The notes beneath the pieces are model-generated. The model worked only from the letters and a program-made list of their open reading frames with translations. It had not been told where the DNA came from and searched no databases. From Thermoproteota archaeon (GTDB lineage Archaea; Korarchaeota; Korarchaeia; Korarchaeales; Korarchaeaceae), in NCBI GenBank assembly GCA_027491435.1, contig JAOZFG010000028.1:27955-91954 (forward strand): a stretch of DNA of 64,000 bases, read 5' to 3'. The position numbers were made by a program, and so were the translations under genes. Shown here in pieces: positions 1 to 64,000 of this stretch (position 1 is the stretch's first letter; every line of letters starts with the position of its first letter).

Positions 1-78
1 CTTGATGGGATCCGCGTCGGCGTTATGCCCTCCCCACGACACGGGAGAGATGGATTTAAGGTTCACAGAGGCTATCAA
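1..78 (-). CDS. RAMP-family Cmr subunit, N-terminal 26 codons only (probably Cmr1), runs off the window
   Basis: TTG at 78 overlaps the cmr5 stop (TTGA). It reads MIASVNLKSISPVSWGGHNADADPIK, resembling the first RAMP strand plus the [TS]PxxxGG motif of Cmr1. Confidence 0.6.
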   Translation of the reverse strand, partial: MIASVNLKSISPVSWGGHNADADPIK

Positions 79-461
79 GCCCCTTTCACCTCACCATACT
101 TAGCCTCCACTAGCAATTTGAGGGCCTCGGCAGCTAAGAGGGACTCATCTAACATCAGGGAGACTTCCTCAGGGCTCCTTTCGAAGAGGTAGTCTAGCAG
201 GCTCCCCTCATATTCGTTTAGAAGGCCAGCTGAGCTAAGGGACTCCCTCAGGTAGTCTAGAATCAAGGACTCCGCTTTTTCAGAGCCCTCTTCGCCTTTC
301 CTCTTCTCTAGGTAGAGAACTGTGAGCATCATCCCGTTGCTGAGCAGTAGAGAGGGTAGCCTCTTGGAAAGGGAGACGAACTCCTTCCTCACCTTCCCTA
401 TATACTCCTCCCTGTCTTTGATGAAGTTGTAGGCCCTCTTCAACCTCTCTGAGCTGTACAT
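75..461 (-). CDS. cmr5: Type III-B CRISPR small subunit Cmr5
   Basis: 128 aa helical protein with KRLPSLLLSNGMMLTVLYL (Cmr5 'LP.mI..NGL..tla' motif), located directly after cmr4. Confidence 0.85.
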   Translation of the reverse strand: MYSSERLKRAYNFIKDREEYIGKVRKEFVSLSKRLPSLLLSNGMMLTVLYLEKRKGEEGSEKAESLILDYLRESLSSAGLLNEYEGSLLDYLFERSPEEVSLMLDESLLAAEALKLLVEAKYGEVKGA

Positions 462-465
462 GGGA

Positions 466-1329
466 TCACCTCAGGGGTATTATCTCAGCGAATCCGAGGC
501 CCGTGGTCATGTCGCCCCCCACGTGCACTACCCCTGAAAGCACCTTTCTCAGGTCTTGTTCAAGCTCTTTAGGGAAGAAGACCGCTGAGTACATTATGGT
601 CTCAGGTGGGAGGTCCTCCTGGAACCACAGGTTGTTTACCACGCCCTTCTCTTCATCTATCTGTATGTGCGGATTTACCATGAGGGCCCTCTTGAGCAAC
701 CTCCTGAACTCGTCGTCTGACACCACCACTAGCCTCTCTCCAACTTCCTTCAGTTTGCCGCCCATCAATTTCAGGAATTCCATCTCCTTATTCACGGCCT
801 TGTACTTAACGTCCTCAAGTATCACCAGGCTCTTCCCCCTTAACTCGAGCGTTAGCCTCTCACCGCTCACGAAAGCCTCGCCTTTCCCGGGATCCTGCAC
901 CCCCTCAAGCTGACCGCTTTTACCCCTTCCTAGAAGCTCGTCCACCAGGTTTAGGTCCTCTATGAACCTGTTTATCAGGAAGGGGGAAGTTACCCACCCG
1001 TAGACGCCCTTCAGGCTCCTGACAGGAATCATGAGGAGTTTGGCGTCCATGAATACCGCTTTGCCCATCCCCTTATCCCCTTCTCCCGGCTTAGGTCCGA
1101 AGATCTCTAGGACTTTACCATCTTCCAGCTTTTTGGAGGCCCAGGCCCTTAAAGCTCCCTTGAGGCTGCTTCCATATATCACTGGGAGGTCCGTGTGCGC
1201 TTCCCTTTGGACTGGCAGGTCTACGAGGCCGCTAACCCTGGCGCCGCTGCCAGGGTGTAGGGGGGTCAGAGCCCTTATCAGGTAGGGCATCCCACCGCTG
1301 AAAATCCTCTTGACCAAGGGTTCTCCCAT
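466..1329 (-). CDS. cmr4: Type III-B CRISPR backbone RNase Cmr4 (Cas7 family)
   Basis: ALTPLHPGSG, VDLPVQRE (catalytic Asp), GSSLKGALR, LWFQEDLP and the C-terminal G-rich loop GGDMTTGLG. Confidence 0.95.
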   Translation of the reverse strand: MGEPLVKRIFSGGMPYLIRALTPLHPGSGARVSGLVDLPVQREAHTDLPVIYGSSLKGALRAWASKKLEDGKVLEIFGPKPGEGDKGMGKAVFMDAKLLMIPVRSLKGVYGWVTSPFLINRFIEDLNLVDELLGRGKSGQLEGVQDPGKGEAFVSGERLTLELRGKSLVILEDVKYKAVNKEMEFLKLMGGKLKEVGERLVVVSDDEFRRLLKRALMVNPHIQIDEEKGVVNNLWFQEDLPPETIMYSAVFFPKELEQDLRKVLSGVVHVGGDMTTGLGFAEIIPLR

Positions 1330-1333
1330 AACA

Positions 1334-2389
1334 TCACCCCACTAGGGAAATCAAGGGAGAGCCAAATCCCCTCTCCCAGAAGAGGGAAAGCCTCCAAAAA
1401 CTGTAGGTTAGCTCCCACCTGCCGACGTCTTCCCCTAACTTTAGGTAGAAGACAGCACCTGGAGGCACCGCGGCGTAAAGCTTCCTTGCCCTAGCCCTCT
1501 TTATGTCCCACCCGCTCACTAGCCTGGGAGGTCCGCTTACCATCAGGGCAGATCCTCTCTCAAGTAGCTTGGGCTTTCCAGGGAGCTTCAATTCAGGGAC
1601 ACTGACGTCCTTGCCTTCCCTCCTGTAAATAGCTGGGGAGAGCAGGACTACCTTGACCACGGAGTTGGCCTTCAAAACGTCGTCCTTCAGCCACTTAGGG
1701 GTCCAACTTTCCCTGGTAACGCCCACAGGCCTGCCCTCACCCCCTAACTTGATCACAGGGGGGACTTCCAGCCTGACATCTCCCTTGCTCGCTACTAGAA
1801 CTCCTATGGAAGCTTCCTTCAGCCTGACGTGCCTTGATGTGTAGAGAAAGTCCTCTACCGCCGTTCTACTGGCGTCGTCCAGGTGGATTCCTAGCCTTTT
1901 CTCCTCAAATATTGGTTCCTCAACCTCATTTACTGAATTCAGCTTACCTTCAGCGTACCTCTCAAGTAGGTCGTGGGGGATCCAATTGCACCTACCCTCC
2001 CCAGGTATTATGGACGGCAGTTGAGAGGAGTAAAGCTTTGAGTTCGTCCGGGAGAGGTAGACCATGGCGTTGAGGTCTAAGGGACAGGGGAACCACCTCT
2101 TACCCTTCCAGACGAGGAACGGCCCGTAGAACATGAACCCAGTTAGGTCCCCCTCCTCCTCTATCTCTTCATCCCAGTCACTGGTTAACCCGTATGAAGA
2201 GCCCAAGTTGCCCGTGCTCATTATGTGGGCGTACAGCAGGGCCCCAGATACCGTCCAGGGTAAGGGGAACCTGAGGCCCCCGCCAGGGGAGTTAAGGTCT
2301 AGCCCCAAGTTGTCGCCGAAGAAGAGGCTGTCCAAGGGTTTAAGGGAGAGGAGCTCAAACTCAGGTGGTTTCGGCACGTTAGAACTCAC
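1334..2389 (-). CDS. cmr3: Type III-B CRISPR subunit Cmr3 (Cas5 family)
   Basis: LKPLDSLFFG, PLPWTVSGAL, IKLGGEGR, VSGWD, AVPPGAVFY and GFG motifs; lies between cmr2 and cmr4. Confidence 0.92.
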   Translation of the reverse strand: MSSNVPKPPEFELLSLKPLDSLFFGDNLGLDLNSPGGGLRFPLPWTVSGALLYAHIMSTGNLGSSYGLTSDWDEEIEEEGDLTGFMFYGPFLVWKGKRWFPCPLDLNAMVYLSRTNSKLYSSQLPSIIPGEGRCNWIPHDLLERYAEGKLNSVNEVEEPIFEEKRLGIHLDDASRTAVEDFLYTSRHVRLKEASIGVLVASKGDVRLEVPPVIKLGGEGRPVGVTRESWTPKWLKDDVLKANSVVKVVLLSPAIYRREGKDVSVPELKLPGKPKLLERGSALMVSGPPRLVSGWDIKRARARKLYAAVPPGAVFYLKLGEDVGRWELTYSFWRLSLFWERGFGSPLISLVG

Positions 2390-5300
2390 CCTAACACCTC
2401 CCTATAAACTAACAACAGCGCCATATGGGCGTTGTAGAGCGGGCTCTCCTTTACAGGATCTTCGGGCCTGATTTCCGCTATCTTCATGTAGAGGTCGATC
2501 AGCTCCTTCGCCTTATCTACATCCGCCTTACCTGCCGCCCCGTGTAGGTTCCTGGATACGCACCTCCTGATCAAGGAGCTTAGCAGCTCCTTGTCACCTC
2601 CAACGGAATCGAACATAGCGGAGTAAAGCTCTAGGTACTCTAGCATGTCCCTGAGGAAGCTCTTAGAAAGCCTTACCTCTCCTTCTCCCCTCATCAGGCT
2701 GAAGACCTTGCGGGAAAGTTCTTCCACGTAATTGGACCTTAGCAGGTCGCCTGGGATTAAGGCCCTCCTCCCTCCCTGCCCTCTAGCCACCCTGAGGATG
2801 GAGGACCTGTCCCTCCCCCCGCAACCTCCCGCCTCAGCGTTCCCCTTAGCTCTACAACCTTCGCCTTTGAGCGCCTCTCCTTTGGCCACCTCCTCCTCTC
2901 CCCTAGCTAGCCTCAGCATCTCAGACATGGGCACCAGCCTGTGTGATATCAGGAGGCCGGAGCTGGCGGTGGCCTTGTTGCCCATACCCATTACGTAAGT
3001 TTGGCCTATCTTGATGACTTCAGAGCTGAAGGCAGTGTGAAGGGCCGTAATCAGCTTAATTGGCATTCCCCCAGAGGCTGGAACCATTGCCAGCAGGTCG
3101 TCGCCTCCCGAGTAGAAGACGAACCCTCCCAGGGATTCAACTATGTGGGGGAAGACCGACAAGGCCATGTCCCTCAGTACCCTGCTTAAGGTCCTGTGGT
3201 AGGAGGGGGTGGCTAACTTGTACGCTCCCTTCAGGTCATCCAGTACGGGACCTAAGTTGCTGTCATTCCTGAGGGCTGGGTGAACCCTCTCATAAAACTG
3301 GGAGCCTGTCCTGATCAGCTGGATCCCGGAGACCCAGTCCCCTATCCTGTCCCCGTCGAAGTATATGAGGGCCAGGTAATTTGAAAGCCTGCTCTTGAAT
3401 TCTGAGTACTTTTCCATTATCTCGATCAGGCGCTCGATCTCCCCCTTCCACCCTTCAATCTTCTCCTTCGGCAGTCCAGCCCTATCCATCATCCTAATCA
3501 CGTTTTTCCATGTGGAGGGGAAGAGCAGGGTACCGGGTATTCTCTCTGGATCCTCAAACCTGTAATCGGAGTACGCCTTGAAGAGGCCTGACTCGTCAAC
3601 GAGGCTTGGATACCTAAACCCCAGCTCGGCTAGCACGCCCCTAACTTTAGACGCTAAAGCCCTGTCCTTATCCCTTATCTCCTTGTAGAACTCTGCTACA
3701 GCGTTTAACGCCAGGAATAGCTGATTAATTAGTTTATTCGCCTCTTCACCTCCTTCCTTCAAGAGCTCCTTGGCCAACTTGGCTGCGACGTCATCTAACG
3801 TCGGTATGTTGCGAACCTCCTCCCTTAACTTGTCCAGCGCCCCGAGCTCCCTTAACTTGCCCTTCAGGGTTTCTAGGTCAACGTCCATCACGTAAGCCCA
3901 GGCACCCAGCAGGAGTTCCGGACCGCCCGTGCTCCTAAGCAACCTTTTGATCAGGCACACTGGACATAGGGGCTCCTCTTCTGACAGCAGGTTGGCTATG
4001 CCGCTTGCCCTTTCCCGTAACCTCTCTAAGAAGTTTCTCCATCCCTCCCTCTCAGAAATTCGCCCGCCATTGGACAAGGCTATTGGATTTCTCGACCCAC
4101 ATAGCTTGCACCTCCTCCTCACTATGACCTCACCAGGGTTCAATGAGATTTCTGCTGGCTCCTCGAGGAGCTCGAATTCCTGCATGTACTTTAAAGCCAT
4201 CATCTTAAGCTGTAGGAGCCTGTAGGCCAGCGGGTAGAAGAAGCTTCCCTTAACCTTGTAACCCCCTAACTTATTCCTAACTAATATTATCCTGGCAAAG
4301 CTCTCCAGTAAGCCCATCACGCCGTCCAATTCTACAAGCTCCTCTGGTAAAGAGTCCTTTAGTCCTTCCAAGATGCAATCCAAATCTTTGCAGTCCCTTA
4401 ATTTGGAGTCCAGTGAGTCGACTTCTTCCAACCTGACGTGGGAGCTCCTAAGGGATAAGGGGAAGGGGATCCCATCAACCTCGCTAAAGTAAAAGGTTGC
4501 GTTAGGTAAGGCCTTGAGAATCCACTCCTCTAACTGATCCCACAAGCGCTTGAATAGGCCTCTAACCTTCTGATCAACTTTTCCCTTAATTTTATCGACT
4601 TCGCCCCCCGGCACTATGGACGTGAAGGATCCTGGGATTGAAGGGGTTAGCAAAGCCTTGACGAACCTCTCAACTCCTCCCCAAAGGTTTAACAGCTCAT
4701 CCTTTCTTAGTACTCCTTCTAAATAAAGATATAAGTCTATGAAAGGATTTCCCCTGAGATCTGGATGAATTATTGAGTCAGGCCCTAGCTCCTTTACCAC
4801 CTCTATCATCCCGGATAAGGCCATCAGGCTAACTAAGTAGCTGCTAGCCCACAAGTCCCTGGCCTTCCTGCTGTGAGATATGAATTTTTGGACGCCCCCA
4901 ATGTCAAATGCCAGGAGAGTGGGCTCATCCACCAGAAAGGAGGAGGTGGTCACTAGATGATCGTAAATTGAGTGATCTGGTATACGGGAGTCCGCCGGGA
5001 ACCATGATGCGATGAAGCCCCTGAAGCCCTTCTCGCCGTGAAGCTGGTCGAGCATCCTCCAGATCCACAGGTACAACCTCCTCCAGCCCAGCTCCCTTTC
5101 CTTAACGTTTTTCAACGTCTCTACCGCTTTATCGGTTAGTTTACTGAATTTCATCTCCGATACCACGGCTTTTGAATTAACTTTCTCCACTTTAATGCCC
5201 TTCCTAGGGTCTGAAACGTTTGTGACCTTGAGGTCCTCCCTAACCAACCCCTCCGAGCTCATTGGATGTAGGATTACCTCTTCATGTTTGTTCCAAGATA

Positions 5301-5535
5301 TCTCGGGCAGGCCCGCCTGCCCTCTGTAGAGGGGGATTCTGTCTGACGCTGAGGCGGCGACATCCGCCTTAGAAATCTTTTTCTTATCATCGCAGGATAG
5401 CTTGGGCAGATTTAGCGCAGACTTGATGGCTTCAGCCCTCTTGACGTGGTTGACTACGTCCAAAACTTTGTCTGGAGGATCGTGAAGCAAGGCGTGGATT
5501 TTCAATATCCAGAATTCGTCATCCTCCAGGCCCAT
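2386..5535 (-). CDS. cas10: Type III-B Cas10/Cmr2 large subunit
   Basis: N-terminal LLHDPPDK, PADSRIPDHSIYDHL, GGVQKFISHSRKARDLWASSYL, Zn-finger CKLC...CPVC, palm motifs DGDRIG and YSGGDDLLA. Confidence 0.96.
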   Translation of the reverse strand: MGLEDDEFWILKIHALLHDPPDKVLDVVNHVKRAEAIKSALNLPKLSCDDKKKISKADVAASASDRIPLYRGQAGLPEISWNKHEEVILHPMSSEGLVREDLKVTNVSDPRKGIKVEKVNSKAVVSEMKFSKLTDKAVETLKNVKERELGWRRLYLWIWRMLDQLHGEKGFRGFIASWFPADSRIPDHSIYDHLVTTSSFLVDEPTLLAFDIGGVQKFISHSRKARDLWASSYLVSLMALSGMIEVVKELGPDSIIHPDLRGNPFIDLYLYLEGVLRKDELLNLWGGVERFVKALLTPSIPGSFTSIVPGGEVDKIKGKVDQKVRGLFKRLWDQLEEWILKALPNATFYFSEVDGIPFPLSLRSSHVRLEEVDSLDSKLRDCKDLDCILEGLKDSLPEELVELDGVMGLLESFARIILVRNKLGGYKVKGSFFYPLAYRLLQLKMMALKYMQEFELLEEPAEISLNPGEVIVRRRCKLCGSRNPIALSNGGRISEREGWRNFLERLRERASGIANLLSEEEPLCPVCLIKRLLRSTGGPELLLGAWAYVMDVDLETLKGKLRELGALDKLREEVRNIPTLDDVAAKLAKELLKEGGEEANKLINQLFLALNAVAEFYKEIRDKDRALASKVRGVLAELGFRYPSLVDESGLFKAYSDYRFEDPERIPGTLLFPSTWKNVIRMMDRAGLPKEKIEGWKGEIERLIEIMEKYSEFKSRLSNYLALIYFDGDRIGDWVSGIQLIRTGSQFYERVHPALRNDSNLGPVLDDLKGAYKLATPSYHRTLSRVLRDMALSVFPHIVESLGGFVFYSGGDDLLAMVPASGGMPIKLITALHTAFSSEVIKIGQTYVMGMGNKATASSGLLISHRLVPMSEMLRLARGEEEVAKGEALKGEGCRAKGNAEAGGCGGRDRSSILRVARGQGGRRALIPGDLLRSNYVEELSRKVFSLMRGEGEVRLSKSFLRDMLEYLELYSAMFDSVGGDKELLSSLIRRCVSRNLHGAAGKADVDKAKELIDLYMKIAEIRPEDPVKESPLYNAHMALLLVYREVLG

Positions 5536-5558
5536 CCCCAGGGATCCAGGGATGATCG

Positions 5559-5565
5559 TATTTAA
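5559..5565 (-). promoter_or_regulatory. Probable TATA box of the cmr operon (likely leaderless or short-leader transcript)
   Basis: TTAAATA on the minus strand, 24-30 nt upstream of the cas10 ATG. Confidence 0.5.
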
Positions 5566-5861
5566 CGCTATTACACCTAAATTTCGATTGAGCGGCCCTA
5601 TTTGGAAAATTTTGGCCTAGTGTTAGGACGACACCAAGCTTGAAGGTGCCCTCAAAAGTCTAGGGGGGGAAGTCCATTCAAGTGGTAACACGCCTTTTAA
5701 GAGAACATCCCTTATTAGAAAAAAGAGAGTGATGCCCTTTAGGTAGGCATTAAAGGTCGCGGGCAGAAGCCCTTTCAAGGTGGTAGTAACCGTTGGGGTA
5801 TGGGTGAGGCGTTCCCGAAGATGCTTTATAAGCGCCAGGCGAGTTCACGAGAGTAAAGGGA

Positions 5862-7067
5862 TTAAGGCCAGAGGAGGTAGCCGATGGTCAAGGATATCAA
5901 GACGGCCAGTGAAGAGGTGGGCAACAGGTACTTGTAGGCTCCCCTGAACCTCCCCCCGTAGTGCTCCAGGGTTAGTATCAGGCAGAGGTGAACTGGCGAG
6001 AGCATCACCCCTATGTAGCCGCCAGTGTAACCCACTAGCAAGGCCAGGTCGTTTATCCTCTCCCCGGTCCCCAGCACGTTTATCAGGAGGGGGAAGGCAG
6101 TCCCGGCGAAGACGAACTCGCCTGCCGTGGTTGCCCCTATTGAGAAGGGCAGGAGGAAGACCACCGGGAGTATGGGTATCCCCCTGGAGGTCATGAACTC
6201 AAGCAGGGCATCGGCTGAGCCGCTGTCGTAAACGTACTGCCTGTACATCATGACTGCTACTATCACCAGCAGTATCTTGTAGGAGATGGCGAACTTCAGC
6301 CCCTCCTTGACCTGCTCCTTGGAGGGCCTGGCGTAGGCCGTCACAGCTAGGGCCGTAATTAAGAGGGCTAACTCCACGGGCAGCCTGACCAGGAAGACCA
6401 GCGCTATTATCAGGAGGAAGGGCCAAGCGGCCTTGACGTTCTCCCCTCTGTTCACACCTTCGATAGAGCAAGCCCTGGCCTTCCTCCTTATTAGAGGTAA
6501 TGACACCAAAAGGCCTGCCAGTATTGAGCCTATGGCAGCTGGGAAGGTTGCCTCTATGATCCTGACCACTGGGGCGTTCAGCAACACGGCAGTCAGTATC
6601 ATCGCCTGGTAAAGGGGCCAGACGGGCACCCATATGTGCCTGAACCAGTAGTTCAGGAAAGAAGCGAAGTCGCTATCCAAGCCCTGCTTCTCAAGGTAGT
6701 GCTCCTTTAACATCATGGCCGACACCAAGGCCCCTCCGGGCATTGGTATTAGCCCTACTAGGGAGGGGATGAACAGGGAGGCGAAGCTGCAGTTTAGGCT
6801 GGCGAAGAGGTCGGTCAGCCTCTGTAGGATCCCAGAGGCCTTCATCATGTAGGATAGGAAGAGGGCCGAAATGAAGGCCGTGAAGAGCTTGGCCGTGGAG
6901 TAGGTCAACAGGCCCTTAACTGAGGATTCAACCATTTTTGCATCTAAAGTGAGGAAGCCGAAAAGCAGCGATGATGAGAGCACGGCTACGTGAACTCCCC
7001 TTCTAGTGGCCAGCAGGAGCACCAGGACTATTACTGATATGAGGAAGCTGATGACCGGGTCCACCAT
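5862..7067 (-). CDS. DUF401-family multi-pass membrane protein (putative transporter)
   Basis: Hydrophobic 401 aa protein with GLIPMPGGALVSA, NYWFRHIW and SPVHLCLILT motifs typical of this family. Confidence 0.8.
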   Translation of the reverse strand: MVDPVISFLISVIVLVLLLATRRGVHVAVLSSSLLFGFLTLDAKMVESSVKGLLTYSTAKLFTAFISALFLSYMMKASGILQRLTDLFASLNCSFASLFIPSLVGLIPMPGGALVSAMMLKEHYLEKQGLDSDFASFLNYWFRHIWVPVWPLYQAMILTAVLLNAPVVRIIEATFPAAIGSILAGLLVSLPLIRRKARACSIEGVNRGENVKAAWPFLLIIALVFLVRLPVELALLITALAVTAYARPSKEQVKEGLKFAISYKILLVIVAVMMYRQYVYDSGSADALLEFMTSRGIPILPVVFLLPFSIGATTAGEFVFAGTAFPLLINVLGTGERINDLALLVGYTGGYIGVMLSPVHLCLILTLEHYGGRFRGAYKYLLPTSSLAVLISLTIGYLLWP

Positions 7068-7452
7068 TTTGCCCGGGTATAGTCAACCTGAAAGTAAAAA
7101 AGTGAGGTGGTCTACTAAAGAGGGGCTTTGGGCTCTCAGAGATAACACCTTCCCCATAAGTGGACGTCAGGCCTGCAGCCCCAGAGGCTTCATTAATAAT
7201 TTTATTATATGATGGGTTTTCAAGATTAGTTTCAGAGGGACAAAGAGCCCTTAAAGAGCTTTTATGATTACCGGATTTCTACCACTCAAACCTCTTGAGG
7301 TGCTCTCACAGTTAACTCATCCTATTGGATTACCCTCTTAGCAGTTGAGCCTCCAGCGTATCCTTCATGAGTTTATAGTGCGTGGACAGGCAAAGAGACA
7401 CCGAGAAACCGGTTCCCTTTTTTATTTCCTCTTCCCTCTTGCATGAGGTACC

Positions 7453-8877
7453 ATGGAGCTAAGGGAGTATCTGAACGTCCTTGAAGCTAGAGAGGAGCTC
7501 AGAGTTGTGAAGGCCCCTGTGGACGTGAGCTTAGAGGTGGCGGAGATACTAAGGAGGGTGGCCAAGGGAGGGCCAGCCCTCCTATTCACCAACCTGAAGG
7601 GTTTCCCCGGTTGGAGGCTAGTGGGCAACCTCTTCTCCAAGGAAGACAGGCTGCTAACAGCTCTCAACGTCTCCAAGCTGGAGGACGCCGGTAGTCGGCT
7701 AGTTTCCTTGATGAGGGGTCCTCCTCCCCTCACCCTAAGCGATAAGCTCAGAACCCTAGGCCAGGTCCTGGACGCTGGAAAGGTCACCCCTAAAAAGGGC
7801 AAGCCCAAGTGGAGGGAGGTGGAGCTAACCCTAGAGCAACTACCCGCCCTGAAGACCTGGCCCAAGGACGCTGGCAGGTTTCTCACATTCCCGGTGGTAA
7901 TAACCAAGGACCCTGACACGGGGATCCACCACGCCGGGGTTTACAGGATGCAGATAATGGGAGAGAGGAAGGCGGGGATGCACTGGCACGTGCACAAGAG
8001 GGGGGCTAACTACCAGCAGAAAAGGTGGGAAAGAGAGGAGCCAGTAGAGGTAGCAGTTGCCATAGGCGTTGACCCGGCCTTAGCGTTCACGGCCGTGGCT
8101 CCAGTGCCTGAAGGGCTGGACAGCTACCTGTTCGCCGGCATGATTTCGGGGAGGCCCATGAAGCTCAGCGAGGGGCCTACAACGGGACTTCTGATACCTT
8201 CAGACGCTGAGGTGGTGCTTGAAGGAAGGGTTCCACCCAACGTATTTGAGGTTGAGGGTCCCTTCGGGGACCACATGGGCTACTACACTCCCCCCAAGCC
8301 CTTCCCCGTCTTCGAGCTTGAGAGGGCCTACGTTAGAGAGGACCCCATATTCCACGCCACCGTGGTGGGCCACCCGGAGCTCGAGGACGGCGTACTGGGT
8401 AAAGGTGTAGAGAGGGTATTTCTGCCCCTCATCAGGACCATATTCCCTGAGGTGGTGGACGTGAACCTGCCCAAGTACGGGCTGTTCCACGGTTTGGCCA
8501 TAATCTCAATAAGGAAGAGGTACCCGGGACAGGCCAAGCAGGTGGCCATGGGCCTACTAGGCGTAGGCCAGTTCAGCCTAACTAAGATAGTTGTGGTTGT
8601 AGACCATGACGTCAACGTCCATGACTTAAACCAGGTGATGTACGCGGTGGCGTCAACTGTAGATCCTCAGAGGGACGTTGCCATACTTGAGAACTGCGTC
8701 GCCGACGAGTTAGATCACGCAAGCGTTGGAGAGAGGGTGGGGGGCAAGATGATAGTGGACGCCACCAGGAAGCTCAGGGAAGAGGTGGGAAGGGAGTGGC
8801 CGGAGCCTGTGGCCCCTGACCCTGAGGTAGCAAGGCTGGTTGACGAGAGGTGGGGCGAATATGGGATTGAAGGTTAA
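7453..8877 (+). CDS. ubiD: UbiD-family prFMN-dependent decarboxylase (menaquinone-pathway type)
   Basis: WPKDAGRFLT, GVYRMQ, EGPFGDHMGYY, KRYPGQAK, VVVDHDVNVHD and GGKMIVDAT motifs. Confidence 0.92.
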   Translation: MELREYLNVLEAREELRVVKAPVDVSLEVAEILRRVAKGGPALLFTNLKGFPGWRLVGNLFSKEDRLLTALNVSKLEDAGSRLVSLMRGPPPLTLSDKLRTLGQVLDAGKVTPKKGKPKWREVELTLEQLPALKTWPKDAGRFLTFPVVITKDPDTGIHHAGVYRMQIMGERKAGMHWHVHKRGANYQQKRWEREEPVEVAVAIGVDPALAFTAVAPVPEGLDSYLFAGMISGRPMKLSEGPTTGLLIPSDAEVVLEGRVPPNVFEVEGPFGDHMGYYTPPKPFPVFELERAYVREDPIFHATVVGHPELEDGVLGKGVERVFLPLIRTIFPEVVDVNLPKYGLFHGLAIISIRKRYPGQAKQVAMGLLGVGQFSLTKIVVVVDHDVNVHDLNQVMYAVASTVDPQRDVAILENCVADELDHASVGERVGGKMIVDATRKLREEVGREWPEPVAPDPEVARLVDERWGEYGIEG

Positions 8878-9694
8878 GCCCTACCTAGAGATGCTCAGGG
8901 TTCACCACACCTTATTTTCGCTCCCCTTCGCCTACGTGGGCGCCTTGCTTAGGGGGCCAGTGGACTTGAGGTTGGCAGTGCTCATAGGCGTTGCCCTATT
9001 CCTGGCCAGGTCTGTGGCCTTACTAGCTAACGACCTCTTCGACAGGGACTTGGACGCCTTGAACCCGAGGACCAGCAACAGACCCCTGGTCAGGGGAGAA
9101 GCCTCCCCCAAGGCGACAGCCCTCCTGATAGCATTAATGTCGCTGGGTTTCGTCCTCACCTCTTTACTGATAAACCAGCTCGCCTTCACTCTCTCCTTCG
9201 TGATACTGGCAGCTGAGCTCTCTTACCCTTTCTCCAAGAGGGTTCACTGTTTCCCCCACTTCCACTTGGGGGCCATTCTCGGGTTCGTCCCCGTGGCTGG
9301 AGCCATAGCCGTCTCGGGGGACCTGTCCAACCTGCCCCTGGATTACGCCCTGGCCCTGTTCGCCTGGGTCTCTGGGTTCGACGTGCTCTACGCTCTACAG
9401 GACGTGGAAATGGACAGGAAGTTGGGGGTTAAGTCCATACCCGCCTGTTTCGGCGTCAAGGCTTCTAGGGCCCTGGCCTTGATGATGCACCTAATCTCCT
9501 CGGGGCTCCTGATCTGGTTCTCCCTCACCAGGGGGTACCTCATAGGCCTGGCCTCCACCTGGCTCGCTGTGATTTTAATGCTTTCCCAGCATTACGTGGC
9601 ACTCAGGAATCCGGGGAGGGCTTTCAACATGAACTTGGCCGTCTCTTTACTCCTGGGGGTTGGAATCTTGGTCGACCTCCTCTATAAGGTGTAG
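8861..9694 (+). CDS. ubiA: UbiA-family prenyltransferase (4-hydroxybenzoate/MqnP-like)
   Basis: HTLFSLPFAY, NDLFDRDLDALNPRTSNRPL and FDVLYALQD motifs. The ATG at 8861 overlaps the ubiD end. Confidence 0.88.
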   Translation: MGLKVKPYLEMLRVHHTLFSLPFAYVGALLRGPVDLRLAVLIGVALFLARSVALLANDLFDRDLDALNPRTSNRPLVRGEASPKATALLIALMSLGFVLTSLLINQLAFTLSFVILAAELSYPFSKRVHCFPHFHLGAILGFVPVAGAIAVSGDLSNLPLDYALALFAWVSGFDVLYALQDVEMDRKLGVKSIPACFGVKASRALALMMHLISSGLLIWFSLTRGYLIGLASTWLAVILMLSQHYVALRNPGRAFNMNLAVSLLLGVGILVDLLYKV

Positions 9695-10366
9695 GAGGGC
9701 CTCCCTCACCAAGTTGACCCTCTCCCTCAAACCCTTCCCCGAGAGGTTAAGCTCGTAAGCTACCCTGGCCGGCCTGTGGGTGAGCAGGTAAGTTCTCTCC
9801 GTGAGGGTCAACAGGTCCTCCAGCTGATGGGAGACTATCACAGTGGACACCTCCTTAACAACTTCTCCCAGGAACCCCTTCAGGGAATCTATGGTCTTCA
9901 CGTCCAGGCCCGTGAAGGGCTCGTCCAGCAGGAGCACGTCCGGCTCTAGCGCCAGGGATCTAGCTATGGCGGCCTTCTTCTTCATTCCCCCGCTGGCCTT
10001 CCCTGGATAGAGGGAGAGCTCCTCCTCCGAAAGGTTGAGCTCCCTGGCGTACCTCATGACCCTCTCCCTTATCTCAGAGGCTGGGAGCTTCATGTACTTC
10101 AGGCCCAGGGCTATGTTCTGGTAGAGGGTCTTCCAAGGGAGGAGCCTGTTATCCTGGAAAACTATGCCCACCCTCTCGGCCTCCCTTATTACCTCCCCGG
10201 AGTCTGGGACCTCCAGGCCGGCCATTATCCTGAGGAGGGTCGTCTTGCCGCACCCGTTGGGGCCTACTATTCCTAAAGCTTCTCCCCTCCTCAGCTCCAG
10301 GGTTATGCCGTCTAGGACCTTCTCTTTGTAGGACTTGTGTACGTTCAGAACCTTTAGGACTGCCAC
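9647..10366 (-). CDS. NitT/TauT-family ABC transporter ATP-binding protein
   Basis: Walker A GPNGCGKT, VFQDNRLLPW, SGGMKK signature and LLLDEPF. Confidence 0.9.
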   Translation of the reverse strand: MAVLKVLNVHKSYKEKVLDGITLELRRGEALGIVGPNGCGKTTLLRIMAGLEVPDSGEVIREAERVGIVFQDNRLLPWKTLYQNIALGLKYMKLPASEIRERVMRYARELNLSEEELSLYPGKASGGMKKKAAIARSLALEPDVLLLDEPFTGLDVKTIDSLKGFLGEVVKEVSTVIVSHQLEDLLTLTERTYLLTHRPARVAYELNLSGKGLRERVNLVREALLHLIEEVDQDSNPQE

Positions 10367-11064
10367 TTCCTAGCACCTCCCTCCAGGTAGGCCAGGAGCT
10401 TGTCCATGGCCAGTACGGTCAGGAAGAGTATGACGGACCAGGCGAGCACCCCCTCCACGTCCGCCAAGTTGTAGCTCCTCATGAGCATGTAACCCACCCC
10501 TCCCCCACCGCCGAAAGCCTCTGCCACAACGCTTATCCTCAAAGCAGTCCCTATGCCCACCCTGGAGGCAGAGGCCAATATGGGAACTGAGCTGGGCAGC
10601 AACACATCCATGAACTCGTCGAACTGGCTCGCCCCTAACGACCTGACCGCCTCCACCAACCCCTTATCCACTGAGTTTATCGCCGAGGTCACGGCGGATA
10701 GCAAGTGAGGGGCGGTTACCGCTGAAACTACAAGTATCGGCGGTAGCGGGTTCAGCACCCCCAGAGTGGCGACTAGCACTAGAGACCAGACTAAGGCGGA
10801 TGTGCTGTTGAACATCTCAGAGAGGCCCCTTATGACCCCTCTGATCACGTAGTTCTTCTGGGCCAGCACGGACAGGGTCATAGAGACGAGAAAGGATAGG
10901 GAAAACCCTGCAACCCCGTTATACAGGGTTCTAAGCAGGTTGGAGAACACCTCTCCTGGCTTTAGGCTGAGCACCCTCTCCAAGGTGGTTAGAGGGCCTG
11001 GAACGAGTCCTCCGAGTGAGGCCACCTGCCAGCCAGCCAGGAAAAGGACGTAGGAGAGGGTCAC
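10354..11064 (-). CDS. NitT/TauT-family ABC transporter permease
   Basis: EAA loop (LVEAVRSLGAS), VVAEAFGGGGGVG and multiple TM segments. The likely start is GTG 11064, just after the SBP stop. Confidence 0.85.
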   Translation of the reverse strand: MTLSYVLFLAGWQVASLGGLVPGPLTTLERVLSLKPGEVFSNLLRTLYNGVAGFSLSFLVSMTLSVLAQKNYVIRGVIRGLSEMFNSTSALVWSLVLVATLGVLNPLPPILVVSAVTAPHLLSAVTSAINSVDKGLVEAVRSLGASQFDEFMDVLLPSSVPILASASRVGIGTALRISVVAEAFGGGGGVGYMLMRSYNLADVEGVLAWSVILFLTVLAMDKLLAYLEGGARKWQS

Positions 11065-11066
11065 CC

Positions 11067-11972
11067 CTAGCCTTTCCAGAAGGCCCTCTCCGCCAGCCTC
11101 TCTAGGTCTTGATCTGAGGCCTTCAGGTAGCCCCCGTCCCTGGCTAACCTCCATACCTGGAGCACACCCCCTTTTGCCTCGTCAAGCGTGCCGGTCCAGA
11201 TGACTACCCTGTTCATCAGCGTATTGACCTCCTTATCGCTCAACCCGTACATCTCCTTCAGGACGGATGGAGCTAGCTCCCCCCACTCCCTGGCGTACTC
11301 TTCCCTCATCTTGACGAGCTCTGAAACCATGTCAGACCTGGCAAACTCTTCGGTGGCTACCCAAACCAGCATCACCGGCTTCTCCTTGGAGAACCTGCTC
11401 CAGAGCTCCATGAAGCTTGCCACCTCCTTGTGGCCTGAGGCCAGCAGCTTGCTCACCAAGGGCTCCCAGGTAACCACGGCGTCTACGTCCCCCCTCTTAA
11501 GGGCTATCGGTATCTGAGGAGGGGGCAGGTCGACGACCTGGTAGTCGTTAACGCCCAGCAGCTTCATGTAGGCTCTGAACATGGCGAAGGTCCCGCTGGC
11601 CGTCGTGGCCCCGACCCTCTTCCCCTTTAGGTCCTCCACCCTATCCAAGTTGCCTATTATCGCCTGGTTCTGGAGCATGTCCACAGCTATTATCTTAAGT
11701 TTCCCCCCCTTCAAGGCGAACTTGGCGTACATCTCGGCGGTTATGACTGCTACGTCAACCTCGCCCTTGCTCAGGGCTTGAGCTACGTCTAGGGGCTTGT
11801 CGAACCGTATCACCTTGAGCCAGCTCACCTTGCCCTCCATCAGGTCCAGGGTGCTTATCCCACCCTGTATCGTGGCCGCCACCACTTCCTCCCTCTTCTG
11901 CCCTCCCGTCAGTGCCAGTAACGCCAGCACCACTACTATGGCCAAGGCCAGGGGTATGAGCTTCCTGTACAT
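11067..11972 (-). CDS. ABC transporter substrate-binding protein (SsuA/THI5-like)
   Basis: N-terminal anchor, ALSKGEVDVA, VEDLKGKRVG and ALKRGDVDAVVTWEP. Confidence 0.85.
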   Translation of the reverse strand: MYRKLIPLALAIVVVLALLALTGGQKREEVVAATIQGGISTLDLMEGKVSWLKVIRFDKPLDVAQALSKGEVDVAVITAEMYAKFALKGGKLKIIAVDMLQNQAIIGNLDRVEDLKGKRVGATTASGTFAMFRAYMKLLGVNDYQVVDLPPPQIPIALKRGDVDAVVTWEPLVSKLLASGHKEVASFMELWSRFSKEKPVMLVWVATEEFARSDMVSELVKMREEYAREWGELAPSVLKEMYGLSDKEVNTLMNRVVIWTGTLDEAKGGVLQVWRLARDGGYLKASDQDLERLAERAFWKG

Positions 11973-14343
11973 GGTCTCCCTCCCGTTCGACCTCGGTCAA
12001 TATTTTAGCTGTTGGCCTCGAAGCCCCGCCCTCCCTTAAAGACTCGTAAAGGGAAATGAAAGCCACTAAAATCAGCGATAGGGCGGGCAATGAGCAAGGG
12101 GCTAGCTCCGTTGGCTCGCACTTGAACAGTTCTTTAACTAGGAGGTAAGGCCTCACCCAGGAGGCTGCCGCCAGCCCGACCAGGAGGTCAGAGGCTAAGG
12201 TTAGGTGGAGCGCCCTGAACGAGGGCATCAGGAGAACCCACCACTCCACTGGGCTCGCGTGGAAGAAAAGCAGGAAAGCTGAGAGGGCGGCCTCCGCCCT
12301 GAAGTTCCCCAGGTAAGTGAAGACGGAGACGGCCATCATGGTGACCACCAGGGACATCAAAGGGTCTAAGCCCATGAGCCCTGTAAGCCCCGTGGTGGGC
12401 GGCGCCTCCAGAAACCAGGCCAGGCCCCTGACCCACTCTCTAGGGTAGAGGGCCAGGTAGTAGAGGTTCAGGGGGTTCATGAAGCCGGCCACTAGGAAGG
12501 CCACGTCCCTCCTAGAGGAGGGCCTCCAGTTCATCAGGAAGAAGGCCGCCACCGGGTTTAGCGCAACCCCCAGGCCCAGGAGGAAGGCCGCCATCCCAGG
12601 GCGTTCCTTGAGGTTGAGGGCCCTGAGCACGAAGGCCAAGGCCAGGGTTGTCCACCCGAGGGGGGCCAGGAAGACCAGGAAGAGGGTCAGGTGAAGGACT
12701 TTAACCTCCCCCTCAAGCTCCTTCACTATTATCAGGGAGGCCAGGACCACCATGAGGCCGTAGATGAGCTCTCCCCCTGACACCGAAGCTACCGAGTAAG
12801 TTAGCCAGGCCTCAAGGGGGGTTCCGTGGTAGACGTGCTCCTCGTAAGGCAGCGGAGGGGAACCGGAGAACTCCCTGATCGTGGATAACACGTAAGAGGT
12901 CGGTAAAGTGTACCTGGTCAGGTTCAAGACGAGGCCTACCACAGGGGCCATGACCCCCAGGAGGGTTGAGGGGCTCCTGAAGGCCTCCAGCCAGGCCAGC
13001 TCTTCAGGGAGCGTGAAGCCCCACCTGAGGAACCTCCCCCAGAGGGCTGCCCACTCCCGTTTAACCCACTTGAAGTTGTCCGACAGGAATATGGCCAGGA
13101 CTGCAAAGCCCGTCGCAGCTGCAGAGCTCTGCTGAACCGCGTAGAAGCTGTAGAGGGTCCTGTTACCCTTGGCGTAGACTGCCGTGAAGCCCAGGAATAT
13201 TGCGGAGAACATGAGCAGGGGCAAGTACCTCTCATCCCTCCTTACCAGGAGGGGGAGGAGAAGGAGGGCTCCGATGGCGGAGCCCAGGTGGGTCACCACG
13301 TTGGTGACGGCGTATACGTCCGGGTCCACGTGGAGGGCCATGGGCGAGTAGTTGATCAGCCATCCCCAGGGGGGCGAGGAGGCGGGCCCCTCTCCCCTGC
13401 TGGTGGTGTGCCAGGAGAAGGAGCTTAAAGTCCTGTTGGCCCACTCCTCAGGCCCCCAGCTCAGGATCAGTGGGGAGGATAAGGCGAAGAATATGAGGCT
13501 GAAGGCTGCTGCCTTCGCCAGGGCCTTTAGCGCCCCCTCCCTCCTGTATATCCTCGAGTAGAGGTACGCTGCCGCTATGGGAAATAGCCCGCTGAACTTG
13601 ACGGAGAAGGCCAGCCAGCCTGATGCGTAGGCCAACTTCTTCCTCCCGTACACCAGGAAGAGAAGGGTCATTGTGGTGAAGAAAGCCAAATGTACGTCCA
13701 GCATGGCTATGTGACACATGGTCCTGAGTATGGGGTCCGAGACGGCCCCGGCAACTGATATGAGCCCTCCTATGAATCCGTAAAGCTTGTAACCTATAAG
13801 GTAGACCATGATAACTATTAGGAAGCCCTCTATGAGGCTAGGGATCCTCCAGCTGGTGGGATAGTCGCCTAGGACGGCCATGGAAAGGGCTATCAGGTAC
13901 TTGCCCAAGGGAGGGTGCTCGGAGTTCATGTAGTTGTGGATGTTCTCCTTGTCGGGGTACTGGAAGCCCCCTATAACCTCGGAGGCGTTGCAGTTTAGGG
14001 AGGTGAAGTTCTCCTCGGGCACGTAGACCCAGATCAGGGAGCTCTCCTCTGTGTAGTTGTTCCTGGCCACCCCTCCGCCCAGCCTTGAGAGGCAGCCCTC
14101 CAGCCCTTCGGGTATCTCCTGGTAAACGAGGGTGGCATACCTCATTCCATCCTTCTCGTACACTGGCTGGTAGTGGAACACCTTGACCAAGAGGTTCCTG
14201 GCTGAGGTGACGTACCAGACCTCGTCGCTCACGTAGTAGCTGTCCCCCCTCAACCTCTGAGATGTCACATAGCCGTTGATAGCCACGAAGGCCCCCGCCA
14301 GGGCCGCCAGCAGGAGGCCAACTAGAAACCTGCGGTCCCTCAT
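11755..14343 (-). CDS. GT-C glycosyltransferase: PMT/GT39-like N-terminal module plus a second membrane module
   Basis: YVSDEVWY (DE motif), NSEHPPLGK, SWRIPS, AMLDVHLAFF and SVKFSG. The ATG at 14343 overlaps the marC stop. The C-terminal ~70 codons overlap the next gene. Confidence 0.8.
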   Translation of the reverse strand: MRDRRFLVGLLLAALAGAFVAINGYVTSQRLRGDSYYVSDEVWYVTSARNLLVKVFHYQPVYEKDGMRYATLVYQEIPEGLEGCLSRLGGGVARNNYTEESSLIWVYVPEENFTSLNCNASEVIGGFQYPDKENIHNYMNSEHPPLGKYLIALSMAVLGDYPTSWRIPSLIEGFLIVIMVYLIGYKLYGFIGGLISVAGAVSDPILRTMCHIAMLDVHLAFFTTMTLLFLVYGRKKLAYASGWLAFSVKFSGLFPIAAAYLYSRIYRREGALKALAKAAAFSLIFFALSSPLILSWGPEEWANRTLSSFSWHTTSRGEGPASSPPWGWLINYSPMALHVDPDVYAVTNVVTHLGSAIGALLLLPLLVRRDERYLPLLMFSAIFLGFTAVYAKGNRTLYSFYAVQQSSAAATGFAVLAIFLSDNFKWVKREWAALWGRFLRWGFTLPEELAWLEAFRSPSTLLGVMAPVVGLVLNLTRYTLPTSYVLSTIREFSGSPPLPYEEHVYHGTPLEAWLTYSVASVSGGELIYGLMVVLASLIIVKELEGEVKVLHLTLFLVFLAPLGWTTLALAFVLRALNLKERPGMAAFLLGLGVALNPVAAFFLMNWRPSSRRDVAFLVAGFMNPLNLYYLALYPREWVRGLAWFLEAPPTTGLTGLMGLDPLMSLVVTMMAVSVFTYLGNFRAEAALSAFLLFFHASPVEWWVLLMPSFRALHLTLASDLLVGLAAASWVRPYLLVKELFKCEPTELAPCSLPALSLILVAFISLYESLREGGASRPTAKILTEVEREGDHVQEAHTPGLGHSSGAGVTGTDGRAEEGGSGGGHDTGWDKHPGPDGGQGELAQGDTVRQAPRRSSSPEQGRG

Positions 14344-14963
14344 CTCAACATCCCTATCCCGGTGAGCCAATCGGTGAGCCCTGAGGTGAGCATGTCAGCG
14401 GCCACGGCAGCCACTATTATGGCCATGAACCTGCTAAGCCCCCTAAGCCCGTTCATCCCCAGCACCCCCCTTATCTTGGAGGAGTTGGACAGTATTAGGT
14501 GGGTGAGAACAGTCACGACCAATGAGGAGATTACCAGCATGGCGCTGGCTGTTAAGAACCCGTACTTGGTCGTGTACTCGGTGGAGAGCACCAGTATCGT
14601 GGTCATGGTGCCGGGGCCGACTAGCAGGGGCGTGGTTAGGGGAACCACCGCCAGCTCCTCCTCTTCAACTTCCTTGGTCCTGGGCATCCCCTGAAGCATG
14701 TCTACGGCCAGGACTGCCAGTATTAGGCCGCCTCCTATCTTCATTCCGGTCACGGTAACGCCCAGGACCATGAGGAGGAACTTCCCCGTCACTGAGAACA
14801 GGGTCATCAGTAAGAGCATCGCCACGGTTACCGTCTTCACTATCTTTTGGACCTCTTCATCGTCCCTTCCCTCGGTAAGCGAGAGGAAGGTGGGCATGAC
14901 GCTTATCGGGTTCAGGATAGCGAATATCTGTATTATGGTCGTCAGCAGGACGTGAAGGTCCAT
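14340..14963 (-). CDS. MarC-family membrane protein
   Basis: FAILNPIS, KIGGGLIL, AVVPLTTPLLVGPG and SRFMAII motifs. Confidence 0.9.
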   Translation of the reverse strand: MDLHVLLTTIIQIFAILNPISVMPTFLSLTEGRDDEEVQKIVKTVTVAMLLLMTLFSVTGKFLLMVLGVTVTGMKIGGGLILAVLAVDMLQGMPRTKEVEEEELAVVPLTTPLLVGPGTMTTILVLSTEYTTKYGFLTASAMLVISSLVVTVLTHLILSNSSKIRGVLGMNGLRGLSRFMAIIVAAVAADMLTSGLTDWLTGIGMLR

Positions 14964-16495
14964 CAGATCCCTCCCAAAGGTCTTTCATCCCTGCTAGCCA
15001 GATAAGTCAGTAATAAAGCGATCCCAGGAGTTAGAAGGGCTAGGACGAGGCTTTCTGGGTAAACCTGGTTGGGCTCAACTAGGGCTGCGAACCCTCCCCT
15101 TAAAAGGGATGGGATTAGTGGTAGCAGGGCTAGGAACCCGTAGAGAATGAACTCCCCTAGGAACACCAGCAGAACCGTGCCAGACCTGGCTTGGGCCATC
15201 CCCTCAGTCCAAGCGGCTGGCTCCTTTGGAATCCTCCACATAACAAGCTTTGAGTTCAACATTATGCCGCTGTAAAGGGATAGGGTGTAGGAAAGACCTG
15301 AGATAAAGCCCAGAAGGCCTGAGGTAAGCGTTAGAGCGAGCACAACTGCTAGAACCAGGGGGAAAGTTAACGTAGCCATTGTCAGGAACTTCCCCCTCAT
15401 GACCCAGCCTCTGGACACGGGCAGGTGGTAGAGAAGCCTGGCCCCGTTGCCCTCGGCGGCGTAGGCGTAAATCACGGAAAGACCCCCTATTCCCCCGGCT
15501 ATTATGGCCTGGGGGAGGAGAGCTCCTACAGGCGTTTCCTCTGAAAGTATGGAGGGTAAGAGGACGAAGAGGGGGAAGAAAGCCAGGTAGTAGATGACCG
15601 AAGCCAACAACTTCGTGTTCCTGAGCAGGAGCTTCAGATCCTTCACAACCGGGTAGAATGAGGGATATCTTGTAACTGTCCACTCTCCCATCTCTTCAGG
15701 GGCCTCATACTCTTCAACAACTGTAGCGGCCCTCCAGAACCTGTCAGACCCATACTTGAAGGTTAAGAGGGCCAAAGCCAGTGTAATCAGGGATGTGATG
15801 GAGGCGCTGAGATCTCCTAGCCCGGCCAGCCCGTAGGAGAAGGGGGGCACGTTGAGTGGCCTCTCGCCCCACTTGGGCAGGAACTGATACAGGAGCCCGA
15901 AGCTGAACAGAGCTATCCAGGCGGTTAGAGATGCTAACCTCCTCACAAGGCTCCTGGAGTACCTGGTGTAGAGTGATCCAGCTATCAAGGCCAAGCCGGC
16001 CGAGAGGATCATCAGGGTGATAGCCTCCAGGACTCCCCAGAGGGTTATGAGGGGGCCAAACCTCACCCCAAGCACTAAAGAGGGAGTTATGACCAGGAAG
16101 GGATAGGAGAAGGAGCCCATATAAAGAAGAGCGCCCAAGACCGCCTTTCTGACGGTAGGCCGGTCTAGGGGAAGATGCCTCAGCGGCTCCAGGAGCCTGT
16201 CCTCCTGGATTACGTGAAGGCTCATGGCCAGGGTGAAGGCCCCCATGAGGAGCTCCATTATGCCAAGGAAGCCCAGCACGCTCGACACTATCAAGGGCAG
16301 CTCCTCTCCTGATATGAAGTAGATGGGGAGCACTGTGATCAAAGAGATCACAGAAAATAGGGCTATCCCCAGGAGGTTGGACTTTACCATGCTCCCGTAG
16401 AAGTAAGTGAGCAGCTTCCTCTTCCCCCTCCTCTTAGAAATTCTGTAGGCTGACTCCTTGGCTAGGACCTGAGCTATCACCTTCCAGTCGGCCAA
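14963..16495 (-). CDS. ABC-2 type exporter permease (duplicated membrane module)
   Basis: About 12 TM segments, the repeated motif LRHLPL / LYHLPV, KDLKLLLR, and adjacency to an ABC ATPase. Confidence 0.75.
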   Translation of the reverse strand: MADWKVIAQVLAKESAYRISKRRGKRKLLTYFYGSMVKSNLLGIALFSVISLITVLPIYFISGEELPLIVSSVLGFLGIMELLMGAFTLAMSLHVIQEDRLLEPLRHLPLDRPTVRKAVLGALLYMGSFSYPFLVITPSLVLGVRFGPLITLWGVLEAITLMILSAGLALIAGSLYTRYSRSLVRRLASLTAWIALFSFGLLYQFLPKWGERPLNVPPFSYGLAGLGDLSASITSLITLALALLTFKYGSDRFWRAATVVEEYEAPEEMGEWTVTRYPSFYPVVKDLKLLLRNTKLLASVIYYLAFFPLFVLLPSILSEETPVGALLPQAIIAGGIGGLSVIYAYAAEGNGARLLYHLPVSRGWVMRGKFLTMATLTFPLVLAVVLALTLTSGLLGFISGLSYTLSLYSGIMLNSKLVMWRIPKEPAAWTEGMAQARSGTVLLVFLGEFILYGFLALLPLIPSLLRGGFAALVEPNQVYPESLVLALLTPGIALLLTYLASRDERPLGGI

Positions 16496-16496
16496 C

Positions 16497-17255
16497 TCAT
16501 CCCCTCCATAGAAGTTCCAGTAGCTCCTTTAACTCGGAGGATAGTCCGGTAACCTCCAGGAAGACCTCTTCAAGCCCTTTCTCCTCTTTAGCGCTTCTAA
16601 GCTCTTCCCTGTTGCCCTTGAGCACCACCTTCCCCCTGTGCATTATCGTGACCTCATCAGCTACAGCCTCAGCGAGCTCAAGCACGTGGGTGGAGAAGAT
16701 GACCGTCCTACCCTCGGAAGCGAACTTCCTCAAGAACTCCTTTAGGATCCTCCCCGCTTCGGGATCTAGGCCGGAGAAGGGTTCATCCAGAATTATCAGG
16801 GAGGGGTCGTGCAGGAAAGCCAGTACCAGGGACAGCTTCCTCCTGTTGCCGTGACTGAGCTCTCCTGCCAACTTGTTCATGTGCTCGTCAAGTTTGAACA
16901 GTTTCACTAGGAGGGCTGACCTCTCTACCAGCCTATCCCTCTCTATTCCGTAGATTGAACCGTAGAGAGAGATGTGCTCAGCTGGGGTTAGGCTCTCGTA
17001 CAGTATTATCTCCTCAGGAGAGTAGCCTGTGATACTCCTAGCCCTGATGGGCTCCTTAACGGGGTCTATTGAGTCCACGTAAACATTACCAGAGTCTGGC
17101 ACTACTACGCCCAGGGCCATCTTCATCAGGGTGCTCTTCCCCGACCCGTTGGGCCCTAGGAGGGCGTGAACCTTGCCAGGTTCAAAGGTGACGGTAACCC
17201 CGTTGACTGCCAGAACTTCGCCGAACCTCTTGCTCACTCCCTCATACCTTAGCAT
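16497..17255 (-). CDS. ABC-2 type exporter ATP-binding protein
   Basis: GPNGSGKST, LSHGNRR, ILDEPFSGLD, FSTH and LEEVFL. Confidence 0.92.
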   Translation of the reverse strand: MLRYEGVSKRFGEVLAVNGVTVTFEPGKVHALLGPNGSGKSTLMKMALGVVVPDSGNVYVDSIDPVKEPIRARSITGYSPEEIILYESLTPAEHISLYGSIYGIERDRLVERSALLVKLFKLDEHMNKLAGELSHGNRRKLSLVLAFLHDPSLIILDEPFSGLDPEAGRILKEFLRKFASEGRTVIFSTHVLELAEAVADEVTIMHRGKVVLKGNREELRSAKEEKGLEEVFLEVTGLSSELKELLELLWRG

Positions 17256-18624
17256 GCTTTACACCCGTTAACTCTGGGATTATTCTGCTGAAACAGGAGT
17301 CTAGGGCCTCTCCGGTACAGATGAAGGGCTCCCCTTTCAGAGGTTTAATTATGTGGTAGGTGTGAGACATCTCATTCCCGTTAACATCGAGCCTGTCCAA
17401 AACGACTAAGTCGCTGAACTCGGCCGCTGGAACGTCCTCCTCAGGGAACTTAGAGGTTATGAACCTTACTCCTATTATCCCCTTGCTCCTGAAGTCTAGG
17501 GCTGAGTTGTACTGCAGGGAGATCAGCATCCTCTTGTCGCTGAATATCCTGTGGAGGATCCCGTAGCCCTCCATTATGACTATGTCTGGGTTAGCCCTAA
17601 CTATCACCCTAGTCTCCCTGTCGAGAATTGCGGTGAGGGAAATCCTGGTGGGGTTGAAGCCCTCCTCGAACGCTACCCTCTCCTCCAGCGCCTTGGGGTT
17701 GCCCCCGTAAGCAGATATGACGTCCTTCATTCTGTAGTAGGTCCTGCTCAGGAGGCCGCTGTAGTTGAGGAAACCCACTTTTAAGTCGTTGTTGAGTATA
17801 AGGGATGCCAGATAGGCATATATATGCCTAGAGATGGACGTTCCTGGCTCGTTTATCACAAGAATCTGTGTCCCTGAGAGTACAGGCCCTATTGCCTTGT
17901 CAACTAACTCACACCCGGTCACATAACGCTTCCTGACCAGCTCCTTGGGAGGAAAGGGTTTTGGAACCACGAACTTCAGGCCCTCGCCCCAGGATATGGT
18001 GTAAGGTATCTTAACAACGTGCAGGGGAGCTGTCCTAACCTTCTTTATCTCCAGGTACCTGTTCACCACCTCTCCCTCGTACTCAGACCTGAGCTTCAGT
18101 ATCACGTCGGCGTAAAGGCCCACCCAGTCCAGTTCATCCCTGAGCACGTCGCCCAGCATTATCAGGGTGGCGTTCAGCGCTGAGGTTATCTGGTAGATGC
18201 CCAGGGGTAGGCCTTCGAACCCCATCTTGTTAGTGAAGATCCTGTGCATCCCGTCCACTATGACTATGTCGGCTTTGAACTCCTCGGCCCACTTGGCGAA
18301 GGTTTCTGACATGAGCACGACTACGTCTTGGGCCTCCAACATGAGCAGGTGAACGTACCTGAACAGGCCCATCTTCTTTATCTCCTCGAAGTCGAAGCCT
18401 ATGGACTTCATGAAGGAGAGGAACCTGGCCTCATCCTCTAATGTGCTTATGAAGAGGACCCTCTTCCCGTTGAGAAGGGCGTTCATGAAGGCTATCTGGG
18501 CGGCAAATATGGTCTTACCCGAGCCAGGCTCCCCGAATATGGCTATGAAACACCCCCTTCGAAACCCGCCCCCGAGGAGGTCGTCGAGTTCAGGGTCGCC
18601 GGTCGTCACGTAATCTACGCTCAT
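17242..18624 (-). CDS. KaiC/RAD55-like RecA-superfamily ATPase with two domains, the second degenerate
   Basis: TTGDPELDDLLGGG, GEPGSGKT, IVIVDG and RYLEIKKVR. The second repeat starts VTGCELVDKAIG and has the broken P-loop NEPGTSIS. Confidence 0.85.
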   Translation of the reverse strand: MSVDYVTTGDPELDDLLGGGFRRGCFIAIFGEPGSGKTIFAAQIAFMNALLNGKRVLFISTLEDEARFLSFMKSIGFDFEEIKKMGLFRYVHLLMLEAQDVVVLMSETFAKWAEEFKADIVIVDGMHRIFTNKMGFEGLPLGIYQITSALNATLIMLGDVLRDELDWVGLYADVILKLRSEYEGEVVNRYLEIKKVRTAPLHVVKIPYTISWGEGLKFVVPKPFPPKELVRKRYVTGCELVDKAIGPVLSGTQILVINEPGTSISRHIYAYLASLILNNDLKVGFLNYSGLLSRTYYRMKDVISAYGGNPKALEERVAFEEGFNPTRISLTAILDRETRVIVRANPDIVIMEGYGILHRIFSDKRMLISLQYNSALDFRSKGIIGVRFITSKFPEEDVPAAEFSDLVVLDRLDVNGNEMSHTYHIIKPLKGEPFICTGEALDSCFSRIIPELTGVKHAKV

Positions 18625-19388
18625 CCCGTGAATCGTTCAAGCAAATGTTATAATCTTTATTGAGGAGTGAGTTCATTTGACTCTTGCTGAGGGTCGTTTG
18701 ATTCCTTTGAAAATGCAGTGTTTAGCGGCTTGTTGGTAGGGGCCTCATCAACTTTTAATTTCGTAGAGCGGAGGGAGGTGAAACATCGCTTCAATGGTTA
18801 ACATAACTAATTTTTAGAACTTCGGCTATGATTAATTCTGATTAGATCTCGCGACATCGGCTCGACGAGCAATGATAAGTAGTTTTCTTCCACATATTTC
18901 CTCACTTCCAACGTGTACAGCCCAACCTCGCCACATAGGTACTCCTCTGGGCCCCCTCCTGCTTCAAGAACATGTTTGCCCTATAACAGAGAGCCTATAC
19001 CGCTAAGAGCGCTACAACGGGGTTTAACTCTGTAGAGAACCTGGGTAGTGGGAGATCGGGGATTACAACTCTTTGGATGTAAGGGATTTGTATCTGTCAA
19101 ACCTTGTCATGGTCAGGAATCCGACGTGCTTGACTATAGATGAATTTGTGAAGCTCGAAGGCCCTTTACTTAAGGTTGGTGAGACCATCAAGACGTCTAC
19201 CCGCCTAAAGGGGTTGATGAATCTGCGATGGTGTACATTAAAAATCGACATTATAGGGCAGGCTTAAGTCAGGGGCATTGGGCCCAACCTAAGTTCTAAA
19301 GAGGTGATGAAGAGGCTTATACAGCTTAATTGGTCTCGAGAGCACGGTGCTACTCATAGCAAGGCTTAATAATAGCTTTAGTTTCTCA

Positions 19389-20315
19389 TCACTTCCTCCT
19401 GAGCCTCGGGTTCACGTATATCTCAAGGGCCTGTCCCACCAACAGTAGGGAGAGGACGCTCAGGGATATCATAAGCCCTGGAGGTATGACCCAGTTCCAC
19501 AGGCCTAACACCATGGCCTGCCTCTGGAAGGCGTAGTGAAGCATCATGCCCCAGCTCTTCTTAGTTGCGTCTCCCAGTCCTAAGAAGCTTAGGGAGGCCT
19601 CTATTAACATGTTGCTGGCGGTCCTCAGAAGGGTCTCTGCCAGTATCAAGGGAGCTGTGTTGGGCAGGAGGTACTTGATCATTACGTACCAGTCCTTGGC
19701 CCCTAGGGCCCTGACGCTCTCCACGAAGGGCCTCTCCTTTAGCGAGAGGATCATGCTCCTTACCACCCTAGCCACTGTAGGCCAGCTGGTTATGGCTATA
19801 GCTATTATAAGCACTAGGAACATCTGAGTTACCAGCCAAGTCCCCTTGAATACCATGGCCAAGAATATGACCAGCAGGAGGTTTGGCATCACCATGAAGA
19901 GGTCTACCACCCTCATCAGCACTTCGTCCACGACCCCGCCCTTGTACCCTGCGACCATCCCAACCACTACGCCTATCAGCACCGCCGATAGGGCTGACAC
20001 TATGCCTATAGTAAGGGAGACGTTGGCCCCGTATATCAGCTCGCTTAGTATATCTTGACCTGCATCGTTGGTGCCAAGCGGGTGTTTCCAGCTTGGAGGC
20101 TCTAATGGCTTGCCGGTCCTCTTGTAAGGGTCGTAGGGGGCTATGAAGGGGGCGAACACCGCCATGAAGACTATGGCAGACAACATTATTAACCCGGCCA
20201 TTGAGGCCCTGTTTCCCCTAACTATAGACCAGAACTCTTTTACTCCCTGAATTCTCCTCTGCCAACCTGTCTTCTTCAGGTTCCTTATTAGCTCCTCCCT
20301 CGATACAGACATCAC
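19389..20315 (-). CDS. dppC: Dipeptide/oligopeptide ABC permease (DppC/OppC)
   Basis: HPLGTNDAGQDILS, ARVVRS, FVESVRALGA, EASLSFLGLG and SWGMML. Confidence 0.92.
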   Translation of the reverse strand: MMSVSREELIRNLKKTGWQRRIQGVKEFWSIVRGNRASMAGLIMLSAIVFMAVFAPFIAPYDPYKRTGKPLEPPSWKHPLGTNDAGQDILSELIYGANVSLTIGIVSALSAVLIGVVVGMVAGYKGGVVDEVLMRVVDLFMVMPNLLLVIFLAMVFKGTWLVTQMFLVLIIAIAITSWPTVARVVRSMILSLKERPFVESVRALGAKDWYVMIKYLLPNTAPLILAETLLRTASNMLIEASLSFLGLGDATKKSWGMMLHYAFQRQAMVLGLWNWVIPPGLMISLSVLSLLLVGQALEIYVNPRLRRK

Positions 20316-21289
20316 GTCACCCTAACCCTGGGATCTAACAACCCGTAGAGTAGGTCGGCCACCAAATTCGCCAGGAGCACAGTTATAGTCATTATAAGGA
20401 AGGTTCCCTGGACCAGGAAGTAGTCGTCGTTCATTATGGCTTCGAATATGAGCCTCCCAGTCCCGGGATAGCTGAACACGGTCTCAGTGAGTATGGCCCC
20501 GTTTATCATGAACCCGAACCTGAGGGCCGTGACCGTGACCATGGGCAGTATGGCTACCCTAGCGGCGTGCCTGTACATGACCTTTCTTTCGGCTAAGCCC
20601 TTAAGCTTGGCCATCCAGACGAAGTCCTGCCCCATAACCTCAACCATGGCGTTTCTCATATAGAGCATGTACATCCCTATCTCCCTGACCACCAGCACGG
20701 TTATTGGAAGGGTGGCATGCCAGAGCACGTCCGCTAAGTAGTCCAAGAAGGATGAGAACTCTTTGGCCGGGGTCACGGAGCCTGCTAGTGGGAACAATCC
20801 CAAGTAGTAGCCGAAAAACATCAGGAATATTAGGGCGAGCCAGAAGTGGGGGGTGCTCCTGATGAAAAGAGCAGTCGAAGTGACCCAGACGTCGTACCTA
20901 GTCCCGTGCTTCCAGGCAGTCTTCATTCCCAGGTAGATGCTGAGCACAGTGGAGATTATGATGGCAGGAAGTAAGAGGAGCAGGGTCCAGGGGAGCCTCT
21001 CCATTATAACGTCTATGACTGGCCTCTGGTAGTGCAGGGAGTAGCCCAGCTCCCCCCTGAAGGCGTTCACTATGAAGTCTATGTACTGCTCCCAAAGGGG
21101 CTTGTCAAGCCCGTAAACTGCCTTTATCTTCTCTATCTGCTCGGGGGTTATCCTGGGATCCTCTAAGACCAGCTGGCCGAAGGGATCTCCCACCAGCCTG
21201 ACCATCACGAACACGAAGGTGACGGCCGCTATAAACGTCAAAAATATGGCCAGAACCTTTCTTACTATAAATGCTGTGTAACTGGCCAT
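20312..21289 (-). CDS. dppB: Dipeptide/oligopeptide ABC permease (DppB/OppB)
   Basis: YGLDKPLWEQY, GELGYS, ERLPWT, ETVFSYPGTG and DLLYGLLDPRV. Confidence 0.93.
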   Translation of the reverse strand: MASYTAFIVRKVLAIFLTFIAAVTFVFVMVRLVGDPFGQLVLEDPRITPEQIEKIKAVYGLDKPLWEQYIDFIVNAFRGELGYSLHYQRPVIDVIMERLPWTLLLLLPAIIISTVLSIYLGMKTAWKHGTRYDVWVTSTALFIRSTPHFWLALIFLMFFGYYLGLFPLAGSVTPAKEFSSFLDYLADVLWHATLPITVLVVREIGMYMLYMRNAMVEVMGQDFVWMAKLKGLAERKVMYRHAARVAILPMVTVTALRFGFMINGAILTETVFSYPGTGRLIFEAIMNDDYFLVQGTFLIMTITVLLANLVADLLYGLLDPRVRVT

Positions 21290-21317
21290 CGGGACACCCT
21301 AAAAAATAGAGAGGGGG

Positions 21318-23132
21318 TTAGGACTTCCTCTTCAGGAGGAACCATAGCAGGGCGAGCACTATCACTATGACGATTATCCAGAGCGCCCATCCGTAATCGG
21401 GCTGCGCTGGCTGCGTTGTGGTGGCAGGTTTGGTTGTAGGAGTTGTCGAGGGAGCTGGCTGCTGTGTGGTAGGAGCAGTTTTAGTTGGGCTGGGCGTGCT
21501 GGTCGGCTTAGCGGCAGCCTTGGGCTTCAGGTTCAGCATGGTCCACCTGTTCACTATCCAGTCGAACTTGACCTCGACCCAGCCCTCAAACCTGTCAGTC
21601 CTGTACGGGTTCAGGATTACCGGGTAGTAGAGCGTTATTAGCGGCAGGATATCAGCTATCTTCTTCTGTATCTCACAAGCAAGCTGCTTCCTCTTGTTCA
21701 CGTCAAGGGTCACAGCCTGCTCATCCAGTAGCTTGTCAAGCTCTGGATCTGAGAGCTCATAGTAGTTAGCTGAAGCTCCGGTCTTGAACCTGAGCCTCAT
21801 CCAGTCGGGGTCTGGCTCCGTTGGACCAGCTCCCAGTATGAAGCTGTCGAACTTGTGGGCCTTTATGCCAGGCCATACGACTCCCTTCCAGTCAGCCACC
21901 TGCACCGTTACCTTAACCCCTATCTTGGCCAAGTAGTCTTTGATCATCTCAGCCGCCCTAACTCTGGCAGGGTCGTAGCTTGGCGGATATATCTCGAAGG
22001 CCACGTCCTTACCGTCTGGGGTCTCCCTTATCCCATCTCCGTCCCTGTCTACCCATCCGAGCTCGTCCAGTAGCTTCTTGGCCTTCTCTGGGTCGTAAGA
22101 ATACATCTTACCGGCTTCCTCGCAGTACCAGTCCTTCCAAACGGGTGGCATTATCCCGTAGCTTCCAGGTTCTCCAGCGCCTAGCCTGGCCACCTCCACT
22201 ATCTCCGTCAGGTTTATAGCGTAGGCCATAGCCTTCCTGAACTTCTGCTCGGTGAACGGGAAGTGCTTAAGGTTGAATCCCCAGTGGTAGAAGTAGGGCC
22301 TAAGGTACTTGTGTATCTTCACCCCAGCCGCCTTCAAGTCCTTCTCTACTGCCGGGTTTATTGACAAGTGTATTGCGGCGTCAATTTCTCCCCTCTTTAT
22401 CATGAGCACCTGGGTGTCTCCCTCCTTAACGAACTGAATCACCACGGTCTTCACCGCTGGAGCTCCCTTCCAGTAGTTCTCATTGGCAACTAACTTCACG
22501 TACTCATTTATCTTGTACTCCACAACTTTGAAGGGCCCAGTTCCAACGACCTCACTTATCTTGGGCTCGTACTTGGAGGCCACGAAACCTTCCTTGCTCA
22601 CTATAGGCTCCCAGATGTGCTTGGGCATTATCGGGTTAGTGAGCATCGTGTTAACTACGGCGACAAAGGGTTCAGTCAGGTAGAGCTTTACGGTATAGTC
22701 GTCAACTACTTCAACGTGGTCAAGGTACTCCATGTCGGAGTGACCCCTCTTGGCGGTGACGTCCTTCTTGAAGTACTCGAAGGTGAACTTGACGTCCTCG
22801 GCCGTGAAGGGCTTGCCATCCTGCCACTTAATCCCCTTCCGTAACTTTATCGTCCAAACCTTTCCGTCCGGCGAGGCTTCCCACGACTCCGCTAGCCAAG
22901 GTATGTACTTGCCCTCCGGATTAGTAGTGGCCAGGGGCTCGAAAATCATGTCCAACACGATAATCGTCCAAGTTGACGTGTCAGACCACGGGTTCAATGT
23001 TTGCGGGGGGCTGGGTAAGGCTATCCTCAGGACAGGCTCCTCAGCTGAGCGTACGGGCGCTATAGGAAGGGCTATCATAGCAACTAGGAGAGTAATTATT
23101 AAAATCTTAAACGCGTTTCTTGCACTGCCCAT
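21318..23132 (-). CDS. dppA: Peptide ABC substrate-binding protein (family 5) with Pro/Thr-rich linker and C-terminal TM anchor
   Basis: Signal peptide, PWLAESWE, LRKGIKWQDGKPFTAEDVKFT, VGTGPFK, a PT-rich tail and WIIVIVIVLALLWFLLKRK. Confidence 0.93.
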   Translation of the reverse strand: MGSARNAFKILIITLLVAMIALPIAPVRSAEEPVLRIALPSPPQTLNPWSDTSTWTIIVLDMIFEPLATTNPEGKYIPWLAESWEASPDGKVWTIKLRKGIKWQDGKPFTAEDVKFTFEYFKKDVTAKRGHSDMEYLDHVEVVDDYTVKLYLTEPFVAVVNTMLTNPIMPKHIWEPIVSKEGFVASKYEPKISEVVGTGPFKVVEYKINEYVKLVANENYWKGAPAVKTVVIQFVKEGDTQVLMIKRGEIDAAIHLSINPAVEKDLKAAGVKIHKYLRPYFYHWGFNLKHFPFTEQKFRKAMAYAINLTEIVEVARLGAGEPGSYGIMPPVWKDWYCEEAGKMYSYDPEKAKKLLDELGWVDRDGDGIRETPDGKDVAFEIYPPSYDPARVRAAEMIKDYLAKIGVKVTVQVADWKGVVWPGIKAHKFDSFILGAGPTEPDPDWMRLRFKTGASANYYELSDPELDKLLDEQAVTLDVNKRKQLACEIQKKIADILPLITLYYPVILNPYRTDRFEGWVEVKFDWIVNRWTMLNLKPKAAAKPTSTPSPTKTAPTTQQPAPSTTPTTKPATTTQPAQPDYGWALWIIVIVIVLALLWFLLKRKS

Positions 23133-23189
23133 TATATCACCCAGTTATCTACCAGGTTGCATTAGAGCTGATCTATACGAGTGCCCAAT

Positions 23190-23201
23190 ACATTTAAATG
23201 T
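23190..23201. promoter_or_regulatory. Palindromic TATA-like element between the divergent dppA and dppD
   Basis: Perfect 12-bp palindrome ACATTTAAATGT in the ~100-bp divergent gap. Confidence 0.55.
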
Positions 23202-23231
23202 TTAGGTGTCATTCTCACATTAGAGATCAGA

Positions 23232-24227
23232 ATGAAGGGAGATGGGCCATTTCCAGCTTCCAATAACGTTCTATTGGAGGTTAGAAACCTCAGAGTTATA
23301 TACGATACTACCTTCGGAAAGGTTGACGCAGTATCCCAAGTGAGCTTTCACGTTAATGAAAATGAGTTTTTCGGGCTGGCAGGGGAGTCGGGATGCGGCA
23401 AGAGCACGGTAGCTTACTCCCTAGTTAGAGAAGTCCCTCCGCCGGGTAAGATAGTGGGAGGCCAGATCCTGCTTAACGGCAGGGACCTGCTCAAGCTCAG
23501 CAATGAGGAGATGAGGAAAGTCAGGTGGAAGGAGGTAAGCGTCATACCTCAAGCGGCCATGAACGCTTTGAACCCTGTATACACTGTTGGAGATCAGATA
23601 GCCGAGGCCATAATGGAGCACGAGAAGGCCCCCAAGGACGAGGCTCTAGCCAGGGCCGAGGAGCTCCTGGACCTAGTTGGAGTTGGGAGGCATAGGGTTA
23701 GGAGCTACCCTCACGAGCTCTCCGGGGGTCAGAGGCAGAGGGTCATGATAGCCATGGCCCTGGCCCTCAACCCTCCCCTGGTGATAGCCGACGAACCCAC
23801 AACGGCCTTGGACGTGGTGGTACAGGCGCAAATACTCAACCTCTTCAAGGAGTTGAGGGACAAGTTCGGCATGTCGATGATCTTCATAACCCACGACCTT
23901 ACCACAATGTTCGAGTTAGTGGATAGGATAGCGATAATGTATGCGGGCAAGATAGTGGAGATAGGGCCCACCGACAAGATAGTGGACGATCCCCTACACC
24001 CCTACACCCAGCTACTGGTCAAGGCCGTGCCCAGGATAGGCAAGGGGGAAAGGGGGAAGTTCGAGTACATCCCAGGATCCCCTCCAAACTTGTTGGAGCC
24101 TCCGCCAGGCTGCAGGTTCCATCCTAGGTGTCCCAAGAGGTTTGAGCCCTGCGACAGGGAGGAGCCCAGGATTATCCAAGTGGACAGGGACAGGTGGGTG
24201 GCCTGTCACCTCTTCGGGAGGGGCTGA
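23232..24227 (+). CDS. dppD: Peptide ABC transporter ATP-binding protein (DppD/OppD)
   Basis: GESGCGKS, YPHELSGGQRQR, IADEPTTALD, HPYT and GCRFHPRC...VACH. The likely start is ATG 23232. Confidence 0.93.
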   Translation: MKGDGPFPASNNVLLEVRNLRVIYDTTFGKVDAVSQVSFHVNENEFFGLAGESGCGKSTVAYSLVREVPPPGKIVGGQILLNGRDLLKLSNEEMRKVRWKEVSVIPQAAMNALNPVYTVGDQIAEAIMEHEKAPKDEALARAEELLDLVGVGRHRVRSYPHELSGGQRQRVMIAMALALNPPLVIADEPTTALDVVVQAQILNLFKELRDKFGMSMIFITHDLTTMFELVDRIAIMYAGKIVEIGPTDKIVDDPLHPYTQLLVKAVPRIGKGERGKFEYIPGSPPNLLEPPPGCRFHPRCPKRFEPCDREEPRIIQVDRDRWVACHLFGRG

Positions 24228-24228
24228 C

Positions 24229-25209
24229 ATGCTGATAAGGGTTGAAAACTTGACCAAGCACTTCCCCGTAAGGAGGAGCTGGTCTGACATAGTTATGGGA
24301 GCTCCTCAGAAGTTCGTTAAGGCTGTTAACGGTATTTCTTTCACAATAGAGGAAAAAGAGGTCTTCTGCCTGGCTGGGGAGTCGGGGTGCGGCAAGAGCA
24401 CCACGGGAAGGTTGCTGATAAGGCTTCTGGAACCTACTTCAGGGCACGTCTACTTCAAGGGCAGGGACATATATAGCATACCCAGGAGGGAGTTCAGGGA
24501 GTACAGGAAGCTCATGCAGATAATATTCCAGGACCCCTACGAATCCCTGAACCCCAGGATGACCGTTTACGACCTTATAGAGGAACCACTACGAATCCAC
24601 CGGATAGGGGATCAGGAGGAGAGGTTCGACAAGGTCTATCAGGCCCTGCAAGACGTTGGGCTCGAGCCCCCCGAGGACTTCATGATCAGGTTCCCCCACC
24701 AGCTCTCCGGCGGTCAGAGGCAAAGGGTAGCCATAGCCAGGGCCTTAATACTTAATCCTGAGTTCGTAGTGGCTGACGAGCCCGTCAGCATGCTAGACGT
24801 GTCGATAAGGGCTGGTATACTGGAGCTCATGCTCAGGTTGAAGAGGAAGTACGGGCTAACCTACTTGTTCATAACCCACGACCTTTCAGTTGCCTATCAC
24901 ATGTGTGACAGGATAGCCATAATGTACCTGGGCAAGATAGTGGAGATGGGACCGTCTGAACGTGTGATAATGGAACCACTTCACCCCTACACGAAGGCCC
25001 TAGTTGCTGCCGTGCCTAAAGGAGAGCCTAAGCTTAGGCATGAGATAAAACACGTTCCTATAAAAGGGGACGTGCCAAGCCCTATAGACCTGCCCAAGGG
25101 TTGCATCTTCAACCCGAGGTGTGTGGAGAGGTTTGAGCCCTGCGATAAGGAGGAACCTCCTCTTGTGGAGGTTGACGGCAGGCTAGTGGCCTGCCACCTT
25201 TACAGGTGA
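24229..25209 (+). CDS. dppF: Peptide ABC transporter ATP-binding protein (DppF/OppF)
   Basis: GESGCGKST, QIIFQDPYESLNP, ADEPVSMLD and GCIFNPRC. The ATG lies 1 nt after the dppD stop. Confidence 0.93.
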   Translation: MLIRVENLTKHFPVRRSWSDIVMGAPQKFVKAVNGISFTIEEKEVFCLAGESGCGKSTTGRLLIRLLEPTSGHVYFKGRDIYSIPRREFREYRKLMQIIFQDPYESLNPRMTVYDLIEEPLRIHRIGDQEERFDKVYQALQDVGLEPPEDFMIRFPHQLSGGQRQRVAIARALILNPEFVVADEPVSMLDVSIRAGILELMLRLKRKYGLTYLFITHDLSVAYHMCDRIAIMYLGKIVEMGPSERVIMEPLHPYTKALVAAVPKGEPKLRHEIKHVPIKGDVPSPIDLPKGCIFNPRCVERFEPCDKEEPPLVEVDGRLVACHLYR

Positions 25210-25213
25210 TCTT

Positions 25214-26431
25214 ATGTGCAGACCAGCTGAGGAGCTTTATGAGGAGGCTGTAGAGCTTACCAAATCCCTCGTCTCCATACCCAGCGTGACTGGGGAGGAG
25301 GAAGAGATTTCCAAGTTTTTGGAGGACTGGCTAAAGGATAAGGGGGTTGACTCCTGGAGGGACGAGGTAAATAACGTTATATCCCAGTCCAAGGAGTCGG
25401 ACTTCTTCCTGATCTTCAACGGCCACATGGATACGGTACCCCCTCAAGAGGGGTGGACCAAGGACCCCTTCCAGCCGGTAGTTGAGGGGGACAGGCTTTA
25501 CGGTCTAGGGAGCTCTGACATGAAGGGAGGACTCGCCGCTGCAGCCGTGGTTTACGCTGAACTGGCCAAGTGCACCGATTACCCCTTGATGTTCACAGCG
25601 GTAGTCAGGGAGGAGGGGGGCGACGACACCCCTGAGAACATGAGGGGGGCCCTTTACCTGGCCAGGAACTTCCTGAAGGGGAAGAGGGGAGTGGCCATAG
25701 TGGGAGAGGGATCCCTGGACAGGGAGGGCAGGCTCCTAATAAGGATAGGGCATAACGGGAAGCTCAGGTTCAGGGTTAGGGTGAGAGGGATAGCTGGCCA
25801 CGGCTCCAGGCCGGACTTCGCCGTGAACGCCATATACCTGGCTGTTGAGTTGGTCAGGGCGTTAAAGGAGAGCTACGACGCTACGCTTCCCGTCAAAATA
25901 CCCAAGGTGACCCTGGACAACCAGGTGAGGCCTCCCCTGTCAGTCACCGTTTTCAGGGCCGGGAAGGCGGTGAACCAGATACCGAGCGAGGCTGAGTTCG
26001 TGGTGGACAAGAGGGTGGTTTACGGGGAGGACATAGAGGAGCTGAGGGGGAGATACACTTCCCTGATAGAAGGTGTTATGTCTGCCCTCAGGAGCGCCCT
26101 GGCCACCAAACTAGCCACGCTTGAGAGGGAGATAGGAGCTGAGATTGAGGAGGTTGGGTTGAACAGACCTCCATACATGCTTCCTGACACAGAGGAAGCT
26201 AACAGGTTGTTGAACGCCGCCAAGAAGGCCGTTCAGGATGTGGAGGGCAGGGTTGACCTGTCTTATGGGACCGGATTCACGGACGCCGAGATACTCTGGT
26301 CCTTCGCCGGGATTCCCTCCGTTATCATGGGTCCTGGGGGTAGAGCCCACGTCCAGGACGAGTACTTGGACCTCCCCGCCCTTAGGAAGGTGGTAGAAGC
26401 TTACCTGAAGGTTCCGCGTTACCTCTTCTAA
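25214..26431 (+). CDS. M20-family metallopeptidase/deacylase (ArgE/DapE-like)
   Basis: NGHMDTVP, LYGLGSSDMKGG, REE, GHGSRP, NQIP and AHVQDEY. Confidence 0.9.
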   Translation: MCRPAEELYEEAVELTKSLVSIPSVTGEEEEISKFLEDWLKDKGVDSWRDEVNNVISQSKESDFFLIFNGHMDTVPPQEGWTKDPFQPVVEGDRLYGLGSSDMKGGLAAAAVVYAELAKCTDYPLMFTAVVREEGGDDTPENMRGALYLARNFLKGKRGVAIVGEGSLDREGRLLIRIGHNGKLRFRVRVRGIAGHGSRPDFAVNAIYLAVELVRALKESYDATLPVKIPKVTLDNQVRPPLSVTVFRAGKAVNQIPSEAEFVVDKRVVYGEDIEELRGRYTSLIEGVMSALRSALATKLATLEREIGAEIEEVGLNRPPYMLPDTEEANRLLNAAKKAVQDVEGRVDLSYGTGFTDAEILWSFAGIPSVIMGPGGRAHVQDEYLDLPALRKVVEAYLKVPRYLF

Positions 26432-26456
26432 AGCTTTAGGCTAATAAGAGGGTGAG

Positions 26457-27005
26457 GTGATGAGGTCCGGATTAAAGGCCTGCCTCCCGCTGCTCTTCCT
26501 AGCCTTCCTAATGGGATATGCTTTAAGCCTGTACAGCGGGCCCGTGGAGAGAGGAGGCCCCATGAAGGGGCCAATCACCCCCTACTTCTGCCCGGAGGAT
26601 CACTGCGCCTTGAGGGTGATCAGCTGGGTGAACAGGGCGAACAGCTCGATAGATCTTGCGATATACTCCTTCACCCACGACGACATAAGCAGGGCCCTCA
26701 TAGAGGCCTACAGGAGGGGGGTGAAGGTCAGGGTCATAATGGAGGAGAGGAACGTGGACAAGTACAGCGAGTACGAGAAGCTGGTTGAAGCCGGCATACC
26801 GGTGAAGCTGGATGAGAACAGCGCCCTGATGCACAACAAGTTCATGGTGATAGACGGCAAGGTCGTGTTGACGGGAAGTTTCAACTACACCAACAGCGCC
26901 GATAAGAGAAATGATGAGAACCTCCTAGTCGTGGTATCGCCGCAGGTCGCTGAGAGCTACGAGGCCGAATTTAACGAGATGTGGTCTGGGGTATATGGGG
27001 GTTAG
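26457..27005 (+). CDS. Phospholipase D-superfamily (Nuc-like) protein with N-terminal membrane anchor
   Basis: Single HKD motif HNKFMVIDG, followed by TGSFNYT and NDENL; hydrophobic N-terminus. Confidence 0.88.
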   Translation: MMRSGLKACLPLLFLAFLMGYALSLYSGPVERGGPMKGPITPYFCPEDHCALRVISWVNRANSSIDLAIYSFTHDDISRALIEAYRRGVKVRVIMEERNVDKYSEYEKLVEAGIPVKLDENSALMHNKFMVIDGKVVLTGSFNYTNSADKRNDENLLVVVSPQVAESYEAEFNEMWSGVYGG

Positions 27006-28003
27006 CTCCCCAGCATTTTGACCTCCTCCGGGGGCCTCACCCTCACCACCTCCCTGTTCACCAGGTCCTCTGGAATCTGGCCCATGAGCACCTTCACCAC
27101 GTTTTTTGCAGCCTGATAACTTATGTCCTCCACGGACTCTACGGTGGCCCCGGCGTAGTGGGGGGTTAGCACCGTTGAGAAGGCCTCGTCGAAGAGCTCG
27201 CTCTCGGTCAGAGGTTCGACTGGGTAAACGTCGGTTGCGAAGCCCTTGAGTTTGCCCTCCTTCAACGCCCTGGCCACGGCCTGAAGGTCCACCAGGGCCC
27301 CCCTCCCCACGTTGACTAGGTACTTGCCCTCCATCATCTGTACCCTCCTCTCGTCAATTATGCGCTCGGTTTCAGGGGTTAGCGGGAGTATCAGCACGAT
27401 TACGTCGCTCCTCCTTATCAGCTCATCTACCTCCAGGTATTCTGCGTCGACGTCCTTCCTGGTCCTTGACCAGTACACCACCTCAGTCCCTAAGGCCTTC
27501 ATCCTCCTTAGGATGGCCTTCCCTATGGCCCCCATGCCCAAAATGCCCACAGTCTTGCCGAAGAGCATGTTCATCTCCCTGTACCTCGACCAGACCTTCT
27601 GGTGGTCGTCCCACTCTCCCCTCCTAACCATGGAGTCGAAGTAGGGTATCCTCCTCATCAGGGCGATGGTGAGGCCCACGGTGAACTCGGCTACCGCTTC
27701 GCTCAGAAGTCCAGTCACCCTAGTGACGTAAATTCCCCTTTTGGTGGCCTCCTCCACGTCTATGTTGTCGTAACCGGCTGAGTGTGCGCTTATCACCTTC
27801 AGCTTGGGAGCCGAGGCTATAAGCTCGGAGTCGAACCTGTAGTTTAGGGGCACTATGACCGCGTCGTACTCTGGCAACTTCGACTTCAGCTCCTCCCTAT
27901 CTGGGTAGGGGAGCACGTCCACCTCGCAAAACCTCTTCAGGTACTCGAGACCCTTGGACTTGATTTTTAACAGGGAGAGCACCTTGGGCCGCATCGGTTG
28001 CAA
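27002..28003 (-). CDS. D-2-hydroxyacid dehydrogenase (glyoxylate reductase-like)
   Basis: SAGYDNID, EAVAE, GILGMGAIG, VNVGRG, ATDVYPVEP and LTPHYAG. Confidence 0.9.
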   Translation of the reverse strand: MQPMRPKVLSLLKIKSKGLEYLKRFCEVDVLPYPDREELKSKLPEYDAVIVPLNYRFDSELIASAPKLKVISAHSAGYDNIDVEEATKRGIYVTRVTGLLSEAVAEFTVGLTIALMRRIPYFDSMVRRGEWDDHQKVWSRYREMNMLFGKTVGILGMGAIGKAILRRMKALGTEVVYWSRTRKDVDAEYLEVDELIRRSDVIVLILPLTPETERIIDERRVQMMEGKYLVNVGRGALVDLQAVARALKEGKLKGFATDVYPVEPLTESELFDEAFSTVLTPHYAGATVESVEDISYQAAKNVVKVLMGQIPEDLVNREVVRVRPPEEVKMLGS

Positions 28004-28044
28004 CGACGGGGATAACTTAAAGGTGTGTAGGGTCAGTTATTAAC

Positions 28045-28464
28045 GTGAAGTCGTCTGAGGTGCCCGCACTTAAGAGATTGCCAGAGGTCGTAAGGGTGCT
28101 TAAGGGGAGGAAAGAAGTTCTGTTCGCCTATCTGTTCGGCTCAACATCTAGGGGAAAGGCTGGAGCGTTAAGCGACATTGATGTTGCGATTTACCTGAAC
28201 CCCAAGCTTAAGGAGATGACGCAGGTCTGGCTAGACATAGCCAGTGAGCTTAGCTTCAAAGATGTACACGTAGACCTGATTCTACTAAACACAGCCAGCT
28301 ACAGGTTGGCGTTCGAAGCTATAAAGGGGAAGTTACTCTTCTCCAGGGATGAGAGTGCTAGGAAGGAGTTCGTCTACAGGACCATCAGGACCTACCTAGA
28401 TAGGAGGTATTACGACCTGCTGAGGGCCTCTCTCTTGGAAAAGAAGTTGAGGAGGGGTAATTGA
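28045..28464 (+). CDS. Minimal nucleotidyltransferase antitoxin (MNT/MntA)
   Basis: YLFGSTSRGKAGALSDIDVAI (GSx10DxD) and VDLILLN. Confidence 0.9.
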   Translation: MKSSEVPALKRLPEVVRVLKGRKEVLFAYLFGSTSRGKAGALSDIDVAIYLNPKLKEMTQVWLDIASELSFKDVHVDLILLNTASYRLAFEAIKGKLLFSRDESARKEFVYRTIRTYLDRRYYDLLRASLLEKKLRRGN

Positions 28465-28898
28465 TGTACTTCAGGGAGAAAGCTTTAGAGAAAATCAGGT
28501 ACATGAGGCTCTCACTATCTTATCTAGAGAGCAAGAAGGGCGTTAAATTGGAAGAGTTGACCTCAAATTACGAGCTGAGATCCGCAATAGAGAGGAACCT
28601 ACACGTCGCCATTGAGTCAGCCTTAGCTTTAGGGGAGATGATAATATCTGAGCTTGGAGGAGAACCCCCTGAGACCAACAGGGAGGTCTTCATAAGGTTA
28701 GGGGAGATTGGAGTAATACCTTCGAACTTCGCCGAAAGGTTGGCACCACTAGCTGGCTTAAGGAACATCCTGGTTCATCAGTATAACAGGGTAGATCCTC
28801 AAAAAATACTAGAGTTTCTCCCAAGAATCATCCGTGATCTTAGAGATTACATCGAATACGTAATGATTTTTTTAAGCGAATCAGCGAACGAGAGCTGA
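28461..28898 (+). CDS. HEPN/DUF86 ribonuclease toxin (HepT-like)
   Basis: AIERNLHVAIE and GLRNILVHQY (Rx4HxY); overlaps the MNT stop. Confidence 0.9.
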   Translation: MMYFREKALEKIRYMRLSLSYLESKKGVKLEELTSNYELRSAIERNLHVAIESALALGEMIISELGGEPPETNREVFIRLGEIGVIPSNFAERLAPLAGLRNILVHQYNRVDPQKILEFLPRIIRDLRDYIEYVMIFLSESANES

Positions 28899-28919
28899 AA
28901 GTCAATTATTTTAATTTTA

Positions 28920-30218
28920 GTGGCCCAAACCCATAGGGTGGTCGATTTGGTAGAAGTGTTAGAGAGCCCGCCTGAGTTCAAGAAGCTCAGGGTGCCCGAA
29001 GAGGGGGAGAAGATAACAGTTAGGGATGGCAGGCTGGCGGTGCCCGACGAGCCCATCGTAGTTTACATAGAGGGGGACGGGATAGGCCCCCAGATAGTCA
29101 GCCAGGCCAGGGCGGTCATAGACGCTGCGGTCGAGAAGGTTTACGGTGGGAAGAGGAGGATAGTCTGGTGGGAGGCTTACGCTGGAGAGAAGGCCATGAA
29201 GGAGTATGGGGAGCTCCTGCCCGAGGACACGATACTGGCCATAAGGTACAGCGTTGTGGCCCTCAAGGGACCGCTCACCACGCCCGTGGGCACTGGCTTC
29301 AGGTCCCTCAACGTGGCCCTCAGGAAGAAGCTGGACCTCTACGCCAACATAAGGCCCGTTCAGTTCTTCGGGCAGCCCTCCCCCCACAAGTACGCTGAAC
29401 ACGACAACTTCGTCATATTCAGGGAGAACACGGAGGACCTCTACGCTGGAATAGAGTGGAGGGCTGACAGCCCTGAGGCCCAGAAGATTAGGGAGTTCCT
29501 GAAGAAGGAGTTCGGGATAGAGTTGAGGGAGGACGCTGGCATAGGCATAAAGCCGATAAGCAAGTTTGGGACTCAGAGGCTCATGAGGAAGGCTTTACAG
29601 TACGCAATTGACAACAACAGGGGGCCTGTGACCATAATGCACAAGGGCAACATAATGAAGTACACTGAGGGCGCCTTTAGGGAGTGGGCCTACGAGTTAG
29701 CGGTCACCGAGTTCAGGGATTACGTGGTAACTGAGGAGGAGCTTTGGGAGAAGTACAACGGACAGCTTCCTGAGGGCAAGATCCTGGTGAACGACAGGAT
29801 AGCGGACAACATGCTCCAGCAGATAATAACGAGGCCCTGGGACTACGACGTGATAGTGGCCCCAAACGTCAACGGGGACTACATAAGCGACGAGGCCAAC
29901 GCCCTGGTGGGGGGCATAGGCATGGCCGCCGGGATGAACGCCGGCGACTACATGGCTTTGGCCGAGCCCGTACACGGGACCGCTCCCAAGTACGCTGGAA
30001 AGGACGTGGCCAACCCGACAGCTGAGATACTGAGCGGATGCCTCCTGCTAGAGTACATAGGTTGGAAGGAGGCCTCTGAGGTCATAAAGAAGGCCATAAG
30101 GGAGGCTATAACCGGTAAGAAGGTCACCCAGGACCTCGCCAGGCACATGCCCGGGGTGGAACCTTTAAAGGCCAGCGAGTACACCCAAGTGCTCATCGAC
30201 ATAATAAGGCGGGGCTAA
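28920..30218 (+). CDS. icd: Isocitrate dehydrogenase (NADP-type homodimer)
   Basis: IEGDGIG, LKGPLTTPVGTGFRSLNVALR, FRENTED, HKGNIMKYTEG and HGTAPKYAG. Confidence 0.96.
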   Translation: MAQTHRVVDLVEVLESPPEFKKLRVPEEGEKITVRDGRLAVPDEPIVVYIEGDGIGPQIVSQARAVIDAAVEKVYGGKRRIVWWEAYAGEKAMKEYGELLPEDTILAIRYSVVALKGPLTTPVGTGFRSLNVALRKKLDLYANIRPVQFFGQPSPHKYAEHDNFVIFRENTEDLYAGIEWRADSPEAQKIREFLKKEFGIELREDAGIGIKPISKFGTQRLMRKALQYAIDNNRGPVTIMHKGNIMKYTEGAFREWAYELAVTEFRDYVVTEEELWEKYNGQLPEGKILVNDRIADNMLQQIITRPWDYDVIVAPNVNGDYISDEANALVGGIGMAAGMNAGDYMALAEPVHGTAPKYAGKDVANPTAEILSGCLLLEYIGWKEASEVIKKAIREAITGKKVTQDLARHMPGVEPLKASEYTQVLIDIIRRG

Positions 30219-30413
30219 ACCATTGGCCCCCACTCCTTCTTTATGCTTAACGTTGAAGCCCCTGAAGGCTCTTATCACGCCTTTCACCTTCCCTGGATGT
30301 TAGATCCCCTGGCTTATAGGTCCCCTGGAGGCGTACAGAAAAACCGACTAGTCCCTCAAGCAGGCCCTATGAGTAACGCTTTATAGCTCAGGCCGGCATT
30401 AAGGGGGAGGACC

Positions 30414-31745
30414 TTGAGGCTGAAATATCACAGAGGCACCATAATAGTTGAGGGGGTTAGAAGGGCCCCGTTCTGCAAATGGGACCCCAGGATAAACGCC
30501 TTGAGGGCCTTGGCCTTCAGGTACAGGGAGCTTAAGGAGTCCTTTCCAACGGCGGTGGATGAGGTCATGGACCCTCTGCCCGTGCCGCCCCTCAAGTCGG
30601 ACGTGGAGCTCAAGCCCTTCCAGAGGGAAGCCCTGGACTCCTGGATGTCCGAGAGGAGGGGGATCATAGTCCTGCCCACCGGGGCCGGCAAGACTTACAT
30701 AGCTTTGAAGGCCATGGAGGAGCTTAACGTCTCCACCCTGGTGGTGGTGCCCACCCTGCCCCTGCTGGAGCAGTGGAGGGAGAAGATAAGGAGGCACCTG
30801 GGATTTGACCCCGGGACAGTTGGAGGCGGGAGGTCGGAGCTCAGGGGGATAACCGTAATAACTTACGACTCCGCCTACCTGAAGGCAGATACGCTGGGCA
30901 ACAAGTTCGAGCTCGTGGTCTTCGACGAGGTTCACCACCTGGCGGCTGAGGGTTACATAGAGATAGCCCAATACCTGGCGTCCCCCTACAGGATGGGCCT
31001 CACCGCCACGCTGGAGAGGGAGGATGGCAGGCACACCCTCCTCTTCCCCCTGGTAGGAGGGGTCGTCTACCAGCTGAGCCCCAGGGAGCTGTCAGGGGAG
31101 CACCTGTCCGAGTTCGAGACCATAAGGGTGAGGGTCGAGCTGACCCCTGAGGAGAGGGCTAAGTACGAGGAGCTGATAAAAAAGTATAACGAGAGCCTGA
31201 GGAAGGCCAACATGAAGATAACGTCGCTGGAGGACTTCAGGAGGTTGATAATGAGGAGCGGTCTCAACAAGGACGCTAGGAGGGCCCTTATCTACTGGAA
31301 TCAGGCGAGGAAGGTGGCTATAAACTCTAGGTCTAAGCTGAAGGTTTTGGAGGACCTTCTAGAGAGCCACAGGAATGACAAGGTGATCATATTCACAGAG
31401 TACAACGAGATGGCCGAGGAGATAAGCAAGAGGTTCCTAATACCCCTGATAACCCACAGGACCCACAAGGAGGAGAGGTCCAAGATATTGGAGGCCTTCA
31501 AGATAGGCTCGGTCACTAAGATAGTCACCTCCAAGGTCTTGGACGAGGGGGTTGACGTGCCGGATGCCAGGGTGGGCATAATACTGGGAGGGACTGGAAG
31601 CAGGAGGGAGTTCGTCCAGAGGCTGGGAAGGATCTTGAGGAAGAGGGAGGGGAAGAGGGCAGTGCTCTACGAGATAGTCTCGGCCGGCACATCAGAGGTT
31701 AGAATATCCTACAGGAGGAGGAAGGGCCTCAATGCTTCCCTCTGA
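30414..31745 (+). CDS. xpb: XPB/Rad25-like SF2 helicase
   Basis: LPTGAGKT, FDEVHH, GLTATLERED (RED motif), LDEGVDVP and QRLGRILR. Confidence 0.92.
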   Translation: MRLKYHRGTIIVEGVRRAPFCKWDPRINALRALAFRYRELKESFPTAVDEVMDPLPVPPLKSDVELKPFQREALDSWMSERRGIIVLPTGAGKTYIALKAMEELNVSTLVVVPTLPLLEQWREKIRRHLGFDPGTVGGGRSELRGITVITYDSAYLKADTLGNKFELVVFDEVHHLAAEGYIEIAQYLASPYRMGLTATLEREDGRHTLLFPLVGGVVYQLSPRELSGEHLSEFETIRVRVELTPEERAKYEELIKKYNESLRKANMKITSLEDFRRLIMRSGLNKDARRALIYWNQARKVAINSRSKLKVLEDLLESHRNDKVIIFTEYNEMAEEISKRFLIPLITHRTHKEERSKILEAFKIGSVTKIVTSKVLDEGVDVPDARVGIILGGTGSRREFVQRLGRILRKREGKRAVLYEIVSAGTSEVRISYRRRKGLNASL

Positions 31746-33255
31746 GCTGTTGAGGGCAAGGAGGAGAGGGGACAGGCTCATACCCCTCTGGGCCAGGGGG
31801 AGCGAGCTCGAGCTAGCGGTGGCTAAGGAGCTGATCTCCATCTTTAAGGAGGGGAAGAGCTTAAGGGAGATAGAGGAGGAAGCCGAAGAGGTTGAGAGGC
31901 TCTACGAGACCTTTCTGGATTACAAGTTCGTCAGGGGAATTTTCATACTCCTGGAGAGGAAGGCCGAGTTTAGGAGGCCGGAAACGCCGGTTAACCCGAT
32001 GAGGGCCAGGGAGGTGCTTTACAGGGTAGTGAACGAGAGGTACCACGGGTTCGTCCTGGGGGAGGTGAGGGAGGAGGCGCTGAGGCTGGTAGCCCATGAG
32101 CTAGGCGTCGATCACGGGGAGGTTGAGAGGGTCCTCTGGGCCGACTTCGACGAGAACCTAAGGCTGGTTCACTTCCCCGAAGTTGATCCCAAGGAGTTGC
32201 TGAGGGAGTACAACCTCTCCCTGTTGCAGACGGCCCTGTTCAAGTCGGTGAGGATGATTATCAGGACTAAAGCTCCTGGTCACGAGCTTAAGCCCCTGCT
32301 CAGGTCAATAAAGGGCAAGGGCCTAATGTACACGGCGTGGAAGGAGGGGGGACTTACAGTGATATCTGTAGACGGCCCGGCCTCCGTACTGAAGATGACC
32401 ACCAAGTACGGCACGGCCTTGGCCAAGGTCGTCCCTTCTCTGATGAGAATGAGTCATTGGGAGCTCTGGGCCAGGATAGTGAGGAAGTTCGGGTCCAGGA
32501 AGTCCCTGCTAAAGCTGGAAGTCAGCTCTTCCTCCCGAGACCTCTTCCCCGAAGCAAAGGTTGAGGTTAAGCCCTTCGACAGCGAGTGGGAGAGGGAGCT
32601 CCACAATGCCCTGGTGGCCGACGGCTGGAGGGTTGAGAGGGAGCCCGATCCCTTGATAGCAGGCAGCTCCGTGATGATCCCCGACTTCAAGGTGAGTAAG
32701 GGGCTCGTGAAAGTTTACATAGAGCTGGTCGGCTTTTGGACCCCAGATTACGTGAGGAAGAAGGTGGAGAAGGTCAGGAAGGTGAAGGAGCCCGTCCTAC
32801 TGGTTGTTAGGAAGGACCTCCTGGTGGCCCCCATGGGCAGGCTGGGAGCCGACGTCCTACTCTTCGAGAGGAGGCTTGATAAGGCCCCCTTGATAAGGAA
32901 GCTCAAGGAGCTGGAGAGGTCCCTCCTCCCCAGGGCTCATATAAAGGTGGAAGGCGATCTAGTGTCCCTGGGGGAGCTGTCCAGGGAGAGCGGCTACACT
33001 AAATCCCAGTTGAAGGACCTCCTAAAGGAGGTTAGGGGCTACTCCTTGGTCGGAGGTTACCTTATCTCCCAGGAGCTTCTGGACAGAATCAGGGAGCTCG
33101 TCCTTAGGGAGAGGCCCAGGAAGATAGGCGAGCTCAAATCCCTGCTCAGGAAGGAAGGGTTGCCCACCTCCGCGGCGGTTGCGCTGGCCGAGGAAGTTGG
33201 GCTAAAAGTTAGGTGGAGGAGCCTGGAGGAGGACGAGGCAGACCTCCTGTACTAG
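31732..33255 (+). CDS. bax1: Bax1 nuclease (DUF790), XPB partner
   Basis: MLPSELL start, YNLSLLQTALF, DGPAS, FDSEWE, REP, IPDF and IELVGFWTPDY; overlaps xpb. Confidence 0.9.
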   Translation: MLPSELLRARRRGDRLIPLWARGSELELAVAKELISIFKEGKSLREIEEEAEEVERLYETFLDYKFVRGIFILLERKAEFRRPETPVNPMRAREVLYRVVNERYHGFVLGEVREEALRLVAHELGVDHGEVERVLWADFDENLRLVHFPEVDPKELLREYNLSLLQTALFKSVRMIIRTKAPGHELKPLLRSIKGKGLMYTAWKEGGLTVISVDGPASVLKMTTKYGTALAKVVPSLMRMSHWELWARIVRKFGSRKSLLKLEVSSSSRDLFPEAKVEVKPFDSEWERELHNALVADGWRVEREPDPLIAGSSVMIPDFKVSKGLVKVYIELVGFWTPDYVRKKVEKVRKVKEPVLLVVRKDLLVAPMGRLGADVLLFERRLDKAPLIRKLKELERSLLPRAHIKVEGDLVSLGELSRESGYTKSQLKDLLKEVRGYSLVGGYLISQELLDRIRELVLRERPRKIGELKSLLRKEGLPTSAAVALAEEVGLKVRWRSLEEDEADLLY

Positions 33256-33686
33256 GCGTTCTTGAGGAAGGCCTTCACGTAGGACAGCACTGACCTTATC
33301 AGCCTCTTCAGCTCCCTGCTCTCCTCTTCAACCCTCCTTATGTCCCTGGATATTTTGACCAGCTCCCTCTCAGCCATGCTAAGCCCCTTCAAGCTCTTCG
33401 CTCCCACTATAGAGCGCTTAACCACTAGCTTATTCGTCCTGGACCCCAGCATCTCCAGCTGCTTGATCAAGTCAGCCTTGACGTTCCTGTGGTCGGAGTC
33501 AACCTTTGTGAGGAGGATCCTCATCTTGTAGAGCTCCTTCCTCTCCTTCTCCAGGGGGTCGAACTCCACGTCCACCCTGAACACGTTGCCAGCGTCGATT
33601 AGCTCCACGTAATCCGACAGGCCCAGGGACTCTATAACCTCCTGAAGTCTACCCAGACCTACCCAGCTACTCCTCCTCATCTCCAA
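33252..33686 (-). CDS. Hypothetical protein with coiled-coil-like C-terminus
   Basis: 144 aa ORF with host-like codon usage, overlapping the upstream Zn-ribbon gene; no motif recognised. Confidence 0.65.
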   Translation of the reverse strand: MEMRRSSWVGLGRLQEVIESLGLSDYVELIDAGNVFRVDVEFDPLEKERKELYKMRILLTKVDSDHRNVKADLIKQLEMLGSRTNKLVVKRSIVGAKSLKGLSMAERELVKISRDIRRVEEESRELKRLIRSVLSYVKAFLKNA

Positions 33687-33858
33687 CCTCCACCTCTGCG
33701 ACTATAGGTCCCCTGTAGCCGCAGTCCTCACAGACCCACTCCTCCGGGGTGAGCCAGCCGGAGAAGGGGGATATCCTCCTTATGTTAGTGCTCCCACACA
33801 CGGGACACACGGTTATGGTTATCTTCTTCGTTTTTCCCTTTTTCCCCCAGAATTTCAA
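33667..33858 (-). CDS. Small zinc-ribbon protein
   Basis: CPVCGS...WVCEDCGYRGP in 63 aa, the pattern of common small archaeal Zn-ribbon proteins. Confidence 0.75.
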   Translation of the reverse strand: MKFWGKKGKTKKITITVCPVCGSTNIRRISPFSGWLTPEEWVCEDCGYRGPIVAEVEVGDEEE

Positions 33859-33923
33859 AGTTATCCCTCACTTTCACTTTGGTTATACCGGTTATAGGCC
33901 CGACGTCCCTTTTAAGGGTTTTT

Positions 33924-34148
33924 ATGAAGAGGAGGAGGGGAGTCACCGGCACCCTGGAGCAGGCCCTGCTGGTGGCAGTGACAATAGCCCTTTTCATGAC
34001 CTTAGTAGTGGGGCCGATGGTCAACACGGTGGATAACATAACTAGCTTGCCAGCCGACGCCTGGGAGAGTTGGAACAACTTCATCGATTGGGTTTACGAC
34101 TCCCTGGACCAGATATTCCTAGGTCAGCCCTCTGAGGGCGGAGGTTAG
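33924..34148 (+). CDS. Small pilin-like protein with putative class III signal peptide
   Basis: From ATG 33924 it reads MKRRRG|VTGTLEQALLVAVTIALFMTLVV: basic leader, Gly, then a hydrophobic helix; 74 aa. Confidence 0.55.
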   Translation: MKRRRGVTGTLEQALLVAVTIALFMTLVVGPMVNTVDNITSLPADAWESWNNFIDWVYDSLDQIFLGQPSEGGG

Positions 34149-34216
34149 CGTCTCGGGCACCTCCATTAGGAACTTTTTTGAATCCTAACACCCCTTTTTC
34201 TCAGCAGGGTGGTAAC

Positions 34217-37081
34217 TTGAACCAGGAAGAGGCAATCAAAAAAATGAGGGAAATTCAGAGGAAGTGGAGGAAAAGGTGGGAGGAATCCGGCATCTTTGAA
34301 GCTGATCCCGACCCCTCCAGGGAGAAGTTCTACATTACGGTCGCCTACCCCTACCCCAACAGCCCCCAGCACATAGGCCACGGCAGGACCTACGGGCTCG
34401 CCGACGCCTATGCCAGGTTCAAGAGGATGCGAGGCTACAACGTGCTCCTCCCAATGGCCTTCCACTACACCGGTACGCCGATACTCGCGATGGCCAGGAG
34501 GCTTAAGGAGGGGGATCAGGAGCTCAGGGAACTCTTCGTTAGGATATACAAGATACCGGAGGAGAAGGTAGATGAGCTCACTGACCCGCTCAAGTTGGCC
34601 AGGTACTTCCACGAGGAGATAAAGGAGGGCATGAAGCTCATGGGCTACTCCATAGACTGGAGGAGGGAGTTCACCACCATAGACCCTGCCTACAACAGGT
34701 TCATAACCTGGCAGTTCTACAAGCTCAAGGAGAGAGGTTACCTCACCAAGGGAAGGCACCCTGTGGGCTGGTGTCCCAGGTGCGATAACGCTGTAGGTCA
34801 GCACGATACCAAGGGGGATGTGGAGCCTGAGATAGGTGAGACGACCGCCATAAAGTTCAGGTTAGCTGATGAGGACCTGATCCTCCCGGTCATAACCTTC
34901 AGGCCCGAGACGGTCTTCGGGGTCACCAACCTCTGGATAAGGCCCTTCTACAGGTATAAGGTGATCAGGGTCGGGGAAGAGAGGTGGGTCGTCTCAGAAC
35001 TCGCTGTGACCAAGCTCAAGTTCCAGGGATTCAAGGTGGAGGTGGTCGACGAGATAGAGGGCAGGGAGCTCGTCGGCAAGCGGGCCATAAACCCGGTCAC
35101 CGGTGACAGGGTGATAGTGCTCCCAGCCGAGTTCGTAGACCCGGATTACGGCACTGGGGTGGTCATGTCCGTCCCAGCCCACGCTCCCTACGACTACCTC
35201 GCGCTCGTAGACCTCAAGAGGGACCCGTCCAGGCTTGAGGACTTCGGCCTCGGCAGGGGAGTAGTAGAGGAGCTCGAGCCAATCTCCATAATAAAGGTGG
35301 AGGGTTTCTCGGACTACCCGGCCAAGGACGTGGTGGAAAAGCTTGGGGTGAAGGACCAGAATGATCCCCTGGCTGAGAAGGCCACCGAGGAGGTCTACTC
35401 CAAGGAGTATCACTCAGGGGTCATGAAGGAAAATACGGGCCAGTTCGCTGAAATGCCCGTTTCTAAAGCGAAGGAGGAGGTCAGGAAGTACATAATAGAG
35501 AAGGGGCTGGGCTTCAACTTCTACGAGATAGTCAACTCCCCAGTGTACTGCAGGTGTGGGGCCAAGATAGTTGTGAAGATAGTGGAGGATCAGTGGTTCA
35601 TCGATTACTCGAACCCAGAGTGGAAGAGGATGGCCCATGAAGCCCTGAACAACATGAGGATAATACCAGAGGAGCTCAGAGAGGAGTTCAGGGAGGCAAT
35701 AGACTGGATGAAGGAGAAGGCCTGCGCTAGGAAGAGCGGGCTGGGCACAAGGCTCCCGTTCGACCCCAACTGGATAATAGAGAGCCTCTCGGACTCCACA
35801 ATATACATGGCCTACTACACACTGTCCAAGTTCATCAACCAGGGCAAGGTCAAGCCAGAGCAGTTCACCAACGAGGTTTTCGATTACATATTCCTGGGCA
35901 AAGGGGATCCTGATAAGCTCCCCGTGGAGAGGGAAGTGCTCGAAGAGCTCAGGAGAGAGTTCCTCTACTGGTATCCGCTTGACTCCAGGCACAGCGGAAG
36001 GGACCTTATCTGGAACCACCTGACGTTCTTCATATTCAACCACGTGGCCATATTCCCCAGGGAGCTCTGGCCAAGGCAGATAGTTGTCAACGGGTCAGTC
36101 ACCATGGAGGGGAAGAAGATGAGCAAGTCATTTGGTAACATAATACCGATAAGGGTTGCAGTGGACCAGTTCGGAGCCGACCCAATAAGGCTCAGCGTTT
36201 TGGGGTCAGCGGAGATACAGTCTGATGCGGACTTCTCTGTACAGGTAGCCTCCAACACGCTCAGCAAGCTCATGAAGATGTACGAGCTCTCCCTCAAGTA
36301 CGGCAAGTCCAGGGGAGAGGTTAGCCCTAAGCGCTTCTGGGACAGGTGGATACTCTCTAGGGTAAGGGGGCACGTTGAAGCTGTGACTAGGGCCATGGAG
36401 GAGTGCAGGACCCGGGAGTCGATAAATCACGCCCTCTACATGTTCATAAACGATCTCGACGAGTACATGTCGGCTGTGGAGGCCGATCCGGCAGTCATGT
36501 GGAAGGTGCTCGAGGTCTGGGCCAGGCTCATAGCTCCCTTCGCGCCCTTTACCGCTGAGGAGGTGTGGGAGAAGATCGGAGGGGAGGGATTCGTCTCGGT
36601 GGCCAAATGGCCTGAACCCGAGGAGCTTCCAAGCTACCCGGACGATGAAGTGGCTTACGAGGTGGTTGAAGGGGTTATAGAGGACGTGAGGAACGTCCTC
36701 TCAACTGGAGTGAAGGGGAGCAAGCTCTACGTATACGTGGCCTCCCCTTGGAAGTACGAGCTCTTCAATAAAGTGGAAGAGGTAAAGGAGAAGGTCGGGC
36801 TCGACCCCAGGAAGCTCATACCCGAGGTTATGAAGGAGGATATGTTTAGAAGCAGGGGCAAGGAGGTGGCTAACATAGTCAGGCAGTACTCCACTGGAGG
36901 CTGGCCCTGGCTCAAATCAGCTGACCTGGAGCAGAGGTATTTGGAGGAGCTCAGGACTTACATGGAGAAGAAACTCGGCATGGAGGTAAAAATAGAGAAG
37001 GAGGACTCAGCTACCTACGACCCCAAGGGTAGGGCTAAGAGAGCACTTCCTGGCAGGCCTGCCATATACATAGAGGCCTAG
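34217..37081 (+). CDS. leuS: Leucyl-tRNA synthetase (archaeal type)
   Basis: YPYPNSPQHIGH, GTGVVMSVPAHAPYD editing domain, WIIESLSDSTIY, KMSKS and PGRPAIYI. The likely start is TTG 34217. Confidence 0.96.
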   Translation: MNQEEAIKKMREIQRKWRKRWEESGIFEADPDPSREKFYITVAYPYPNSPQHIGHGRTYGLADAYARFKRMRGYNVLLPMAFHYTGTPILAMARRLKEGDQELRELFVRIYKIPEEKVDELTDPLKLARYFHEEIKEGMKLMGYSIDWRREFTTIDPAYNRFITWQFYKLKERGYLTKGRHPVGWCPRCDNAVGQHDTKGDVEPEIGETTAIKFRLADEDLILPVITFRPETVFGVTNLWIRPFYRYKVIRVGEERWVVSELAVTKLKFQGFKVEVVDEIEGRELVGKRAINPVTGDRVIVLPAEFVDPDYGTGVVMSVPAHAPYDYLALVDLKRDPSRLEDFGLGRGVVEELEPISIIKVEGFSDYPAKDVVEKLGVKDQNDPLAEKATEEVYSKEYHSGVMKENTGQFAEMPVSKAKEEVRKYIIEKGLGFNFYEIVNSPVYCRCGAKIVVKIVEDQWFIDYSNPEWKRMAHEALNNMRIIPEELREEFREAIDWMKEKACARKSGLGTRLPFDPNWIIESLSDSTIYMAYYTLSKFINQGKVKPEQFTNEVFDYIFLGKGDPDKLPVEREVLEELRREFLYWYPLDSRHSGRDLIWNHLTFFIFNHVAIFPRELWPRQIVVNGSVTMEGKKMSKSFGNIIPIRVAVDQFGADPIRLSVLGSAEIQSDADFSVQVASNTLSKLMKMYELSLKYGKSRGEVSPKRFWDRWILSRVRGHVEAVTRAMEECRTRESINHALYMFINDLDEYMSAVEADPAVMWKVLEVWARLIAPFAPFTAEEVWEKIGGEGFVSVAKWPEPEELPSYPDDEVAYEVVEGVIEDVRNVLSTGVKGSKLYVYVASPWKYELFNKVEEVKEKVGLDPRKLIPEVMKEDMFRSRGKEVANIVRQYSTGGWPWLKSADLEQRYLEELRTYMEKKLGMEVKIEKEDSATYDPKGRAKRALPGRPAIYIEA

Positions 37082-38088
37082 CCCCAGGAGGATATGTACT
37101 CTAGGAGGTCAACTACCCTGGCAGAGTAGCCCCACTCGTTGTCGTACCAGCCGAACACCTTCACCATTTTTCCTTCGACCACCTGAGTTAAGGCGGGGTC
37201 AAAGGTAACGCTGTGCTCATCTCCCACCAAGTCCACCGAAACCACCGGGTCGTAGGCTATTCCCAGGTACTTGGAGAGTTCCCCCTTGGAGGCCTCCTCG
37301 AAGGCCCTGTTCACCTCGTGCACGTTGGTCTCCCTCTCCACGATGGCGGAGAAGTCCACTATGGAGACGTCCGGGGTTGGCACCCTTAAAGCCATGGCCG
37401 CCAGCTTGCCCCTGAGCTCGGGGAATATCAGCTCTATTGCCTTGGCAGCGCCCGTGGAGGTTGGTATTATGGACATGGCGGCTGCTCTAGCTCTCCTCAA
37501 GTCCCTGTGGGGGGCGTCAAGTATCCTCTGATCGTTGGTGTAGGAGTGGACCGTCGTCATCAAGCCCCTAAGCACCTTGAAGTTCTCGTGGAGGACCTTC
37601 ACCATTATGGCGAATGCGTTTGTAGTGCAGGAGGCGTTGCTTATCACGAAGTGCTTTTCAGGGTTCAGTCCCTTCTCGTTGACCCCCATGACCACCGTGT
37701 AATCTGCAGGCTCCCCCTTAGCAGGTGCTGTTATCACCACCCTCTTTACTGAGCCCCTTAAGTGCTTAGCCGCCTGATCCCTGGACCTGAACAAGCCGGT
37801 GGCCTCAACCACCACGTCGACACCCACCTCATTCCAGGGGATCTGAGCAGGGTCCCTGACCGAGAACACCTTGACTGCCTTCCCGTCAACTACGATGTCG
37901 CTTCCCTCGGCGTAAACTTCCCCCGGATACCTGCCGAAAACCGAGTCGTACTTCAGTAAGTGGGCCAGGGTCTTGGCGTCAGCTATGTCGTTTATTGCCA
38001 CCACGTCCACGGTGGCCCTGGCCTTGGCTATCTTGAACACTTGCCTCCCTATCCTCCCGAATCCGTTGATGCCGACCTTAAGAGTCAT
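37078..38088 (-). CDS. gap: Glyceraldehyde-3-phosphate dehydrogenase, class I (bacterial/eukaryotic type)
   Basis: GINGFGRIG, LLKYDS, SNASCTTN, TTVHSYTNDQ, RRARAAA, STGAAKA and WYDNEWGY; a GGTGA RBS precedes ATG 38088. Confidence 0.95.
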   Translation of the reverse strand: MTLKVGINGFGRIGRQVFKIAKARATVDVVAINDIADAKTLAHLLKYDSVFGRYPGEVYAEGSDIVVDGKAVKVFSVRDPAQIPWNEVGVDVVVEATGLFRSRDQAAKHLRGSVKRVVITAPAKGEPADYTVVMGVNEKGLNPEKHFVISNASCTTNAFAIMVKVLHENFKVLRGLMTTVHSYTNDQRILDAPHRDLRRARAAAMSIIPTSTGAAKAIELIFPELRGKLAAMALRVPTPDVSIVDFSAIVERETNVHEVNRAFEEASKGELSKYLGIAYDPVVSVDLVGDEHSVTFDPALTQVVEGKMVKVFGWYDNEWGYSARVVDLLEYISSWG

Positions 38089-38145
38089 ACACAATCACCA
38101 CGAAGAAATTTTAAAACGGTTATCGGGTGTTCTCGTGGTGCAAAC

Positions 38146-38817
38146 ATGCCTAAGCTCCTGTTGCTGCTACTGCTAATTCCAATGGCTTGCACAGCTCCTG
38201 GCTGGATGAAGGAGGGAGCCTTCGCCAAGTACCTTTACGTGGCCACTGAAAACGCCGGGCTGGTGGCTAGGGACGTTATAACTATAAGGGTGCTTAAGGT
38301 CTTCCCCAACAACACGGTGGAGCTGAGGGTCACGTCCAACGGGACCAACGTGTACAACGTCACCTACAGGTATGACTTGTGTGAGGGGATAAGCCAGGGG
38401 TTCGAGTTCTACCTGAGGCCGGACGAGTTAGAGGGCGTGAGGGGGAGGGCTAAACTAGTCAACGAGGACATAGGACACGGGATGACGCAGTACCTGAAGC
38501 TCAAGGAGGGGAGCGTTCACCAGAACTTGATAATAAACGTGACCAAGTGGATAGACCCTTCTTCAGGCCTCGTCGTGGGGGAGTTCTTCATTTACCAGAA
38601 AGTCTCGGGCAACTCAGTGGTAACTGGGACTGGGAGGTATCTACTCATGGACACCAACATAATAGAGCTTAAGGAGAGGATAACCAGGCTGCCCCCTCTA
38701 GTGCCTAAGGAGGAGAATCCCCTGAACGACCTGGCCTTGGCCCTTGCCATAATCCTGGGAATGGTTGGGCTGTCAGTGTACCTGGGCTATAGGCAGGCTA
38801 AAAAGGGGAGGAGGTGA
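38146..38817 (+). CDS. Hypothetical secreted/surface protein with C-terminal membrane anchor
   Basis: MPKLLLLLLLIPMAC signal peptide, several NxT/S sequons, C-terminal TM and basic tail. Confidence 0.7.
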   Translation: MPKLLLLLLLIPMACTAPGWMKEGAFAKYLYVATENAGLVARDVITIRVLKVFPNNTVELRVTSNGTNVYNVTYRYDLCEGISQGFEFYLRPDELEGVRGRAKLVNEDIGHGMTQYLKLKEGSVHQNLIINVTKWIDPSSGLVVGEFFIYQKVSGNSVVTGTGRYLLMDTNIIELKERITRLPPLVPKEENPLNDLALALAIILGMVGLSVYLGYRQAKKGRR

Positions 38818-41025
38818 TCAGCCTACGTAAGGCATTGCCTGCTTCTTGGCGAACTCCTCAGCTACCCTCCTGTACTTCTCCATCTCTTTGGTCCCTAGGG
38901 GCTTCACCTTCTCGAAGGCCTTCTCGAAGTGCTTCATGGTTATCTTCAGCTCATCCTTGTGTTTAATGGCTTCCTTGGGGTCCTTGTACTTCTCCACGTG
39001 TTCCCTGAGGGCTATCAAGGCAGCTGTGTTAACTAGAGAGGCTATGTCAGCCCCCGTATATCCCTCAGTTCTCTTGGCCAGCTCCTTTATGTCCACGTCT
39101 TCAGCCAGCGGTTTGTCCCTAGTGTGTATTTTGAGTATCTCCTCCCTAGCCTTGTAGTCTGGGGGAGGCACGTATATTAGCCTGTCGAACCTCCCTGGCC
39201 TCAGCAGAGCTGGATCCACTAGGTCAGGCCTGTTAGTGGCAGCTATAACCACGACCTTCCTCAGCTCCTCAAGCCCGTCTATCTCGGTGAGTAGCTGGCT
39301 TATTACCCTCTCCGTAACGCCTGAATCGAACCCCCTCCCCCTCATGGGGGCTATGGAGTCTATCTCATCGAAGAACACTATAGCAGGAGCAGCCTGTCTG
39401 GCCTTCCTGAATATCTCCCTTATGGCCTTCTCGCTCTCGCCAACCCACTTGCTCATTATCTCGGGTCCCTTAACGCTTATGAAGTTGGCTTCACTCTCGT
39501 TAGCCACTGCTTTAGCTAGCAAGGTCTTTCCGGTGCCTGGCGGGCCGTAGAGGAGTATGCCCTTGGGCTGCGTGGCCCCTGCGGCCTTGAACAGTTCTGG
39601 GTACTTTAAGGGCCACTCAACGGCCATTTTCAGCTCTTCCTTCACCTCCTCAAGCCCTCCAACGTCCTCCCACTTCACGTTGGGCACTTGGACCACCACT
39701 TCCCTCAGTGCCGATGGGGTTATGTCCTTGAGCGCCTCCAGGAAGTCGTCCATGGTTACCTCGAGCTTGTCGAGCACTTCCTTGGGCAGCTCTTCCTCCT
39801 CGAACAGGTTATACTCCTTCATTATCCTCCTGAGGGCCCTCATGGCCGCTTCCTTGGCTAGAGCAGCCAGGTCAGCGCCCACGAATCCATGAGTTATCTC
39901 CGCCAGCTTGTCCAAGTCAACGTCCTTGGCGAGGGGCATCCCCCTAGTGTGTATCTGGAGTATCTCCTTCCTCCCGTTCTTGTCTGGCACTCCGATCTCT
40001 ATCTCCCTGTCAAACCTGCCAGGCCTCCTTAGAGCTGGGTCTATGGCGTTAGGCCTGTTGGTGGCGGCTATCACTATCACCTTGCCCCTGCTCTCAAGCC
40101 CGTCCATTAAGGCCAGGAGCTGGGCGACGACACGCCTCTCAACCTCTCCAGTGACTTCCTCCCTCTTGGGAGCTATGGCATCTATCTCATCTATGAATAT
40201 TATGGAGGGTGCGTTCTTCTCAGCTTCCTCGAATATCTCCCTTAGCCTCTTCTCGCTCTCCCCGTAGTACTTGCTCATTATCTCGGGGCCTGATATGCTT
40301 ATGAAGTGGGCGTTGCTCTCGTTAGCCACTGCTTTGGCTAGCAAGGTCTTCCCGGTGCCCGGCGGGCCGTACAGGAGCACACCCTTGGGAGGCTCTATTC
40401 CAAGCCTCTGGAAGAGCTCTGGGTGCCTTAGCGGGAGCTCGACCATCTCCCTTATCTTCTGAATGGCATCTTTGAGGCCTCCGATGTCCTCATAGGTAAC
40501 CCTGGGTATCTTCCTCTCCTCCGTAACTGGCTTATCGCTTATCTCTACCTCCGTGTCCGCCGCCACCACCACAGCGTCGGCCATGGGCTGTATGCTGGTG
40601 ACCACAAGCTCTATTCTCCTTCCCAGGACCTCTATAGGTATCTTGTCCCCCCTGGTGAGGGGCCTCTCCAGCAGAAGCTCCTTTAAGTACTCCTCTCCTC
40701 CTATTAGCCTTAGGGGCTCTGTTGGGGCCAAGACCACCTTGGTGGCCGGCTTATACCTGGCCTTCCTAACCCTGACTATGTCATCTATGGCCACACCGGC
40801 GTTCTTCCTTATGAAGCCGTCTATCCTTATTATGCCCTTCCCGTAGTCCTCAGGGTGAGACGGCCAGACCCTGGCGGCGGTGGTCTTCCTGCCCTCTATC
40901 AGCACTATGTCCCCTATGCTAAGGCCCAACTTCTCCATGGCCTCCGGGTCAATCCTGGCCAAGCTCCGCCCCACGTCCCCAGGTGGAGCTTCAGCTACTC
41001 TCAGGTTTACGAATTCCTCTGCCAT
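38818..41025 (-). CDS. cdc48: Cdc48/VCP-family AAA+ ATPase
   Basis: N-domain, two GPPGTGKT Walker A motifs, IDEID/FDEID, two RPGRFDR motifs and a C-terminal PYVG tail. GGAGGTGA RBS before ATG 41025. Confidence 0.96.
39494..40377. repeat. Intragenic direct repeat between Cdc48 D2 (39494-39555) and D1 (40316-40377) Walker A regions
   Basis: Two 62-nt copies differing at 4 positions by manual comparison. Confidence 0.8.
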
Positions 41026-41051
41026 GAGATCACCTCCAAAAAAGGAGGGGT

Positions 41052-41564
41052 TCACTCGACCTTTATCCTGGTGCCCTCCTCCTTGAGGGGCTCCTTGGGC
41101 TTCAGGGTTATCTCAAGTATCCCGTTGTTGTACCTGGCCTTGGCAGACTTGGGATCCACATCGACTGGAAGCTCCACCTTGGCCTTGTACCTCCTGTCCC
41201 CAGACTCTGCCTTTATCCTGACTACCCTCTCGGTGGCCTCAACCTCTATGTCCTCCTTCCTGACCCCGGGTATCTCAGCTATTACCTTCACCTCGTTAGC
41301 CTTCTTGTCAACCACAACGTCCACGAAGGGCTCCCTGTACCCAGCCTCCTCTACCACAGGCGGCTTCACGTTCCCGAACTTCCTGACTATGGGCTTGCCG
41401 TCAGGCCCTATGGTGACGCTGAACCCGTATATGTAGGGCCCAAAGGTGCCCTCGTGAGCTGAGCTCATGAATTCCTCCATCATCCTCTCAATCTCCTCGA
41501 ACTCCTTCTCCATGTCCTCCATGATCTTCCTCCAGTGCCTCCACCACATGCTCATCACCCCCAA
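41052..41564 (-). CDS. hsp20: Small heat-shock protein Hsp20 (archaeal type)
   Basis: [30 protein letters not shown] and [12 protein letters not shown]. Confidence 0.93.
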
Positions 41565-41585
41565 ATTACCCTAGAAGATAATAAA

Positions 41586-41593
41586 TATATAAA
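41586..41593 (-). promoter_or_regulatory. TATA box of hsp20-cdc48
   Basis: TTTATATA on the minus strand, preceded by a purine-rich BRE-like stretch, about 25-40 nt upstream of the hsp20 start region. Confidence 0.6.
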
Positions 41594-41620
41594 CTTTACT
41601 AACAAGAGGGTGAAATGGTT

Positions 41621-42157
41621 TCAGGCTTCTTTTAACTTATTTAGTATCTGCTCCCTGAGCCAGATTAGTCTTATCTTTATTTTGTCTAATTCACTTATAG
41701 TTTTTTCAATATCTTTGAGTATTTCTGAGGAAGCTATTATTAGATCGTGGTAAGTGGGGGCGTCGTCCAAGGAGCTCACCTTCCTCTCTATCTCCCTAAC
41801 CCTGTCAGCTATGGTGTCGTAGTGAGCCTCCACGTCAGGCGATACCTCTACCGTTCTATAGGCGACCATCCCCTTTGTGAGGGTGACGCTTATCATTATG
41901 GACTTGGAGAGCCTGTAGACCCTTCTGGGCCTCCCCGGCAGCCCCTGTATGATGCTGGAGTCAATTATGCCTAAGCTCTCTAGCTCCTTTATTTGCTTTA
42001 AGATGGCCGGTGGAGAAATTCCAAGCTCGTCTGCGAGCTCCTTTAGCGTATGAGGCCTTCTAGCCAGTAACATTAGTATCCTCCTCTTGGCGCTAGCTGA
42101 GACGGCCCTAATAACGTCGCTCTCCCAGTCTCCGTTGCCTAACATTTTCCCCTTCAT
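41621..42157 (-). CDS. ArsR-like wHTH regulator with coiled coil (Phr/HSR1-like heat-shock regulator)
   Basis: KRRILMLLARRPHTLKELADELGISPPAILKQIKELESLGII...GRPRRVYRL, a C-terminal coiled coil, and position upstream of hsp20-cdc48. Confidence 0.8.
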   Translation of the reverse strand: MKGKMLGNGDWESDVIRAVSASAKRRILMLLARRPHTLKELADELGISPPAILKQIKELESLGIIDSSIIQGLPGRPRRVYRLSKSIMISVTLTKGMVAYRTVEVSPDVEAHYDTIADRVREIERKVSSLDDAPTYHDLIIASSEILKDIEKTISELDKIKIRLIWLREQILNKLKEA

Positions 42158-42275
42158 TAATAATTACTTAAGTCATTTTTAAGCATTAGGTTTAGATAAG
42201 GTGGATCGGGCGTAAAGGGCTGTTCAAGCTTGAACAAAGGATTTATGAAAGGCTCTCCCCTCAGTAAGGGTTAAT

Positions 42276-42782
42276 ATGGGAAGAGACGCCCTAAAGGTAG
42301 CAATAGCTGGTGTTATGGCCTCCCTAGTTGCGGTCATGACCCTATTGATCAGGATACCTGTTCCCGCCACGCAAGGTTACATAAACCTGGGAGACACCTT
42401 GGTTATGCTCTCAGGCCTCCTCTTCGGGCCCGTCATAGGAGGGGTCGCGGGAGGTGTTGGATCAGCAGCAGCTGACGTCGTGGGTGGGTACGCCTCCTGG
42501 GCGCCCTACACACTGGTGATCAAGGGGATTGAAGGTGCTATAGCTGGATTCAATGTGAGGATCGCTCCCAGGTTCAGGGGGTCGCTAAGAAACGCTGTAA
42601 AAGTTCTGATACTGGTGATAGCTGGCCTCGAGATGGTGCTCGGTTACTTCTTGGTGGAATCTTTCCTTTACGGGGTAGGGGCAGCCCTCGCAGAGCTTCC
42701 CGGAAACCTGTTTCAGGCGGCTTCAGGGGTGATCTTTTCCCTAGTCGTTGAGCCAGCTATAAGGAAGGTGTTGCCTCGATGA
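42276..42782 (+). CDS. ECF transporter S component
   Basis: IRIPVPATQGYINLGD, GGVGSAAAD and WAPYTLVIKG; about 5 TM segments. Confidence 0.85.
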   Translation: MGRDALKVAIAGVMASLVAVMTLLIRIPVPATQGYINLGDTLVMLSGLLFGPVIGGVAGGVGSAAADVVGGYASWAPYTLVIKGIEGAIAGFNVRIAPRFRGSLRNAVKVLILVIAGLEMVLGYFLVESFLYGVGAALAELPGNLFQAASGVIFSLVVEPAIRKVLPR

Positions 42783-43765
42783 CCTCAATACCTTACAGGG
42801 GCAAACTGCCCCCAGATGTCCTCAGGAAGAAGGTTTTATCTAAACTTCCAGTGGACAGTTCCGTCTTATTGGGGCCTGAGGTTGGAGAAGACGCTGCCAT
42901 TGTCGATCTGGGCGAGGGGCTACTCGTTACACATCCCGATCCAGTCACAGGCGGCGGAAACCTTGCAGGCTACCTATCGATTTTTGTGGCCACGAACGAC
43001 GTTGCCACTAGGGGGGTGATGCCCAAGTGGGTGGTCAGCGTGATCCTACTAAGGGAAGGGGCCACTTACGAGGAGCTAGACCTCATAGTCGATCAGATAG
43101 TGGAGGCTAGCGGTGAGGTCGGGGTGTCGGTAGTGGGGGGGCACACGGAAGTTACCACAGGCCTCACCTTCAACATAGTGGTCACGACGGCCTTCGGGTA
43201 CGCTAGGAAGGGAGAAAAGATCCTTAGCACTAGAGATGCCAGGCCCGGAGACTTAATAGTGATGACTAAGGCGGTGGCCCTAGAGGGAACGGCTATCCTA
43301 GCCAGTGAGCTAGCTGGCGAATTAACTGATGAGGTGGTGAATAAAGCTAGCTCCTTCATAAGGGAGATAAGCGTCGTTAGGGAGGCGATGATAGCCAGGG
43401 ATTTAGCCAACGCAATGCATGACCCTACTGAGGGAGGGCTCCTGGGCGGGGTTCAGGAGATGGCGATGAGTTCAGGAAACGGCTTCGTTATACACGAGGA
43501 GAGCGTTCCCATTAGGAGAGAGACCGAAATCTTGTGCCGGTCCTTGGGCGTGGATCCTCTAAGGCTAATCAGCTCTGGAAGCTTGCTCATATCAGTACCT
43601 CCTGATAGGGCTGAAGAGTTGGTCAGGAGATTGAGGAAAAGTGGAATTGAGGCCTCAATCATAGGGAGGTTCACGGAGGAGCCCGACATGGTGGTGATCC
43701 GGAGGGGCGGTAGAAAAGAAGTTTTAGAGGAGCCCGTAGAGGACGAGCTCTGGAGGTTCATTTAA
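42779..43765 (+). CDS. AIR synthase-related (PurM/HypE/ThiL superfamily) protein
   Basis: GKLPP, GEDAA, DPVTG, NDVAT, VGGHTEVT, MHDPTEGG and DPLRLISSG. Confidence 0.88.
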   Translation: MTSIPYRGKLPPDVLRKKVLSKLPVDSSVLLGPEVGEDAAIVDLGEGLLVTHPDPVTGGGNLAGYLSIFVATNDVATRGVMPKWVVSVILLREGATYEELDLIVDQIVEASGEVGVSVVGGHTEVTTGLTFNIVVTTAFGYARKGEKILSTRDARPGDLIVMTKAVALEGTAILASELAGELTDEVVNKASSFIREISVVREAMIARDLANAMHDPTEGGLLGGVQEMAMSSGNGFVIHEESVPIRRETEILCRSLGVDPLRLISSGSLLISVPPDRAEELVRRLRKSGIEASIIGRFTEEPDMVVIRRGGRKEVLEEPVEDELWRFI

Positions 43766-43839
43766 CGGCCTCATCGTGCTGTCAACAGGCCCCATTTGTT
43801 GTGCGAGTTTCTGATCACCGCCTGAAGTGAGAAGGGCTA

Positions 43840-44816
43840 AGGCCTCCAGAATCCGGGAAGTCTAACATGCTGGAAGCCCTGGCGCCTCTGACCCTGCTGG
43901 GTCAACTCAGAACCTATGAGAAGTCCGGCGGAAATATGAAGATGGGGGTGATGTTCCTCTTTCGGGATTGGAGTTCATCTTCACCAAGCTCACCCGAATT
44001 AGGAGGAAGACCTCATCTTCATGTTCTCAGCGGATGAACCCGCTACTGTCAGGCTGGAGATGGGTGGGGTCCTAGAGTTAAGGTTCACCTACTCGCCGGA
44101 GGCCCTGATCATCTCCTACGGACCGTTTGATAGCGGGGAGATGATAGAGGTCCTCCAACTGAGGAAATAAGATGAAATTACCTCAATGACCGCTAGCAAG
44201 TGCCCTTTTAAGGATCAGCGAGCTTAAGGAAAGCCTCTCCCGGGTCAAGTTCTACAGGTTCTCCAGTCCCGTGAAAACGGTGTCGTGGGGTGAGGGGCCA
44301 TCCCCCCAGACGGTTCTAATCTAATGCAAGTCCTCAGCATACAAGGAGGATTAAGGAGGGTTGTCAGCTCCTTACTAGAGGACGTAAGGCTCGGGCTGAG
44401 CCTTAAAAATGCCTAGCAGAAGGGTGAAGCTCCTCAGGTTCTTAAGCACGGGTGAAACATTCGAGATAAAGGAGTACATGCTCTCGGATATCGTGAGGAG
44501 GTCTATATTCTTCCTTGCAGCGATCGAACGAACAGGAAATCACTAGTGCTTATGGATGAACCGGAAGCCCACGTGTTTCCTTTTTATGCCAAGTTCTTGG
44601 GCGGATAGACTGGCCATGGATGAGTCCAACTCTTACATGATCACCAAGCACAACCTACTTCCTGGAGACGATCATTAGTAAGTTACCTGACTATGATCTC
44701 GCCGTTTAAGTGGCCAGAAATGAGGGGGTGTGAGCGAGTTCAGAAATGTAGATGCCTCAGAGATCAGGGAGCTTATTGCTGAGGGAGCTGATGTCTTCAT
44801 GGAGGTAGGGGCTTGA
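43840..44816 (+). pseudogene. Decayed ABC-type/AAA_21-like ATPase
   Basis: Frame-broken remnants: RPPESGKSNMLEAL (43840-43881, Walker A), LSDIVRR, LVLMDEPEAHVFPFY (from 44543, Walker B) and MITKHN (H-loop), separated by stops and frameshifts. Confidence 0.8.
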
Positions 44817-45324
44817 AATGATCTGAGTGGAGTGCTACCCGGATAAAAGTGGTTGAGATCCTCGGCTTCAGGAGGAGGCATTCTAAGGAGGATGAAAGGG
44901 TAGGGTCGTGGAGAGGATTAGCAAGCGGGGAGATGTGGGCTTAGTGGATCTGACGAGGGTACAATTCCCAGAACGTGTAGAGGGGCATGTTATTCACTTC
45001 CAGAGCACGGTATTAGGTTTTCAGTTGTGGGAAGGGTGGGTCTTTGCTCTGGAGAAGAACATTGAGGAGTTACTCATAGCCTCAGCCAAGGAGTCTGAGA
45101 CGTCAGCCCAAGAGCTGAGTCACGACGCTAGAGAAATGCGTCACCGGACAAGCAGAATGCGCCAGCCTCAAAAGTTTGAGGAACTCCTGAGGGAACCGTC
45201 AAAAGCGAGCAGGAGGTTGAAAGCTCTGGCAAATTCACTTGAAGAGTTGAAACCTTCTGAGGGCTCCTGCCGATGCTGCTTGAGATCTAACTTTAACCTC
45301 AGTAAACGTTTCGGCACCTGGTAA
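44813..45324 (+). pseudogene. Decayed TOPRIM-like partner of the ATPase
   Basis: Remnants VECYPDK near 44827, GLVD and LEKNIEELLIASAKE lie in different frames. The 44908-45324 ORF is a fragment. Confidence 0.55.
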
Positions 45325-45431
45325 TACCGGCTGTACTGGTCAAGGATCCACGCTCTTTGACGGAGTTGAAGGTTCTCTTTAAGTTTCACGCGTCAGCGGA
45401 TCCCTTAAAAGGCCTTAAGTTAGAGCGCTAC

Positions 45432-46358
45432 CTACTTTATAACCTCTTTTTCCACAGCACCCTCCTCCTTATGCAAGATCCCCCAAGCTAATATGCCCAG
45501 TATCAGGATCAGCGAGAACCAAGAGGGCACCTCTATGTGGAACGCCGTGAGCAGGAACACTGCCCCCAGGTAGACCAGGTAGAAGGATAAGGCCTTCCCC
45601 AAACCCCTTATCCTCTGAACCCCATGCTCAACTAGGAAGTATAGGGCCCTAAGCCCCAGAATGGCCATTATGTTGGAAGTGTAGGCCGTGAAGAACTCCC
45701 TTGTTATGGCAAGAACTGCGGGCACGGAATCGAATGCGAACATTATGTCTGTCGTCTCTATTGCCGCCAGCACCAAGGCCAGGGGGGTGAAGTAGGTCTT
45801 CCCGTTCAGCTTGATCATTATGTGATTGTCGTGGTACTCCGTCACTAAGGGTATGTGTCTCTTAAGGAACGTTATCACCTTATTCTTACTGGGGTCAACG
45901 CTTTCCCCGCCAGACCTCCACATCTTGTAGCCCGAGTAGATCAGGACGGCCCCGAACACGTAGGTCATCCAGTGGAACCTCTCCAGGAGGGTCACCCCTA
46001 CCAAGATGAAGATGGCCCTGAAGAGAGCTGCGAATATTATGCCCAGGAAGAGGACGAAGGGCCTGGCCCTCTCAGGGACCGAGAAGTAGGAGAATATAAT
46101 CAGGAACACGAATATGTTGTCTAGGGAGAGAGTTTTTTCAGTCACGTAGGCTGTTATGTATTTAACGAACTCCTCAACCCCGTATATCCAGTAAATGTAG
46201 ACTGAAAAGGCCAGGCCAAGTCCGATCCAAATGATAGTCCAGAACAGGCTGTCCCTGAACGTCAATTTAGCCTTTTCGTAATGCCTAAGGTCAACGTATA
46301 GCAGGACGGCTATTATGACGTGAAAGCCTACCCAGAAGGCCGGCGACGTCACTTCCAT
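45432..46358 (-). CDS. TerC/Alx-family membrane protein (putative Mn2+ exporter)
   Basis: EKTLSLDNIFVF, ETTDIMFAFDSVPAV and TSNIMAILGLRALYF. Confidence 0.92.
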   Translation of the reverse strand: MEVTSPAFWVGFHVIIAVLLYVDLRHYEKAKLTFRDSLFWTIIWIGLGLAFSVYIYWIYGVEEFVKYITAYVTEKTLSLDNIFVFLIIFSYFSVPERARPFVLFLGIIFAALFRAIFILVGVTLLERFHWMTYVFGAVLIYSGYKMWRSGGESVDPSKNKVITFLKRHIPLVTEYHDNHIMIKLNGKTYFTPLALVLAAIETTDIMFAFDSVPAVLAITREFFTAYTSNIMAILGLRALYFLVEHGVQRIRGLGKALSFYLVYLGAVFLLTAFHIEVPSWFSLILILGILAWGILHKEEGAVEKEVIK

Positions 46359-46434
46359 TGCTACTTACCTTCCCGATCACCATATATATTTCTTATATTA
46401 TGCTTATTTCGAACCATTAAGGACGTTTTTCGAA

Positions 46435-47520
46435 CTAACCGCCAAGCAGCTCCCCTAAGACCTGCCCGATCGCTTGAACGTCCTCCACAGTTAGCTTACC
46501 GTAGCTTATCCTCATGCGCCTCTTGCCTCCCCTGAACGCTGACCCAGGAACTACGCCGATCACGTAGTCCTTCCTGGAGAGCAGGGACCTTATGAAGGCC
46601 TCGGAGTCCTCTATCCTCTCGTGCTCTGGGTAAAGGTAGAACGCCCCTCTAGGCTCGGGGAACTTAAAGCCCAACCCTTTAAGGACCTTAATCAACTCAT
46701 CCCTGACGGACCTGTACTTCTGCCTCACCCTGCTGAAGTAGTCCTCGGTCAGGGCTGATAACATCCTTTGAAGCAGTAACTGCGTGGGCTCTGAAGCTCC
46801 TGCTGTAGTTAGGTAGGAGAGCCTACCGGCCTGCTTGTAATCCTCGGCTCCCCAGTAGACGTACCCTATCCTCATGCCCGGCAGGGAAAGGGTCTTGCTG
46901 AAAGTGTCCACCACGACGTCACCAACTATTTCTGGCTTTTCCCCATAGTAAATCTGAGAGTAGGCCGCGTCATTTATCAGCAACACCTCTTTAGCTGACA
47001 GCATGTCCCATAGCTTCCTCAGGGTAGAGTTGTCCTGGGAGTATCCGGTTGGATTGTTGGGGTAGTTTATCAGAACGGCGCCAACCCCGTTCAGCCTTTC
47101 CTCTATCTCCCCAACCAGATCCTCAGAGAGGGGGTTATAGTAGCCTATTTCGAAGCCGAACTCCTCGGGCTGCTCAAAGTAATGGACGAACCCGGGTTTC
47201 GGAACTAGGACTTTCCCCCTCCGTGAAGCGAGTTTAAACGCTATTAGGAGGGCCTGAACCCCTCCGTTCGTTATAATTACCCTGTAGGGATCATAATCCC
47301 TACCTAAAAACTTGCTGGCGTACTCGGATACAGCTTCCTTAGTAGAGTCCATGCCCGTGAAGGGCAGGTAATTCCTGCCCACCTCTCCGAGCTCCGAAAG
47401 GACCTCAGAAACTGGTAAGGGAGGATCGTGGGAGGGAGCCCCTATGTGGGCGTTGATCACCCTGTAACCCTGAGACTCCCTCTCCCTGCATATGGAAAAC
47501 ACGTCCCTTATAGACAGCAT
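46435..47520 (-). CDS. PLP-dependent aminotransferase class I/II
   Basis: NYPNNPTG, NDAAY, TFSKTLSLPGMRIGY, GAFY and VPGSAF. The likely start is ATG 47520. Confidence 0.9.
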   Translation of the reverse strand: MLSIRDVFSICRERESQGYRVINAHIGAPSHDPPLPVSEVLSELGEVGRNYLPFTGMDSTKEAVSEYASKFLGRDYDPYRVIITNGGVQALLIAFKLASRRGKVLVPKPGFVHYFEQPEEFGFEIGYYNPLSEDLVGEIEERLNGVGAVLINYPNNPTGYSQDNSTLRKLWDMLSAKEVLLINDAAYSQIYYGEKPEIVGDVVVDTFSKTLSLPGMRIGYVYWGAEDYKQAGRLSYLTTAGASEPTQLLLQRMLSALTEDYFSRVRQKYRSVRDELIKVLKGLGFKFPEPRGAFYLYPEHERIEDSEAFIRSLLSRKDYVIGVVPGSAFRGGKRRMRISYGKLTVEDVQAIGQVLGELLGG

Positions 47521-47573
47521 TACCTTAAGAAGGAGGTAATACATTTTAAAGGAGACTATGTGGCTGCTGGCGG

Positions 47574-48065
47574 GTGCTCCCCATGGTGATAATACCTAAG
47601 AGGGCTTATCTGACAAAGGGATGCGGTATCAGCGGGACCTCTGAGCTAAATGCTTTTGATAACGCCCTGTTAGCGGCAAAAGTCGGCAATTCGAGTCTGG
47701 TGAAGTGTACCTCTATACTCCCGCCGGACGTTGAGATAGCTCATGAGATGAGGGAAGTCATCAGTGGGGAGATCCTTCCGTCCATCTATGCTAAGAGTTG
47801 CAGGTATAACGAAGGAGATGAGGAGATAGAAGTAATAGCAGGACTGGGCGTCGCCATAACAGATGAGATGGGCCTCGTGGCTGAGATTGAGTCTGAGAAG
47901 GACGAGGTCTTTGATGACGTGGAGAGGAGGCTGAAGGCCCTCCTTGAGGAGATGGCCTCGTCTAGGGGACTTGAAATAAGGGAGATGAGGCTTGAGCTTT
48001 CCAGGTGCGTAGTCCCTCCTAAGAAGTACGGGTGTGCCCTGGTGGTTGTCGCCCTGGACGTCTAG
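47574..48065 (+). CDS. pdaD: Pyruvoyl-dependent arginine decarboxylase
   Basis: SELNAFDNALLAAKVGNSSLVKCTSILPP, EEMASSRG and GCALV. Confidence 0.85.
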   Translation: MLPMVIIPKRAYLTKGCGISGTSELNAFDNALLAAKVGNSSLVKCTSILPPDVEIAHEMREVISGEILPSIYAKSCRYNEGDEEIEVIAGLGVAITDEMGLVAEIESEKDEVFDDVERRLKALLEEMASSRGLEIREMRLELSRCVVPPKKYGCALVVVALDV

Positions 48066-48454
48066 CCAAGCAGGCCCGATATATTGTCCATGGAGTCCAG
48101 CCACCAGCCTGTGTACTCTTTCCTCTTCTTCTCCAGCTCCTCCTCTGTGTAGAACTTCAGGAGCTTTGTGTCACCCTTAACCTCAAGGAGTTTGAGTTCA
48201 GGAACGTCCCATACCAGGGCTAAAGAGTTCTTAGTCAGCCAGTCCAAGGGGTTCTCCCCTTCAGCTAGGGGGGCGGCCCAGTCCATGCTCCCTTCGAACT
48301 TGACGTTGACCAGATCTCCTTCGGATTTCACCTCCTTGAAAACTACTTTTTCCCCTTTATAGCCGTTGTCCTGGCCTAAACCCAATGTTTTGGAGATTTT
48401 CTTGAACAATTCTTCCTTAAGGACTAGTTCACCCTCGCATCTAACCTCAGTCAT
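48062..48454 (-). CDS. Hypothetical protein
   Basis: 130 aa ORF with host-like codon usage and an upstream GGAG; no recognised motif. Confidence 0.65.
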   Translation of the reverse strand: MTEVRCEGELVLKEELFKKISKTLGLGQDNGYKGEKVVFKEVKSEGDLVNVKFEGSMDWAAPLAEGENPLDWLTKNSLALVWDVPELKLLEVKGDTKLLKFYTEEELEKKRKEYTGWWLDSMDNISGLLG

Positions 48455-48540
48455 TCTAAACCAACTCCTTCCAGGTCCGTTAAGCTACCTGAAGCAAAAT
48501 TAAATAATAAACTTGAAGTATCCCGTAGGGGTGTCTCAGC

Positions 48541-49209
48541 CTGGGTAAAGTACTACACATAGTTCCCGCCTCGAAACAGTACGCTGATATCGTGATGTTC
48601 GGTGTCAACTTAATGCCCATACATGGTCTAGCGGTGATATCTAGGGAGGAAAACCTTTTACTGGCTAAGGCTCAGGCTGACCTAGTATCGTCCCTGCTGG
48701 GCTTAAAGGTCATAGTTAAGACCTTGAAGAAGGCTGACGCTGTTAGCTTCGCAAAGTCCCTAAGTGAGCTCATATCCGAGCTGAGAGAATTCGATGAGTT
48801 GGTTATGAATCTGGGGGCTGCTGATAAGGAGTTGTCCGTCTCGGCTGTCGTCGTCGCGACCGTTTTAGGTATAAAAACTTTTAACGTGAAGGACGGAAAC
48901 GTGAGCTTCCTACCCACAATGGGCGTCCCCTTGCTCTCTATAATAAGTGATGAAAAGGTATTCATCGTAGAAACGCTCTACGATCTGGGCGGCAAGGTTT
49001 CGAAGCTCGAAATCCTGGCGAACAAAATGGGGATAAGTCGGGCCCTCTTGAGCTATCACATCAACGGATCGGCCAGAACCCCTGGCCTAGTTCAGCTAGG
49101 GCTGGTCGGCATAAAGAGGAAGGGGAGGAGCTCCATAGTGGAGCTCACGGATGTGGGAAGAATTTTTGCGTTGGCGTCCAAGATAAAGAAATTAATGAAG
49201 AACCCTTAG
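48541..49209 (+). CDS. CARF-like (Csa3/DUF6293-type) wHTH transcriptional regulator, probable CTG start
   Basis: Rossmann-like N-domain (KVLHIVP; VMNLGAADKELSVSA) plus wHTH (LANKMGISRALLSYHING...GLVQLGLV...VELTDVG). The frame is open back to CTG 48541. Confidence 0.7.
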   Translation: MGKVLHIVPASKQYADIVMFGVNLMPIHGLAVISREENLLLAKAQADLVSSLLGLKVIVKTLKKADAVSFAKSLSELISELREFDELVMNLGAADKELSVSAVVVATVLGIKTFNVKDGNVSFLPTMGVPLLSIISDEKVFIVETLYDLGGKVSKLEILANKMGISRALLSYHINGSARTPGLVQLGLVGIKRKGRSSIVELTDVGRIFALASKIKKLMKNP

Positions 49210-50070
49210 CAGCCCGTCAAGAGCTATTCCTAGAAATACAGCTCCCTCTATCGGACTGGCCGCCTTGTACATCCTCCTTGCACCCTCTATCGTCGGATTT
49301 CTAGAGTACTTCACGGCCTTGTACAGAAGAGCAGCCGTTGGAGGTACGGCTAGCAGCCCATAAATTGGTCCGAAGGGTCCGACCACCATTAGAAGAACCT
49401 CGGAAGCTATCATCACCAGCACCGAGAGGGCTATGACTTTGGCAGTCCTTTCAACACCTATGACCACGGGCAACATGGGCACTCCGGCCCTGCGGTAGTC
49501 CTCCAGGAAGTAGATCGAGATGTACCATATGTGGGAGGGTATCCACGCTATTGTTATGAGCATTATAAGGACGGCCGCCAGGTCTACCTTTCCCGTAGCT
49601 GCAGTCCATCCAGCTAGAGAGGGAGCTGCTCCAGCAACTCCCCCGAAAACTATAGAGAGGGGCGTCCTCCTCTTGGTCCAGAGGGTGTAGACGATCAGGT
49701 CAAAGATAACTCCAAGGGAGGTGGCCACGGCGGTAAGCAGGTTAATCTTGTAAGCTAGCAACACTCCTAGGGAGAATAGAAAGAAGCCGAACAGCAAGGC
49801 TTCGATCCTGCTGACCTTTCCAGAGGGGACGGGCCTCTCCTTAGTCCTGCTCATTAGCTCATCTATGTCTGCGTCCAAGGCCATGTTCACGGCGGTTGTA
49901 CCTGATATTGACAGGACCATTGCGGCCACTAATACTAGGAGCACGTCTGGATCCAGGGATCCTGACCCAAGGTAGGTGAATACCGAGGTTAGGAGGAGCA
50001 AGAACGTCTGCTTCGGCTTAGTCAAACATAGAAAGCTTGTTAACTTGTCCTTTAACTCCACCTTCTGCAT
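49192..50070 (-). CDS. cyoE: Protoheme IX farnesyltransferase (heme O synthase)
   Basis: LTKPKQTFLL, NMALDADIDELMSRTKERP, YTLWTKRRT, GGVAGAAP and WIPSH...DYRRAGVPMLPV. ATG 50070. Confidence 0.92.
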   Translation of the reverse strand: MQKVELKDKLTSFLCLTKPKQTFLLLLTSVFTYLGSGSLDPDVLLVLVAAMVLSISGTTAVNMALDADIDELMSRTKERPVPSGKVSRIEALLFGFFLFSLGVLLAYKINLLTAVATSLGVIFDLIVYTLWTKRRTPLSIVFGGVAGAAPSLAGWTAATGKVDLAAVLIMLITIAWIPSHIWYISIYFLEDYRRAGVPMLPVVIGVERTAKVIALSVLVMIASEVLLMVVGPFGPIYGLLAVPPTAALLYKAVKYSRNPTIEGARRMYKAASPIEGAVFLGIALDGLLRVLH

Positions 50071-50074
50071 GTCC

Positions 50075-51097
50075 TCACCTCTTGAACGTGTAGAGCTCCA
50101 TGTACTCAAGGTGAATCCATTTCTTGCCATCGAACGCTAAGTTGCCCCTGGCCACTAGGCCCTTGAACGGTATTAAGGGATTGACGAAGTCTATAACCTT
50201 CATGCCGACGACCCTCCACTTCATGTCATACATGTACTTGTCCAGCTCTATCACCTTTATCCTCCTCCCTCCTGGCAGAGTCCAGTCGTATGGACCAGTC
50301 TTCACTAGTACGTACACGTAGCCTTGTTTGGTCAGCTTGCTTGGACACTCGCTTGTCGAGTTTAGCAACCCATCCTTGAACACCGCAACTCGGCACTCCT
50401 TGACCCTCCCCAGGCCGTCAACTAGCTGCCAAGAGAATATAGTCCAATTCACTCCGAAGATCATCTCCTGCCTCCTAGTGGACACGTTGAAGTAGGTCAT
50501 GTTCCCCTCGGTGTAATAGTTCAGGACCCTCATGTCGAATTGTCCGAGTGTCCTAGTTTTGTATTTGCCAGTTATGTTGTCGTAAGAGAAGGTCTCCAAC
50601 TCGTAAACTGCCAAGCTGTTCTTAGAAAAGGTGACGGGGTAGCCGACCTTGTTGTAGAGCCTTGTCACCTCCAGTGACCATATGAAGAAGGCGTCAACGG
50701 CCATGTAAGTCTCCTTCCTGGTGTTTCCAGCTATAGTTATGACTTCCCTGTTGCCCTCCCAGACTACTATGACGAAGCTTCCCTTCACGCTCTCAAGGGT
50801 CGTCTTGTTGCCTGGTGGGAGGTACATTGAGGATATATTGCCCATTCCCCCGTAGGCCTTGTGGCCGCCTAGCAGGAAGATGACGTCTTCGGACTTAAGG
50901 GCCTTCTCGAACTCGTCGGGGGAGTATGAGGTAGCGTTAATTCCGCTCGCTTTAAGTATGTTCTTGAGCTTTATAGCCGCCTTCTCATCCTCCTTATTGT
51001 GAACTATCCCCACTTTCAGCTGACTTTTTTCTACCGAGCCCGTATAAGGTAGAAGTAAGAGCAATAAGAGGATAAGCGTGAGGAGCCTGATCTTCAT
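50075..51097 (-). CDS. Secreted protein with S-layer/cell-wall-binding-like domain
   Basis: Signal peptide, VIFLLGGHKAY...VITIAGNTRKET motif and many N-glycosylation sequons. Confidence 0.65.
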   Translation of the reverse strand: MKIRLLTLILLLLLLLPYTGSVEKSQLKVGIVHNKEDEKAAIKLKNILKASGINATSYSPDEFEKALKSEDVIFLLGGHKAYGGMGNISSMYLPPGNKTTLESVKGSFVIVVWEGNREVITIAGNTRKETYMAVDAFFIWSLEVTRLYNKVGYPVTFSKNSLAVYELETFSYDNITGKYKTRTLGQFDMRVLNYYTEGNMTYFNVSTRRQEMIFGVNWTIFSWQLVDGLGRVKECRVAVFKDGLLNSTSECPSKLTKQGYVYVLVKTGPYDWTLPGGRRIKVIELDKYMYDMKWRVVGMKVIDFVNPLIPFKGLVARGNLAFDGKKWIHLEYMELYTFKR

Positions 51098-51132
51098 CGC
51101 TGCTTAAACTACCAACGATATTTAAAGGTCCC

Positions 51133-51927
51133 CTAACCCAGGGCCACCACTTCCACAGTGCAGCAGTCAGGATCAAACCCGCAGGGGTCTTCCTTGGAGA
51201 CCACGTGCTTCCCCCAGAAGGCAGCTATCAAGCCTGAGATTATGCCCCTGGTGAAGTGACAGGCTGGCCTGCCCACGCTGCTGGCCTCGAATATTCCCTC
51301 CAGCCTAATGACCACCTTCTTCCCGTGCTGATACTCTACAACCTTGTACCCCCTCAGCCAACCCTGGGCCCTAATTAAAGACAGGAAAGCCTCCAGCAGC
51401 TCCCTTTTCGGCCCTACCACCTTAGACCAATAGTCCTTATAGGCTTGGACGCCCACCTGATATCCAACGTGGTATAGAAAGGCCTCTCCAGTGGGACCAA
51501 ACGTTTCTCTGGCCTTAACCGCCACGTTTTTCATGAAACTCTTGGAGACCAGGAGGCTTTCGCTCCTAGCGCTCTCAAAAGTTACGTGAAAGCCAGATAT
51601 CACCATCCTACCGTACTCCAGGTGGGATTCGCTTAACCTGATTCCCATGGACTCGGCCAAGTTGGTAAAGTCTTCTAGGGCCTTTCTACCACTGAATACC
51701 GGTAAAGCCAAGGCTTCAACCCCTGATTCGTTTGAAGAAGCCATAATTCCCTTTATCTCAACCCCCTTTAATTTAAGCAGCCTATTGAGGAACTCGGCCA
51801 GCTCAGAAACGTCCCTAAAGATCATGTGGTAGAATCCGGTTATTTTATTTTGCTCCTTGATCGTAGCCACGGGGACTTTGAGCTTCACCTCCCTATTTTT
51901 GGGCTCAGCGATCAACTTTCTCTTCAC
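51133..51927 (-). CDS. V4R-domain protein with N-terminal ACT-like domain
   Basis: AFLYHVGYQVG, AQGW, FE...CHFTRGIISG and EDPC...CCTVEV. Confidence 0.82.
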   Translation of the reverse strand: MKRKLIAEPKNREVKLKVPVATIKEQNKITGFYHMIFRDVSELAEFLNRLLKLKGVEIKGIMASSNESGVEALALPVFSGRKALEDFTNLAESMGIRLSESHLEYGRMVISGFHVTFESARSESLLVSKSFMKNVAVKARETFGPTGEAFLYHVGYQVGVQAYKDYWSKVVGPKRELLEAFLSLIRAQGWLRGYKVVEYQHGKKVVIRLEGIFEASSVGRPACHFTRGIISGLIAAFWGKHVVSKEDPCGFDPDCCTVEVVALG

Positions 51928-52064
51928 CCTTCGGTGATCACCTCCAACATCATCGCCTGTTTATAGGGCAGCACTCCCTTAAAGATGTTACTATTACGTG
52001 CGTATACTAAACCTAAAATAACGGCTATGGGAACGATATGCGTACCACAACCCTGAAGAGTTCG

Positions 52065-52946
52065 TTATACATCCAGGACCTCCAGCTTCACAGATGTTGC
52101 TAATATGTCTATAAGTTCAGATAAACTTGACGGCATAATTAAGGCCCCAGCTGCGTTTTCATGTCCACCTCCGCCGAACCTCTTGGCTAGCTCCAGAGCG
52201 GATATTGGGGAGTTACCCCTGCTCCTTATCGAAAGCCTGTACTTGCCGTCCCTCCCCTGGGTCACTGTAACGAGAATCAAGTACTTCTTTGCTGGAAGCT
52301 GGATCACCGGCACTAGATAGGCGGGGAGTCCTTTAACCATCAAGACTATGCCCTCGCCCCCTTCGAGCTTAGTTATCCTCTCCAGGGCCTCCCCGTATTC
52401 CCTCTCTATCAGGGCCGCCTCACTCCTTATAGTCCTCATGGCCAGTAAGTCCTCCTCTCTGGTGGGTCTAACCTTGAGCAGCTCATAGGCCACCCTATTC
52501 AGCTTTGAACGATCCTCTTTGAAGTACTTCCTGAGGACAGCTGTGAACAGGGCGCCCGGGTAGTTTATCCTGCCCGTGTCCAGGTCGTCGACCAGGCTTA
52601 CTGTGTTGGCGTATTCCTCGAGGGAAGGCTCCTCCTCCAAGAGGATTTCGTAGAGTAGCCTGGCTGTTGACGGGTACTCAGGCCTTATAATGGGTATCTC
52701 CGCCCTATAAGCGAGTTCCAAGTTTGATTCATGGTGATCAACCAAGAGGTGAGTTCCTCCCTGTGTGGGAGGCAGGTCCAGGGTAACGTCGAATCGCTCC
52801 TGGGATACCTTGGATTCGTAGGGTGCCATGAACCTCAGCCTGGCCTCTTCGACCACTGCCAGCACTAGAGAGGCCGAGAACAGTCCGTCGAGATCTTCTC
52901 CATGTGAAAGAACCCTCGCATCACCTTTCTGGAGGAACTCCAGCAT
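52065..52946 (-). CDS. DHH/DHHA1-family phosphoesterase
   Basis: SHGEDLDG, LVDHH, STA, SIRS and FGGGGHENAAG. The likely start is ATG 52946, downstream of a TTTTATA box at 52981-52987. Confidence 0.85.
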   Translation of the reverse strand: MLEFLQKGDARVLSHGEDLDGLFSASLVLAVVEEARLRFMAPYESKVSQERFDVTLDLPPTQGGTHLLVDHHESNLELAYRAEIPIIRPEYPSTARLLYEILLEEEPSLEEYANTVSLVDDLDTGRINYPGALFTAVLRKYFKEDRSKLNRVAYELLKVRPTREEDLLAMRTIRSEAALIEREYGEALERITKLEGGEGIVLMVKGLPAYLVPVIQLPAKKYLILVTVTQGRDGKYRLSIRSRGNSPISALELAKRFGGGGHENAAGALIMPSSLSELIDILATSVKLEVLDV

Positions 52947-52996
52947 CCTCCTACGCTCCCCGACAACGAGGTGTTCAGGATATAAAACGTTAATTT

Positions 52997-53158
52997 GGAG
53001 GTGCCAGATGGTACTTAAACCCATTTTCCACGGCTGGCTGTAGGATGCCTGAGGCACACTAGCCTAGTAGGGAATTCCGGAAGCTGCTAAGGTCGACAAC
53101 TAAAGGGGTTTATCCAGTCCTTTAGCCCGGAGTCGTTGGAGCCGCCGCCATTACCTCC
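52997..53158. ncRNA. Candidate structured non-coding RNA (family unknown)
   Basis: Nested complementary segments close the element and enclose internal hairpins (see findings). Strand and expression are unknown. Confidence 0.3.
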
Positions 53159-53215
53159 TGAGCGGGCACTTTCCCACCAGAAAAATTTATCACACTTCAC
53201 TGAGGGGATCGAGAG

Positions 53216-53656
53216 ATGGGGAGGAAGGTCCTGGCCGCGGGCACGTTCGACATCATACATTCCGGACACGTGAGGATGCTTTGGGACGCCAAAAAGCTGG
53301 CTGGAGATGATGGGGAGCTCGTAGTGGTGGTCGCTAGGGACGAGAACGTCAGGAAGTTCAAGGGCAGGGATCCAATAGTCCCTCAGGAGAAGAGGCTTTA
53401 CTTAGTGAGTAATTTGAAGCCCGTGGACAGGGCCGTCCTAGGTAAGGAGAACCCCCTAGATTCCATAGTGGAGGAGAGGCCCGACGTAATAGCCCTGGGA
53501 TACGATCAATGGGCTGAGGAGAAGTGGCTCAAGGAAGAGTTGAGGAAAAGAGGGCTCGAAGTCGAGGTCGTCAGGCTCCCCAAGTACGGGAACCAATCGA
53601 CCAGCGGAATAGTAAGTAGGATAGTGGAGATGTTCTGTCATGACTCGAAGGAGTAG
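53216..53656 (+). CDS. ribL: FAD synthetase (archaeal cytidylyltransferase family)
   Basis: AAGTFDIIHSGH, VVVARD, PDVIALGYDQ and STSGI. Confidence 0.85.
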   Translation: MGRKVLAAGTFDIIHSGHVRMLWDAKKLAGDDGELVVVVARDENVRKFKGRDPIVPQEKRLYLVSNLKPVDRAVLGKENPLDSIVEERPDVIALGYDQWAEEKWLKEELRKRGLEVEVVRLPKYGNQSTSGIVSRIVEMFCHDSKE

Positions 53657-54891
53657 ATGCCAGACCTGACCACCTCTATTTCATCGAACGAAACAGAGCT
53701 GTCTCCGTCCAGGTCGGCCCACCTGATAACGGCGTAGCTGAGCTCGTTTAGGTAACCTGCGTGGAGCATCAACGAAGCTGCGAAGGTCCCGTACCTGGTG
53801 AGCCCCTGCACCGCTATCACAACCCTGCCCTCGTAACCGGCGGCCACCACCAGGGCGTAGTCCAGCTTCCCGTACTCCACCTCAGCGTTCAAGGTGTAGT
53901 CCAACACCCTTATCTTGCCCTTGCCTCCTTTGTTTAGCACGGTGATCCCCAACCTCTGGTTGAGCTCCCTGACGAACTTGTTAGCTTGAGGTCCTCCCAA
54001 GAGGACAAGCCTGCCTTGAGGTAGAGAGCTAACCCCTCCCAACCTTAATTTTTGGCCTATGTCAAAGATCTGAGCGGATATTACGTCATCTTCCCTGAAT
54101 ATAACGGATTCGCTCCCGTTTAGGGCTAGGTAGTAGGCCACCTTGACTAAGAACTTCTTGGAGAAGGTCCTTCCCCCCACGCTGACCGAGACCGTCCACA
54201 CTCCGGGCTCGTTGAACGTCGTCGACAAGGAGAACCTGCCCCCTGACACTGGAACGTCCACCTCTCTCTCCTCCCCAGATGGCGATGTGAACACTAGGGT
54301 CAGGTTGGAGACCTTGCCCCCTGTTACCGTGCCCCCTATCAAGGTCTCCATGCCCGTGTAGGTTGATTTGACCTCCAAGTTTACCTTGACGTCCTTCTGT
54401 CTAGCGGCCTCTTTTATCAGCCTAATCTGAAGGTTAAGGTCAGTTCCTACAACCTTTGCGTAGACGTTGCCTTGGGGGTCTATTATCACGACGGTGGGAG
54501 TGTACCTGATCCCAAGCCTGAAGACTAAGTCCCAGGGCTCCGGAGACAGGTACCAGTTCGAGGGCGGGTTCAGGTTCCTGAAGAAGTCAGCGTCCATCTC
54601 AACCATCGAGTCGGGGTCTTTGTAGTTGGATATCATTGCGACAAGCCCCACGTACCTGTCAGAGCTTAGATCCGGATCAGAGCGCCAGGCCGATGCAAGC
54701 TCGGGCATGTGCTTCCTGCAGGCCCCGCAGTAGACGCTGGCAAACATGACCACCACTACCTTCCCCCTGAAGTTGGACAGCTTGAAGGTCCCTCCTCCGT
54801 AGAGGGGAGCTGTAAAGTCCATTGCCGTGACGCGCAGTGAGGGAAACACCAATAGGGCAGACAGTAGCAACGCGAGCCCCTTAACTTTCAT
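53638..54891 (-). CDS. Secreted TlpA/thioredoxin-domain protein with Ig-like and S-layer-like domains
   Basis: Signal peptide, DFTAP...FRGKVVVVMFASVYCGAC, cis-Pro YTP, a beta-rich middle and LVLLGGPQAN...QGLTRYGT. Confidence 0.78.
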   Translation of the reverse strand: MKVKGLALLLSALLVFPSLRVTAMDFTAPLYGGGTFKLSNFRGKVVVVMFASVYCGACRKHMPELASAWRSDPDLSSDRYVGLVAMISNYKDPDSMVEMDADFFRNLNPPSNWYLSPEPWDLVFRLGIRYTPTVVIIDPQGNVYAKVVGTDLNLQIRLIKEAARQKDVKVNLEVKSTYTGMETLIGGTVTGGKVSNLTLVFTSPSGEEREVDVPVSGGRFSLSTTFNEPGVWTVSVSVGGRTFSKKFLVKVAYYLALNGSESVIFREDDVISAQIFDIGQKLRLGGVSSLPQGRLVLLGGPQANKFVRELNQRLGITVLNKGGKGKIRVLDYTLNAEVEYGKLDYALVVAAGYEGRVVIAVQGLTRYGTFAASLMLHAGYLNELSYAVIRWADLDGDSSVSFDEIEVVRSGIYSFES

Positions 54892-55044
54892 AGGAAACCC
54901 TCCGAGACTCTCCTTAAATGCTTTACGAGAATTGGCGTTAAAAAGGAAATCGTCATCGGCCTGACTAAACTTCGTAACCTTAATTAGTTTAACTAGAGTT
55001 ATTGAACTCCAAGTGGGGGTTACTGCAGGCCACGTTGGGTAAAA

Positions 55045-55060
55045 CGCTTATATACAAGCG
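55045..55060 (+). promoter_or_regulatory. his operon TATA box embedded in an inverted repeat
   Basis: CGCTT-ATATAC-AAGCG preceded by AAAA (BRE-like), about 30-45 nt upstream of hisG. Confidence 0.55.
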
Positions 55061-55091
55061 ATGGGGGGCGACCCGGTGAATGCCATGACCG

Positions 55092-56063
55092 GTGATCTGG
55101 TTCACTGTTAGGATGGCCATTCCCAAGGGCTCCTTGGAGGAGGATACCTTCTCCTTCTTGAGGCAGTCCGGAATCAACGTATACGGTGCCAGCAGGTCTT
55201 ACAGGCCCAGAGTTGACTACAAAGGGTTGAGCGTCAAGATCCTCAGGCCTCAGGAGATCCCGGTATTAGTTCAGGAGGGAACTTACGACCTGGGCATCTC
55301 GGGCAGGGATTGGGTCAGGGAGAACAGGGCTGACGTGGAGGTCTTACTGGACCTGGAGTACGGGAAGGTCAGGCTTGTTTTGGCAGCCCCAATAAACTCC
55401 GACATAAAGTCCTTTGAGGATCTGGTGGAGCTCTCAAGGGAAAGGCCCGTCAGGATATCCACAGAATACCTTAACCTAGCGTCAGACTGGATAACCTCCA
55501 AGGAGAGTTACAGGAAGGTTTACGATGAGCCCCCAACGCTAATCACGCCCTGGTACAGGGTTAAGGGCAACGACAGGTTTAAGCTAATCCTATCGTTCGG
55601 GGCCACCGAAGCTAAGCCCCCCGAGGATGCAGACGCAATCATAGACAACACGGCCACCGGCACCACCTTGGCTAGGAATGGCCTGGGGATAATAGAGGAG
55701 ATATGCGAGAGCAGCGCCGTCCTAATAGCAAATAAGAACTCTTTAAAAGATCCTGAGAAGGTCGAGATCATCAAGGACGTGTACGCCCTGTTCAGGGGGG
55801 TTGTATTCGCTAGGAAGAACGTGCATGTCTTTATGAACGTGAAGGAGGAGAACCTTCAGGAGCTGATAAGCATTTTGCCAGCTCTAAAAGGCCCTACAGT
55901 ATCCCCCCTGTCCAAGGAGGGGTGGTATGCTGTCAACACGGTCATAGAGAAGGGTAAGCTCCTGGAGCTCATGCCAAAGCTCAGGAGACTGGCTCAGGGC
56001 CTTGTGGTGACGGATCCAAGGCAGGTCCTCCTGCTAGAGGACGTGGACGAGCTCGTCAGGTGA
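55092..56063 (+). CDS. hisG: ATP phosphoribosyltransferase (long form)
   Basis: MAIPKGSL, LRPQEIP, DLGISGRDW, SFGATEAKPPEDADAIID and the C-terminal regulatory domain PALKGPTVSPL. Confidence 0.95.
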   Translation: MIWFTVRMAIPKGSLEEDTFSFLRQSGINVYGASRSYRPRVDYKGLSVKILRPQEIPVLVQEGTYDLGISGRDWVRENRADVEVLLDLEYGKVRLVLAAPINSDIKSFEDLVELSRERPVRISTEYLNLASDWITSKESYRKVYDEPPTLITPWYRVKGNDRFKLILSFGATEAKPPEDADAIIDNTATGTTLARNGLGIIEEICESSAVLIANKNSLKDPEKVEIIKDVYALFRGVVFARKNVHVFMNVKEENLQELISILPALKGPTVSPLSKEGWYAVNTVIEKGKLLELMPKLRRLAQGLVVTDPRQVLLLEDVDELVR

Positions 56064-56067
56064 TCTC

Positions 56068-57015
56068 ATGGAGCTCATACCCCAACAGTCCACTGGAGAG
56101 AGGCTCTTCTATAACGAAAATCTTTTTCTACCTAGTGAATATTATGAAGAATTAATAAGAGCTATCACCCAGAAGCAGATAAGATTTTACCCAGATCCCT
56201 GGAACTCCAGGCTCGCCTCGGCCATCGCCGAGTTCCTGTCCCTGGAGCGGGAAAAGGTGCTCGTGGGCGCTGGCGCGGATGACCTGTTGAGGCTACTCAT
56301 AGGGCAAGCTGATGTAGTTGGGATAGTGGAGCCCTCCTACTCCATGTACGAGTTCCTGGCCAAGTCAATGGGTAAGGAGGTCAGAGCCGTCAGGTACCCG
56401 GAGGTGGGCGGCCTCAAGGGAGCTGACCTCATAGTGGTCAACTCCCCCAACAACCCGACAGGCCTCATGTACCCCGAAGGCTACCTGGAGGAACTGATGA
56501 GCCTAGGCACGGTTCTCCTCGACGAGGCCTACGTGGAGTTCTCTGGAGAGGAAGGTTACGTTAAGAGGGCCGGGGATGGCCTTATAGTGGTGAGGACCTT
56601 CTCAAAGGCTTGGGGGTTAGCAGGCCTTAGAGTAGGATACGCTGTGATGGATGAGGGGCTGATCAGGGAGCTCAAGGCCAGGGCCCTGCCATATCAGGTG
56701 TCGGGGGTCTCGGAGGCCATGGCCTTAAAGGCCTTAACGCTCCACAAGTTCGTCGAGGAGGCCGTCAGGGAGATGAACTCTGTTAAGGAGTGGTTTTACG
56801 GTGAGCTGGATCGCCTGGGGGTTCCCTACCTGAGGTCATGGACTAACTTCGTCTTTCTGCCCCTCAACAACTACAGGGACGCCTGGAGGCTCCTGAAGGA
56901 GAGGGGGTACCAGGTAAGGCTGGTAGAGAGGCCGGGGGCCAGAGGAATCAGGGTCACCTTAGCTCCAATCCCGGTGATGGAGGGGGTGGTGAGGGCCTTG
57001 GGTGAGATCTCATGA
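56068..57015 (+). CDS. hisC: Histidinol-phosphate aminotransferase
   Basis: NEN, YPD, GADD, NSPNNPTG, LDEAYVEF and RTFSKAWGLAGLRVGY. Confidence 0.92.
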   Translation: MELIPQQSTGERLFYNENLFLPSEYYEELIRAITQKQIRFYPDPWNSRLASAIAEFLSLEREKVLVGAGADDLLRLLIGQADVVGIVEPSYSMYEFLAKSMGKEVRAVRYPEVGGLKGADLIVVNSPNNPTGLMYPEGYLEELMSLGTVLLDEAYVEFSGEEGYVKRAGDGLIVVRTFSKAWGLAGLRVGYAVMDEGLIRELKARALPYQVSGVSEAMALKALTLHKFVEEAVREMNSVKEWFYGELDRLGVPYLRSWTNFVFLPLNNYRDAWRLLKERGYQVRLVERPGARGIRVTLAPIPVMEGVVRALGEIS

Positions 57016-57575
57016 AGGTCAGCAGGGCCACAAGGGAAACCAAGATAAGCTTGGAAGTCAGCCTGTACGGTAAGGGCGAGTTTAAAGGGGGTACCGGGCT
57101 GACATTCTTTGATCACATGCTCAGGACCCTGACGTTCTACTCTGGCATGGACTTGAGCGTTGAGGCTGAGTGGGATCTCAGCCACCACCTGATGGAGGAC
57201 CTCATGTACTTGCTGGGCGTCTCCTTGTCCAAGGGCTTAGGGGACAGGAAGGGCATAGCCAGATACGGGTGGTCAGTGGTCCCCATGGACGAGTCCCTCG
57301 TGCTAACCTCTGTAGACCTAGGCGGGAGGCCCTACTTCTCCTCAGACATACCTTCAGGACTCGTTGAGGGCCTTTCCACCGAAGACCTGATGCACGGGGT
57401 GGAGTCCTTTGCCAGAGGGGCTTTAGCAACGGTGCACGTAGTGGCTTTAAGGAAGGGCAACCTGCACCACCTCGTTGAGGCCTCCTTCAAGTCCCTAGGC
57501 CTCTCCCTAAGGCAGGCCCTCCAGAAGGTTGGAAGCCAGATAGCTAGCGTTAAGGGGGTGATCGACGTTGGTTAG
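57012..57575 (+). CDS. hisB: Imidazoleglycerol-phosphate dehydratase
   Basis: RATRET, FFDHML, HHLMED, PMDES and NLHHLVEASFK. Confidence 0.95.
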   Translation: MKVSRATRETKISLEVSLYGKGEFKGGTGLTFFDHMLRTLTFYSGMDLSVEAEWDLSHHLMEDLMYLLGVSLSKGLGDRKGIARYGWSVVPMDESLVLTSVDLGGRPYFSSDIPSGLVEGLSTEDLMHGVESFARGALATVHVVALRKGNLHHLVEASFKSLGLSLRQALQKVGSQIASVKGVIDVG

Positions 57576-58131
57576 GGTTTTCCTCGTGGACTACGGGGTG
57601 GGAAACGTCTTCAGCATAAGGAAGGCCCTGCAGGATCAAGGGGCCGAGGTGACCACTGAGGCTGAGGACTACGATGCCGTTGTCCTTCCGGGAGTTGGCA
57701 GCTACGACGGGGCCCTCTCCCAGATGAACAGGCAGGAGGTTCTTGAAGCCGTAAACAACTTCCCCACACTGGGCATTTGTCTGGGAATGCAGCTACTCTT
57801 TGAGAGGAGTGAGGAAGGAAAGCTTGAGGGTCTTAAGGTGATTAGGGGAGAGGTTCTTAGGTTCAGGGGGGTGAAGGCCCCGCACATGGGTTGGAGCCTA
57901 GTCAAAGGGTGGAGCAGGCTTTTCCAGGGGGAAGGCTACTTCTACTTCGCCCACTCCTACTACACAGTTCCCAAGGAGGACGTGGTCAGGGGAGTGGTAA
58001 ACTACGAGGGGATTGAAGTTCCGGCTATAGTGGAGAAGGGGGACGTATTCGGGACCCAGTTCCACCCGGAGAAGTCAGGCAAGAGGGGCAGGGAAGTGAT
58101 CAGGAGGTTCCTGGAGGTGGTGAGGTCCTGA
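57568..58131 (+). CDS. hisH: Imidazole glycerol phosphate synthase, glutaminase subunit
   Basis: DYGVGN, LPGVG, GICLGMQ, PHMGW, YFAHSY and QFHPEKS. Confidence 0.95.
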   Translation: MVRVFLVDYGVGNVFSIRKALQDQGAEVTTEAEDYDAVVLPGVGSYDGALSQMNRQEVLEAVNNFPTLGICLGMQLLFERSEEGKLEGLKVIRGEVLRFRGVKAPHMGWSLVKGWSRLFQGEGYFYFAHSYYTVPKEDVVRGVVNYEGIEVPAIVEKGDVFGTQFHPEKSGKRGREVIRRFLEVVRS

Positions 58132-58823
58132 TGCTGGCGATACCTGCTATAGACCTTTCAGGCGGCAGGGCAGTAAGGCTGGTGGGCCCGGAGGTTAGGG
58201 AATACGGGAACCCCTGGACTTGGGCTGAAAAGTTCTTAGGGGCTAGGAGGGTTCACGTTGTGGACATTGACGCCGCCTTGGGCAGGGGAAACAATTGGGA
58301 GCTCCTGATGAAATTAGTTAGGTGGTTTACTGGTAGGGGCGTCGAAGTACAGGTTGGAGGGGGCTTGAGGACTGCGGAGCTGGCTGTCAAGGTTATGGAA
58401 GCCGGTGGAATCCCTATCGTCGGCACCTTGGCGTTCAAGGATAGGGGGGCCTTGGCGAAGCTCTTGGATAGGGGGCCCGTGATAGTCTCGGTGGACAGCC
58501 TTCAGGGAAGGGTTAGGGTGAGAGGTTGGAGGGAAGATACGGGCCTTTCCGTAGAGGAGGCCCTGGAAGATTTCACCTCAATGGGGGTTAAGCAGTTCCT
58601 GCTCACCGGCATCTCCAGGGACGGGAGCTTGTCCGGAATAGATGAGTCCCTGACCCACCTGCCAGCCCTCTTCAGGGCCGACCTGATATACGCAGGGGGC
58701 GTCTCCTCCCTTGAGGATCTAATGAAGCTTAGGGACCTCGGCTTCTGGGGTGCAGTGGTTGGTAGAGCCATCTACGAGACTAGCCTGCTCCAGGAGCTGA
58801 TTAAAAGGAGGTGGGATCTTTGA
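58131..58823 (+). CDS. hisA: ProFAR isomerase
   Basis: [44 protein letters not shown] and GRAIY. Confidence 0.92.
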
Positions 58824-59575
58824 CGGCTAAGAGGATAATCCCCTGCCTGGACGTCAAGGACGGCAGGGTGGTTAAGGGGATCTCCTTCGTTAACTTGAGG
58901 GATGCAGGAGATCCAGTCACCCAGGCCAAGATATACGATGAACAGGGAGCAGATGAGCTCGTCTTCCTGGACATAACTGCGAGCAGGGAGAAGAGGAAGA
59001 CCTTGGTCGACCTGGTGAGGTCGGTTGCTGAAGTGCTCACCATTCCCTTCACGGTCGGAGGTGGGGTATCCTCAATAGACGACTTCTACAAGCTGTTGAG
59101 GGCGGGGGCCGATAAGGTCTCCATAAACACGGCTGCTGTCCTCAAACCGGAGCTCATAACCGAGGCCGCCTCCGTGTTCGGTTCTCAGTGCGTGGTAGTG
59201 GCCATAGACGCCAAGAGGAAGGGGGAGAGCTGGGAGGTCTACATAAGGGGCGGCACTGAGCCTACTGGCCTGGACGCCATAAAGTGGGCCAAGAAGGTTG
59301 AAGAGTTGGGTGCAGGCGAAATACTGCTCACCTCCATAGACAGGGACGGGACCAAGGACGGGTACGACGTTGAGCTCACCAGGGGGGTGGCTGAAGAGGT
59401 ATCCATCCCTGTGATAGCCAGTGGAGGGGCTGGCAGGATGGAGCACTTCCTAGAGGTTTTAACCGAGGGAAGGGCTGATGCAGCTCTGGCTGCGAGCGTC
59501 TTCCACTTTGGTGAGATTTCGATACCTGATCTGAAAGCTTACCTAATGGCCAGGGGAGTGGAGGTGAGACTATGA
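58811..59575 (+). CDS. hisF: Imidazole glycerol phosphate synthase, cyclase subunit
   Basis: [48 protein letters not shown] and AALAASVFH. Confidence 0.97.
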
Positions 59576-60543
59576 TGGTGAGCTTTGATAAGGTGAACTT
59601 CGAGAAGATGATGGGGCTCGTACCCGTAATAGTGAGGAGCTCAGTAACTGGTGAAATATTAATGCAGGCTTACGCAAACGAGGAGGCCCTCAAGAGGACT
59701 ATGGAGACGGGCTACGCCCACTTCTACAGCAGAACTAGGAAGAAGCTCTGGATGAAGGGTGAGACCTCAGGGAACGTCTTGAAGGTGCTTAAAGTCTGGA
59801 CCGACTGCGACTACGACGCTATAATTTATGAGGCCGTTCCATCAGGCCCAACCTGCCACACAGGAAGGTGGAGCTGCTTCCACAACTGGCTCCAGTACGA
59901 CGTTAGGTGGGACAAGCTCTGGGAGCTACTTGTTGAGGCCTTCTCCAAGGCCAGGGTCAGGGTTAGGAGGGGAGTAGGCGTGAAGGGCAACTACCTCTAC
60001 GTCATAAACCCGATAACCGACAGCATACCTCCTGCTGACCCCCTGATGGTCTCCCTGATGACTGATTACCTGTTGGACGGGCTGGAGTTCAGGGACTTGG
60101 ACAAGGTAGTCACTCCTGAAGCACTAGGCCTCCCTTTAGGCTCTGTCATAGCTTACAAGACGGGCCTTCCCCAGGCAATAGTTAGGAAGAGGGATTACGG
60201 GGTCGAGGGCGTGAAGGTGAAGTACAGGTCAGGCTACGAGGAGGGCTACTACTACGTTTACGGGGTGAAGCCGGGAGACAAGGTGTTGCTGGTGGATGAC
60301 GCCCTCTCAACTGGGGGCACGGCAGTTTCCATCCTGGAAGCCTTCTCTAGGATGGGGGTTGAGGTTAGGTCCGTCCTGGTAGGTCTGAACAAGCCACAAT
60401 ACGGGGGAGAAGAGAGGGTGAAGTCCATGGGCTATGAGGTAAGGAAAGTTGTCGACCTGACCGTTAAAGAGGAGGGCGTCCTGGCGATAGAGTTCAACGG
60501 AAAGAGGAGGGAGTTGAAAGTTCCGGTAATTCACTCCACGTAG
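59572..60543 (+). CDS. hisI: Fusion of phosphoribosyl-AMP cyclohydrolase (HisI) and an archaeal Hpt-like purine phosphoribosyltransferase
   Basis: N-terminus: [31 protein letters not shown]-terminus: [25 protein letters not shown] and the PRPP loop [13 protein letters not shown]. Confidence 0.9.
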
Positions 60544-60884
60544 AAGGCTGCAAACCCCCCTATCCCTCCCAGTACGGCCCCTACGATCGCGGCGTAAACG
60601 AGGCCCGAAAGGGCCAGACTCGGGAACCAGCTAAGGAGGGAGAAGGTCAGCAGGTAGTCGACTACCGCCAGCACCGCCCCCATCATCGCCCCCCTCTTAG
60701 CCCCCTCTATCTGATCTTTGGGCAGATCCCCGTAGTACATCGAGAAGTAAGAGTAAAGGAACCCAGCTACGAGCACAGCCAGGCTAATTAAGCCGGGCAG
60801 TATTCCAAGGATGAATCCTATCAAGAAGGACATGACTTGGTAATTGTCCCTCCTGATGAAGGTCAGGTGATCCGCTAACGCCAT
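60531..60884 (-). CDS. Small Gly-rich membrane protein
   Basis: Four hydrophobic segments with GxxxG repeats; a TTTAAATA box lies upstream. Confidence 0.7.
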   Translation of the reverse strand: MALADHLTFIRRDNYQVMSFLIGFILGILPGLISLAVLVAGFLYSYFSMYYGDLPKDQIEGAKRGAMMGAVLAVVDYLLTFSLLSWFPSLALSGLVYAAIVGAVLGGIGGFAAFYVE

Positions 60885-60994
60885 GTTCCCCCCTGAATCT
60901 ACCGCCCAGTATTTAAATTAGGTCGTGGGGTTATTAGCCCCGCCTAACAGACCTTTCGACTATTTTTTAAGTAGCCCCCAAGCCCGGGAGACTG

Positions 60995-62692
60995 ATGGAG
61001 ATAAGAAAACAGCTCGCTGATAGTAAGAAGCCGCACGCCATGCTGGTGAAGTGGGTCACTGTGTCAGCTGCTATAGGAGTTATAACCGGGCTGTCAGTCT
61101 CCTTTCTAGAGCTGGCCGTCTTGGACACTTTCGACCTCATGTTGAGCTTCTTCAAGCTACACCCCTTCCTAATGCTGATAATTCCCACTGCGAGCTTGGG
61201 GTTTGTGGGGCTCCTGAGGGATAAGCTCACTGAGAGGCCCTCTCTACACGGGACTGAGGAGGTTCTAGACGCCTACCACTACCAGGAGGGGGAGCTTTCC
61301 CTTAGGGACGTGCCCGTGAAGATAGCTGGGTCCATCCTGACCATAGGATCTGGAGGCAGCGCCGGCCTTGAGGGGCCTAGCATACACATAGGAGGGGCTG
61401 TGGGGTATGCAGTGAAGAAGGTCATGGACAGGCTTAACATGGACGGCAACGCAAGGTTGCTCCTGCTCACCGGCGCAGCCTCCGGCATAGGGGCCATATT
61501 CAAGGCCCCCTTGACGGGGCTCATGTTCGCCCTGGAAGTCCCCTATAAGGATGATATGGCTCATCAAGCAGTTGTGCCCGCCCTAATATCGTCTGTGGTG
61601 TCTTACATAACCCTGATTACGATCCTAGGAGCTGAACCCATCTTCAAGCACTTCAAAACTTACAAGGAGCTGGACCTCCTCCTGATAGGACAAAGCTTGT
61701 TGGAAGGGGTGATAATAGGGGTTATGGCCTTCCTCTTCGTTAAGCTGACCTCACTAATTGAAAGCTTGATGGAAGGGAGGAGTTACTGGTTAAGGGGGCT
61801 GTTAGGAGGGCTCTCCGTTGGGGCCCTAGGGCTGTTATCCCTTTACGCTTACGGAGGGGTCTACCCACTAGGCCTGAGCTACGACGTGGTCGGGATGTCC
61901 TTCGAGGGCGGGGACCCCTACTTCTTTCTGGGGCTGGCCTTCCTCAAGATGTTGACCACCGCCTTCACTTTGGGAAGCGCTGGCATCGGAGGGGTCTTCA
62001 TACCCTCAATAGTCATAGGGTCAGCGCTAGGGTCAGCCTTCAGTTCCATAAACCCGGAGGGAAGGAGCCTTTTCGTGGCTATAGGAATGTCTTCCTTCCT
62101 TTCAGCGGCCTTTAAGACTCCTCTGGCATCAGTTACCTTCGTAGCCGAAACCACGGGTTCAGAGGCCTACATAATCCCCGGATTAATAGCTTCAGCTGTC
62201 TCCTACATAGTTACGGGGAAGTACTCCCTCCCCAAGAACCAGAGGTTCGTGGAGGTGACCACCCTAGAGGAGCTGGGTAGGATCCTGGTGGGGAGGATAA
62301 TGACCCCGCCGCCCCCCGTAGTCGACGCTGATATAACTTTAAAGGAGTTCATGAGGAGGTACTTTCTCAAGGAGCACAAGTACTCCACCTTCCCGGTGAG
62401 GGCGTCCAACGGCAAGCTAATAGGAGTGATAACCGTAAATGACGTCGACTCCGTGCCTACGGAGGAGTGGGACAGGCGCAGGGTAGTGGAAGTTTTGAGG
62501 AAGGTTGAGTTCCTCAGGCCTAATGAGAGCGTGTTGAGCGCCCTAGACAAGTTCTACGAGTACGGGATACACTGCCTCCCCGTGGTGGACCCTGTGACCG
62601 GGGAGGTGGTTGGGACCCTCTCCACTGACGACGTGGTCAGGTACCTGGAGCACAGGAGAATGCTCAAAAAGACCACTCTCTTCTTCAGATGA
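60995..62692 (+). CDS. ClC-family chloride channel/antiporter with CBS pair
   Basis: GGSAGLEGP, FKAPLTG, GGVFIPS and FKTPL, followed by two CBS domains. Confidence 0.93.
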   Translation: MEIRKQLADSKKPHAMLVKWVTVSAAIGVITGLSVSFLELAVLDTFDLMLSFFKLHPFLMLIIPTASLGFVGLLRDKLTERPSLHGTEEVLDAYHYQEGELSLRDVPVKIAGSILTIGSGGSAGLEGPSIHIGGAVGYAVKKVMDRLNMDGNARLLLLTGAASGIGAIFKAPLTGLMFALEVPYKDDMAHQAVVPALISSVVSYITLITILGAEPIFKHFKTYKELDLLLIGQSLLEGVIIGVMAFLFVKLTSLIESLMEGRSYWLRGLLGGLSVGALGLLSLYAYGGVYPLGLSYDVVGMSFEGGDPYFFLGLAFLKMLTTAFTLGSAGIGGVFIPSIVIGSALGSAFSSINPEGRSLFVAIGMSSFLSAAFKTPLASVTFVAETTGSEAYIIPGLIASAVSYIVTGKYSLPKNQRFVEVTTLEELGRILVGRIMTPPPPVVDADITLKEFMRRYFLKEHKYSTFPVRASNGKLIGVITVNDVDSVPTEEWDRRRVVEVLRKVEFLRPNESVLSALDKFYEYGIHCLPVVDPVTGEVVGTLSTDDVVRYLEHRRMLKKTTLFFR

Positions 62693-64000
62693 TTACCTCT
62701 TCAACTCCCACCTAACCCTTCTCATCCTCTCCCTCAACACCTCCCTTCGGGTCATCGTCCTGGGCTCCCTCTCGTAGGGTTCAGTTCCTTCCCTGAAAAC
62801 TGGCAACACCCTGCCGTCTACCTCCGGTATGGGCATGCCCAGGAGGTGCATCACGGTGGGCATGACGTCGTAAACCTTGGCCTCCACGGCGCCCTGGCCT
62901 ATCTCAGGCCCCATGGCCATGAAAACGCCGTTAATTGTGTGGTCTCCCCTCTTATCCGACTTACCGAACAGCTGGTAAGCTTCCCTCTCCACCGAGTAGC
63001 CAGGCCTTAGAACGGCGATCAGATGGGGGGCCAGCTTTAGGTGAGGCCCTCTGTAAAGCTCCTCCCTTAAGTAGATCTTCTCCACCACTTTTTCACCCGT
63101 CTCCGGATCTCTAACCTCTTCAAGTAGCCCCTTAACCTCGTTGATGACCTCAGGCCTTTTAACGTAAACGCTGCCGTACCCGTAGGCTATGGCCTCGCTT
63201 TTGTCAGGGTCAAAGTCATCAGGCCTAGAGAGTCCTGGAGGGGCTTTTCCTAACCTTCTGTAAATTTTCAGTGCCAGTTTCAGCATGCCTACCTTCCTCA
63301 GCCACCTCTTCAAGGTCCCCCTGTCCACCACCCTGATATTCCCCCTGGGGACTAGGAGGCCCCTCTCGAGGAACAGGCGGTTGGGATAGAAGCTCCTGTC
63401 CACCGGGCCAAACCCGTGATCTGAAACAACTATCAGGTTGTAATCTCCCCTCTCAGCCCCCTCCATTAGGTCCCCCAGCAGCTCATCCACCTTGCCGAAG
63501 TACTCCCTCATTACGTCAGTGCCGAAGGAGAGGTGTTGAACCCTGTCCGTACAAGCTATGACGGCGAAGAACAGGTTCCAATCCCTCCCGATCAAGTGTC
63601 TTATAAGCTTCTCCCTCTGCCCGGTCACCTCAATCAGGTCCCTTAGGAACTTCCCCTCATTGCCGACGTACATGCTCCATTTGAGCTCAAACTTGTAATC
63701 AGGAATTAGATCACGAATTTTCTGGGCGAATTCTGGTGGGTAAGTGGACTTATTGTTGAGTGAAGGCGTGAGCATTCCGGTGACCATCAAGCCGTCTATC
63801 CTCTTAGCTGGGTATGAGATGGGCAGGTTGATTACCACGGACTTGGGGATGTAGTCCCATAGCTCAGGGCTCCTCTTGTCCCTTGAGTTAACCAGCTTAA
63901 CTACCCAGCCCGAATCCGACCAGGACACCCTGAAGAAGTCAAAGAGCCCGTGTTTTCCGGGGTTCACTCCTGTGGTTATTGAGGTCCACCCTGGGGGGGT
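62693..64000 (-). CDS. Alkaline phosphatase superfamily / nucleotide pyrophosphatase-phosphodiesterase, 5'-truncated by the window
   Basis: The frame is open to the window end (TPPGWTSITTGVNPGKHG), with TDRVQH, VSDHGF, GDH and YDVMPT. Confidence 0.88.
   Translation of the reverse strand, partial: TPPGWTSITTGVNPGKHGLFDFFRVSWSDSGWVVKLVNSRDKRSPELWDYIPKSVVINLPISYPAKRIDGLMVTGMLTPSLNNKSTYPPEFAQKIRDLIPDYKFELKWSMYVGNEGKFLRDLIEVTGQREKLIRHLIGRDWNLFFAVIACTDRVQHLSFGTDVMREYFGKVDELLGDLMEGAERGDYNLIVVSDHGFGPVDRSFYPNRLFLERGLLVPRGNIRVVDRGTLKRWLRKVGMLKLALKIYRRLGKAPPGLSRPDDFDPDKSEAIAYGYGSVYVKRPEVINEVKGLLEEVRDPETGEKVVEKIYLREELYRGPHLKLAPHLIAVLRPGYSVEREAYQLFGKSDKRGDHTINGVFMAMGPEIGQGAVEAKVYDVMPTVMHLLGMPIPEVDGRVLPVFREGTEPYEREPRTMTRREVLRERMRRVRWELKR

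Follow-up and report, generated by a model that had tools for sequence, protein, structure and literature searches.

A purine phosphoribosyltransferase domain joined to HisI in archaeal histidine operons, and its possible part in replacing purine spent on histidine

The last gene of an archaeal histidine (his) operon encodes HisI joined in a single chain to a type I phosphoribosyltransferase (PRTase). It lies in the window, that is, the whole stretch of 64,000 nucleotides that was analyzed. Our main reading, to which we give a probability of roughly 0.5, is that the product is a bifunctional enzyme, in which HisI is accompanied by a working purine PRTase that refills the adenylate pool drained by histidine synthesis; the fusion probably replaces the adenine nucleotide spent on histidine in cells that are unable to recycle it. 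The N-terminal domain would perform the ordinary HisI cyclohydrolase step of histidine synthesis, and the C-terminal PRTase would turn a salvaged purine base and PRPP into a nucleotide; for the base, we infer hypoxanthine or adenine as the likeliest candidates. Because PRTase and HisI are translated as one chain, the PRTase would be produced in step with the histidine pathway. A literature search covering the main texts of papers turned up no account of HisI fused to a PRTase.

The fusion is the final gene of a hisG-C-B-H-A-F operon, whose upstream genes span 55092..59575 on the forward strand (Table 1). Its ATG overlaps the stop codon of hisF (ATGA, 59572-59575), and the single uninterrupted reading frame, with no internal stop on translation, ends with a TAG at 60541-60543.

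Table 1. Features of the his operon and of the fusion gene in the window
Feature	Position	Strand	Remarks
hisG	55092-56063	+	long form with HisG_C
hisC	56068-57015	+	upstream operon gene
hisB	57012-57575	+	upstream operon gene
hisH	57568-58131	+	upstream operon gene
hisA	58131-58823	+	upstream operon gene
hisF	58811-59575	+	upstream operon gene, adjoins the fusion
hisI~PRT fusion gene	59572..60543	+	323 aa, then TAG stop
HisI (phosphoribosyl-AMP cyclohydrolase) domain	59572..59904	+	residues 1-111; PRA-CH, NF000768, 1ZPS fold match
HisI signature D78-C79-D80-D82 ... C95-H96 ... C102	59803..59877	+	invariant, 55/55 fused homologues
type I PRTase domain, archaeal Hpt/Apt kind	59905..60540	+	residues 112-323; profiles, alignment with stand-alone Hpt, fold match
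flexible catalytic loop R205-K206-R207 ... S220-G221-Y222-E223 ... Y230-G231	60184..60264	+	alignment; with fusion-specific Y218, S220, E223, Y230
PRPP-binding motif V238-T250	60283..60321	+	13 residues; in alignment with that of E. coli Apt

An earlier note on this DNA had described one reading frame with a complete HisI and a complete Hpt-like PRTase, a description that profiles, motifs and translation bear out. In the N-terminal half, PRA-CH (PF01502, Pfam) matches residues 31-104 over model positions 1-74 of 74, with 106.3 bits against a cut-off of 27, and the HisI equivalog NF000768 (NCBIfam) scores 130.9 bits, above its cut-off of 126. The HisI motifs appear as D78-C79-D80 and C95-H96-T97-G98...S101-C102-F103; in the alignment, the signature residues D78, C79, D80, D82, C95, H96 and C102, which we take to be metal ligands, do not vary among the fused homologues. 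The HisI part of an AlphaFold2 model superposes on 1ZPS with an rmsd of 1.3 A over 95 columns (TM 0.74 on target length). By profile, signature and fold, the N-terminal half thus reads as a complete HisI with a predicted cyclohydrolase activity.

As for the C-terminal half, Pribosyltran (PF00156, Pfam) matches residues 177-281 with 36.2 bits (cut-off 26.3), and two NCBIfam models were compared with it: the Apt subfamily NF002635, over residues 138-306, scores 148.6 bits, marginally over its cut-off of 146, and the archaeal Hpt equivalog NF040646 scores 140.8 bits, under its cut-off of 200. In model and alignment, the helix that opens the domain (residues 112-125) corresponds to the N-terminal helix of stand-alone Hpt. 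From this helix onward, stand-alone archaeal Hpt proteins (NF040646, 185-191 aa) align end to end with the fused domain at about 40-42% identity, and E183, the RKR loop, the GY pair and the PRPP motif are common to both; the fused domain differs in falling below the equivalog cut-off, in forming its own clade and in having eight residues fixed otherwise. The closest solved structures are APRTs (E. coli 2DY0/7Y94, Y. pseudotuberculosis 5ZNQ, human 6FCI; 53.6-53.8 bits), to which the PRTase domain of the model fits with TM values of 0.76-0.81, those for the bacterial APRTs being 0.77-0.81 on target length; the core fold, with flexible loop and hood, is shared. Its catalytic loop and PRPP motif line up with their Apt counterparts, as does the ...GGE.R... 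stretch past the PRPP strand, but identity is only about 25%, and where Apt has Arg in its EARGF loop, the fusion has Leu (PEALGLP), the same as archaeal Hpt. Among 55 fused proteins, D243, S246, T247, G248 and G249 of the PRPP motif are invariant, and so are E183, G186, P188, R205, S220, G221, Y230 and G231, while conservation reaches 90% or more at K206, R207, Y222 and D242. The whole-chain AlphaFold2 model has a mean pLDDT of 94.6 and a pTM of 0.90; within the PRTase domain, pLDDT is at least 83 in each 10-residue block, the last three residues excepted. By sequence and predicted fold, the C-terminal half is a complete type I PRTase of the Apt/archaeal-Hpt type.

The fusion is genuine and no assembly artefact. 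Its linker (cac aac tgg ctc cag tac gac gtt agg tgg gac aag ctc tgg gag cta ctt) comprises 17 codons with no ATG, GTG, TTG or stop among them, in agreement with the earlier note, which had seen no in-frame start or stop there. A search of domain architectures, proposed in the same note, found PRA-CH and Pribosyltran joined in 59 protein clusters (P0001-P0059) of the best 120, drawn from 602 matches. That two adjoining genes were merged through a sequencing or assembly error is extremely improbable: the same unbroken architecture is seen in these 59 clusters, which come from independent sources and include one on a 2.0-Mb contig, the fusion is present at nine loci in different genomes, and the whole chain is modeled with confidence.

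At all nine loci where both domains are intact (the window, L017, L061, L010, L018, L101, L134, L136 and L138), the fusion closes the his operon. Within the window's genus, HisI occurs in 3 of the 19 sampled genomes and is fused in all three; no orthologue of the PRT domain was found in the other 16, those without HisI. Sister genomes have a bare HisI of 112-113 aa with no fused domain, and in one genome of a sister genus (G038) a canonical HisIE (PRA-CH 122.2 bits, PRA-PH 75.4 bits) fills the same hisA-hisF-X slot; in the fusion, the PRTase occupies the usual place of HisE. A contig search with a single protein returned mostly plain HisI loci, 4 of 80 being fused. Over the 4738 ORFs within 8 kb on either side of these 80 loci, no separate hpt was found near hisI, PRT matches being confined to the four fused loci; one further HisI locus has a weak 23.1-bit PRT match 7 kb away.

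The known bifunctional enzyme HisIE (PDB 6J2L; plant HISN2 7BGM) resembles the fusion in its HisI domain (110 bits to 6J2L, Foldseek E = 1e-14), in the second domain that follows straight after the SCF motif, and in the position of the gene, last or late in the his operon. It differs in the nature of the partner, which is an all-alpha PRA-PH domain in HisIE and a Rossmann-like type I PRTase in the fusion. PF01503 (PRA-PH, Pfam) has no match in the fusion protein, and the HisIE model NF002747, whose cut-off is 187 bits, reaches 142.5 and covers the HisI half only (model positions 6-120). Another difference is that a separate hisE can accompany the fusion, as in G098.

In a tree of 136 sequences, 62 fused PRT domains group together as a single clade (support 0.986), and the HisI tree and the PRT tree share a deep split into 30 and 25 sequences (support 0.992 and 1.0). 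A single clade with matching splits shows that this old, conserved fusion has one origin, after which the two domains evolved side by side; its PRTase appears to descend, by a single event, from archaeal Hpt. Across the fused clade, eight positions (P154, A194, A202, Y218, S220, E223, Y230 and Y277) each hold one fixed residue, unlike the 66 stand-alone Hpt proteins compared, which suggests a substrate preference different from that of ordinary Hpt. In every case found, PRT of the fused type is attached to HisI or to what is left of an N-terminus, with the possible exception of P0123 (197 aa, nested in the fused clade), which may be a fragment; when the PRT region was used by itself in a word-based search, the 15 proteins recovered were all fused or P0060-like. 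Position and tree suggest that the N-terminus of P0060-P0062 is a HisI remnant, and hmmsearch detected no HisI there (1.2 bits at most). The domain has also decayed: in P0063-P0072 and P0076, a C-terminal domain of 150-190 aa remains in which neither PRPP motif nor flexible loop survives, and the PRPP motif is mutated in P0029, P0036 and P0045. The converse is seen in G479, where the PRTase is intact, the N-terminus is unrecognizable as HisI and the gene lies outside any his operon; no HisI was found elsewhere in this genome and no his genes near its PRT gene, and the genome is without PurP. That G479 keeps the PRT under these circumstances suggests that the PRTase is useful apart from HisI.

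For each histidine made, the purine ring of one ATP is used and AICAR released. In the window's genome (G000, 99.5% complete), PurA is present, and PurC, PurH and PurP were not found. With neither purine synthesis nor the AICAR-to-IMP step, G000 would end up one purine nucleotide poorer for each histidine. The nucleotide lost would be replaced by the fused PRTase, IMP being converted to AMP through PurA, and compensation of this drain would be the selective reason for the fusion. The passages covered of Brown et al. (2011, PMC3261824) expect any genome with his genes to have the last two steps of purine synthesis, predict a net purine loss and AICAR build-up where his genes occur without them, and add that some PurP-like proteins are not proven AICAR formyltransferases. 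They describe Thermococcus onnurineus, like G000, as having the his pathway without PurH and PurP, and in those same passages a HisI-fused PRTase is not mentioned. G000 also encodes two other purine-type PRTases (Gpt/Xpt-like, 199 aa, and PRK08558-type, 239 aa); no shortage of salvage capacity is obvious in it, which counts against the main reading.

Comparison across genomes links the fusion to the absence of PurP. Among his-positive genomes tested for PurP, it is missing in 8 of the 13 with an intact fusion (G000, G002, G008, G021, G098, G346, G202 and G285) and in 1 of the 23 without (G038), an odds ratio of 35 with a Fisher p of 3e-4 that overstates the case, as related genomes are not independent and the unfused controls were taken from the top of the list. 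Put the other way, the intact fusion is found in 8 of 9 his-positive genomes that lack PurP (AICAR to IMP); the ninth, the HisIE-bearing G038 (87% complete), is without PurP, PurH and the fusion. Of these eight fusion genomes and G479, the search for PurH covered G000, G002, G008 and G021. PurP is present in all four genomes whose PRT domain is degenerate (G448, G325, G350 and G106). Fusion and PurP are found together in five genomes (G333, G404, G042, G075 and G043, the fusion gene of G043 being split across two frames), so that the fusion is not limited to genomes unable to recycle AICAR. The first of three functions proposed in the earlier note, purine salvage tied to the ATP drain of histidine synthesis, is favored by the conserved catalytic residues, the operon linkage and the association with PurP.

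A PRTase in this position could conceivably act on AICAR instead. Its pocket would be retuned to AICA and run the reverse reaction, AICAR + PPi -> AICA + PRPP, which would remove a dead-end by-product, consume PPi from the HisG and HisE steps and give PRPP back to HisG. EC 2.4.2.7 (APRT) is indeed a reversible adenine/AICA phosphoribosyltransferase according to passages of PMC5171910. The PurP association fits AICAR cleavage and salvage equally well, G000, G002, G008 and G021 have no known onward enzyme for AICAR, and the aromatic and acidic changes fixed in the clade (Y218, E223, Y230 and Y277) fall in base-facing loops. We nevertheless hold this activity unlikely: the equilibria of purine PRTases lie towards nucleotide formation, the five fusion genomes with PurP would recycle AICAR normally, and the PRT of G479 persists without HisI or nearby his genes, and would then have no histidine-derived AICAR to act on. 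It is likewise doubtful that the PRTase closes a loop in the his operon, in which cleavage of AICAR with PPi would detoxify it, pull the unfavorable first step and return PRPP; if true, such a loop would be previously undescribed. Also improbable is a mainly non-catalytic domain, serving as a PRPP or nucleotide sensor or as a dimerization scaffold that tunes HisI, in the manner of PurR and PyrR. The fusion shares with these the type I PRTase fold and the PRPP motif, and PurR is among the fold matches (TM 0.54-0.56); the pTM of the model points to a fixed packing of both domains; and retention of the C-terminal domain in lineages where motif and loop are lost or mutated suggests a structural role outlasting catalysis. 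The fusion differs from PurR and PyrR, however, in keeping the catalytic loop, whose residues are invariant along with the PRPP motif in the 55 fused proteins, and in having no DNA- or RNA-binding part: no nucleic-acid-binding domain was found in it, and TIGR01743 (PurR), with a cut-off of 258.7 bits, gives no more than 35.4. In addition, the bare HisI of sister genomes suffices, and in G479 there is no recognizable HisI to regulate. The regulatory domain proposed in the earlier note is thereby weakened by the conserved catalytic loop and by G479, and keeps a small share of the probability.

A very unlikely alternative, also raised there, is that the PRTase domain covers the HisE step, either as a PR-ATP hydrolase or by joining AMP and PRPP into PR-AMP. 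The domain takes the position that HisE has in HisIE, G000 lacks a canonical HisE, and the L018 and L138 operons (hisG, D, C, HAD hydrolase, B, H, A, F, I~PRT) contain no hisE. As a general role, however, HisE replacement is refuted by G098, where the fusion is preceded, two genes earlier in the same operon, by a canonical hisE (71.8 bits), hisG-A-B-F-D-hisE-hisH-hisI~PRT; a normal hisE in the genome was the refuting finding named in the earlier note, and it is seen here in a relative. The unfused sister genomes G071, G073 and G074 have neither a PRA-PH or MazG match nor a PRT-domain orthologue, and PRA-PH exceeds 25 bits in none of 26 unfused his-positive controls. Long-form HisG is kept in all operons seen, which would be needless if the PRTase formed PR-AMP, and phosphoanhydride hydrolysis is foreign to PRTase chemistry. 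Co-occurrence with hisE absence, put forward as a check on this proposal, does not discriminate, HisE being undetectable in most unfused relatives too.

The PR-ATP pyrophosphohydrolase is undetectable in many his-positive genomes of this archaeal group, a separate gap that the fusion does not fill. Six his-positive genomes of one order, with HisI fused or not, gave no PRA-PH or MazG match. The sole PRA-PH/MazG-like gene of G000 encodes a 95-aa MazG-type protein (PRA-PH 22 bits, MazG 40.1 bits); all 20 genomes of the genus have this gene, as do 35 of 43 in the phylum, his-less genomes included, and it was for that reason rejected as a his-specific HisE, although the protein may moonlight at this step. 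Weak PRA-PH matches (12-22 bits, ORFs of 109-117 aa) in Nitrosopumilus- and Nitrososphaeraceae-type genomes were rejected as well: no his genes were found near them, and they presumably represent dimeric-dUTPase/MazG-type proteins, which they resemble.

Histidine synthesis is commonly held to be purine-neutral, because AICAR re-enters purine synthesis. In at least four archaeal lineages, histidine is made without PurP, and nearly all have a purine PRTase joined to HisI. The fusion is a candidate thermostable bifunctional enzyme. If the link with PurP holds, it would provide an annotation for a family labelled merely 'phosphoribosyl-AMP cyclohydrolase', and would explain how purine-auxotrophic archaea can afford to synthesize histidine.

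The hisI~PRT gene ends a tightly packed, co-directional operon in the order hisG (long form, HisG plus HisG_C), hisC, hisB, hisH, hisA, hisF, hisI~PRT, and its ATG shares ATGA with the hisF stop codon. Translation runs without internal stop; the HisI motifs cited in the earlier note are present, and the 17 linker codons contain neither start nor stop, as it had stated. Each domain is a member of a known family. The PRA-CH domain is full-length (residues 31-104, 106.3 bits, Pfam), and NCBIfam assigns the N-terminus to the HisI equivalog with 130.9 bits against a cut-off of 126. A Pribosyltran domain follows (residues 177-281, 36.2 bits, Pfam). Over residues 138-306 the NCBIfam scores put it in an intermediate position: NF002635, an Apt subfamily, gives 148.6 bits (cut-off 146), and NF040646, archaeal Hpt, gives 140.8 bits against a cut-off of 200.

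The join of HisI and PRTase is genuine. Among the best 120 of 602 matches in a search of 5.8 billion proteins, every one of the 59 best clusters (P0001-P0059) has both domains, at lengths of 278-340 aa (318-340 aa except for partial P0054), and the sources named for fused clusters include Desulfurococcales, Pyrofollis japonicus, Conexivisphaerales and Nitrososphaerota. The ESM Atlas holds an archaeal cluster of 74 members with identical architecture. The AlphaFold2 model, made from a 55-sequence alignment, has a mean pLDDT of 94.6 and a pTM of 0.90. In Foldseek its N-terminal part superposes on HisI 1ZPS across 95 columns at an rmsd of 1.3 A, with HisIE a further match, and its C-terminal part matches XPRT and, at TM 0.76-0.81 normalised to the target length, APRT of bacteria and human; no solved chain spanning both parts was found, the top TM on query length being 0.50. 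The 59 clusters and the confident whole-chain model bear out the claim of one fused gene, not two abutting ones. In genome G043 the gene is split between two frames, which reflects a frameshift or else an error in sequencing.

Over its whole length the PRTase domain aligns with stand-alone archaeal Hpt (185-191 aa), beginning at the first helix of Hpt (residues 112-125 in the model), so most of the apparent linker is an Hpt N-terminus. Across 55 fused proteins, the residues that are invariant or nearly so comprise the PRPP motif (D242, D243, S246-G249), the loop residues R205-K206-R207 and G221-Y222, and E183, G186 and P188, and they line up with matching elements of E. coli Apt. A comparison of 59 domains from fusions against 66 relatives that stand alone (P0029, P0036, P0045, P0188 and P0123 omitted) revealed eight positions whose residue is constant across the fused clade and uncommon outside it: P154, A194, A202, Y218, S220, E223, Y230 and Y277, with Thr, Ser and Asn as the stand-alone counterparts of S220, E223 and Y230. 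Judged from these residues, the catalytic machinery is retained and the loops facing the base are retuned.

In a tree of 136 PRT domains (matches covering fewer than 140 model positions dropped), all 62 fused domains group in a single clade (support 0.986); its only other members are P0060-P0062 and P0123, a 197-aa protein that may be a fragment. Trees of the two halves of 55 fused proteins agree on a 30/25 split (support 0.992 for HisI, 1.0 for PRT). The single clade and matching trees lead us to conclude that the fusion arose once, long ago, and that its halves stayed joined. Either half can apparently decay: P0063-P0072 and P0076 keep HisI with loss of the flexible loop and PRPP motif, P0029, P0036 and P0045 have a mutated PRPP motif, and in P0060-P0062 (295 aa) the PRT domain is intact and the N-terminal ~100 aa are unrecognisable as HisI. 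P0073, P0074 and P0078 (220-225 aa) carry HisI with a ~110-aa C-terminal extension that has no Pfam match and no convincing alignment with the PRT domain.

The fusion closes the his operon in all nine loci where both halves are intact: the window, L017 (G002), L061 (G008), L010 (G021), L018 (G042), L101 (G075), L134 (G098), L136 (G333) and L138 (G346). HisI occurs in three of 19 genomes drawn from the window's genus, fused each time, and no PRT-domain orthologue occurs in the other 16. In the phylum around G042, 286 of 401 sampled genomes (at least 90% complete, including unpublished G453 with plain HisI) have HisI, and seven the intact fusion; G453 enters into no other result. Three Nitrososphaeria-type his operons have a gene of 320-389 aa between hisC and hisB, a candidate histidinol-phosphate phosphatase whose N-terminal ~230 aa have no assignment.

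Coordinates of the fusion gene and of other features observed (G, genomes, G000 being the window's own; L, loci)
Feature	Location	Strand	Length	Remarks
hisI~PRT	window:59572-60543	+	323 aa	single ORF
Convergent ORF	window:60531-60884	-	117 aa	overlaps final 13 nt of fusion gene; no Pfam match; hydrophobic, membrane-like by sequence appearance
hisC-hisB interposed gene	L018:4195-5289			weak HAD-hydrolase match
hisC-hisB interposed gene	L138:3157-4323			weak HAD-hydrolase match
hisC-hisB interposed gene	L136:4647-5606			no Pfam match
Histidinol dehydrogenase paralogue	G000:C36:3204-4352	-		324.8 bits; outside his operon
Histidinol dehydrogenase paralogue	G000:C16:134322-135449	+		273.8 bits; outside his operon; hisS directly after
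MazG-type gene and Gpt/Xpt-like PRTase	G000:C16:125496-126226 (L001:848-1722)	-	95 aa and 199 aa	16-nt overlap at PRTase start; translationally coupled
Two adjacent PurP-like genes	G012:C1:410387-412053			window's genus, one contig; no his genes
Fusion gene in two overlapping frames	G043:C3:137397-138291 (L019/L103)			query residues 14-226 and 224-301

The earlier note had also proposed that the PRTase domain covers a missing HisE step. The sole PRA-PH/MazG match of G000 is a 95-aa MazG-type gene (PRA-PH 22 bits, MazG 40.1 bits), and no other gene of its fold in that genome is a candidate for the PR-ATP step. The MazG-type gene is not his-specific, since it occurs in 20/20 genomes of the window's genus with or without his genes; it is found in 35/43 genomes of the phylum and in 0/4 of a sister genus that has HisIE, in whose genome G038 canonical HisIE occupies the operon slot of the fusion. 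Although G000 seemed at first to favour the proposal, three results count against it. First, G098 has its own hisE (71.8 bits) in the operon hisG-hisA-hisB-hisF-hisD-hisE-hisH-hisI~PRT. Second, within the G042 order his+ genomes equally have no PRA-PH or MazG match whether fused (three) or unfused (three), and the unfused three also have no PRT-domain orthologue. Whole-genome six-frame searches of G042, G043, G075, G071, G073 and G074 gave nothing with PF03819 and, with PF01503, nothing or at most 25 bits. Third, PRA-PH stays at or below 25 bits in all 26 unfused his+ controls. PR-ATP pyrophosphohydrolase thus goes undetected in many his+ genomes of the phylum, being either of an unrecognised type or too divergent for Pfam models in such searches. 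As fused and unfused genomes share this gap, it is independent of the fusion, and HisE replacement is highly improbable. In the degenerate-PRT genomes G325, G350 and G106, hisE likewise lies nearby (operon confirmed by Pfam in G325).

G000 (99.5% complete) yielded PurA and no PurC, PurH or PurP in our searches; with this gene set it is capable of neither purine synthesis nor AICAR to IMP conversion. For exactly such a set, his genes without AICAR recycling, Brown et al. 2011 (PMC3261824) predicted that purine is lost on balance and AICAR builds up. In our PF06973 survey, intact fusion is associated with PurP absence (8/5 vs 1/22, odds ratio 35, p = 3e-4), a test on PurP counts alone in which related genomes are non-independent and controls come from the top of one list. 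G479, also without PurP, has an intact PRT domain in a protein without recognisable HisI, encoded amid unrelated genes, and a search of the rest of that genome found no HisI. Within the window's genus, his genes and PurP are mutually exclusive among the genomes tested, his+ members having no PurP.

PurP (PF06973) among his+ genomes, by form of HisI (G022, with HisI at a contig edge, left unclassified)
Form	PurP absent	PurP present
Intact fusion	G000, G002, G008, G021, G098, G346, G202, G285	G333, G404, G042, G043, G075
Degenerate PRT domain	none	4/4: G448, G325, G350, G106
Unfused HisI	none	15/15
HisIE or long forms	G038 (HisIE, 87% complete)	G199, G195, G278

The most economical account, to which we give a probability of about 0.5, is that the fusion is a working purine PRTase replacing nucleotide destroyed by histidine synthesis. 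Made in step with the pathway through its fusion to HisI, the PRTase would refill the purine nucleotide lost per histidine; where AICAR is recycled, it would become dispensable and prone to decay. An enzyme directed at AICA or AICAR would fit both the AICAR dead end and the retuning of the base loops, and in PMC5171910 APRT is described as an adenine/AICA PRTase whose reaction is reversible; we nevertheless regard this as unlikely, and a sensor or scaffold role for the domain as slightly less probable again.

Databases already list the fusion as 'phosphoribosyl-AMP cyclohydrolase'. A full-text literature search found no description of it, and passages of two surveys that deal with fusions among his genes and in archaea (PMC1963479, PMC11237513) do not mention it either. 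The HisI-PRTase fusion comes with a physiological rationale that is open to testing.
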